Of a stretch of 38,460 nucleotides of DNA, positions 1 to 38,460 are shown piece by piece; position 1 is the first letter of the stretch, and each line of letters starts with the position of its first letter. A model generated the notes under the pieces. The model did not search any database, was not told the origin of the DNA, and saw nothing but the letters and a program-made list of their open reading frames with translations. Source of the DNA: Occultella glacieicola (GTDB lineage: Bacteria; Actinomycetota; Actinomycetes; Actinomycetales; Beutenbergiaceae). Location: assembly GCF_004353825.1 (NCBI RefSeq), contig NZ_SMNA01000011.1, positions 124,001 through 162,460 of the forward strand, given 5' to 3'. A program made the translations under genes and the position numbers.

Positions 1-2
1 CC

Positions 3-1934
3 GGGCAGGCGCTGCAAGCGGTCGGTACCGTCGTCGCTCGCGCGGTCGGACCCGAGGAGGCGTGGGCCGTCATGGACGGGACTGACGCCCGGGACGGCAT
101 CGTGTCCTGGCGGCGTGGCTGGCGCCTGTTCGACCACCGTCGCCGGGTCCTGGTCCAGGACGAGTTCGAGCTGGACGAGCCCCAGGACGTCTGGTGGTTC
201 GCCCACACCGCCGCCGAGGTCGAGATCGCAGCGGATGGTCGCAGCGCGACCCTGACGTCCAGGGGTGAGAGCTTGCTGGCGCGAATTACGACGCCCGGTG
301 CGGTGTTCCTCGCACTTGCTGCCCGGCCGCTGTGGACCTCGCCGGACCCCGCGGGACAGTCGCAGAACCGAAGCATCTCCAAGCTCGCGATCCGGCTTGT
401 CGGGGTACAGCAGGGCAGCATCGCCGTGGAGTTCGAGCCGCGCGTGCCCGGCGCTCCGGCGGCAGCGCCGGAGCCGGTGGTGCCACTCGCGGACTGGGTC
501 GCGCCGGCGAGCGAGGTCGCCATGCTGACGTCGCTTGAGAACGATGACACGCCGATCCCCGCGTTCGCACCCGGCAACTTCAGCTACCGCGTGGGCGAGC
601 TCGCGAACCTGACCGCTACCGCGGAGTCTGGGGCGAGCGCCACTGTCACCGACGGTGACGCGTCCACCCCGGCCACCGTGGTTGTGACTAAACCTGGCCA
701 TCGCCCCGGTCGCTACCTCATCTGGCAGCACAACCCGTGGGGTCTGGGCAACTTCGCCCGTCCGATCATCGCCAGCGACGACGACGGCAACGTCCCGGAG
801 AACACGATGGACGGCCAGACCGGTACCCGCTGGTCCGCGTTCGGCGACGGGCAGTGGATCGCCTTCGACTTGGGCTCGGATGGGCCGATCGGGAGCATCC
901 GGATTGCCTGGCAGAGCGGCGAGGCCCGGGTCGCGTCCTTCGCGATCGAGGTCGCCGGCGAGGACGACCTGAGCTGGACGCCCGTCTGGCAGGGGCAAAG
1001 CAGCGGCACTACCGCGGGGCTAGAGACGACCACCTTCGGTTCCGTGACCGCGCGCTACATCCGGATCGTGTGCTTCGGCACCTCGACCGGTCAGTGGAAC
1101 TCCATCACCGAGGTCGAGATCCCGGGTCGCGAGGTCGAGACCAGCTGGCTGGAGCGGGTGGAGCGCCTGGAGCTCGCCGTCGGCGATGTTCCGGTCGATG
1201 GCAGCGCGGCCAGTACTCTCGCCGGTATCGCGCGGAGTGGCGCTCAGATCGACGTCGACGACTGGACGGTCGAGTACCTCTCGCTCGATGAGTCGGTGGC
1301 CACCGTTGACCAGAGCGGCGTGATCTCTGGGGAGTCAATCGGTGCGGCCACCGTGGTCGCGATCGCGACGTCGCCTGGTCGGCGCCTGCTTCACACGGCT
1401 TGCACCGTCGCGGTCGGGGATCCGGACCGTCCAAGGTTCGCCTCTATCGGGGACACGTACGTGCGCGCCGGGCAGTACGCCGATACGAACTACGGGACAT
1501 TCGGGGTGCTCCGGGTGAAGGCGACCCTCGACCCGGACGACGACCTCCACCGACGTGCGTTCCTGGAGTTCGCGCCGCAGCCGCAGTCGCGTCCGATCGC
1601 GCAGGTGCTGCTGCACCTGTCCGCGAGGGTGGCCGATCCAGCCGGATCGAGCATCGACCTGGTGGTCCGTGCGGCCGCTGGTGCGTTCGACGAAGCGGCC
1701 ACGACCTGGAACGACCAACCTGCGCTCGGCGCGGCGCTCGGCGTCGTACCCGTCGACAGCTCCGTCGCGTGGCGCACGGTCGACCTCACCGACGAACTGG
1801 CGGAGCAGATTGGCGCCGGCGAGGCCGTGCTGCTTGCGCTCGTCCAGGAACCGGCCAGCGGTACCGGGCTCGCCACCGAGGTCTCAGGTCGACGCTCCAC
1901 GACGATCCCCTACCTGGAGGTCGTGCTCGCATGA
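3..1934 (+). CDS. 5'-truncated multidomain heparinase II/III-family polysaccharide lyase-like protein: C-terminal lyase beta-domain, F5/8 type C (CBM32/discoidin), Ig-like and DNRLRE/CBM96-like modules
   Basis: Frame is open from position 3, so the start lies outside the window. N-terminal part (SWRRGWRLFDHRRRVLVQDE...WWFAHT...KLAIRL) aligns with the C-terminus of the lyase at 6859..8814. Discoidin motifs PENTMDG...TRWSA..GQWIAFDLG...ARYIRI..G...WNSITEVEI. C-terminal DTYVRAG..ADTNYG...RAFLEF...TWNDQP. Confidence 0.8.
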   Translation, partial: GQALQAVGTVVARAVGPEEAWAVMDGTDARDGIVSWRRGWRLFDHRRRVLVQDEFELDEPQDVWWFAHTAAEVEIAADGRSATLTSRGESLLARITTPGAVFLALAARPLWTSPDPAGQSQNRSISKLAIRLVGVQQGSIAVEFEPRVPGAPAAAPEPVVPLADWVAPASEVAMLTSLENDDTPIPAFAPGNFSYRVGELANLTATAESGASATVTDGDASTPATVVVTKPGHRPGRYLIWQHNPWGLGNFARPIIASDDDGNVPENTMDGQTGTRWSAFGDGQWIAFDLGSDGPIGSIRIAWQSGEARVASFAIEVAGEDDLSWTPVWQGQSSGTTAGLETTTFGSVTARYIRIVCFGTSTGQWNSITEVEIPGREVETSWLERVERLELAVGDVPVDGSAASTLAGIARSGAQIDVDDWTVEYLSLDESVATVDQSGVISGESIGAATVVAIATSPGRRLLHTACTVAVGDPDRPRFASIGDTYVRAGQYADTNYGTFGVLRVKATLDPDDDLHRRAFLEFAPQPQSRPIAQVLLHLSARVADPAGSSIDLVVRAAAGAFDEAATTWNDQPALGAALGVVPVDSSVAWRTVDLTDELAEQIGAGEAVLLALVQEPASGTGLATEVSGRRSTTIPYLEVVLA

Positions 1935-2005
1935 GCCCGACCGGCTCCGAGAGCACCGATTCCAACACATCCATCCCCCGCGACGACCCGAAGGGCCCCA
2001 CCACC

Positions 2006-3664
2006 ATGCACGCATCACCCGCGCGCGACCCCCAATTCGGCGCGGTGTCGCGCCGCCTCGTCCTCGGCGGCTTCCTCGGTGCCGCCTTCAGCTCCCTCGC
2101 CCTCGCCTCATGCTCGGGCGGCGGTGGCGGCAGCGGTGGAAATGGCGGTGGGTCGCAGGGCACCGGATGGACCCCACCGGCGTACATCCCGTTCGACGGC
2201 GTGACACCCGACCTGCCGGGATCGGACATCGGGGTGGCACCAGCCTTCTTCAACTATCCGCACAGCCCGATCGCGCGCGAGGACTTCCCGCTGCCACAGA
2301 CCGACGGCGTCACGGCACTGCTGCAGGGCGGCGTGCCGCCAACCGCACCGGACCAGAATGAGGCCTACCGGCTCTTCCGAGAGCAGTCCGGCAACCTCAT
2401 GGAAGCCGTGACCATCAACGCCGACGAGTACAGGAGCCGGTTCCAGGTCGTAATCGCCGGCGGCGACATCCCGGACTTCATGCAGATGCTGACAGTGCCG
2501 CAGTTGCCGCAGCTGCTGGAGGCCGAGTTCAGCGACCTCACGGACATCCTCGGCGGCGACGGCGTCGCCGCCTACCCGGGACTGGCAAACATCCCCACGC
2601 CGTCGTGGACCATCCCGAAGATCAACGGACGCCTCTGGGGCATCCCGCAACCGCGGCCACCGGCGGGCCGGATCCTGTCCACCCGCGGCGACATCTTCGA
2701 GGAAAAGGGCCTGGATCCCTACCCCGACCTCAACTCGGGGGAAGATTTCATCGAGCTGCTTGCGACCCTCACCGACCGGGGGAACGACCAGTTCGCGCTC
2801 GGCACCGACCCCGTGAGTTGGCTGCTCAACGGCCTGCTCGAGATGATGGAGGCGCCCAACACCTGGGCGGTTGAGGGCGGCACCTTTACCCACATGTTCA
2901 ATTCCCCGCAGATGGTCGAGGCACTGAACGAAGGCAAGAAGATCATCGATGCCGGCTACCTCCACCCGAACTCCTTCTCCGACCCGGGACAGCACAACAC
3001 CTGGTGGCGCGCAGGGACCACCTGCATGCTGTGGCAGTCCTTCGCCGGCTGGGGCACGTTCGCGCGGTCCGAACCGTCGTGGAACATCGGGTACGTGCGG
3101 CTACCGAAATGGGCCGGCGGGGGCAAGGCGCCGCTCTGGAAACTGCAGGCGGGTTACCCGGCGTTCGTCGCCATCAAGAAGCAGACGAGCGATGCCCGCC
3201 TGGAGGAACTGCTGCGTATTGCGGACTTCATCGCCTCGCCCTTCGGGACCGAGCAGTTCCTCACCGTCAACTACGGCGCCGAAGGTTTCACGTACGAGCG
3301 CCAGGACGGAGAGCCCGAGTTCCTGCCGGACCAGCGGCCGAACACCGTCCAAGGATGGCAGTACTGCGGCGCGAACGCGAACGCAGTGCTGTACGCCCCC
3401 GGTCAAGACGGGATGGTCCGGCGGCAGCACGCCTACCTCGAGGAGGTGATCCCCGCGGGCACCGAGAACCCGACGCTGGGGCTCTACTCCGAGACGGCGG
3501 TCACCGCGGGAGCGTCCTGGGAGCAGCGCACCGGTGACATGCTCCGCGAGGTGCTACGGGGCGCGCAGCCGGTGTCGGCCTGGGAAACGATGGCCAGTGA
3601 CTGGAAAGCCGACGTCGGCGACAAGATGGCAGCAGAGTATGGCGAAGCAGCAGCAGCCGGCTGA
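2006..3664 (+). CDS. Carbohydrate ABC transporter substrate-binding lipoprotein with Tat-type signal
   Basis: SRRLVLGG twin-arginine motif followed by lipobox LASC; FQVVIAGGDIPDF, NGRLWGIP, NYGAEG motifs. ATG 2006 has GAAGG upstream; an alternative ATG at 1931 overlaps the upstream stop. Confidence 0.85.
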   Translation: MHASPARDPQFGAVSRRLVLGGFLGAAFSSLALASCSGGGGGSGGNGGGSQGTGWTPPAYIPFDGVTPDLPGSDIGVAPAFFNYPHSPIAREDFPLPQTDGVTALLQGGVPPTAPDQNEAYRLFREQSGNLMEAVTINADEYRSRFQVVIAGGDIPDFMQMLTVPQLPQLLEAEFSDLTDILGGDGVAAYPGLANIPTPSWTIPKINGRLWGIPQPRPPAGRILSTRGDIFEEKGLDPYPDLNSGEDFIELLATLTDRGNDQFALGTDPVSWLLNGLLEMMEAPNTWAVEGGTFTHMFNSPQMVEALNEGKKIIDAGYLHPNSFSDPGQHNTWWRAGTTCMLWQSFAGWGTFARSEPSWNIGYVRLPKWAGGGKAPLWKLQAGYPAFVAIKKQTSDARLEELLRIADFIASPFGTEQFLTVNYGAEGFTYERQDGEPEFLPDQRPNTVQGWQYCGANANAVLYAPGQDGMVRRQHAYLEEVIPAGTENPTLGLYSETAVTAGASWEQRTGDMLREVLRGAQPVSAWETMASDWKADVGDKMAAEYGEAAAAG

Positions 3665-3691
3665 GCGCCGTGCGGCGGGCCCGCACCAGCG

Positions 3692-3719
3692 GCCGTACAT
3701 GGGAGCGCCCGTGTATGGC
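3692..3719 (+). terminator. Intercistronic stem-loop after the substrate-binding protein gene
   Basis: GCCGTACATGGG-AGCG-CCCGTGTATGGC forms a 12-bp stem with two G:U pairs on the + strand; no U-tract. Confidence 0.5.
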
Positions 3720-3775
3720 AACGGCCGGCACGTCGCCTGCCGTGGACTCCGGATCTGCACACCCGGCGGCCCCGA

Positions 3776-4798
3776 ATGACGCGCGGCGACCTCGCGCAGA
3801 CTCGCAAGCCGACGCGGACTCACGAAACATCCGCCACGCGCCCGGCGAGGTCCACGCCCTCCGCACCCTCTGGTGGCGCAGCCATGCGCAGGCGCCGGGC
3901 ACGGCGCGACTGGAGCCTACTGGCGATCGCGTTGCCCGGCGTCGCTGTGTTCCTTTGCTTCCACTACCTGCCGCTGCTGGGGAACGTGATCGCGTTCAAG
4001 GACTACCAGCCGTTTCTAGGCATCCTCGACTCGGAGTGGGTCGGCCTGGACAACTTCTCAGTCCTGTGGGAGGGCAACCCGGCGTTCCTCAACGCACTGC
4101 GCAATACCATCGTGATCACGCTGCTGCAGTTGGCCTTTACCTTCCCGGTGCCCATCATGTTGGCGCTGCTCATGAACAGCCTCGCCTCCCAGCGGTTCAA
4201 GCGCATCGTGCAGTCGGTGCTGTACCTGCCGCACTTCCTGTCTTGGGTGGTGGTCGTCGCGCTGTTCCAACACATCCTGGGCTACGGCGGGCCGCTGGAG
4301 AGCCTGATGGCTGCGCTCGGCGGACCGGAGCCTGAGATCATCGGCAACCCCGACTTCTTCAAGCCGCTGCTCATCATCCAGGACATCTGGAAGAGCGCCG
4401 GCTGGGGCACCATCCTGTTCCTCGCGGCTTTGTCGGGTATCGACCAGAGCCTGTATGAGGCTGCGGAGGTCGACGGTGCTAGCCGCATGCGACAACTCTG
4501 GCACATCACGTTGCCTGGGATACGTCCGGTCATCATCCTCATCCTCATTCTGCGGATCGGCGACATCCTCAGCGTCGGGTTCGAGCAGATCATCCTGCAG
4601 CAACCCGCGGTCGGGCTCGCCGCTTCGGAGGTACTGGACACCTACGTCTACAACAACGGGATCATCGGCGGGCAGTGGGGTGTCTCCACCGCCGTCGGGC
4701 TGGTCAAGGGGGCTATCGGGGTGGCCCTGGTGTTGCTCGCCAACAAGGTCGCTCACATGTTCGGTGAGGACGGCATCTATCGAGGAGCAAACAAGTGA
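3776..4798 (+). CDS. Carbohydrate ABC transporter permease (LplB-like)
   Basis: WVGLDNF, YLPHFLSWVVV, EAA loop SLYEAAEVDGASR..QLWHITLP. Alternative start at ATG 3884. Confidence 0.92.
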   Translation: MTRGDLAQTRKPTRTHETSATRPARSTPSAPSGGAAMRRRRARRDWSLLAIALPGVAVFLCFHYLPLLGNVIAFKDYQPFLGILDSEWVGLDNFSVLWEGNPAFLNALRNTIVITLLQLAFTFPVPIMLALLMNSLASQRFKRIVQSVLYLPHFLSWVVVVALFQHILGYGGPLESLMAALGGPEPEIIGNPDFFKPLLIIQDIWKSAGWGTILFLAALSGIDQSLYEAAEVDGASRMRQLWHITLPGIRPVIILILILRIGDILSVGFEQIILQQPAVGLAASEVLDTYVYNNGIIGGQWGVSTAVGLVKGAIGVALVLLANKVAHMFGEDGIYRGANK

Positions 4799-5730
4799 CC
4801 GGCATGACCCTACCGGTGCAGGATCGCATCCCCAGGTCCAGCCCGAAGCGGCGGCTCCGCAGGGGCCGATCCTCACCCGCAGCCGAGGCGCTCAAGATCG
4901 TCGCGCTGTCGGTGTGCTGCCTGGCGGTGATCGGCCCGTTTCTCATGGTGATCTCGACCTCGCTGGCCGATCCGCTCCAGATCGATACCGGGGGCGGCAT
5001 GGTGATCTGGCCGGAGCGACCGACCCTCGAGGCCTACCGGGTGATCTTCGCCGGGGGGCAGGTGACCCGGGCGCTTGCCGTCACCGGCTTCGTCACCGTC
5101 GTGGGGACCGCAGTCGCGCTGACCGTGACCGCGATGCTGGCGTACGCGCTGTCACGCCAGAAACTGCCGTTCAAACGCATCATCCTCATGGGTGCACTGA
5201 TGACGATGCTGTTCTCCGCGGGAATGATCCCGGTCTACCTCACTGTGAAGGGCTTCGGGCTGCTCGACTCGTTGTGGAGCCTCATCATCCCGGTGAGTGT
5301 CTCGGCGTTCAACTGCATCGTAATGCGAGCGTTCTTCCAGAACCTGCCGGCGGAGCTGTCCGAGGCGGCGGCGATCGACGGCGCCTCGGAGATGCGAATC
5401 TTCCTCACCATCGTGCTGCCGCTGTCCAAGCCGATCCTGGCGGCGATCGGGCTGTTCTACGCGGTCGGGTTCTGGAACACCTTTTTCTCCGCGCTGCTCT
5501 ACCTCAACGACCAGGAGAAGTGGCCGATCCAGCTGGTGCTGCGGCAGTACCTCATCAACAACGCCGCGATCAGCGCCGGTGACGCTGTCGCCGCCGGTGA
5601 CCTGCCGCCGCCGCAGCCCGCGTTGCAGATGGCGATCCTCATCGTCTCGCTAGTACCCATCGCGTGCGTCTACCCGCTACTCCAGAAGCACTTCACGAAG
5701 GGGTTCCTCACCGGTGCCGTCAAGGGCTGA
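4795..5730 (+). CDS. Carbohydrate ABC transporter permease (LplC-like)
   Basis: EAA loop ELSEAAAIDGAS..RIF..IVLPLSKP; C-terminal QKHFTKG..TGAVKG; GTGA overlap with the upstream gene. Confidence 0.92.
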   Translation: MTGMTLPVQDRIPRSSPKRRLRRGRSSPAAEALKIVALSVCCLAVIGPFLMVISTSLADPLQIDTGGGMVIWPERPTLEAYRVIFAGGQVTRALAVTGFVTVVGTAVALTVTAMLAYALSRQKLPFKRIILMGALMTMLFSAGMIPVYLTVKGFGLLDSLWSLIIPVSVSAFNCIVMRAFFQNLPAELSEAAAIDGASEMRIFLTIVLPLSKPILAAIGLFYAVGFWNTFFSALLYLNDQEKWPIQLVLRQYLINNAAISAGDAVAAGDLPPPQPALQMAILIVSLVPIACVYPLLQKHFTKGFLTGAVKG

Positions 5731-5794
5731 CACTTCGGCGTGCGGGCACGTTCTCGAGACTTGCCTCGGACTGCTGGTCCACAGAACACGACGT

Positions 5795-6782
5795 CGGGTC
5801 TGCTGCACGAACAGGTGACATTGGCTAGTCACGCAGCCTGACTGGCTGGCGTGGTCTTCGATGGGCGTCAACCGGCCCAGGGGGTGCTGTCTACGGCGAC
5901 GGTGGTAGGTCCGCTCGATCCAAGTCACGAAGACGCCCTTGAACGCGCAGATGTAGAGCTTGCCTTCGTTGGCTTGGATTCCAGTGTTCGGGGTGATGTC
6001 GCCGATCCAGAGTTCGTTGGCGGCCGCGGCGTTGAATTCTTGCCGGGTCCGGCCCTTGTCGTCGACCACGGCACGCAGGTCCTCGTGCAGAGGTGGCCCG
6101 GGCTTCTTGCCGTTCCTGCCTCGCTTCTTGCCGAACGCCGACCACCAGCCGTTGCCTCCCGGCAGATCTTCCACGCGGTGCGCTCAGCCATCGCAGTGCC
6201 GGCATCGCGGGCCTCATCGACCAGGAACCGGTAGCCGAACTCGGGATCGTCGCGGTGGGCGTCGAAGAGCACGTTGGCGCGGTAAGCCTGGTCGAGGTCA
6301 GCAGACGCGACCCGGACTCCCGAGCCAGCGCTAGTAGGGCTGGCCGGCGATCTTGAGCATCCGGCACGTCACCGTCACGGGGATCCCGTCATCGGCAAGG
6401 TCACGGACGAGCGGGGAACTCATTTTCCCGGCAGATGCACCTGAGAGAAGTACGACGCGGCACAGCGCAGCACCTCGACTTCTTGCTCGAGAGTCTTGAT
6501 CCGCCGCTTGGCTTCACGCAGCTCAGCGGACTGGACCTCGGTGGTGCCGGGACGCTGACCGTCTTCGATGTCGGCTTTCTTCATCCAGCTATACGCGTCG
6601 TGAAGTGGACCCCGAAGTCCATGGCGATCTGCTCCAGCCCGACACCAGGCTCACGGTTCCTGGCGACCCTCACGACGTCGTCGCGAAACTCCTTGGGATA
6701 CGGCTTGGTCACAGTGATCACCCTTCGAGCCCAACCCTCGGGCTAGGCAGATCAGGTGTCACCTATCCGTGCGGCAGACCCG
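5795..6782 (-). mobile_element. IS3-family insertion sequence, degenerate (frameshifts plus internal deletion of the DDE core)
   Basis: 26-bp terminal inverted repeats 5795-5820 and 6757-6782 (23/26 match). orfA from GTG 6712 reads TKPYPKEFRDDVVRVARNREPG and ends LPGK* at a GGGAAAATGA site. orfB fragments DDPEFGYRF, ELWIGDIT, EGKLYICAFK, WIERTYHRRRRQ..LGRLTPIE. Confidence 0.9.
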
Positions 6783-6858
6783 GCATCGCCGTAGAATTGC
6801 GCACACCCAAGCAACGATCTCACCTGCAAGTTCCGCGTGAGAATCGTCCTTGTGGAGG

Positions 6859-8814
6859 CTAAGACATGCCATCCGACCAGTTCTCGAGAGGGCTCACGGA
6901 CGGAGGGGTCCCCGCCCCGTCGATCGGATCGATCGGGCTAAACAGCACGCTCAAACGGAACGCTGTGACGGCTGGCAGCTCGATGGCGAGCTTGGTGACG
7001 TTGGCGTTCGTCGACTGCCCGCTCGGCACTGGAGAGCTCGCCAGTGGCGCGGCGGCAGCCACCGTGAATACCGCCCCCGCCGGACCTGCGAGGATCCGCG
7101 CGAGGAGGCGTGCACCGCGAAGCGTGAGTTCCGCAGACAACCCGTCCGGCGCGACCTGGACAGCCGCGTAGGTGTGCATGAACCACCAGGCGTCGACCGC
7201 GTCGTCGGCCACAACTTCATCCTGAACGATGACCTGTTGCCGCGAGTCGATCATGGCGAGCCCACGCTCCCAAGATGTGACTGCAGCTCCCGGAACGGCG
7301 GCGGTGAGATCTGCGATCGCGAAGGCGCCTGAGGCCCACGAGTCATGGCGAGTGATGCTCGCCGACGCGCTGGGATCCTGATCTGGTCCCGCTGTCGGAT
7401 TGATGACCAACGTGTTCTGACCCTCGGCGCGCTTGCGGTAGTAATTCCACCTTTGGCCGTTCGGCCCGTAGTTGAAGTACCCCGACAGCCCGTAACTGTC
7501 ACCGCCGAGATCGCTGGCCCACCGTTGACCAATCGCGTCGATGACGAAGGTCCCGAGGTCGAGATCGGCATGATTGGTGCTGTTGTCCCCTGCCTTGAAG
7601 CCAACGAAGACCGCGTTGGGATCCTCCCAGGCGCTGCGAAAGGTGGCCAACTCGATGTTCTGGAAGTAGCGGTCGAGTGTGAGCCCCGACGCCGTCGGGT
7701 CCAGGTTCTTGCTCGGGTCGTACCACAGGAGGTAGCGCGGAAGAAAGAGTGAATCCGTGGAACTGCTCTGGCTTCCCCACCACGTGTAGGCTGGCTTCGA
7801 GTATCTATTGGATAGCCACAAGAGCTCGGGAGGCTGTTGGGCTGTGGCATCCGAGTCATAGAAGTTAAAGAACTTCCCGGTTGGGCTAGTGAGGTGTATG
7901 GCAAAGTCGCCAGTCTCGGACAGGCCCGGAACGTCCGATAATTCATCGTCATCGCCGAGTGCGGATTCGAGTGCGGCGAGATAGATGACCAGGTACCTGA
8001 TCGCGTAACCCCAGTATCCACCTTCGGGGTATCCACCATCAGGGCTCAACTGCTCGACACCTGGGAGAATCGCACTCAGGCTCTCAGCAAGCACATCGGC
8101 AGCGATCGTCGGCGACTCCTGTGCGATTGCGAGCGCGCCGAGCCCAAAACCGCTGTTGCACACGGTTCCCACGTTGTTGATCGAGGTCAGCGATGGGGCA
8201 TTATTGAGATAGCCGCTCATCGCAGGCTGCAGACCCTTCTCGACGATGGCGTCCAGAGCGGTGGTGCGCTGGGTGGCGGTCCAAGACTCGAACAGCCAGT
8301 CGTAGGCGATGGCGACGGCGTGGGTCATTTCTGCCATCGGCAGATAGTCACCGGCGAGGTTCGGAGGATCGGAGGGGCTCCATCTCGGGAACCCGGCGAT
8401 GGCCTCAACCTCATCCCAGGCGCGCTCGGCATAGGTTTGGGCACCGCCAAGCTGAGCGAGCATCGAGAGGGTGTAGATTCGATTGACAGTTGTCCGTGAG
8501 ATGTTCAGAAGGTTGCCGCTCACGAATGTTGGCGGCGCCACCGTCAGCAGCCCCGTTCCGAGTGTCTGAAGCGTCCCGAACCATGACGCCGATACTTGGT
8601 CATTGGCGATACGCGCCGATACATCAGCGAAGTCTGTCGCGGTCGCAAGCAGACGTGGATGAATCCCTGCGAGGCTTCCTCGTACCCCCCGGGTGTCGTC
8701 GACTCCGTCAAATGCGACCGTTCGACCTGTGGCCGCCGATGCGCACGCGGCCGCGGCCAACTTGAGGGCCGTCCGACGGCTCGGCGACGTATGGAAGATC
8801 GCTCGTCCTACCAT
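6859..8814 (-). CDS. Tat-secreted heparinase II/III-family polysaccharide lyase-like protein
   Basis: ATG 8814 with GGAGGAG Shine-Dalgarno; SRRTALK twin-arginine signal; HPRLL, AIAYDWL, DGGYPEG..YWGY, NHADLDLGTFVIDA.GQRW..DLG, YRKRAEGQNTLVIN motifs. Confidence 0.85.
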   Translation of the reverse strand: MVGRAIFHTSPSRRTALKLAAAACASAATGRTVAFDGVDDTRGVRGSLAGIHPRLLATATDFADVSARIANDQVSASWFGTLQTLGTGLLTVAPPTFVSGNLLNISRTTVNRIYTLSMLAQLGGAQTYAERAWDEVEAIAGFPRWSPSDPPNLAGDYLPMAEMTHAVAIAYDWLFESWTATQRTTALDAIVEKGLQPAMSGYLNNAPSLTSINNVGTVCNSGFGLGALAIAQESPTIAADVLAESLSAILPGVEQLSPDGGYPEGGYWGYAIRYLVIYLAALESALGDDDELSDVPGLSETGDFAIHLTSPTGKFFNFYDSDATAQQPPELLWLSNRYSKPAYTWWGSQSSSTDSLFLPRYLLWYDPSKNLDPTASGLTLDRYFQNIELATFRSAWEDPNAVFVGFKAGDNSTNHADLDLGTFVIDAIGQRWASDLGGDSYGLSGYFNYGPNGQRWNYYRKRAEGQNTLVINPTAGPDQDPSASASITRHDSWASGAFAIADLTAAVPGAAVTSWERGLAMIDSRQQVIVQDEVVADDAVDAWWFMHTYAAVQVAPDGLSAELTLRGARLLARILAGPAGAVFTVAAAAPLASSPVPSGQSTNANVTKLAIELPAVTAFRLSVLFSPIDPIDGAGTPPSVSPLENWSDGMS

Positions 8815-8993
8815 AGTTTTACTCCTCCGTGGTGGCACCAGTGCCGCATCGTTGGTCAGGTAGTCCCAGGCGGCCGTTGAGTACAATGAGGCAGCCGCAT
8901 ATCGAGGAACACCGCATTCCTCGGGAGGCCCCAATTCCTCCGCGCTTACTGGCTTTGCGTGACCAACTCAACATTGCTCCAGAGATCTCGTCA

Positions 8994-9022
8994 AGATTGA
9001 TTCAACAATCAATCTCGTTCAA
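8994..9022 (-). promoter_or_regulatory. Putative lyase-gene promoter (-35 TTGAAC, 17 bp, -10 CAATCT) overlapped by a perfect inverted repeat (candidate operator)
   Basis: AGATTGATT-CAAC-AATCAATCT at 8994-9015, AT-rich in a GC-rich background. Confidence 0.55.
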
Positions 9023-9861
9023 TCCAGTCCAGCATCGGACGAACAGCGTGGCCGCGGACTCCGGCCGACCTCATCAAGGATCTAGACGGCAGAGTGCGGC
9101 AGCGCCCTTCTCCCCCCACCACGACACCGCAGACTGCCATCAGCCAGTACAGACAAGCCACATCGGCGTTCCGGGTCGGGCAACACCGCTGGCGCGTCGA
9201 ACCCCCACCCGTGGCGGTAGCTACGAAATCGCCACGCTGGGCCGCGGCCCTTCAAGTATCGAACCGTGACGCGCCGAGGCATTCCCAGCCTGATGGGAGT
9301 GGGAGGGAGCGCTCACCGATGCAGGTCGCCGTGTCCGTCGCCGGCCCGATCCAGGGCCTGCTCTCCATCGGCCGCTATCTGAGGATGGGCCCTCCGAGCG
9401 GCCTACGAGCCTGCGCTGCGCCGGAACCGGCAGCGACAGGCAACCGTGCGGCGCTCACGCCTTCGCCAAAGCGCTCGGGAGCGCCACAATCACGCGCTGC
9501 CATGGGCAAGGTACGCCGGGATCGACGACAGGTTCCACGACGAGCTCATCCCGGAGGTCGACGACTGGCGGGTCTACTTTCAACTCGACGGGTCTCCCGG
9601 AAGCCCGCTCTGGAGCTAGCACGTTCGGCCCTGGAGGTTCTGAGCATGGCTACCAGGCCATCCTCGTGTTCTCGGCGCTGGAGGCTGTCCTGGCGGTCGA
9701 AACAAATCGCACGGTTACCTTTGAGGGAGCCCACATGGCATGTCTACGGGAGTCTGAGCATGGGTCGTGTGGCGCTGGGTCCACGGACTATTCGACTGGC
9801 AGCTCGTCCGCGTGCCTGCCGACATGCTCACCGTCACCGTGGGTCTCGATCAAATCCGTGT

Positions 9862-11035
9862 TCAGCCGTCCGTCACGATCTTGTTGAGCCGCGTCGTTAA
9901 AGCCCGGTCCCGCTCAGCGGTCGCGTGCTGATACCGCAGCGCCACGGTCACGTCAGTGTGGCCACCGCGGTGCAGCAGCTCGGCCAGAGTCGCGCCTTGC
10001 TGTGCGTAAACAGTCAGCCCCGTGTGCCGCAAGTCGTGAAACCGGAACCTCGGCAGCCCGGCCTCCGTCCGAGCCACCCGCCAGGCGTTGTCCAGTGCCG
10101 TTTGAGACACCCGGCCGCGCCGGGTAGCCAGCACAGCGGCTTCGGGCTCCGGGCCGGTGTGCGTGTCAAGGTGCGTGCGTAGGTCGGTGAGCAGGAACGC
10201 CGGCAGCGCGACGGAGCGTGTCGAACCGACTTTCGGTGGAGTCAGCCTGCCCGCCTTCACGTTGAACTGCCGGCGCACGTGCAATGTGGCGCGCGCTGCG
10301 TCGTCGAGGTGGTCGAGATCGCGCCGCTGTAGCCCGAGGACCTCCCCGATGCGCATCGCGCACCAGGCCGCGAGCGGCACCGCGATGCGCAGGCGCTCCG
10401 GCATGGCAGCGGCCAGCGCGGCCACCTGCCCGGGAGTGGCGACGTCCTCCCCCGATGGTGGCGTGGGCCGCTCCCGCGAGTGTGTCGGAGCCTCGGGAAC
10501 GTAAACACCGTCAGTCCGCCGGCCTTGCGCTTGATGGCGGTGTTCAGGCATGAGCGCAGTACACGCGCCACATTCGGTGCCACACCGTTGAGCGCGGCAC
10601 CAGGGTGGCGCGTGGACGGCCGCGAGCTCACCTCGGCGAGCAACTCGGCCACCTGCTCCGCCGTCAGGTCGACGAGCCTCACTTCGCCGAGCACCGGAAG
10701 CACATGCGCGCTCAGAACCGACCGGTAGCTGACCACGGCTGCCCGGGAGCGCTTCGGGTTCGTGTCGAGGTCGGTAAGCCACTGATCGGCCCACTGCGAC
10801 AGCGTCAGCGACTCGCGCTCGGCCGTCTCGACGGCGGCCTCGCGGCCTGCACGCACCGTGGCTGGAGGCACGAACGTGTCGCGGGCGCGCTCGCCCTTGG
10901 CGAGGTCCAGCGCGCCTTGGCCTCACCCAGGGTGTCGAAGATCCCGACGGTGTACGTCTGCGCGTCCATCGTCAGGCGCGCACGGGAACGTCCCCGGAAG
11001 TCGGAGATACCGCGAGGGAGAGGGCGCTTCGCCAT
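9862..11035 (-). pseudogene. Tyrosine recombinase/phage-type integrase, frameshifted at ~10915 and ~10495
   Basis: Three consecutive frames join as MAKRPLPRGI..., LTLSQWADQWL...YRSVLSAHVLP.LG, and AWCAMRIGEVLGLQRRD...HDLRHTG...GGH.D...ALRYQH (catalytic R, HxxR, H, Y). Adjacent to the tRNA 3' end. Confidence 0.9.
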
Positions 11036-11180
11036 GCGGGTTCGGACCCCTCCCCACATCCAGCCCATCTCCAGACGCGAGGAGTGTGCCAGCTATGTGC
11101 CAGTTCTGCTGCCACATAGAGCGTTACCGCTGCTCACTCCTGCACATCGGCCAGAACACGAAAACTGCGGAATCCAGCCA

Positions 11181-11211
11181 GAAAGGCCGGATCTCAACGA
11201 TCCGGCCTTTC
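11181..11211 (-). terminator. Hairpin terminator downstream of tRNA-Ala
   Basis: Perfect 13-bp stem GAAAGGCCGGATC-TCAAC-GATCCGGCCTTTC. Confidence 0.75.
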
Positions 11212-11216
11212 GACTG

Positions 11217-11289
11217 TGGAGCTAAGGGGATTCGAACCCCTGACCTCTTCCATGCCATGGAAGCGCGCTACCAACTGCGCCATAGCCCC
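11217..11289 (-). tRNA. tRNA-Ala (anticodon GGC)
   Basis: GGGGCTATGGCGCAGTTGGTAGCGCG-CTTCC-ATGGCAT-GGAAG-AGGTCAGGGGTTCGAATCCCCTTAGCTCCA; G3:U70 alanine determinant; CCA not fully encoded. A -10-like TAAACT at 11316-11321 overlaps the upstream stop codon. Confidence 0.98.
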
Positions 11290-11318
11290 GTGTGGGAGCC
11301 CCGAAGGGCGTTGCTAGT

Positions 11319-11969
11319 TTAGACGATGCGGGCCGCAACTGCGAAATCCGCTTCGCGCACTCCGACGTTGTGGGCGGACAGGCGCCAGCTCGGGCGCTGC
11401 CCGTCGTTGGTGCGCAGCACCGACCAGTGGCAGTTGCCGATGCCCGTGATGCCCCGCCAGACCTCAGGATCCTGGCCGATCAGGGCCGTGATCCCGGCGC
11501 TGATGGCGGCGCCGTGGGAGACCACGACGAGGATCTCGTGCTCGCCGAGCGGCTCGGCCGCAGCGAGGACTGCTTCGGCGAACCTGTGACCGACCTCACC
11601 CCTGGTCTCGGCGTTGACGCCCTCCGGGTGCGCGCCGGCGTTCCAGGCGGCGAAGGCGTCCGGCCAGCCGGCTTCGATCTCGGGATGAGTCAGGCCCTCC
11701 CAGTCGCCGAAGCTCCGCTCGCGCAGCCGTGCGTCGGTGCCCACGTCCAGGCCGACGAGGTCGGCGAGGGACTGCGCCGTCTCCGCGGCCCGCATCAGGT
11801 CGGACGCGACGATCCTGGTCAGGCTCAATTGCGCGAGGAACGGGGCTGCGGCGGCGGCCTGCGCCCGGCCATGTTCGTTGAGCGCGATGTCGACCTGGCC
11901 CTGCAGCCGAGCCGTCGCGTTGTAATCCGTCTGACCGTGCCGCCAGAGCAGGAGGGTTCCGGCGCTCAT
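11319..11969 (-). CDS. Histidine phosphatase (phosphoglycerate mutase) family protein
   Basis: RHGQT, QGQ.D..L...G..QA, LRERSFG.WEG and VSHG motifs; usual position downstream of rsfS. Confidence 0.92.
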   Translation of the reverse strand: MSAGTLLLWRHGQTDYNATARLQGQVDIALNEHGRAQAAAAAPFLAQLSLTRIVASDLMRAAETAQSLADLVGLDVGTDARLRERSFGDWEGLTHPEIEAGWPDAFAAWNAGAHPEGVNAETRGEVGHRFAEAVLAAAEPLGEHEILVVVSHGAAISAGITALIGQDPEVWRGITGIGNCHWSVLRTNDGQRPSWRLSAHNVGVREADFAVAARIV

Positions 11970-12382
11970 GCCTGCCCGAGGGTCCGGTCCTCCGGTGCCT
12001 CGCCGGCGCTGGGGTGACCATGGACGTCCGGCGGCAGTTCGACCACGGGACAGTCCTTCCAGAGCCGTTCCAGGGCGTAGAACTCGCGGTCCTCGTCGTG
12101 CTGGACGTGAACCACGATGTCGCCGAAGTCGAGCAGCACCCAGCGCCCCTCGGCAACGCCCTCCTTGCGGACGGCCTTGGCACCCTCTTGGGCCAGGGCG
12201 TCCTCCACGGCGTCGACGATGGCCTTCACCTGGCGTTCGCTGGAGCCGGAGGCGACGACGAAGACGTCGGTCAGGACCAGCCGTTCGGAGACGTCGAGCG
12301 CGATGATCTCCCGGGCCAGGAGGTCGGCGGCGGCGCGGGCGGCGACGATCGCCAGTTCGATGGCGCGGTCATCAGCGGGCAC
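11966..12382 (-). CDS. rsfS: Ribosome silencing factor
   Basis: DVFVVASGSSERQV, WVLLDFGDIVVHV, REFYALERLW. Confidence 0.97.
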   Translation of the reverse strand: MPADDRAIELAIVAARAAADLLAREIIALDVSERLVLTDVFVVASGSSERQVKAIVDAVEDALAQEGAKAVRKEGVAEGRWVLLDFGDIVVHVQHDEDREFYALERLWKDCPVVELPPDVHGHPSAGEAPEDRTLGQA

Positions 12383-12472
12383 GGTGCTCCTCGGTACGGG
12401 TCGGACGGTCGTCGACGCGGCACCTCCTGGAGCCGCCGGTCTCGGGTCAGTCTATGCGGCGGCGGCGTCAGC

Positions 12473-13930
12473 CTATGCGGCGGGCCCGTGAGCAGAGCCG
12501 ACGCCCGGGTCCGGCCCGGCCGTCGCGGCCAGGGCTGCGAGCCCGTCGCTGCCGCCGAAGACGTTGCCGATCGCCACCTGCCAGACGAGCAGCCCGAGCA
12601 CGAGACCGACGAGGATCAGCACGATGATCTGCAGCGCCCGCAGCCAACCCGGCGTGCCCTCGTCCTCATCCTCGTCGTCATCGAATTCGTCGTAGTCCTC
12701 GTCCTCGTGGTCACCCTCGAGCAACTCCTCCCGGGAGCCTGCAGACGCCGCCGCGGGCGCCTCGGGGCTGGACGCCGCGAGGGCGGGGGCTTCGACGGCA
12801 CCGTCATCGGACTCCCCGGAGATCACGCTCGCCCAGCGGGGTGCCATGTCGAACGAGTCGTCCGACTCGTCGGCGCCGTCGGCCACCTCCGCGGGGTCGG
12901 CGGAGTGCTCGGTGCCGGCGGCGTCGGTCGAGGCGGTCGAGGCGGGCTCGGCCGGGTACGAGCGACTGGAGCGGCGCGTCACGGGCAGCGGGCCGCCGTC
13001 GTACACCAGATCGGGCTCGCGACCGGCGGGCACGTCGGTCACCGGCAGGACCGCGGTGACGTCCGACGCCTCCGAGCCCCAGGTGGACGCCGCGTCCGTG
13101 CTCGGCAGCGGGCCCGGGCTCGGCGCCGGCGAACGCTCGGCGACGACCGCGTCGCGTGGCGGGTCGGCGGCCGTATCGGTCGCGGCATTGATGTCGCGGA
13201 CGGCCCGCTGGATCGGGGTCAGCCCACCTGTCTCGTCGAGTCCACGGGTCGCACGCGCGGCCGCCGGTGGTCGCACGACGGGGCGACGCCCGGTCCCGGT
13301 CCGTTCGCTCGGGGCTTCGGGGCTCGCCGGCTCGGCGTCCGCGCTGGCCTGCTTGGCCCGCAGGGATCGTCGCGACACGCCGAACTCGCCGGTCGTGGCG
13401 GCGTCGACGTCACCGGTCGCCGGGTCCGAGGTCCACGCCGCTGCCGGCGCCGGGTCGGCGGGTGCCGGGTCCGGGGTCACCGCGTCCGCCGACTCCAGGC
13501 CCGCGGACGTTCCACCCGTGGTCGCCGCGTCCGTGGCGGTCGGGTCGTCGGTCGCCGCCTCCGTGGCGGTCGGGTCGTCGGTCGCCGCGTCCGCGGTGGT
13601 CGAGGCGCCCATCGTGGCGGGCCCGACGGCGTCCGCCGGGTCGGCGACGGCACGTTCCGCGTCCGCGGTGGCAGGGGTGCCCGCCGAAGGCGCGGTGTAC
13701 GCACTGTGGCCGCTCTGCCCACTCTGACCGCTGACCGCGGACATCGGCGTCGGCACCGGACCGTCAGGACCCAACTGCAGCGCGCCGCTGGCGAGTGCCT
13801 CGTCCCGGGCGCGCATCTCCCGCCGGGTCATCGGTCGCTCGAGTCCCTCGGCGGCTGCCCGGGCTCGCTCCGCCTCCCGGCGTCGCCGACGTTCGCCGAG
13901 GCCGGCGGTCGAGGTGTCCTCCTCGCTCAC
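12473..13930 (-). CDS. Hypothetical low-complexity protein with C-terminal transmembrane anchor
   Basis: GTGA overlap with the nadD stop; PMTRREMR motif, Ala/Pro/Thr/Asp-rich body, acidic tract, then [20 protein letters not shown]. Confidence 0.8.
13521..13600. repeat. 30-bp coding tandem repeat (~2.6 copies)
   Basis: GTCGCCGC(G/C)TCCGTGGCGGTCGGGTCGTCG repeated, encoding (T[D/E]AATDDPTA)n. Confidence 0.85.
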
Positions 13931-14577
13931 AGGTCCTCCCCCACTGGTGCTGCCACCCTCTCCGTGATCGTCGATTCGTCCTTGTAGAGCCGGTGCTTGC
14001 CGATGTACTGCACCACCCCGTCCGGCACCAGGTACCAGACCGGTTTGCCCGCGATCACGCGCTCCCGGCAGTCCGTCGAGGAGATCGCCATGGCGGGGAT
14101 CTCGAGCAGCGAGTACTCACCGGGTGGGAGTTCCTCGGCGCTCAGGTCGTGGCCCGGCCTGGTGACGCCGACGAAGTGCGCCAGTTTCCAGAGCTCCGCG
14201 ACGTCCTTCCACTGCATGATCTGGCTGAGTGCGTCCGCACCGGTGATGAAGAACAACTCCGCCCCGGGGTACGCGGCCCGCAGGTCACGGAGAGTGTCGA
14301 TCGTGTACGTGATCCCGGGCCGTTCGATGTCCACCCGGGACACGGTGAACCGCGGGTTGGAGGCGGTCGCGACCACCGCCATCAGGTACCGGTGCTCGGC
14401 GACGGTGACGTTCCGGTCCAGCTTGAACGGCTGCGCCCCGGTGGGGACGAACACGACCTCGTCCAGACCGAACTCGTCGGCGACCTCACTGGCCGCCACG
14501 AGGTGGCCGTGGTGGATGGGGTCGAACGTCCCGCCCATGATGCCCACCCGCAGGGGCACCGGGCTGGCTGCGATCAC
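13927..14577 (-). CDS. nadD: Nicotinate-nucleotide adenylyltransferase
   Basis: [40 protein letters not shown]. Confidence 0.97.
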
Positions 14578-14622
14578 GACCCGTTCCGCCGGGTTGTGGC
14601 CCCGACGCCGGCAGGAGCCACG

Positions 14623-14775
14623 TCAGCGGTGGCGGGTGCCCACGCTGCGGAATGCGAGAACCACCAACAGCAGGAACACGAAAGCAGCGAATGCGACCAG
14701 CCCGAAGCCCAGCGGAGGCATGCCCGAGGCCTCCTCGCCGTGCTCGGCGGCGAATGTCAGCAGTGAGTTACTCAT
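14623..14775 (-). CDS. 50-aa single-pass membrane protein
   Basis: ATG 14775 with AGGAGG Shine-Dalgarno; MSNSLLTFAAEHGEEASGMPPLGFGLVAFAAFVFLLLVVLAFRSVGTRHR. Confidence 0.75.
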   Translation of the reverse strand: MSNSLLTFAAEHGEEASGMPPLGFGLVAFAAFVFLLLVVLAFRSVGTRHR

Positions 14776-14860
14776 CGACCCGGGTCCTCCTAGGGTTCCA
14801 CAACGCTCAAGGGACAAGTCTCGCACGTCCGGCGGTCATCTCCGAGACGGCACGAGGTGA

Positions 14861-16219
14861 TCATGGCCGCACGTGTCCGTCACCCTGGACGATCCACGTG
14901 GTAGTGGTCAGCTCGGCAAGGCCCATGGGCCCGCGCGCGTGCAGTTTCTGGGTGGAGATGCCGATCTCCGCGCCGAGCCCGAGCTGCCCGCCGTCGGTGA
15001 ACCGCGTCGAGGCGTTCACCATGATCGCGGCCGAGTCGAGTTCGGTGGTGAACCGCTGCACCGAGGTCACGTCCGGGGTGCAGATGGCCTCGGTGTGGCC
15101 GGAGGTCCAGGTCCGGATGTGCTCGATGGCGGTGTCCAGGTCCGGCACGACGCGCACCGCGAGGTCGAGGCTCAGGTACTCGGTGGCCCAGTCCGCGTCC
15201 GTGGCGGGCTGGAAGTCCACGTCGTCACCGGCGAGGGCGCCGGTGGCCGCGTCGCCGTGGATCCGCACACCGGCCGCGGCGAGTGCGCTCAGTGCGCCGG
15301 GCAGGAAGTCGGCGGCGATCGCCTCGTGCACCAGCAGGGTCTCCAGCGCGTTGCACACCCCGACCCGCTGGGTCTTGGAGTTCAGCAGGATCGCGGTGGC
15401 CTTGGCCACGTCCGCTCCGGCGTCCACGAACAGGTGGCAGTTGCCGACGCCGGTCTCGATCACCGGCACGGTCGAGGAGGTCACGACGGTCCGGATCAGG
15501 CCGGCGCCACCGCGGGGTACGAGCACGTCGACGAGGCCACGGGCTCGCATCAGCTCCCGGGCTCCCTCCCGGCCGTGGGCGTCGATCGACTGGATCGCGT
15601 CGCCGGGCAGGCCGACGCGCTCGAGGGCGCGGGAAAGCACTCGCACGATCACCTCGTTGCTGCGGGCGGCCGCCGAGCCACCACGCAGGATCACCGCGTT
15701 GCCGCTCTTGAGGGCGAGCCCAGCAGCGTCGACGGTCACGTTCGGGCGGGCCTCGTAGATCATCCCGACCACGCCCATCGGGACCCGAACCTGACGCACG
15801 GTGAGGCCGTTCGGCAGGGTCGACCCCCGGACCACCTCACCGACCGGGTCGGGCAGCGCGGCGAGGTCCCGGAGGGCATCGGCGATGGCGACGACCCGGG
15901 CCTCGTCGAGGCGGAGCCGGTCGAGGAGGCCGGGGCTCATCCCGCCCGCACGCTCCCGTTCGACGTCCTCGGCGTTGGCGGCCACGACCTCCGCCTGCGC
16001 CGCGACCAGCGCGTCGGCCAGCGCGTGCAGGGCTTCGTCCTTGGTGCCGCGGGTGGCGCCGGCGAGCACGCGCGCGGCGGCCTTCGCCCGCTGCGCGGCA
16101 TCGACGACGGCGATGCGCGCCGGGCTCGGCGTCTGCGGTTCGGCGTCGGTCTGGTCGTCCGGCGCCGCGCTGCGCGCGTCGGCGTCGGTGGAGTCGGTCG
16201 GCAGGGACTGGACACTCAT
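14861..16219 (-). CDS. proA: Glutamate-5-semialdehyde dehydrogenase
   Basis: [50 protein letters not shown]. Confidence 0.98.
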
Positions 16220-16225
16220 GGCTCA

Positions 16226-16231
16226 AGGATA
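16226..16231 (-). promoter_or_regulatory. -10 element (TATCCT) of a probable leaderless proA transcript
   Basis: TANNNT hexamer 6 nt upstream of the ATG; no Shine-Dalgarno. Confidence 0.55.
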
Positions 16232-16248
16232 GGCCGGGGTCACCGCCG

Positions 16249-16280
16249 CGCCGGGTCCGGTCCGCCGGCCGGACCCGGCG
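16249..16280 (-). terminator. Hairpin after the LLM-class gene
   Basis: CGCCGGGTCCGG...CCGGACCCGGCG perfect 12-bp stem; no U-tract. Confidence 0.55.
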
Positions 16281-16298
16281 GCGTCGTACGGGACCGGC

Positions 16299-17339
16299 TC
16301 AGGCCTCGGCGGCGGTACGCAGCCGCGTCGACCTCGCCGCCCGGGACGCCGTGCCGGCGGCGGGCGCACCGGTCGTGGCCGGCGCCGAGCCTCCCGTGCG
16401 CAGTCCCCGGGCCGCGAGTGCGGGCACGACGTCCTGCACCAGCGCGAGCACATCGGTGGGCACCGAGGCGGGGATCACGGTGAAGCCGTCGGCCGCACCG
16501 GCGTGCACCCACTCGGCCCAGAGGTCGACGAGGTCCGCGGCCGTGCCGATCGACCGCAACGGCGCCGTCCGGGGTGCCGTCTCCAGGGAGTTGAGCAGGT
16601 CCCAGCGCGCCCGGGCGCTCGGCCGGTCGGCAGAGATCACGACGTGGACGTCGATGACCACCCGCACGTCGTCGGGGTTGCGGCCCCACTCGGCGGCGGC
16701 GTTGCGGATCGCCGTGCGTGCCGTGCGAGCCTCCTCGAGGGTGGCCACCGAGAGGCGAGCGACGTCGGCGCGGGCGGCGGCCAGTTCCAGGTCGACGGCG
16801 TTGCGGACCGGGATGACGACGATCGGAGCACGGCGTCCGGACTCGGCCGCGCCCGAGGAACGGGCCGAGCCCGACCGGGTGTCCCGCTGCGGCGTCACCC
16901 AGGAGTTGATGACGGCGTCCACGGCGCGCGCGCTGGTCCCGTTCACCGGGGCCGTCTCGAGCTGCCAGCCGGCCCGCTCGGCGCTCGCACGATGCACGCT
17001 GGATACCGCACCGGCCACGTGCTCGGGCCGGGACGCCCCCAGCGGCACGGCCGCCACCAGGGTCGCGGTGCGGGTGTGCCGGGCCAGGCGGGACGCGGCC
17101 ACGGCCCCGTCGAGCCACGCGTCGCGACGGCGCGGGCCACCGACGCGGAAGGTCTCGTCGAGGGTGAGCAGGTCGACGCCACCCTTGTCGGCCAGGGACG
17201 CCAGACCGGCGAGCCGGCCCATGATGAACGACTCGGCCTCGCTGTCCTCGGTCCGGCGCCACTCCCGGGGCGCTCCGGCGCCGGACAGGTCGAGGGCGAT
17301 CAGGGAGGTGGTGCTAGGGGTACGCGGGGACTTCGACAT
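16299..17339 (-). CDS. Luciferase-like (LLM-class) flavin-dependent monooxygenase family protein, shortened NtaA/DmoA-like form
   Basis: ADKGG.DL..LDE, LD....ASRLA..T..ATLVA, P.HVA....SVHRAS..RAGWQL; C-terminal IGT...LVD....W...GAADGF...P....V..VVP.L.ARGL. Confidence 0.8.
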   Translation of the reverse strand: MSKSPRTPSTTSLIALDLSGAGAPREWRRTEDSEAESFIMGRLAGLASLADKGGVDLLTLDETFRVGGPRRRDAWLDGAVAASRLARHTRTATLVAAVPLGASRPEHVAGAVSSVHRASAERAGWQLETAPVNGTSARAVDAVINSWVTPQRDTRSGSARSSGAAESGRRAPIVVIPVRNAVDLELAAARADVARLSVATLEEARTARTAIRNAAAEWGRNPDDVRVVIDVHVVISADRPSARARWDLLNSLETAPRTAPLRSIGTAADLVDLWAEWVHAGAADGFTVIPASVPTDVLALVQDVVPALAARGLRTGGSAPATTGAPAAGTASRAARSTRLRTAAEA

Positions 17340-17480
17340 GGGTGTTCACGCCTTCACGGTTCGAGCGGGGGCCTGCCCGGTACACCCGCGCGGCACGTGT
17401 CACGCGTGCCGGCCAGCGGGCCGTCGAACAGGAGGTGACGCCGAGGGGCGGGACGCCCGGGGCATCGGATGAGGGTCGGC

Positions 17481-17585
17481 TCAGGCCTGGACCGGCATCG
17501 CCGACATCGCCGGCATCGGACAACAGCACATCGGACGGGACACCCGCAGCGGCGTCGTCGTGAGTTCCCTGATGCTGATACCCAT
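17481..17585 (-). CDS. 34-aa Cys/Met-rich leader peptide candidate: MGISIRELTTTPLRVSRPMCCCPMPAMSAMPVQA
   Basis: Translated by hand (below the ORF-track cutoff); ATG 17585 preceded by AGAGGGAA; TGA 17483-17481; lies between the SAM-IV riboswitch and the LLM gene. Confidence 0.65.
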   Translation of the reverse strand: MGISIRELTTTPLRVSRPMCCCPMPAMSAMPVQA

Positions 17586-17619
17586 CGGTGGTGTTTCCCT
17601 CTACTCGGGCGCCTGCGGC

Positions 17620-17735
17620 GCCGTGCGCTTGCTCCGCGTCGAACGACCGGAGCCAGGTCGTCACCCGGGGCACCCCACCGCAGTTGGAGGGTTGCCGGTC
17701 AGCAAGCCGGGGCTGTGATGCTGACACTCAAGACC
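17620..17735 (-). ncRNA. SAM-IV riboswitch
   Basis: Minus strand GGTCTTGAGTGTCAGCATCACAGCCCCGGCTTGCTGACCGGCAACCCTCCAACTGCGGTGGGGTGCCCCGGGTGACGACC...GCAAGCGC follows the actinobacterial SAM-IV consensus as I recall it (GGTC..GAG, GCTG.CCGGCAACC, GACC, CAAGCG). Confidence 0.93.
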
Positions 17736-17744
17736 TTGGGCCCG

Positions 17745-17774
17745 AGTCTAGGAGAGCCTTGGATGACGTGTCAA
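17745..17774 (-). promoter_or_regulatory. SigmaA-type promoter for the riboswitch transcript
   Basis: TTGACA (17774-17769), 18-bp spacer, TAGACT (17750-17745); the predicted start lies just 5' of the aptamer. Confidence 0.8.
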
Positions 17775-17980
17775 CAAAACCGCGCACACGGCGTGCGCGC
17801 GCACGAGCCCGACATCCGGCCCCGCAGGCCGGGCAGGCTCGCAGGGCTGGACGCCCGTCTCGGCATTCGGGATTCCCGAGGCGTCCCCGAAGCGGCCCGG
17901 CGGGCGGCGGTACGTTCGGACCACGGGAGCACCAGCCATGGGCGCCCGGTCACCCAGATCGCCGAGCTCGGACGGGAACG

Positions 17981-18553
17981 ATGACCCTCACCCTCACCAC
18001 CCTGAGCGGCAATCCGCGCCGGGGTTCTCGCACCCTCGCGGTCGCCGAGGCCACCGCCGCCCGGATCACGGCCCTCCTCAACGGACGCGACGGCCTGATC
18101 GGCGCCGCGGGCCTCGACACTGCCATCGACGACCGTGTGATCGAGCTCGCCGACCTCGCCGGGCAACTGTTCGCCCCCGAGCACCCCGAGGCCGACGAGG
18201 CACTCGCCCGCGTCGCCGGATCCGACGTGCTCGTGGTCGCCACGCCCGTCTACAAGGCCAGCTACACCGGGCTGCTCAAGTCCTTCCTCGACCTCTACGG
18301 CGCGAACGGGCTACGCGGGGTCGTCGCCCTGCCCGTCGTGGTCAGCGGCAACCCGGCCCACCTGCTCTCCACCGACATCCACCTGCGCTCGCTGCTCGTC
18401 GAGCTCGGCGCGAGCGTCCCGACCCGTGGCCTCGGGCTGGTCGAGTCCCAGCTGGGCACCGTCGACGACGTGCTGGACGCCTGGTTCACCGATCACGGTG
18501 ACCTCCTGCACGGTGCAGTCACCGCCGGCGCCCGGGCGGGGGCAGCGGCATGA
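17981..18553 (+). CDS. NADPH-dependent FMN reductase (SsuE-like)
   Basis: SGNPRRGSRT, VVATPVYKASYTGLLKSFLD, LRSLLVELGA. Confidence 0.92.
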   Translation: MTLTLTTLSGNPRRGSRTLAVAEATAARITALLNGRDGLIGAAGLDTAIDDRVIELADLAGQLFAPEHPEADEALARVAGSDVLVVATPVYKASYTGLLKSFLDLYGANGLRGVVALPVVVSGNPAHLLSTDIHLRSLLVELGASVPTRGLGLVESQLGTVDDVLDAWFTDHGDLLHGAVTAGARAGAAA

Positions 18554-19113
18554 CCACCGAGACGCTGAGCACCCTCGAGCGCCTGCTCGCGGAGCAGGAC
18601 GAGCCCCAGCTGAATGCGGACGAGTACAAGCAGGTGTTCCGTCAGCACCCGGCCGGCGTGGCCGTGGTGACGTTCAACGGTCCCGGCACCGATGCCGCGG
18701 CCGCGCTGCCGGTCGGCTTCACGGCGACGTCGGTCATCTCGGTGTCCGCCGCTCCCCCGCTGCTCGCGTTCTCGATCGCCTCGACGTCCTCGTCGTGGCC
18801 CGCGCTGAGCCAGACCGGCACCGTGGTCGTGAACTTCCTGGATGGCCCAGCGGCGCACCTGTCCACCACGTTCGCCCGTAGCGGCATCGACCGGTTCGCC
18901 GACGCTCCCTGGCACCGGCTGACCACCGGTGAGCCGGCCCTCACCGAGGCCTGCGCCAGGGTCCGCGGCCGGGTCGTGCAGCGGATCCCGGCCGGGGACA
19001 GCTACCTGGTCACCCTGCGCGCGCTCAGCGCCGAGATCCCGCGGACCGGCTCACCGCTGGTCTACCACGACCGGACCTACCACCAGATCGGCGGGCACAG
19101 CCGGCTGGGCTGA
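18550..19113 (+). CDS. Flavin reductase family protein (HpaC/DszD-like split barrel)
   Basis: FRQHPAGVAVVT, GFTATSVISVS..PPL, PLVYHDR.Y; ATGA overlap. Confidence 0.92.
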   Translation: MTTETLSTLERLLAEQDEPQLNADEYKQVFRQHPAGVAVVTFNGPGTDAAAALPVGFTATSVISVSAAPPLLAFSIASTSSSWPALSQTGTVVVNFLDGPAAHLSTTFARSGIDRFADAPWHRLTTGEPALTEACARVRGRVVQRIPAGDSYLVTLRALSAEIPRTGSPLVYHDRTYHQIGGHSRLG

Positions 19114-19125
19114 GTCACGGCCGGC

Positions 19126-20982
19126 TCAGGACCAGTCCGGCAGGTAGGCCCTCGTGGCGGCGTCGATCGCCACCGAGTACGTCCAGTCGGTGCGCCGCGT
19201 GGAGCCCCAGGCCTGCCAGCCCTGCCGCTCGCTGTGCGCGAGGACCGTGACGCCGTCCGGCACCCAGGGCCCGGCGATCGGGGAGAAGAACGGGATCGCC
19301 CCCACGGCGCCGATGAAGGTCGCCCAGCGCCGGGCGATCTGACTGCGTTTCCACGGCCCGAGGACCACCATCACCCGGCGGTGCTGCAGGTAGTTCGCGA
19401 CCAGTTCGATCTCCCAGGCGAAGCCCTGCCGGACCTCCTTCGGGGTCGCACTCAGGATCACCGCTCGGGCCGTCTGTGCGTACCGGGCCACGTGCTGCTG
19501 CCACTCGTCGTTGCTGAAGCTGGCCCGGGCGGCGCCGATCGGGGCGATCCGGGCCCCGGGCGGCGCGATCGCGATGACCGGCCCGGACATCGACAGCTGC
19601 TGCACCAGCACCTCCTCGAACCGCACCTGCCGGAACAGGCTGAGCGCCCCGAGCAGGCCTCGTCGACGCAGCAGGCCCGGTAGCTTCAGCGAGTCCTCGT
19701 CGAAGCTGCGCAGGTACAGGTAGTGCGGCCGGGTGTCCTGCGCGAGAGCGTCCGCGACCGAGGCGGCGCGGATCCGCCGTCCGAACTCGTCCAGGGCCAC
19801 CAGGAGTGCGATGACGACGAGGAGCACGGGCACCAGCCAGACCTGAAGGTCTCCCGCGAACGCCCGGGCGATCGGGTACAGCGGGGCGGCGAGCGGCTCC
19901 CAGCGCCCCGAGAGCCCGTCAGCGGACGAGACCGGCCACCCGCCGGACGCCCCCGCGTACCAGTTCAGCAGCACGAAGATGACGAGCACCACCGGCAACA
20001 TCCCGTAGGCGATGGTGCTCAGGGCCATGCCCACCCCGCCCCGGGCACCGAGGCTGCCGAGTCGCGCCGGCCGCACGTCCTCCACCGGGTGCGGCGGCAG
20101 GAACCGGTACATCAGGGCGACGATCCCGACGAGCACCGCGAGCGCGACCAGGACGCCGATCGCGGCGCCGGTGTCGCGGGCGACGATCGCCTGCAGCTCG
20201 ACCAGTACGAGGAACCCGGCGAGGCCCCAGACGAACAGGCGGACCCGTCGCTTCCAACGTGCGGTCATCACCACCTGGGTGAGGTCGTGGTACCGGGGTG
20301 AGGTCGATCCCGACCGGTACCGCGGGCGGCGCAGGAAGGCGATCAGGCGGAACGGACCGACGAAGACGATCCAGACCAGCCACACGAAGACGATGGTCTG
20401 GATGAGCACGTCACTGACGTCGTAACGGGGCGACTCCACGTCGTCGTAGCCCTGCCCGGCCAGCGTGTCCTGCAGGTCGAGCACGTACGGGGCCAGTTGC
20501 CCGGCGCACGCGCGGGGGTCCTCGGGGCAGGGCATCCGCAGTTCCACGAGCGTCGTCGCGTCCGCCCCGCTCGCGATCCACTGCCACCTCAGCTCGGCGT
20601 CCGCCCCGTTCCAGCGGACCCGCTCGCGATCGTCGAGCACGGCGACCCCGGTGACCGGCCGGCCCGGGATCCCGCGCCACTCGGCCATCCCGATCGCCTC
20701 GTCGTCGTCGTCGCAGACGGCGTGCCACAGGGTCAGTTCCCCGCCGGCGCCGGGTCCCTGCCAGCGCCACTGCTGCGCGGTGCCGCAGCCGGGCGCGTCC
20801 TCGAGGCTCTCGTCGACGGACGAGGTGACCAGGAACCAGTCGTCGCCGGGGGTCCAGGGTGGGTCCCCGGCCGGCGCCGCGATGGCCGACGGCGTCGCGA
20901 AGGTCAGCAGGACGACGGTCACCAGGACGGTGGTCAGGGTGAGCAACGCGCGCCGGGTTCGGCGCCCGATGGGCGCCCTCAC
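19126..20982 (-). CDS. Multi-pass membrane protein: signal peptide, Cys-containing ectodomain, ~5 TM helices, C-terminal TIR-like domain
   Basis: GTGA overlap with the upstream stop; signal ending PSAIA|A; C-terminal YLYLRSFDED...EEVL...GPVIAI.PPG....GAAR....EWQQHV....ARAVILS.T....GFAWEIE....RVMVVL. The TIR assignment is pattern-based inference. Confidence 0.75.
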   Translation of the reverse strand: MRAPIGRRTRRALLTLTTVLVTVVLLTFATPSAIAAPAGDPPWTPGDDWFLVTSSVDESLEDAPGCGTAQQWRWQGPGAGGELTLWHAVCDDDDEAIGMAEWRGIPGRPVTGVAVLDDRERVRWNGADAELRWQWIASGADATTLVELRMPCPEDPRACAGQLAPYVLDLQDTLAGQGYDDVESPRYDVSDVLIQTIVFVWLVWIVFVGPFRLIAFLRRPRYRSGSTSPRYHDLTQVVMTARWKRRVRLFVWGLAGFLVLVELQAIVARDTGAAIGVLVALAVLVGIVALMYRFLPPHPVEDVRPARLGSLGARGGVGMALSTIAYGMLPVVLVIFVLLNWYAGASGGWPVSSADGLSGRWEPLAAPLYPIARAFAGDLQVWLVPVLLVVIALLVALDEFGRRIRAASVADALAQDTRPHYLYLRSFDEDSLKLPGLLRRRGLLGALSLFRQVRFEEVLVQQLSMSGPVIAIAPPGARIAPIGAARASFSNDEWQQHVARYAQTARAVILSATPKEVRQGFAWEIELVANYLQHRRVMVVLGPWKRSQIARRWATFIGAVGAIPFFSPIAGPWVPDGVTVLAHSERQGWQAWGSTRRTDWTYSVAIDAATRAYLPDWS

Positions 20983-21512
20983 TCCGGTCTCTCGTAGTCG
21001 TCCGGCCAGACGACGACCACCTCGATGCCGGCATCGCGCGCGGCGGCGACCACCTGCGCGGTCCCCCCGACGCCACGCTCGGCCTGACCGTCCCAGACGG
21101 CCAGCAACAGGTCAGCGCCCTCGAGCACCGCCAGGCCGGCGGCCAGGTAGGCATCCGGGCCCGGTTCGTCGTAGTCGAGCACACGCACGGAATCGGCCCG
21201 AGCCAAGAGGTCCTCGAACGGGTCCCGGAACTGCCCGAGCAGGGACTCGGCGTACCCGGCGGCGGGCAGCACGACCTCGAGGCGCAGGCCGAGGGACAGG
21301 GCGATCTCGGCTGCCAGCTGGTCGGCGCCCTCGGCGAGACTGCTCACGAGGTGGGCCGGCTGCCTCTGCTCATTCGGCCCGGTCGGCCCGGCCGGCCCGC
21401 CGTCACTCCTGCGCGCGTAGGGTACGAGGACCGCGCGCACCCCCGCGGCGATCACGTCGCGGGCGGCGTCGTCGTAGATCCGGTGGCCCGAGACGGCGAT
21501 CCTGACGCTCAT
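20979..21512 (-). CDS. SLOG-superfamily (YpsA/DprA/LOG-like) nucleotide-binding protein, 177 aa
   Basis: Starts at ATG 21512 (ATGA overlap); IAVSGHR, SSLAEGADQ, VVLP, LLAVWDG....G.GGTAQVV..A motifs. Confidence 0.85.
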   Translation of the reverse strand: MSVRIAVSGHRIYDDAARDVIAAGVRAVLVPYARRSDGGPAGPTGPNEQRQPAHLVSSLAEGADQLAAEIALSLGLRLEVVLPAAGYAESLLGQFRDPFEDLLARADSVRVLDYDEPGPDAYLAAGLAVLEGADLLLAVWDGQAERGVGGTAQVVAAARDAGIEVVVVWPDDYERPE

Positions 21513-22459
21513 CCGACCGACTCGTCCGGGGTCCGGCCGGGCTCGGCGGTGCGCAGCGACTGCCAGGTGGTCGACTCGTCGGCGAGCACGGCCTCGGACC
21601 GGGCCACGAACGAGGGCCAGTCCTGCTCGTCGATGCCTTCCCGGGACCACGCGACCAGGGTGGCCAGGTGGCTGGCCGTGCGGCCGTAGATCTCGTGGGT
21701 CTTGCGGTGCTGGCGCATCTGGTTCCAGGCCCCGAACACCGCGGCCAGTGCGCCGAAGACCCCGAGCAGGTCGAGGTCGATGATGTTCGCGGCCTTGAGC
21801 ACCGCGGCGGCGAGCCCGGCGGCCTCGGCGAGGAGCATGGCGAGGAACCAGCGGTCGGCGAGCGCACCGTGCCGGCGGCTCTTGCGCGCGTACCAGGTCA
21901 TCTGGTCCACGATCCGACCGGTCACGTAGGCGTCGCGCCGGGTGGCGAAGTCCGCCTCGCGCAGGTCGGACATGGCCCGGGTGACGTACTCGAGGTTCTC
22001 GCCGTGCGTCGCCAGCGTCACGCCCAGGTCCGCGATCTCGTCGTTCTGCGCGGACAGGAACATCCGCCGCGCCCGGGGCCCGTCGAGGTCCGGGCCGAAC
22101 GGTGCGCCGCGCACGGCGAAGCGCCAGCTGTCCGCCTTCGCCGACTCGGCGACCGACCGGGCCCGCAGCCAGTGCGACTCGGAGTCCTTGGTGTTGAGGT
22201 AGACGCGCAGCAGCAGGCTGGCCCCGAAACACACGGCGCCGAGGACGGCCACGATGTCCGCCCCGGAGCCCGGCAGCGGGATGGAGAACGTCCCGCACAG
22301 TGCGGCCAGCACGAGCAGCGTGTAGTGGACCCGCATGCCCCGCACGAACGTGGTCTGAGCCTTGACGGCCACATCGTCGGCGGCGGCGACCACCCCGGAG
22401 AGGTCCTCGTCGCGCAGGATGCCCGGCGGGCGCACACTCGGCTCCGACGTCTGGCTCAT
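21509..22459 (-). CDS. DUF4231/SLATT (SMODS- and SLOG-associating 2TM effector) tandem-domain protein, 316 aa
   Basis: ATG 22459 with GGAGGGG Shine-Dalgarno; two TM hairpins; W..ARS.AES.K..SWRFAV.G.PF, Y..GRI.DQ..WY..KS, W..FV...E..L..E...W motifs. Confidence 0.88.
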   Translation of the reverse strand: MSQTSEPSVRPPGILRDEDLSGVVAAADDVAVKAQTTFVRGMRVHYTLLVLAALCGTFSIPLPGSGADIVAVLGAVCFGASLLLRVYLNTKDSESHWLRARSVAESAKADSWRFAVRGAPFGPDLDGPRARRMFLSAQNDEIADLGVTLATHGENLEYVTRAMSDLREADFATRRDAYVTGRIVDQMTWYARKSRRHGALADRWFLAMLLAEAAGLAAAVLKAANIIDLDLLGVFGALAAVFGAWNQMRQHRKTHEIYGRTASHLATLVAWSREGIDEQDWPSFVARSEAVLADESTTWQSLRTAEPGRTPDESVG

Positions 22460-22517
22460 GCACCCCTCCGGCGATCCATCGACGGCCCAGCCTAATGGCC
22501 GTGAACCGGCGGCGGCG

Positions 22518-23669
22518 TCAGTTTCCGCGGTAGGGGCGCACCTGCACCAGGTCGTCCCGGTGGACCACCTCGCGGTCGTTGCCGTCCCCGAACCGCTCCC
22601 GGAGCTGGGCCGACGTGGCCCCCATCCGCTCGGGCAGCTCCTCGGCGGCGTAGGCCACCAGCCCGCGGGCCACGACGGTGCCGTCGGCGGCGCCGATCTC
22701 GACCGGGTCACCCGCCTGGAAGGTGCCCTCGACACCGATCAGTCCGGCGGCGAGCAGCGACTTCTTCCCGACGGTCACCGCCCGGACGGCGCCCTCGTCG
22801 ATGATCAGCCGGCCGCGGGTGTGGGCGGCGTGAGCGAGCCATAGGCGGCGCGTCCGGATTCGGCGCCCGGTGGCCGCGAACCAGGTGCCGACGTCGTCCC
22901 CGGCGAGCGCGGCGGCCGCGTTCGCCGCACTGGTCAGGATGACCGGCACCCCGGAGCCGACGGCGATCTGTGCCGCCTCGACCTTCGTCACCATGCCACC
23001 GGTCCCGACGTGGGAACCCTTCGCGGTCAGCTCGATGCCGTCGAGGTCCGCCGGGGAGTCCACCCGGGCGACCCGGGTCGAGCCCGGGCGGGTCGGCGGG
23101 CCGTCGTAGAGGGCGTCCACGTCCGAGAGCAGCAACAGCCCGTCGGCCCGGACCAGGTGGGTGACCAGGGCCGCGAGGCGGTCGTTGTCCCCGAACCGGA
23201 TCTCGTGGGTGGCGACCGCGTCGTTCTCGTTCACGATCGGGATCACGCCGAGCGCGAGCAGGCGCACCAGGGCACGCTGGGCGTTGCGGTAGTGGCTGCG
23301 CCGGATCACGTCCTCGACGGTGAGCAGCACCTGACCGACGGTCCGCGCGTGCGCTGCGAACGCCCGGGTGTAGTGCGCCATGAGGAGGCCCTGGCCCACG
23401 CTGGCGGCGGCCTGGGCGGTGGCCAGGTCCTTCGGGCGGGCGCTCAGGCCGAGCACCGTGAGCGCGGAGGCGATCGCTCCGGAGGAGACCAGGATCACCT
23501 GCCCCCCGGCGGCCACCCGGGTGGCCAGGACGTCCGTGAGCGCCTGCAGCCGCTCGACGTCGAGGCGACCGGCGTCATCGGTGAGCGAGGAGGAGCCGAC
23601 CTTCACCACGATCCGACGGGCGCGCGCCGGATCGGCGAACTCCGACCGGTCGGTGAGGGTCGCGGTCAT
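22518..23669 (-). CDS. proB: Glutamate 5-kinase
   Basis: [37 protein letters not shown]-terminal PUA domain; ATGA overlap with obgE. Confidence 0.98.
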
Positions 23670-25168
23670 CGGTCGTCGTCGTCGTCTCGATCGGTCCACA
23701 GTTCGGCGCGGGCCGCGGCCTTGGCGTCCATCCGTTCGTGGAACTCCTCGCGCTTCTCGGCGCGGGTGGGCCGGCTGCGCTCCTCGAGGCGGAGGTCCGT
23801 GCCGCGCGGGGAGGCGAGCAGCTCGGGCCCGGTGAGCAGGGTCGGCTCCCAGTCGAACACGACGCCGCGGGGACCGTCGCCGATCACGACCTCGTCGCCC
23901 GCGACGGCACCGGCCTTGAACAGCTGGTCCTCGACGCCGAGCCGGTGGAGCCGGTCGGCGAGGTAGCCGACCGCCTCGTCGTTGGCGAAGTCGGTCTGGC
24001 GCACCCACCGCTCCGGCTTGTCGCCCCGCACGAGGTAGTAGACGTGGTCGGTCTGCCGGCGCGTGACCGTGAAGCCGGCCTCGTTGACGGCGCGGGGCCG
24101 AAGCACGGTGCGGGTCGCCTCGGGGGCGGGCGCGGCGTCCCGGGCCTGCTGCACGATCTCGGCGAGCGCGAACGACAGTTGCCGCAGGCCCTCGTGGGAG
24201 GCGGTGGAGATCTCGAACACCCGCAAGCCCCGGGCCTCGAGGTCGGGGCGGACCAGTTCGGCCAGGTCACGCGCCTCGGGCACGTCGATCTTGTTCAGCA
24301 CCACGAGCCGCGGCCGCTCGGTCAGCGGGACCCGGCCGCCCTCGATGCCGACGTCGCCGGCGTACGCGGCCAGTTCCGCCTCGATGACGTCGAGGTCGGT
24401 GATCGGGTCGCGCCCGGGGTCGAGCGTGGCGCAGTCGAGCACGTGCACGATCACCGCGCAGCGCTCGATGTGGCGCAGGAACTCCAGGCCCAGGCCCTTG
24501 CCCTCGCTGGCACCGGGGATCAGCCCGGGCACGTCCGCCATCGTGAACCGGGCCTGGCCGGCCTGCACCACACCGAGGTTCGGCACCAGGGTGGTGAACG
24601 GGTAGTCGGCGATCTTGGGGCGGGCCGCGGACATCGCCGCGACCAGCGAGGACTTGCCGGCGCTCGGGAACCCGACGAGGGCCACGTCCGCGACGGTCTT
24701 GACCTCGAGGACGAGGTCCTCCTCCCAGCCGGGCTCGCCGAGCAGGGCGAAGCCAGGGGCCTTGCGCTTGGGTGAGGAAAGCGCGGCGTTCCCGAGACCG
24801 CCCTGCCCGCCGCGGGCGGCCACGTAGCGGGTGCCGGCGCCGACCAGGTCGGCGAGCAGCTCGCCGTCGGGCGTCTTCACGACCGTGCCGTCCGGCACCA
24901 GCAGCACCAGGTCCTCCCCGCGCCTGCCGGTGCGCATGTCGCCGGCGCCCTGGGTACCGCCCTCGGCCCGGCGGTGCGGGGAGTGGTGGTAGTCGAGCAG
25001 CGTGGTGGTCTGTGGGTCCACCTCGAGGATCACGTCACCGCCGGAGCCGCCGTTGGCACCGTCGGGCCCCCCGAGCGGCTTGAACTTCTCACGGTGCACG
25101 GACGCGCAGCCGTGGCCACCGTCCCCGCCGCGCGCGTGCAGGACCACACGGTCCACGAAGTTCGCCAT
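23666..25168 (-). CDS. obgE: GTPase ObgE/CgtA
   Basis: FVDRV...[29 protein letters not shown]. Confidence 0.99.
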
Positions 25169-25211
25169 GGCTGGCTACCTCCCGATTGCTGGGTCGACGG
25201 ATGGTGTGGAA

Positions 25212-25259
25212 CAAAAGACGGCGGGGGCGGAGCGGCTCATTGCCGCTCCGCCCCCGCCG
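25212..25259 (-). terminator. Intrinsic terminator after rpmA
   Basis: Perfect 18-bp stem 25219-25236/25242-25259 followed on the minus strand by TCTTTTG. Confidence 0.8.
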
Positions 25260-25283
25260 GACGTTCGTGAGTGCGCGGGAGGC

Positions 25284-25541
25284 TCAGGCCTCGGCGGCGA
25301 CGACGTCGATGACCTTGCGGCCACGGCGGCTACCGAACTGCACCGCACCCGGTTCCAGGGCGAACAGGGTGTCGTCCTTGCCGCGGCCGACGTTGTTGCC
25401 CGGGTGGAAGTGGGTGCCCCGCTGGCGGACGATGATCTCGCCGGCCTTGACGACCTCGCCACCGAAGCGCTTGACGCCGAGCCGCTGAGCGTTGGAGTCG
25501 CGCCCGTTGCGGGAGGAGCTTGCGCCCTTCTTGTGTGCCAT
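25284..25541 (-). CDS. rpmA: 50S ribosomal protein L27
   Basis: [22 protein letters not shown]. Confidence 0.99.
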
Positions 25542-25579
25542 GACGAACCTGCTCTTTCGAAGCTCTGAGGGTGGGAGGG

Positions 25580-25888
25580 TTACTTGATACCGGTGACCTT
25601 GAGGCGCGTCAGCTGCTGACGGTGCCCCTGGCGCTTGCGGTATCCGGTCTTGTTCTTGAACTTGAGGATGGTGATCTTCGGGCCCTTCTCGTCCCGAACG
25701 ATCTCCGCCGTCACCGTGACCTTCTTCAGGTCGGCGGCCGCGGAGGTCACCTTCTCCCCGTCGACGAGCAGGAGGGGCTCGAGTTCGACCGAGTCACCCT
25801 CGGCGCCCTTGAGACGGTCCACGACGACGACGTCACCGACGGACACCTTCTCCTGTCGGCCGCCGGCCTTGACGATCGCGTACACCAC
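25580..25888 (-). CDS. rplU: 50S ribosomal protein L21
   Basis: [13 protein letters not shown] ... [14 protein letters not shown]. Confidence 0.99.
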
Positions 25889-26174
25889 TTTTCCTGCTCA
25901 TCTCTGTCGTCACAACATGTCTGGGTTCCCGCGCAGGCAGCCATCTCGGGCCTGATGGCCATCGAAGACATCCGCTGCTCACACCCTGGGGCGCGCACCA
26001 CGGGAGACGGTGCTGGGGCACCGACGCTCAAGATTACGCGAGAGGGGCCGCCGGAGCAAACCTCGCACGTGTGAGTTTCGCCATGACGGGGTGGGCCCGG
26101 GTGGGCCCGGCGCCCCGATGGGGCAGGATGTGCCCCGCACGCACCCGCCGTCGACCGGAACCGAGGCCCGAAGC

Positions 26175-26909
26175 ATGCCCGCCGATTCTCCCACGATCCT
26201 GGCCACGTCCGGTGGCTACCGTCCCGGGCACCGGGTGCGACTGGAGTTCGACGCCCTGGTGCACCACGGCGTCGACCTCTCCGGGGTGTCCGGCCGGGCG
26301 CCCCGGGTCAGCTTTCTCGGCACGGCCGGCGGCGACCAGGAGTGGCGGATCGCGATGATGCACGAAGCAGCGCGGGACGCCGGGTTCGACCTGACCGCGG
26401 TGCGCCTGTTCAGCATGCCCAACCTGGACGATCTCGAGGGGCACCTGCTCGGGGCGGACCTGATCTGGGTGGACGGCGGGTCGGTGGCGAACCTGCTCGC
26501 GGTCTGGCGGGTCCACGGCCTGGACGAGATCATGCGCCGGGCCTGGACGGCCGGGGTGGTCCTCGCCGGGGTGAGCGCCGGATCGATCTGCTGGTTCGAC
26601 GGAGGCACCACGGACTCCTTCGGCCCCGAACTGCGCCCGGTGACCAACGGCCTCGGACTGCTCCCCTACGGCAATGGCGTGCACTATGACAACGAGTCCC
26701 GCCGTCGGCCGCTCGTGCACTCGCTCGTGGCGGACGGCACCCTCGGGCAGACGCACTGCACGGACGACGGCGTGGGTCTGGTCTATTCGGGCACCCGCCT
26801 CGTCGAGGCGGTCACCGAGGTCCCCGGCAAGGGCGCCTACGTGGTCCGCCGCGACGCCGCCGGCGGCGCCGTGGAGGAACGCCTCGAACCCCGGCTGCTG
26901 ACCCGCTGA
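26175..26909 (+). CDS. Peptidase E (family S51, class I glutamine amidotransferase-like)
   Basis: TILATSGG, IWVDGGSVANLLAVW, nucleophile GVSAG, NGVHYD. Confidence 0.9.
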   Translation: MPADSPTILATSGGYRPGHRVRLEFDALVHHGVDLSGVSGRAPRVSFLGTAGGDQEWRIAMMHEAARDAGFDLTAVRLFSMPNLDDLEGHLLGADLIWVDGGSVANLLAVWRVHGLDEIMRRAWTAGVVLAGVSAGSICWFDGGTTDSFGPELRPVTNGLGLLPYGNGVHYDNESRRRPLVHSLVADGTLGQTHCTDDGVGLVYSGTRLVEAVTEVPGKGAYVVRRDAAGGAVEERLEPRLLTR

Positions 26910-27032
26910 GGTCCGGACCGTGGATCGGGCCGGCGACCGTGGGATGCCCTCCCCTGGGCGGACAGGCCTGCCCATGGGCGGCCCGCTGTGGAGGCCGGGT
27001 GGCGGGCCGGTGGGCGACTAACCTGGGGCGCG

Positions 27033-29153
27033 ATGAGTCTCCAGCCCCAGACCGCCGCCCCGGCACCACCGAAGCGGCGCGTCCAGCCTGCGGTGCCCCG
27101 CACCCCGAGCCAGCTGCTGCTGGCGGGCGGAGGCGACCCGTTCGATCGCGCCCGCGCGGCGGTGGACTCGGCACTGGCCACCGTGCACGAACTGCTCGGC
27201 TTCCTGCCGGCCGAGCAGGATCAGCTGCACGGCCGGTTCACCACGCTCGCCTCGATGCTCGACGCGGACCGCCGGATGCTCGCCGACTGGCGGCTGGTCC
27301 CTGCCGAGCAGCAGCTCCTCGGCACTGTGACGCCGCCCACCTGGGGTGAGTACGCGACGCTGGCGGGGGCGCCGGCCGGCCGGACCCCGGTCAACCCCGA
27401 CCCACAGGCGGAGCCGGTGTACGGCTTCAACGCGGTGCTCGGGCACGTCGGTGGGGCGCTGAAGTCCGCGACGGACGCGCTCGCGCAGTTCGGTGGACAG
27501 CTCGGGTCGTCCCGCCGGTTCCTGCTCGCCGGCAACGTGGCCAACGCGGCCGCGGACGTCGACCACCTGGCCGCGATGTTCACCGCGGCCGTGTGGGACT
27601 ACGAACGGCCGGCCATGCCGACGCTGCCGGCCCGGTCCGGGCGCATCGAGCTGCGGGCCTCACCCCGGGCGCGGCCGCAGACCCGGTGGGCCCGGTACGC
27701 CCGCGCGATGTTCGTCGCCGACCGGGTCGAGTTCACGACGGCGCAGGGTCGGCGGGTGATCGGCCTGGACACCCCGATCGAGTACCTGCTGCACGTGGCG
27801 CCGCCGTCGCCGGTGGACGTGCTGGCGCCGTACGACCCGGCCGAGCGCTACGCGCGGGTTCCCCTCTACGACGAGCTCGGCGCCGTGCACTTCTGCAACG
27901 CCGCCGGCCAGAGCATGGGCGCGATCGCCGTCGCGGACTGGCTCGTCCAGCCCGAGGTCACCCAGGCCCAGTCCTGGTCTGCGGCGCCGGGCGCCGAGCA
28001 CCTGCGGGCGCACGGCCGCCTGGTGTGGGCGCTGCAGGCGAGCGGCATCACCGCCGGGGCCGCGACCCTCCGGGTGCCGATCCGGCGCGGTGTGGCGCAC
28101 CCGCCGATGGCCGACCCGTCCCGGGTCCGGCCCAAGGCGAGGGCCGGCGCCACCGGCGTGGCCAGCGCGCCGAACCCGGCCGCGATGCCGATCGAGGCGG
28201 TCGCCGACGTGATCCGCCCGGCCCCGCACCTCCTCCCTTACCGCGGCACCGCGGCCCGCCCGGCCGACGCCCACCGGCGCCGCGCCAAGCGCGGCAACAC
28301 CCTGAACAAGGACACCGGGCCGGCATCCCCGCTGAACGCGATCATCCGGTGGCCGGCGCTGGCCGCGATCATCATCGGCGGACTCGGCTCCGCCTACCTG
28401 CTCGCCAACACCTGGTGGGTGCGCACCTGCGTGATCCTGATGTTCGCCGCCGTGCTCGAGCCCTGGCTCTGGTGGCTGTGGTCCTGGGCCCGCGACCACG
28501 ACGTCCGCCGGATGAAGGCGGTGTACCGGCCCGGAGCCGCGCCCGGGCGGTCCAACCGGTTCTCCCGGCGGGCCGCGCTGCTGTTCGACGGCGCGAACGT
28601 GGGCATCCGCACCGCCACCGGCCACGAGGCCTGGCTGGCCGCATCCTCGGACACCGACATCGGGCTGGTCTCGGTGCAGCGGCTGATGCACCAGGGGCAG
28701 GCCTGGGCCTTCGCGCTCACCGACCGGTGGGGCCACTGGCGGGCCGTGCTGCCCGCCGAGGCGTGGGCTCCCGGTGGGGACCTGAGCGGCCTGGCGGGTT
28801 TCGCTCAGGCCGCCGGGTTGGAACTCGGGGACACCTCCGCCGTGCCGTTCACGGTGGCGAACGACCCGTTGCAGGAGTCGTCGGCGTTCGCGGCGACCCG
28901 GTCCACGGGCCCGCGCACCCGCGGCATGGTGATGCTCGGGATCTACGCGCTCTCCGTGGCCCCGCTGACCCTGCTGGGGTCCCGGACCGCGACGTTCATG
29001 CTGTTTCTGGTGGCCGCGATCGCGCTGACGCCGACGTTCCTGCGGTTCGTGTGGAACCGGTGGCTGGACCGTCCGTCCGCTGCCGGGGAGGCGGACGCCG
29101 GACGGCGCAGCGCCACTCGGGTGCCGATGAGCGCGGGGAACACCGGGCCCTGA
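27033..29153 (+). CDS. Hypothetical membrane protein (~706 aa; two TM hairpins)
   Basis: GC3-biased ORF; TAACCT at 27019-27024 suggests a leaderless ATG 27033; hydrophobic pairs near WPALAAIIIGG and MVMLGIYALSV. Confidence 0.75.
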   Translation: MSLQPQTAAPAPPKRRVQPAVPRTPSQLLLAGGGDPFDRARAAVDSALATVHELLGFLPAEQDQLHGRFTTLASMLDADRRMLADWRLVPAEQQLLGTVTPPTWGEYATLAGAPAGRTPVNPDPQAEPVYGFNAVLGHVGGALKSATDALAQFGGQLGSSRRFLLAGNVANAAADVDHLAAMFTAAVWDYERPAMPTLPARSGRIELRASPRARPQTRWARYARAMFVADRVEFTTAQGRRVIGLDTPIEYLLHVAPPSPVDVLAPYDPAERYARVPLYDELGAVHFCNAAGQSMGAIAVADWLVQPEVTQAQSWSAAPGAEHLRAHGRLVWALQASGITAGAATLRVPIRRGVAHPPMADPSRVRPKARAGATGVASAPNPAAMPIEAVADVIRPAPHLLPYRGTAARPADAHRRRAKRGNTLNKDTGPASPLNAIIRWPALAAIIIGGLGSAYLLANTWWVRTCVILMFAAVLEPWLWWLWSWARDHDVRRMKAVYRPGAAPGRSNRFSRRAALLFDGANVGIRTATGHEAWLAASSDTDIGLVSVQRLMHQGQAWAFALTDRWGHWRAVLPAEAWAPGGDLSGLAGFAQAAGLELGDTSAVPFTVANDPLQESSAFAATRSTGPRTRGMVMLGIYALSVAPLTLLGSRTATFMLFLVAAIALTPTFLRFVWNRWLDRPSAAGEADAGRRSATRVPMSAGNTGP

Positions 29154-29232
29154 GAATGCGCTGCGGCTCAGCACAACCCCGCAGCCACGTCTCTTGCGTT
29201 GCTCGCCGGTCGCACCAGCCGGCCGGACATGA

Positions 29233-29262
29233 CTGTGGGGCTCCCGGATGGAAGCCCCACAG
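29233..29262. terminator. Hairpin between convergent genes (probable rne terminator)
   Basis: CTGTGGGGCT...AGCCCCACAG 10-bp perfect stem. Confidence 0.55.
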
Positions 29263-29281
29263 GTCGGTCAACGTTGAGCGC

Positions 29282-32200
29282 TCACGCGGAGCCCGAACCG
29301 TCCGCTTCGGCGTCGTTCGCGTCCGGCTGACGGTTGTTCCCGCCCGCCTCGGTGGGCTCGGTCCCGGCCACCTCGCTCGGCTGCTGTGCTTGGAATGCTG
29401 CGTCGTCCGTGGCCTCGACCGGGGTCTGCACCACCGGGGCATCGCCGGAGCGCGCCAGGTTCGACGGCGCGGCGAGGGCCTCGTAGCTGCCCTCGACGAG
29501 CCGGACCTGGACCGGCTCGTCGCTGCCGTCGCCGAGCAGGGCGCCGTCCACCGAGGCCACCTCGGCGGCGGCCGCCTCGAACTGCGCGGAGTCCGAGGAG
29601 TCGCGGCCGATGCCGCGGGCGAGAGCGTCGAGACGCTCCGCGACCGAGCGGTCCGGGATCGGCAGCCGCGGCAGCAGACCCACGCTCGCGCCACCGGAAG
29701 CGTTGGCCGAGTCAGCAGGGTCGGCGGCGTCGATCGACGCCGAACCCGTGGCCGCAGCACCCGGATCCGCAATCGCGGCCTCCGAGGATCCGGCGGCCGC
29801 CGGGCTCTCGCCGGTGGCGATCCCCGCACCGGGGGCATGGGCGCCGACCGGGGCGTCCACCCCGTGCTCGTGCTCGTGGGCGTGCGCGGCCGCGGCCGCG
29901 ATGGTGGCGAGCGTGGCGCGCACCGCGGCCCGTTGCTCCGGGTCCACCTCCGCCTCCGGGGCCGGCACCTGGGCCGCTGACGCGGACTGGCGGCTGTCGC
30001 CACCGCTGCGCCGGTTGCCCCGACGGCGCCCGCCGCGGGTCTCCTCGGCCTCCGGCTCGGTCGGGCCGTCGTTCTCGACGGGATCGCTGTGCACGATGAA
30101 ACCGCGGCCGTTGCAGTGCTCACAGGTCTCGCTGAACGCCTCGACGAGGCCCTGGCCGACCCGCTTGCGGGTCATCTGGACCAGGCCGAGCGAGGTCACC
30201 TCGGCCACCTGGTGGCGGGTCCGGTCGCGGCCGAGGCACTCGGTCAGGCGCCGCAGCACCAGGTCCCGGTTCGCCTCGAGGACCATGTCGATGAAGTCGA
30301 TGACGATGATGCCGCCGATGTCGCGCAGCCGGAGCTGGCGGACGACCTCCTCGGCCGCCTCCAGGTTGTTCCGGGTGACGGTCTCCTCGAGGGTCCCGCC
30401 GGAGCCGGTGAACTTCCCGGTGTTGACGTCCACGACCGTCATCGCCTCGGTGCGGTCGATCACCAGGGACCCGCCCGAGGGCAGGTACACCTTGCGGTCC
30501 ATGCCCTTGGCGAGCTGCTCGTCGATGCGGTGCGCGGCGAACACGTCCTTGCTCTCGACCCAGTGGGTCAGTCGCGGCTCCAGGTCCGGGGCCACCGAGG
30601 CGACGTACTCCGAGATGGTCGACCAGGCCTCCTCACCGGAGACGGTCAGGGACGCGAAGTCCTCGTTGAACACGTCCCGGACCACCCGGGTGGCCAGCTC
30701 GGGCTCGCCCTTGAGCAGCACCGGTGCGGAGACCGACTTGCGGCCGGTCTTGGCCTGGATGTCCGCCCACTGCTTGGTGAGCCGCTCGACGTCGTTGCGG
30801 AGCTCCTGCTCGCTGGCGCCCTCGGCGGCGGTGCGCACGATCACCCCCTGCCCGTCCGGCACGATCTCCTTGAGCAGCTTCTTCAGACGCGCCCGCTCGG
30901 TGTCCGGGAGCTTGCGGGAGATCCCGGTCATCGCCCCGGACGGCACCAGCACCAGGTACCGGCCGGCCAGGGTGATCTGGGAGGTCAGCCGGGCCCCCTT
31001 GTGCCCGATCGGGTCCTTGGTGACCTGCACGAGCACGGAGTCGCCGGAGGACAGGGCCTGCTCGATCCGGCGCGGCTGGCCCTCGAGCCCGGCGGCGTCC
31101 CAGTTCACCTCGCCCGCGTAGAGCACGGCGTTGCGGCCCTTGCCAAGGTCGATGAACGCGGCCTCCATCGAGGGCAGCACGTTCTGGACCCGGCCGAGGT
31201 AGACGTTCCCGACCATCGAGGTCTGGGTCTTGCGGGCCACGTAGTGCTCGACGAGGACGTTGTCCTCGAGCACCGCGATCTGGGTGCGCCCGTCGCGCTC
31301 GCGCACCACCATGGCGCGCTCGACCGACTCCCGGCGGGCCAGGAACTCCGCCTCGGTGATGATCGAGCGGCGCCGGTTGGAGTCCCGGCCGTCGCGGCGC
31401 CGCTGGCGCTTCGCCTCCAGCCGGGTGGAGCCCTTCAGCGCGGTGACCTCGTCGCGCGCGGCGCGCGCCCCGTCGTCCGACCGGGAGCCACCGCCGCTGC
31501 TGCCGCTGCCGCCACGGCTGCGGCGGCGCCGCCGGCGGCGCGAACCACCCTCGGAGCCGTCACCGCCGTCGGAGTCCTCGGCAGGTTCGGAGTCCTGCGC
31601 GGTGTCGTCCTCGGCGTCAACGTCCGTGGCGGCTTCCGCGCCGTTGCCCTTGGGCCCGTTGCCCTCGGTGCCGTTGGCCTCGGGCTCCTCACCCTCGGAC
31701 TCGTCGCCGGCGCCGTCGTCACCGGAACCGGAGTTCGCCGGCCGGCGCCGCCCCCGGCCACCGCGACGGCGTCGACGCCGGTTCGGCGCGCCGCTCTCGT
31801 CCGTGGTGTCCGTGGTGTCGGCCTCGTCCGGCTGCTCCGACCCGGTCTCGTCGGCTCCTGCCGCGGGCACGGCCTCCGGCTCCTCCGCCTTCCGGCGACG
31901 ACTCGCGGGCCGCTCCTCGGCGGCGACGCTGCGCTCCGGCGGGCCCGCCGGAGCGGCTGCCCGACGGCTGCGGCGGGCGACGTCCGGTGCCTGGAACAGC
32001 AGGGCGGTGGCGGGCAGGCGCGGGGAACCGTCGTCGGTGTCGTCCTCGGTGTCGTCGTCCTCGGAACCGGAGTCCTCGTCCTCGGCGTCCTCGTCCTCGG
32101 CGTCGGTCTCGATGCCCACGCCGGTGTGCCGGTCGCGCTCGGGCAGGTCGATGTCGACCCGCGCCAGTTCCTCGGCCGGCTCCTGCTCGCCTTCGCCCTC

Positions 32201-32860
32201 GTCGGGCTCCACGCCGAAGGCCGCGAACACATCCAGGGTCGGTGCGGGAGCGGGTGCGCCTGCCGCGGCGCCGGCCCGGCGGGAGCGCCGAGCGCGCTTG
32301 GGCGCCTCAGTTGGCGCTTCGGTGCTGGCTTCGGTCGTCGCGACGGCGTCCGGCTGGTCAGCTGTGCCGGTGGCGGTGCCGGTGCCGGTGGCGGCGTCGG
32401 TGGCGGCGGTGGCGTCGTTGTCGGCCTTCTTCCGCGACCGGGAACCGGACGCCCGGCGCTTCTTCGGGGCCGGCTCAGCGTCCGACGGCGCAACGGGGTC
32501 CGCGGGCGTGGCACCCGGTCCGTCGGTCACCTCGGGCGCGTCGGTCGCCTCGGGCGGCGCGCTCGCGTCGCTCTCCTCGGCGACCTTCTTCTTGCGGGGG
32601 CTGCGCTTGCGCGCCGGCTTGCTCGGCGCCTCCGGCTCACCCGAGGCGTCCGGCCCTGCCGACCCTCCGTCCGCACCGTCGCTCGGGAGCGAGCCTGCGC
32701 CGTCGGCCGCCTGTGCCGCCTGAGCGGCCGCGTGCTCCTCGGGGGTCATCACCGGCCGGGTGGCACGGCGGGAGCGGCGCGGGCGCGGCTGCTCGGCGGG
32801 GACCTCGGTCGGCTCCGTTGCCGCGGTCTGTTCGTTGGGGTTGATGTCGTTCTCTGTCAC
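29282..32860 (-). CDS. rne: Ribonuclease E/G with long disordered N- and C-terminal extensions
   Basis: VGNVYLGRVQNVLPSMEAAF, VQVTKDPIGHKGARLT, DVNTG, GGIIVIDFIDM, Zn-link CEHCNGRG. Confidence 0.97.
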   Translation of the reverse strand: MTENDINPNEQTAATEPTEVPAEQPRPRRSRRATRPVMTPEEHAAAQAAQAADGAGSLPSDGADGGSAGPDASGEPEAPSKPARKRSPRKKKVAEESDASAPPEATDAPEVTDGPGATPADPVAPSDAEPAPKKRRASGSRSRKKADNDATAATDAATGTGTATGTADQPDAVATTEASTEAPTEAPKRARRSRRAGAAAGAPAPAPTLDVFAAFGVEPDEGEGEQEPAEELARVDIDLPERDRHTGVGIETDAEDEDAEDEDSGSEDDDTEDDTDDGSPRLPATALLFQAPDVARRSRRAAAPAGPPERSVAAEERPASRRRKAEEPEAVPAAGADETGSEQPDEADTTDTTDESGAPNRRRRRRGGRGRRRPANSGSGDDGAGDESEGEEPEANGTEGNGPKGNGAEAATDVDAEDDTAQDSEPAEDSDGGDGSEGGSRRRRRRRSRGGSGSSGGGSRSDDGARAARDEVTALKGSTRLEAKRQRRRDGRDSNRRRSIITEAEFLARRESVERAMVVRERDGRTQIAVLEDNVLVEHYVARKTQTSMVGNVYLGRVQNVLPSMEAAFIDLGKGRNAVLYAGEVNWDAAGLEGQPRRIEQALSSGDSVLVQVTKDPIGHKGARLTSQITLAGRYLVLVPSGAMTGISRKLPDTERARLKKLLKEIVPDGQGVIVRTAAEGASEQELRNDVERLTKQWADIQAKTGRKSVSAPVLLKGEPELATRVVRDVFNEDFASLTVSGEEAWSTISEYVASVAPDLEPRLTHWVESKDVFAAHRIDEQLAKGMDRKVYLPSGGSLVIDRTEAMTVVDVNTGKFTGSGGTLEETVTRNNLEAAEEVVRQLRLRDIGGIIVIDFIDMVLEANRDLVLRRLTECLGRDRTRHQVAEVTSLGLVQMTRKRVGQGLVEAFSETCEHCNGRGFIVHSDPVENDGPTEPEAEETRGGRRRGNRRSGGDSRQSASAAQVPAPEAEVDPEQRAAVRATLATIAAAAAHAHEHEHGVDAPVGAHAPGAGIATGESPAAAGSSEAAIADPGAAATGSASIDAADPADSANASGGASVGLLPRLPIPDRSVAERLDALARGIGRDSSDSAQFEAAAAEVASVDGALLGDGSDEPVQVRLVEGSYEALAAPSNLARSGDAPVVQTPVEATDDAAFQAQQPSEVAGTEPTEAGGNNRQPDANDAEADGSGSA

Positions 32861-33202
32861 GGGTCGTGCTCCCGGTGCCCGGTACCCCAGCCATACCCGC
32901 CTGGTGCCCGTGGGCTGTTCGTCGGCGTCGCCCCGCGGGGCGGCCGTGAGAAAGTCGTAGGTGCCTCGGGCCTCGCGAGTGCTCGCGTCGACCGTCCGCC
33001 GATTCCATCACGCACCATGTGGGCACGTTCTCCGGGTGGTCGGTCCTGGCCCGCGCCTTGCCTGGTGGCGGCGCGTGTTCCACAACCCCAACTACCTTTG
33101 CCGATGTCGTCGGGCTCACCGGCAGGTATGGGACTGACCGGCTCGCCGCGGCCAGTATCGCACAGGGCACCGGGGCCGTGAGGTGACACGCCGTCGTGAT
33201 GC

Positions 33203-33244
33203 GGGACCTTGGTCCCAGACCACCGGAAGGCACCGACCTAGCGT
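33203..33244 (+). promoter_or_regulatory. cydA promoter: GGGAC-N4-GTCCC palindrome (DosR/OsdR-type box) and -10 TAGCGT
   Basis: GGGACCTTGGTCCC at 33203-33216; TAGCGT at 33239-33244. Confidence 0.6.
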
Positions 33245-33290
33245 TGAGGGCACCGTTCCTCCCCGCTCTCGTGAAGGCTGGCCCGCACCG

Positions 33291-34781
33291 GTGGAAGCAC
33301 TCGACGTAGCCCGTTGGCAGTTCGGCATCGTGACCGTCTACCACTTCATCTTCGTTCCGCTCACGATCGGCCTGGCCCCCCTGGTCGCCGTCATGCAGAC
33401 GATCTGGACGTTCACCGGGAAGGAGAACTGGTACCGGCTCACGAAGTTCTTCGGCAAGCTCCTGCTGATCAACTTCGCCATCGGGGTGGTCACCGGGATC
33501 GTCCAGGAGTTCCAGTTCGGCATGAACTGGAGCGAGTACTCCCGGTTCGTGGGAGACGTCTTCGGAGCGCCGCTGGCCATCGAGGGCCTGGCCGCGTTCT
33601 TCGTGGAGTCCACGTTCCTGGGCCTGTGGATCTTCGGCTGGGACCGGCTGCCGAAGAAGATCCACCTGGCCTGCATCTGGGCGGTGGCGGTCGCGACGAA
33701 CGCCTCCGCGTTCTTCATCCTCGCCGCGAACTCGTGGATGCAGCACCCGGTCGGCGCGATCTTCAACGAGCAGACCGGGCGCGCCGAGATGGTCGACTTC
33801 GGCGCGGTGCTGACCAACAACACCCTGGTCGCCGCGTACACCCACACCGTCGCGTCCGCGATGCTGGTGGCCGGGACCTTCGTCGCGGGGGTGGCCGGCT
33901 GGCTGCTGGTACGCGCGGTCCGCAACTCCGATACCTCGCTCGCCCGGACCGTGTACCGGCCCGCCGCCCTGCTCGGGCTGGTCACCATCGTGATCGCCGG
34001 CGCCGGAGTGGTCGTCAGCGGCGACTACCAGGCCAAGCTCATGTACGAGCAGCAGCCCATGAAGATGTCCTCGGCGGAGGCCCTGTGCGAGGGCGAGAAC
34101 GGGGCGGACTTCTCCCTGCTCACCATCGGTGACCTGTCCAACAGCTGTGAGGGCGTGCAGCACATCCTCACCCTCCCGGGCGTGACCAGCTACCTCGGTA
34201 CCGGCGACTTCGACGGGTACCTGCCCGGCGTGGAGGACCTCCAGACGCAGTACGAGGAGCAATACGGCGAGGGCGTCGACTACCGCCCGAACCTGGCCCT
34301 GACGTACTGGTCGTTCCGGCTGATGATCGGATTCGCGGCCGGGTCGGCGGCGCTGGCGGTCGTAGGACTGTGGTTGCTGCGGCGCGGCCGGATCACGGAC
34401 TCTCGGTGGTTCGGGCGACTGTGTCTGGTGGCGATCCCGATGCCGTTCGTGGCCGCCTCGTTCGGGTGGATCTTCACCGAGACCGGGCGCCAGCCCTGGG
34501 TGGTGGCGCCGAACCCGACCGGCGTGGACCTGGTCTGGATGCTCACCGCGGACGGGCTGTCCACCACCGTGCCCGTCGGTGAGGTGCTCGCCTCCCTGCT
34601 CACCTTCACGGTGCTCTACACGGTGCTCGCGGTCGTCTGGTTCACCCTCATGCGCCGGTACGCCGCGATCGGGGTGGCCCCGGCGGCGTCCGGGCCGTCC
34701 TCGGGCGCGAAGCCGGACGACCCGGGCGGCACCGACGGCAGCGCCGAGTCCGAGTCCGAGCCCCTGTCCTTCGCGTACTGA
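33291..34781 (+). CDS. cydA: Cytochrome bd ubiquinol oxidase subunit I
   Basis: GTG 33291; ARWQF...YHFIFVPLT, QEFQFGMNW, ANSWMQHP, QPMK, GWIFTETGRQPW. Confidence 0.98.
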   Translation: MEALDVARWQFGIVTVYHFIFVPLTIGLAPLVAVMQTIWTFTGKENWYRLTKFFGKLLLINFAIGVVTGIVQEFQFGMNWSEYSRFVGDVFGAPLAIEGLAAFFVESTFLGLWIFGWDRLPKKIHLACIWAVAVATNASAFFILAANSWMQHPVGAIFNEQTGRAEMVDFGAVLTNNTLVAAYTHTVASAMLVAGTFVAGVAGWLLVRAVRNSDTSLARTVYRPAALLGLVTIVIAGAGVVVSGDYQAKLMYEQQPMKMSSAEALCEGENGADFSLLTIGDLSNSCEGVQHILTLPGVTSYLGTGDFDGYLPGVEDLQTQYEEQYGEGVDYRPNLALTYWSFRLMIGFAAGSAALAVVGLWLLRRGRITDSRWFGRLCLVAIPMPFVAASFGWIFTETGRQPWVVAPNPTGVDLVWMLTADGLSTTVPVGEVLASLLTFTVLYTVLAVVWFTLMRRYAAIGVAPAASGPSSGAKPDDPGGTDGSAESESEPLSFAY

Positions 34782-34793
34782 GTCGAGGAAGTC

Positions 34794-35831
34794 ATGGATC
34801 TGCCCCTGCTCTGGTTCGCCATCATCGCCTTCTTCTGGATGGGCTACCTCGTCCTGGAGGGTTTCGACTTCGGCGTCGGCATGCTGATGCGGCCGCTCTC
34901 CAAGGACGACACGGACCGCCGTCTCGTCATCAACACCATCGGCCCCGTCTGGGACGGGAACGAGGTGTGGCTGATCGTGGCCGGCGCCGCCACGTTCGCC
35001 GCGTTCCCCGAGTGGTACGCGACCATGTTCTCGGGGTTCTACCTGCCGCTGCTGGCGATCCTCGCGGCCCTGATCATTCGTGGGGTCGCGTTCGAGTACC
35101 GCGGCAAGATCAACGACGACGTCTGGCGGGCCCGGTGGGACTGGGCGATCACGATCGGGTCCTGGGTCCCGGCCGTGCTCTGGGGGGTGGCGTTCGCGAA
35201 CTTCGTCCGCGGGGTGCGCCTGGACGCCGACCACCAGATGGTCTCCGGGTTCTTCGAGCTGCTCTCCCCGTTCGCGCTGCTCGGCGGGGCCACCACGGCG
35301 CTGCTGTTCGCCCTGCACGGCGCGATCTTCATCAGCCTCAAGACCGACGGGCAGATGCGCGAGCGGGCCGGGCGCACCGCCGCCGCGCTGGCGGGGCCGA
35401 CGCTGGTGGTGGCCGGGGGTTTCGCGGTCTGGGCGCACTCGGCGCACGCCTGGACCTGGGCGCCGGTGGGCGTGGCCGCGGCCGCCCTGGTCGGGGTCGT
35501 GGTCGCGACCCGGGCCCGCCGTGAGGGCTGGGCGTTCACGCTCAGCGCGCTCACCATCGCCGCCGTGGTGGTGGTCATCTTCGGCTCGCTGTTCCCGAAC
35601 GTGCTGCCCGCGATCAACGACCCGGCGAACTCGCTGACCATCGCGAACGCCTCGTCCACGGACTACACGCTGACGATCATGACCTGGGTGGCGGCCTGCC
35701 TGACCCCGTTGATCCTGGCCTACCAGGGCTGGACCTACTGGGTGTTCCGCAAGCGGCTGACCACGTCCGCGATCCCCGCCCACATCGGCCTGCCGCGCAA
35801 GCACCCGACGAAGGACCCGGCCCGCTCGTGA
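34794..35831 (+). CDS. cydB: Cytochrome bd ubiquinol oxidase subunit II
   Basis: LEGFDFGVG, IGPVWDGNEVWL, FAAFPEWY. Confidence 0.98.
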   Translation: MDLPLLWFAIIAFFWMGYLVLEGFDFGVGMLMRPLSKDDTDRRLVINTIGPVWDGNEVWLIVAGAATFAAFPEWYATMFSGFYLPLLAILAALIIRGVAFEYRGKINDDVWRARWDWAITIGSWVPAVLWGVAFANFVRGVRLDADHQMVSGFFELLSPFALLGGATTALLFALHGAIFISLKTDGQMRERAGRTAAALAGPTLVVAGGFAVWAHSAHAWTWAPVGVAAAALVGVVVATRARREGWAFTLSALTIAAVVVVIFGSLFPNVLPAINDPANSLTIANASSTDYTLTIMTWVAACLTPLILAYQGWTYWVFRKRLTTSAIPAHIGLPRKHPTKDPARS

Positions 35832-37690
35832 GCAAGCCCCTCGACCCACGCCTGCTCCGCCGGGCACGCGCCGCGCGCACCTACATCCTGGTCGCGGCCG
35901 CCCTCACGGTGGCGATGACGGCGTGCGTGGTGGGCGGGGCGGTCCTGCTCGCCCGTGCGGTGGCCCCGGTGATCACCTCCGACGCCACGATCGCCCAGGT
36001 GCTGCCGCAGATCGCGTGGGTCGGGGCGCTGTTCGTGGTGCGGGCCGTGCTCGCCACGGTCTCGGAGTCGATCGCGCACCGCAGCGCCGTCCGGGTGATC
36101 AACCAGTTGCGCGAACAGGTGCTCACCCACTCGGTGGAACTCGGGCCGCGGTGGCTCGCCACCAACGGCACCGACACCGCCACCCTGGTCACCCGGGGCA
36201 TCGAGGCCCTCGAGCCGTACTTCGTGCGCTACCTGCCGCAGTTGTTGCTGACGGCCGTGCTGACGCCGTCGGTGCTGGCGGTGATCGCCGGGATGGATCT
36301 GCTCTCGGCCGTGACGATCGGCCTCACCATCCCGCTGATCCCCCTGTTCATGTGGCTGGTCGGGGTCGCCACCCAGAAGTACGCGGCGGACCGGTTGGCG
36401 GCGCTGTCCCGTCTGGGGAGCCGGCTGCTGGACCTGATCGCCGGCCTGCCCACCCTGCAGGCGTTCGGACGTGCGCTCGGCCCCGTCCGCCGGGTCCGGG
36501 AACTGGCCGACGCGACTCGCCGCACCACGATGGCGACGCTGCGGGTGGCGTTCCTGTCCGGTGCGGTCCTGGAGCTGCTCGCCTCCCTGTCGGTGGCGAT
36601 GGTCGCCGTCGGGGTGGGGCTGCGGCTCGTCTACGGCGAGCTCGACCTGGTCACCGGGCTGGCGGTGCTGATCCTGGCCCCGGAGGTGCTGCTGCCGCTG
36701 CGCCAGGTCGGTGTGCACTTCCACGCCGCGGCGGACGGGGTGGCCGCGGCCGAGCGGGTGCACGCCGTCCTGGACACTCCGGCCGGCCGGTCCGGCGTTC
36801 CCACCCGGTCGGTCCGGGCCGTGACCGCGCTCGAGTGGGACGGCGTGAGCGTGCGCGCGGGGGACCGCGACTATGCGGCGCCCGCGGGTCTGCGCGGAGT
36901 CGTGCGGTCGGGGACGATCACGGCGCTGGTCGGCCCGAACGGGTCCGGGAAGTCCACGGCAGCGATGACCGCGCTCGGCGTGCAGGCCCCGGACGTCGGC
37001 CGGGTGTTGCTGCACACCACCGACGGCGTGGTGCCGCTCACCGAGGTGGCCCCGGACTCGTGGTGGACCCAACTCGCCTGGGTGCCGCAGCGTCCCGTGA
37101 TCGAGCCCGGCACCCTGCGCGAGTATGTCACCGGCGGTGAGAGTGTCGAAATGGCGACCACAACAACACTCTCGGCAGCACCCTCGGCGGCGGCCGCGAC
37201 CGGACCCACCTCGCAGACCAGCGACGAGAGTGCCGAAATGGCAGCCACAACAGCACTCTCGGCGGCGGCCGCGGCGACCGGTTTCGCCGAGGCGCTGGCC
37301 GGCCTGCCGCTCGGCTGGGACACCCCGGTGGGGCGGGGCGGCGTGGGCCTGTCCCTCGGGCAGCGCCAACGCCTGGCCCTGACCCGTGGGCTGCTGCACC
37401 CCGGCCGGTTCCTGGTCCTCGACGAGCCGACCGCCCATCTGGACGCGGCGAGCGAGGCACAGGTGCTCTCCACCCTGCGTGCGGCCGCGGACGCCGGGAA
37501 GGGGGTGCTCGTGATCGCGCACCGGCCCGAGCTCATCGCCGCCGCGGACCACGTGATCGAGGTGTACGCAGGCCCGCTGCCCGACGGAGCCGAGCGGTCC
37601 GACCACGACGCCGATCCGGAGGCCACGGCCGGGCCTGCCGCCGCCGAGCCCAGTGCCGAGCCTGCCGAACTGCCCGGGGTGGCCCGATGA
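35828..37690 (+). CDS. cydD: Thiol reductant ABC exporter subunit CydD
   Basis: YFVRYLPQ, TLRVAFLSGAVLE, Walker A GPNGSGKST, LSLGQRQR, Walker B LVLDEPTAHLD. Confidence 0.95.
   Translation: MSKPLDPRLLRRARAARTYILVAAALTVAMTACVVGGAVLLARAVAPVITSDATIAQVLPQIAWVGALFVVRAVLATVSESIAHRSAVRVINQLREQVLTHSVELGPRWLATNGTDTATLVTRGIEALEPYFVRYLPQLLLTAVLTPSVLAVIAGMDLLSAVTIGLTIPLIPLFMWLVGVATQKYAADRLAALSRLGSRLLDLIAGLPTLQAFGRALGPVRRVRELADATRRTTMATLRVAFLSGAVLELLASLSVAMVAVGVGLRLVYGELDLVTGLAVLILAPEVLLPLRQVGVHFHAAADGVAAAERVHAVLDTPAGRSGVPTRSVRAVTALEWDGVSVRAGDRDYAAPAGLRGVVRSGTITALVGPNGSGKSTAAMTALGVQAPDVGRVLLHTTDGVVPLTEVAPDSWWTQLAWVPQRPVIEPGTLREYVTGGESVEMATTTTLSAAPSAAAATGPTSQTSDESAEMAATTALSAAAAATGFAEALAGLPLGWDTPVGRGGVGLSLGQRQRLALTRGLLHPGRFLVLDEPTAHLDAASEAQVLSTLRAAADAGKGVLVIAHRPELIAAADHVIEVYAGPLPDGAERSDHDADPEATAGPAAAEPSAEPAELPGVAR
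37139..37260. repeat. Two 35-bp palindromic REP-like units, in frame within cydD
   Basis: GAGAGTGTCGAAATGGCGACCACAACAACACTCTC (37139-37173) and GAGAGTGCCGAAATGGCAGCCACAACAGCACTCTC (37226-37260); 31/35 identical, 87 bp apart. Confidence 0.8.
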
Positions 37691-38460
37691 CCGCGCCGGC
37701 GGGCCCACCGCACCTGCGGGCGCCCGACCGCCGTCGCGGCGGGCCGGAACTCGCCGCGCTGCGCCGGATCCTTCCGCTGCTGCACGTCGACCGGGGCCGG
37801 GCGGTCATCGCGGTGCTGTGCGGGACGCTCGCGCTGGGCAGCGCCGTCGGCCTCGCGGCCGCGTCCGCGTGGCTGATCGCCCGCGCCTCCGAGATGCCGC
37901 CGGTGATGCACCTGGGCGTCGCCGTGGTGGCCGTGCGGGCGCTCGGCATATCCCGTGGCGTGTTCCGCTACCTGGAGCGGCTCTCCTCGCACGAGGTGGC
38001 GTTGCGCGGGGTGGTCGACCTGCGCACGAACGTGTACCGGATCCTCGCCGGTGGGCACCCGGAGGCGACCGCCGGCATGCGTCGCGGCGATGTCCTGGCC
38101 CGGGTCGGCGCGGACGTCGACGCGGTCGGTGACGTGGTGGTCCGGGCGCTGATCCCGACGGCGGTCGCCGTCGTGGTCTCGGCGGGCACCGTCGCCCTCG
38201 TGGCCGCGTTCTCCCCCGCCGCCGCGGCCATCCTGGCGCTCGCCCTGCTGGTCGCGGGGATCGGTGCGCCCACCCTCGCGGCCCTCGCGGCCCGGCGCAG
38301 CGAGCTGGCCGGTGTGCAGGCCCGCGCGGACGTCGCCGCGGCGTCCATGCTGATCCTCGACGGCGCCACCGAGCTGCGCGTGTCCGGTCGCCTCGCCGGC
38401 GCCGTCGCCGACCTGCGCCGCGCGGAGGCCCGGGTCGCCGCCGCCCAGGACGCCGCCGCC
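37687..38460 (+). CDS. cydC: Thiol reductant ABC exporter subunit CydC (3'-truncated by window end)
   Basis: ATGA overlap with cydD; SAWLIARASEMPPVMHL.VAVVAVRALGISRGVFRYLERL.SHEVALR. Confidence 0.95.
   Translation, partial: MTAPAGPPHLRAPDRRRGGPELAALRRILPLLHVDRGRAVIAVLCGTLALGSAVGLAAASAWLIARASEMPPVMHLGVAVVAVRALGISRGVFRYLERLSSHEVALRGVVDLRTNVYRILAGGHPEATAGMRRGDVLARVGADVDAVGDVVVRALIPTAVAVVVSAGTVALVAAFSPAAAAILALALLVAGIGAPTLAALAARRSELAGVQARADVAAASMLILDGATELRVSGRLAGAVADLRRAEARVAAAQDAAA

Follow-up and report, generated by a model that had tools for sequence, protein, structure and literature searches.

Riboswitches are usually pictured as turning one ligand into one decision, and amino-acid attenuators as free-standing devices. 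In the actinomycete leader described here the two seem to operate in series, in an arrangement that is kept family-wide. In the E. coli tna leader, free tryptophan works through the nascent TnaC peptide to stall the ribosome at its stop codon. Held near the end of this leader ORF, beside C-rich RNA, the ribosome is believed to deny Rho access. The tna case was cited as an analogy for Rho-dependent attenuation by Seliverstov et al. 2005 (PMC1262725), who, in the available part of their text, listed candidate cysteine leader peptides in Mycobacterium, Propionibacterium and Bifidobacterium. Runs of Cys codons lie near the stop codons of these leaders, which have no terminator hairpin, and a tna-like, Rho-dependent mode of attenuation was proposed for them. 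Canestrari et al. (10.1101/834739) treated mycobacterial polycysteine leaderless short ORFs (sORFs) that carry a run of Cys codons at their 3' ends and have sulfur genes downstream, with ribosome stalling as the proposed sensor. The word 'riboswitch' is absent from the available text of this preprint.

Other described leaders join a riboswitch to a second regulatory element. In Mycobacterium tuberculosis, riboswitch-controlled upstream ORFs (uORFs) have been documented for the B12 leaders of metE and ppe2 (PMC11260477) and for the pe20 Mbox, together with Rho-dependent termination (PMC12810186). As the accessible sections of these two reports describe them, a translational platform controls a short ORF whose translation sets the downstream gene's expression, and leader termination is Rho-dependent. 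The expression platform of a Xanthomonas campestris SAM-I riboswitch also binds uncharged tRNAfMet, according to the portion of the report that is available (PMC7270179). The SAM-IV class was first listed as an Actinobacteria motif (PMC1950547), and its structure has been determined by cryo-EM (PMC6890682). The available parts of these SAM-IV papers make no mention of Cys/Met-rich ORFs downstream of the aptamer. No description of a SAM-IV riboswitch in tandem with a Cys/Met leader ORF was found in the searchable literature, in agreement with an initial annotation of this DNA, which likewise was aware of none.

The window analysed here is a stretch of 38,460 nucleotides from Occultella glacieicola. 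The leader of interest precedes a gene for a luciferase-like monooxygenase (LLM), and its features are as follows (SD, Shine-Dalgarno sequence).

17745..17774, minus strand: promoter-like site TTGACA-N18-TAGACT (-35 TTGACA at 17774..17769, 18-nt spacer, -10 TAGACT at 17750..17745; 10 of 12 matches)
17620..17735, minus strand: SAM-IV aptamer (RF00634), covariance-model match of 102.7 bits
17608..17622, minus strand: hairpin GGCGCC-GCA-GGCGCC directly 3' of the aptamer, read from the sequence
17596..17602, minus strand: SD of the leader ORF, AGAGGGA, 10 nt upstream of the ATG (AGAAGGA-type in orthologues)
17481..17585, minus strand: leader ORF of 34 codons plus TGA, MGISIRELTTTPLRVSRPMCCCPMPAMSAMPVQA, with its ATG 34 nt past the aptamer end
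17493..17531, minus strand: Cys/Met-rich tract MCCCPMPAMSAMP of the leader ORF, with the in-frame 9-nt repeat GATGCCGGC / GATGTCGGC
17474..17493, minus strand: small hairpin GGUC.CA.GGC-CUGA-GCC.GACC with the TGA stop in its loop; GGCCUGA is near-invariant among relatives (columns G46, C47 and C48 invariant)
17362..17492, minus strand: conserved structured platform domain (model R1) downstream of the sORF, with covariation in relatives
17466..17437, minus strand: platform helix A, within domain R1
17432..17427 with 17377..17372, minus strand: platform helix B (long-range), within domain R1
17410..17392, minus strand: platform helix C, capped by an invariant GUGACA loop, within domain R1
17406..17480, minus strand: C-rich, G-poor stretch right behind the sORF stop (37 C, 21 G), a candidate Rho loading region
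17355..17351, minus strand: SD of the LLM gene, GAAGG
16299..17339, minus strand: LLM gene, 346 aa, luciferase-like monooxygenase (Pfam Bac_luciferase)
17981..18553, plus strand: divergent gene for an SsuE-like NADPH-dependent FMN reductase (PF03358, 1.6e-23; TIGR03567, 87.6 bits, below cut-off)
18550..19113, plus strand: divergent flavin reductase gene (PF01613, 2.7e-32)

The promoter, the aptamer, the SD with its 34-codon Cys/Met ORF and the LLM gene all lie on the minus strand where the initial annotation had placed them. The match to RF00634 (E 5.7e-18; gathering score 38) spans model positions 1-116, the full length of the model. The promoter-like site, which is unique within 16800-18300 (shuffled sequences gave a mean of 0.0), ends 9 nt upstream of the aptamer and puts the predicted transcript start a few bases 5' of it. 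Elements of the form TTGAC[AT] at -36 to -41 and TAnnnT at -13 to -17 from the aptamer are present at all 38 orthologous loci. The locus thus has what is expected of a SAM-IV leader: its own promoter, a full-length, high-scoring aptamer at the 5' end of a sulfur-related transcript, and an SD-led start soon afterwards. It differs in that this start codon belongs to a short leader ORF, and the gene for the enzyme begins 141 nt beyond the stop of that ORF, behind a structured spacer and about 280 nt past the riboswitch.

The spacing of the leader ORF matches that of genes under direct SAM-IV control. In the other SAM-IV copy of this genome, the ATG of a 465-aa ORF also lies 34 nt downstream of the aptamer. 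Start codons of directly coupled copies are mostly found about 24-48 nt after the aptamer, and those of the orthologous sORFs mostly 31-42 nt beyond it. The post-aptamer hairpin likewise has a counterpart at the same position where a SAM-IV copy stands immediately before a long gene, as comparison with locus L001 and with the orthologues shows. Because the sORF starts at the spacing where other copies place the start codon of the regulated gene, SAM is likely to gate translation of the leader. At each of the 38 LLM-linked loci it is a conserved short ORF, and not the main gene, to which the translational platform of the aptamer is directed.

These counts come from a survey of 61 related genomes that together hold 97 SAM-IV loci; 38 of these loci precede the LLM gene and 59 do not. 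Every LLM-linked locus has a leader ORF of 25-43 codons at the same place. A strict Cys/Met criterion is passed by 35 of the 38, compared with none of the 59 other SAM-IV loci, and the three that fail it have weaker ORFs that still contain Cys. Within the family, 34 of 36 genomes satisfy the Cys/Met criterion. The covariance-model search and the comparison of relatives therefore both bear out the tandem of SAM-IV aptamer and Cys/Met ORF that had been read from a single sequence.

Three consecutive Cys residues (MCCC) and four internal Met residues occur in the O. glacieicola leader ORF. Across the 38 orthologues, 136 Cys and 107 Met make up 43% of the 570 positions in the final 15 residues, whereas the 508 positions of the remaining heads have 2 Cys and 9 Met (2%). 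The tails diverge in sequence, as in MCCCSMSA, CMCMCLC, MMMCMCMGMAA and MCGTPMACMCMR, and Cys residues are retained even though TGT and TGC codons swap. The N-terminal two thirds are conserved in neither sequence nor length. Over lengths of 25 to 43 codons the frame is maintained from an SD-led ATG to a conserved GCC-TGA. What is conserved in the tail, judging from these alignments, is its Cys/Met composition in this reading frame and not its sequence. The tract is a predicted ribosome-stalling sensor.

By sequence comparison, the product of the LLM gene is a divergent member of the NtaA/DmoA/YtnJ group of luciferase-like, flavin-dependent monooxygenases. It scores 89.5 bits against TIGR03860, under the cut-off of 279.7, and its best solved relatives are YtnJ/MoxC, NtaA, DmoA and DszA (E 7.6e-10 to 1.9e-5). 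The two divergent reductases likely supply flavin to the monooxygenase. Sulfur amino acids are almost missing from the enzyme, which has no Cys and one internal Met in its 346 residues; its 38 orthologues together contain 3 Cys and 30 internal Met among 12,406 residues. This composition, along with the position and conservation of the sORF, fits a leader that would read both SAM and the supply of Cys and Met.

The initial annotation described the region between the two ORFs as about 140 nt with hairpins. The length holds, and both hairpins that it named can be formed, GTCGGC...GCCGAC over the stop codon and GGCACG...CGTGCC further on. 'Hairpins' understates the region, most of which is a conserved structured RNA of about 130 nt with covariation. 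Model R1 of this domain has 27 pairs, 16 of them with compensatory changes. The cells of the alignment are paired in 91.6% of cases, compared with 35-52% after sliding, and none of 500 shuffles reached the score of the model. The second named hairpin, GGCACG-CGTGACA-CGTGCC (17410..17392), belongs to a helix that covaries in relatives, helix C, whose GUGACA loop is kept in 22 of 23 alignment rows. Around the stop codon, relatives form UCGGC-CUGA-GCCGA where O. glacieicola has its version of the stop-codon hairpin, and the GTCGGC of the initial annotation is an alternative 5' arm that arises from the 9-nt repeat. On comparative sequence grounds, the R1 spacer is a new conserved RNA structure.

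From 17481 to 17340 the minus strand shows no intrinsic terminator-like site, so the leader lacks the intrinsic terminator of a classical trp or his attenuator. A three-way overlapping cluster of terminator-like sites on the same strand lies upstream of the promoter. The stretch right behind the sORF stop has a C/G ratio of 1.76, a value reached by 1.5% of 75-nt windows of the genome. The orthologous spacers have ratios of 1.25-2.0 with a mean of 1.62 (all 38 loci), and the LLM coding region has 1.15. A rho gene is present in the genome (638 bits). The C-rich composition, the missing terminator-like site and the analogy to described leaders make a Rho-dependent read-out of the leader probable.

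The mechanism that we favour, with about an even chance of being right, is that SAM gates translation of the Cys/Met leader and that stalling within it relieves premature, probably Rho-dependent, termination so that LLM is expressed. When SAM is high, the sORF's ribosome binding site would be shut, the leader would carry no ribosomes, Rho would load and LLM would be off. When SAM is low and charged Cys- and Met-tRNAs are ample, ribosomes would read the whole leader and come off at its stop codon; with the C-rich RNA bared behind it, transcription would still terminate early. When SAM is low and Cys or Met is scarce, ribosomes would stall one to nine codons upstream of the stop. Stalled there, a ribosome would mask both the hairpin at the stop codon and the beginning of the C-rich stretch, and the polymerase would continue into the LLM gene. 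The LLM protein could then be synthesized without Cys and with a single internal Met. The overall logic would be that of an AND gate for true sulfur starvation, with two inputs, SAM and the charging of Cys- and Met-tRNA, that we infer from the architecture of the leader.

A ribosome near the leader end that blocks Rho is the mechanism envisaged for the tna leader as well. The difference is that the stall would come here from uncharged tRNA at Cys and Met codons, and that entry of the ribosome would be gated by SAM. The cysteine leaders of Seliverstov et al. also resemble this one in their Cys runs near the stop, their lack of a terminator hairpin and the Rho-dependent attenuation proposed for them, but, in the available text of PMC1262725, they lack an upstream riboswitch as well as Met codons, and a conserved structured spacer is not described.

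If the favoured mechanism is true, the leader is an RNA-only AND gate, and a sulfur-scavenging, sulfur-poor enzyme is made only when SAM and charged Cys/Met-tRNA are both low. It would also be a rare case of a leader peptide in which Met codons, besides Cys codons, act as sensors; in the literature examined, no leader peptide was seen to use Met codons to sense starvation. The mechanism further suggests, in testable form, a way for a translational riboswitch to act on a gene about 280 nt away when the host is a GC-rich actinobacterium in which intrinsic terminators are few. Related mini-frames are found behind SAM-IV aptamers upstream of metY in other actinomycete families, so the principle may be general. 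A broader proposal, and a more tentative one, is that actinomycete SAM-IV riboswitches commonly gate Cys/Met mini-frames and not their targets directly. The Beutenbergiaceae leader would then be the most elaborate form, with a long tail, a sulfur-stripped enzyme and a new RNA domain that either converts the stall to read-through or provides a third input.

The sORF could instead be a coupling device only, through which a translational SAM-IV riboswitch reaches a distant gene by Rho polarity. The Cys and Met codons would then sense nothing and would serve some need at the RNA or peptide level. The sORF sits exactly at the read-out position of the riboswitch, and the riboswitch-controlled uORFs of the B12 and Mbox leaders, as far as the available texts describe them, set a precedent (PMC11260477, PMC12810186). 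Those riboswitches recognize other classes of ligand, and their uORFs are not described there as enriched in codons for amino acids of the pathway, while the uORF here is likely a second sensor. A constraint at the nucleotide level is hinted at by the Cys codons of the sORFs, 52% of which are TGT, compared with 18.6% in mechanically called long ORFs. Against this reading, the nucleotide sequences of the tails vary by lineage while the in-frame Cys/Met composition persists, and the enrichment is limited to the last 15 codons, as in amino-acid attenuators. A sensor of sulfur amino acids is also the economical reading for a target enzyme that is almost free of sulfur. Moreover, when a translated uORF ends 141 nt upstream of the gene, it does not alone keep Rho away from the C-rich spacer. 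Coupling without sensing is therefore an unlikely explanation.

The spacer might itself be a sensor: it could be a second aptamer that recognizes a sulfur-related metabolite, or it could bind a protein or an uncharged tRNA. In that case it would either bring the inputs of the leader to three or act as the principal switch of LLM. Covarying stems with invariant loops and junctions form a pattern typical of RNAs that bind ligands or proteins, and a plain rut site offers no explanation for the invariant elements GUGACA, CCUCGGGC and GCCCCUUCGG. Rfam models, searched at permissive thresholds, found only SAM-IV on this leader and on eight orthologous loci, so the spacer matches no RNA family listed there. 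The X. campestris SAM-I leader, whose expression platform binds uncharged tRNAfMet in the account available (PMC7270179), resembles this one in that a single leader integrates two sulfur-amino-acid signals, SAM and methionine/tRNA status. Its second signal is read by direct contact between RNA and tRNA, whereas here it would be read by stalling, and the two leaders differ in aptamer class and phylum.

The distribution of the domain speaks against a sensor of this kind. A search of the 61 genomes with R1 gave 24 matches, all at these leaders behind this sORF, and none in the 25 genomes of other families. The match in the O. glacieicola genome itself, C2:141362-141492, corresponds to 17362..17492 of the window. 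No additional copies of the domain were found in the 61 genomes under the search's stricter filters, with 23 of the 24 matches being sequences used to build the model. Sister genera have a different spacer in place of the R1 domain, and in one sister lineage an invariant 12-bp helix links the stop region with a distal segment. This family restriction and the replaced spacer in sister genera fit an expression platform better than a free-standing aptamer, and none of the tests run suggested a ligand. A sensory role for the spacer is thus quite improbable, and an expression platform that serves the leader ORF is the preferred view of it.

How the position of a ribosome might be passed on through base pairing was assessed on the LLM-linked leaders. 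Consensus folding across the sORF with RNAalifold yielded no pairs (35 of 38 leaders, with L033, L073 and L081 omitted). A search of 34 of the 38 loci for long duplexes between tail and spacer gave GC-rich pairings with inconsistent targets. The post-stop sequence GCCGAAC was considered as an anti-structure that pairs with the 5' arm of helix B; its cells are paired in 62% of cases compared with 56% when slid by one column, and covariation is no better. Pairing of the GUGACAC loop with UGU-rich Cys codons was scored on 30 loci, with the eight of 38 that lack the loop motif left out. It gave a mean of -7.84 kcal/mol versus -7.24 kcal/mol for coding-region windows and ranked in the best tenth at 7 of the 30. 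Such pairing, if real, would explain the TGT excess. No candidate for an alternative pairing switched by a stalled ribosome has comparative support at the LLM-linked leaders.

The same loop was also matched to the strand GUGUCA of aptamer helix P2, and this candidate was set aside as well, with only 4 bp universal and a pattern that tracks phylogeny. The hexamer GUGUCA is carried by 16 of the 38 aptamers linked to LLM and by 3 of the 59 others, an unexplained correlation.

The initial annotation had drawn on the poly-Cys attenuators of mycobacteria, in which control would be exerted on translation of the downstream gene. The general layout is the same, with conserved consecutive Cys codons at the 3' end of a sORF upstream of a sulfur gene, and attenuation of this type is experimentally supported for Ms5788A of M. 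smegmatis in the available text of Canestrari et al. (10.1101/834739). The leader ORF of O. glacieicola differs from those sORFs in that it is SD-led, begins about 150 nt past the predicted transcript start behind a riboswitch, and is rich in Met as well as Cys; it is not leaderless. The pairing of the Cys tract with the downstream gene's SD was not found here either. In thermodynamic predictions that exclude pseudoknots, duplexes between the tail and the LLM SD have a mean of -19.4 kcal/mol, weaker than the -23.5 kcal/mol of control windows, and rank in the best tenth at 1 of 38 loci.

Unmasking of the LLM SD by a stalled ribosome was modelled with partition-function folds of 38 leaders, in which a stretch of 30 nt, placed either at the stop or where the tail has its first Cys codon, was forced to be single-stranded. 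The mean probability that the SD and start are unpaired was 0.449 for the free leader, 0.442 with a ribosome stalled at Cys and 0.471 with one at the stop, so no consistent effect emerged. In these predictions, which again exclude pseudoknots, the A-rich SD region stays about 45% unpaired whichever of the three states is modelled, and its accessibility is thus predicted to be unaffected by the position of the ribosome. Translational attenuation of the mycobacterial type is consequently very unlikely to operate here, and this part of the initial annotation does not carry over to the present leader.

A functional peptide is an even more doubtful product of the sORF. In such a case the monooxygenase would be co-expressed with a metal- or redox-active peptide, with a precursor that is later modified or with a peptide that stores sulfur; the last two had been named as alternatives in the initial annotation. 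The conserved Cys/Met-rich C-terminus would suit such a product, and luciferase-like oxidoreductases can tailor peptides. However, storage or modification is unlikely because the N-terminal half is not conserved and no peptide-modifying genes are nearby, where the neighbours are proA and the flavin reductases. The variability of the N-terminal two thirds extends to both sequence and length, the stop codon is embedded in a conserved RNA structure, and a sulfur-rich product made at low SAM would waste sulfur.

Stop codons are rare in DNA this rich in GC, and a reading frame of about 30 codons can be estimated to stay open often by chance. An accidental frame can be dismissed here, since conservation of the Cys/Met tail at 35 of 38 orthologous leaders compared with none of 59 other SAM-IV leaders refutes it. 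Of 14,415 comparable ORF starts in this genome, moreover, 11 pass the criterion. These SD-led starts were drawn from ORFs of 15-50 codons, and the 11, which include the present ORF, correspond to five distinct stop sites. A candidate on contig C11 was dropped because it sits within a long open coding region. Further Cys/Met sORF candidates of this genome lie on contigs C4, C18 and C19.

The elements named in the initial annotation (promoter, SAM-IV aptamer, Shine-Dalgarno (SD) sequence, short ORF, hairpins and luciferase-like monooxygenase (LLM) gene) are all present on the minus strand, and the observation of a SAM-IV riboswitch in tandem with a Cys/Met-rich leader ORF (sORF) is confirmed. 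The leader has the following arrangement.

17774..17745, minus: sigma-70-like promoter TTGACA-N18-TAGACT, the sole such site in 16800-18300 (mean 0.0 in 50 shuffles)
17735..17620, minus: full-length SAM-IV aptamer (RF00634), 102.7 bits against a gathering threshold of 38, E 5.7e-18
17622..17608, minus: short hairpin, read from the sequence
17602..17596, minus: SD AGAGGGA, read from the sequence
17585..17481, minus: sORF, 34 codons, MGISIRELTTTPLRVSRPMCCCPMPAMSAMPVQA, from the ORF call
Between sORF and LLM, minus: spacer of 141 nt, read from the sequence
17339..16299, minus: LLM ORF of 346 aa with a Pfam Bac_luciferase match

Related loci occur in Occultella, Ruania and other Beutenbergiaceae, with 64-90% protein identity. 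A search with RF00634 covered 61 genomes: the window's own, 35 more from the same family and 25 from other families of the order. It returned 97 SAM-IV aptamers in 52 genomes, and all 97 were examined with their flanks. They form two groups. In one, a long ORF starts approximately 24-48 nt past the aptamer; in the other, the first long ORF lies 200-350 nt downstream. The second SAM-IV riboswitch of the window genome (L001; C21:216069-216183, minus, 115.1 bits) precedes a 465-aa ORF whose ATG is 34 nt past the aptamer. The leader ORF is absent there, and this locus served as an internal comparison.

Homologues of LLM, found by tblastn with the window's protein, follow 38 of the 97 aptamers. Every one of these LLM-linked loci has an ORF of 25-43 codons between aptamer and gene, mostly starting 31-42 nt past the aptamer behind an AGAAGGA-type SD. 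Frames were counted as Cys/Met-rich if they had 15-50 codons, started 0-60 nt past the aptamer and carried at least two Cys, at least two Met and at least five of both combined in their last 15 residues. Such frames are found at 35 of the 97 loci and in 34 of the 36 family genomes. The initial annotation had proposed looking for a conserved frame of this kind in relatives, and 35 of 38 LLM loci have one, compared to 0 of 59 others. In the three exceptions (L073, L016 and L081), this position is taken by a weaker ORF that contains Cys. Across the whole window genome, 11 of 14,415 SD-led ORF starts (15-50 codons) qualify by composition. These correspond to five stop sites, including that of the sORF; of the other four, the one inspected is inside a long coding region. 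One genome (G035) holds two copies of the whole unit on different contigs (L026 and L057), each with aptamer, identical sORF MNQARQYVPVSSTATCVMCCCSMSA, spacer domain and LLM.

The N-terminal parts of the 38 orthologous sORFs are unalignable and variable in length. Their C-terminal 8-12 codons differ in sequence by genus but are alike in kind, for example VMCCCSMSA, CMCMCLCVTA, MMMCMCMGMAA and MCGTPMACMCMR. The last 15 residues of the 38 peptides contain 136 Cys and 107 Met among 570 positions, compared to 2 Cys and 9 Met among the remaining 508. Cys positions are retained across genera while TGT and TGC swap. TGT makes up 72 of the 138 sORF Cys codons, versus 18.6% in mechanically called long ORFs, a set that includes spurious frames. 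Between the conserved SD-ATG and a near-invariant GCC-TGA, every length from 25 to 34 codons is seen, as well as 38 and 43, so there have been many length changes, all of them frame-preserving. In the window itself, the tail has been expanded in frame by a 9-nt repeat (GATGCCGGC / GATGTCGGC), which converts the MCCCSMSVQA of three genomes of the same genus to MCCCPMPAMSAMPVQA. No pairs appear in a consensus RNA structure across the sORF (35 of the 38 leaders used). Retention of the frame and its Cys/Met tail, with no RNA structure over the sORF, thus points to selection on translation of the frame and of the Cys/Met codons before its stop. This pattern typifies leader peptides that sense amino acids.

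The LLM protein is short and belongs to the NtaA/DmoA group as a divergent member (TIGR03860, 89.5 bits, below the cut-off of 279.7). Its closest relatives of known structure are B. subtilis YtnJ/MoxC, nitrilotriacetate monooxygenase, dimethyl-sulfide monooxygenase and DszA, which match with partial coverage at E values from 7.6e-10 to 1.9e-5. Several of these enzymes cleave C-S bonds and scavenge sulfur. Genes for an SsuE-like FMN reductase and a flavin reductase are transcribed divergently from LLM. Among the 12,406 residues of the 38 LLM orthologues, 3 are Cys and 30 internal Met, and most of these proteins, including that of the window, have exactly 0 Cys and 1 Met. This near absence of sulfur amino acids is as would be expected for a protein made in sulfur starvation, and LLM could be translated even while ribosomes stall on the leader. 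Also in the window are a 618-aa ORF with hydrophobic stretches (19126..20982, minus; no Pfam match at E up to 0.01) and a tRNA gene (11217..11289, minus; 68 bits to RF00005).

The spacer 3' of the sORF stop contains strongly conserved blocks in an alignment of 30 of the 38 leaders, from which the eight most divergent (L074, L049, L045, L073, L016, L048, L058 and L081) were omitted. When the 23 leaders that lack a large insertion are folded together, RNAalifold predicts 27 pairs in four helices, and compensatory changes occur at 16 of these pairs.

Stop-codon helix: small, at the sORF stop
Helix A: GAUGCC..GGGCG-loop-CGCCC..GGCAUC
Helix B: long-range
Helix C: its capping loop, GUGACA, is identical in 22 of 23 rows

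In this 23-leader alignment, 91.6% of cells pair, compared to 35-52% in controls with the 3' partners slid 1-3 columns. Covariation scores 0.487, versus at most 0.109 for the slid controls, which retain relatedness; none of 500 shuffles, a test that ignores relatedness, reaches it. A covariance model of the approximately 130-nt structured spacer (R1) yields 24 matches, which come from 23 of the 61 genomes; each one immediately follows a SAM-IV aptamer and its sORF. Since 23 of these matches are training sequences, the informative part is the absence of extra copies: there are none elsewhere in the 61 genomes and none at all in the 25 from other families. No Rfam family matches the spacer at E up to 10 for the window or up to 1 for eight orthologues.

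The GUGACA loop motif is missing from seven loci of the same family (L074, L049, L045, L016, L048, L058 and L073). The first six, which come from sister genera and were aligned without L073, have a different spacer in common. Here, the last sORF codons and stop (AUGCGCUGACGGCGG) pair with CYGCCGUCGUGC approximately 80 nt downstream in an invariant 12-bp helix, with no covariation seen among the six. A hairpin involving their Cys tract has compensatory changes at four pairs (region aligned from 30 nt upstream to 135 nt downstream of the stop). The 5' strand of aptamer helix P2 (positions 9-14) reads GUGUCA, complementary to UGACAC of the spacer loop, at 16 of 38 LLM-linked loci versus 3 of 59 others. 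At the seven loci without the GUGACA loop, this strand is GUACCA, GUAUCA, GCUCCA or GUGCCA. The complementarity reflects either phylogenetic hitch-hiking or a long-range contact.

Because the sORF start stands where the aptamer acts in SAM-IV copies coupled directly to a gene, entry of ribosomes into the leader is most likely under the control of SAM. LLM begins 141 nt beyond the sORF stop, so some link from leader translation to LLM is required. A tna-like, Rho-dependent read-out, drawn by analogy, is our best guess, as the other candidate links that were tested found no support. Seliverstov et al. outline such a scheme for Cys leader peptides that have no terminator (PMC1262725), and the version considered here is akin to Rho-dependent riboswitch-uORF leaders described in mycobacteria (PMC12810186; PMC11260477). 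In the absence of leader translation, Rho would load on the C-rich leader RNA, and it would do likewise after fast translation and ribosome release. A ribosome stalled at the Cys/Met codons, 1-9 codons before the stop, would shield the stop hairpin together with the first part of the C-rich stretch, allowing polymerase to escape. A rho gene is present in the genome. The 75 nt past the sORF stop have a C/G ratio of 1.76 in the window, versus 1.15 in the LLM coding region, a value of 1.76 being reached in just 1.5% of the genome's 75-nt windows; across all 38 leaders the ratio is 1.25-2.0 (mean 1.62). The conserved spacer loops are unaccounted for by the tna-like scheme. The spacer may have its own function in pausing, in factor or ligand binding, or in forming a pseudoknot invisible to the folds used.

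The initial annotation had pointed to the poly-Cys attenuators of mycobacteria, where, as outlined in 10.1101/834739, the downstream SD is masked by base-pairing with the unoccupied Cys tract. Structure predictions argue against this mechanism here. The duplex between Cys tract and LLM SD is weaker than in control windows (-19.4 versus -23.5 kcal/mol), and 1 of 38 loci falls in the best tenth. Unmasking of the SD by a ribosome fares no better, with predicted LLM SD accessibility unchanged among the free leader (0.449), a ribosome at the Cys codons (0.442) and one at the stop (0.471). Two specific alternative pairings that were tested find no support. A classical mechanism has no intrinsic-terminator-like site to act on, as none occurs on the minus strand between sORF and LLM.

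Short Cys and/or Met frames behind SAM-IV extend beyond Beutenbergiaceae to other actinomycete families. Another 131 aptamers, each with 200 nt or more of downstream sequence, came from a class-level set of 151 genomes, of which 58 have SAM-IV, together with the first survey's non-LLM loci. The hexamer CGAATG occurs 15-100 nt past the aptamer at 16 of these (L104, L105, L106, L109, L113, L115, L118, L121, L126, L127, L128, L150, L025, L027, L004 and L017), compared to 6 of 1,470 control stretches. Fourteen of the 16 loci have the hexamer within a uORF, in the frame for Arg-Met; these uORFs span 6-17 codons in 13 cases and 20 in the other, for example MSKRMR, MSQRMR, MSCQRMPRR, MRSCCRMHRPAEV, MDDMCCCRMQQVTGA and MKVDVMCRCRMTGVAGA. 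At the loci inspected, an O-acetylhomoserine-sulfhydrylase-like (metY-like) gene (WSFETKQIHAGQ) follows 100-200 nt beyond.

A second type of leader, 26-56 codons long, carries the motif RRH(V/I)DL...(S/A)S..C.C (L067, L133 with a plus-strand aptamer, L139, L143 and L165; for example, MQHSTRCHDDQHVRGSADPLLTSRRHVDLVRVASCTCR). Conservation of a peptide motif, beyond composition, hints at a nascent-peptide arrest element. In the low-GC genome G141, a SAM-IV aptamer (L158) is followed within 70 nt by ATG CAT TGT TGT TGC ... (MHCCCTSIYT) and, approximately 100 nt later, by a metY-like gene; a Cys-run uORF is thus no by-product of high GC. In a crude comparison of 37 heuristically picked short first ORFs behind SAM-IV, false picks included, with 754 control short ORFs, Met amounts to 5.1% versus 1.5% and Cys to 4.1% versus 3.3%.

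No description of a SAM riboswitch preceding a Cys/Met leader ORF was found in a full-text search of mostly open-access literature, and within that literature the tandem is undescribed, as had been supposed. It joins two known kinds of element, a uORF under riboswitch control and an attenuator based on a Cys leader peptide, in a new form. The proposal of a two-input sulfur sensor finds partial support: its anatomy and conservation are firmly backed, its logic appears plausible and its read-out is tentative. Three features are specific to Beutenbergiaceae: Met codons used besides those for Cys, a target enzyme that is sulfur-free and a spacer RNA with a new structure.

Two elements lie at the upstream edge of the promoter. 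The -35 region is conserved well past its hexamer (17762..17776, minus; GTTGACACGTCATCC) and holds an inverted repeat, TGAC..GTCA. The extended conservation recurs in L032-L034, L085, L079, L080, L064, L069 and other loci, from two genera with diverged flanks, and may mark an operator that overlaps the promoter and serves a protein regulator. Abutting the -35 hexamer is a GC-rich inverted repeat followed by TTTTGTT (17780..17806, minus), which gives three overlapping minus-strand terminator-like calls. No minus-strand gene in the window ends just upstream of this repeat, which may be a terminator, an operator or an insulator towards the divergent FMN reductase gene.
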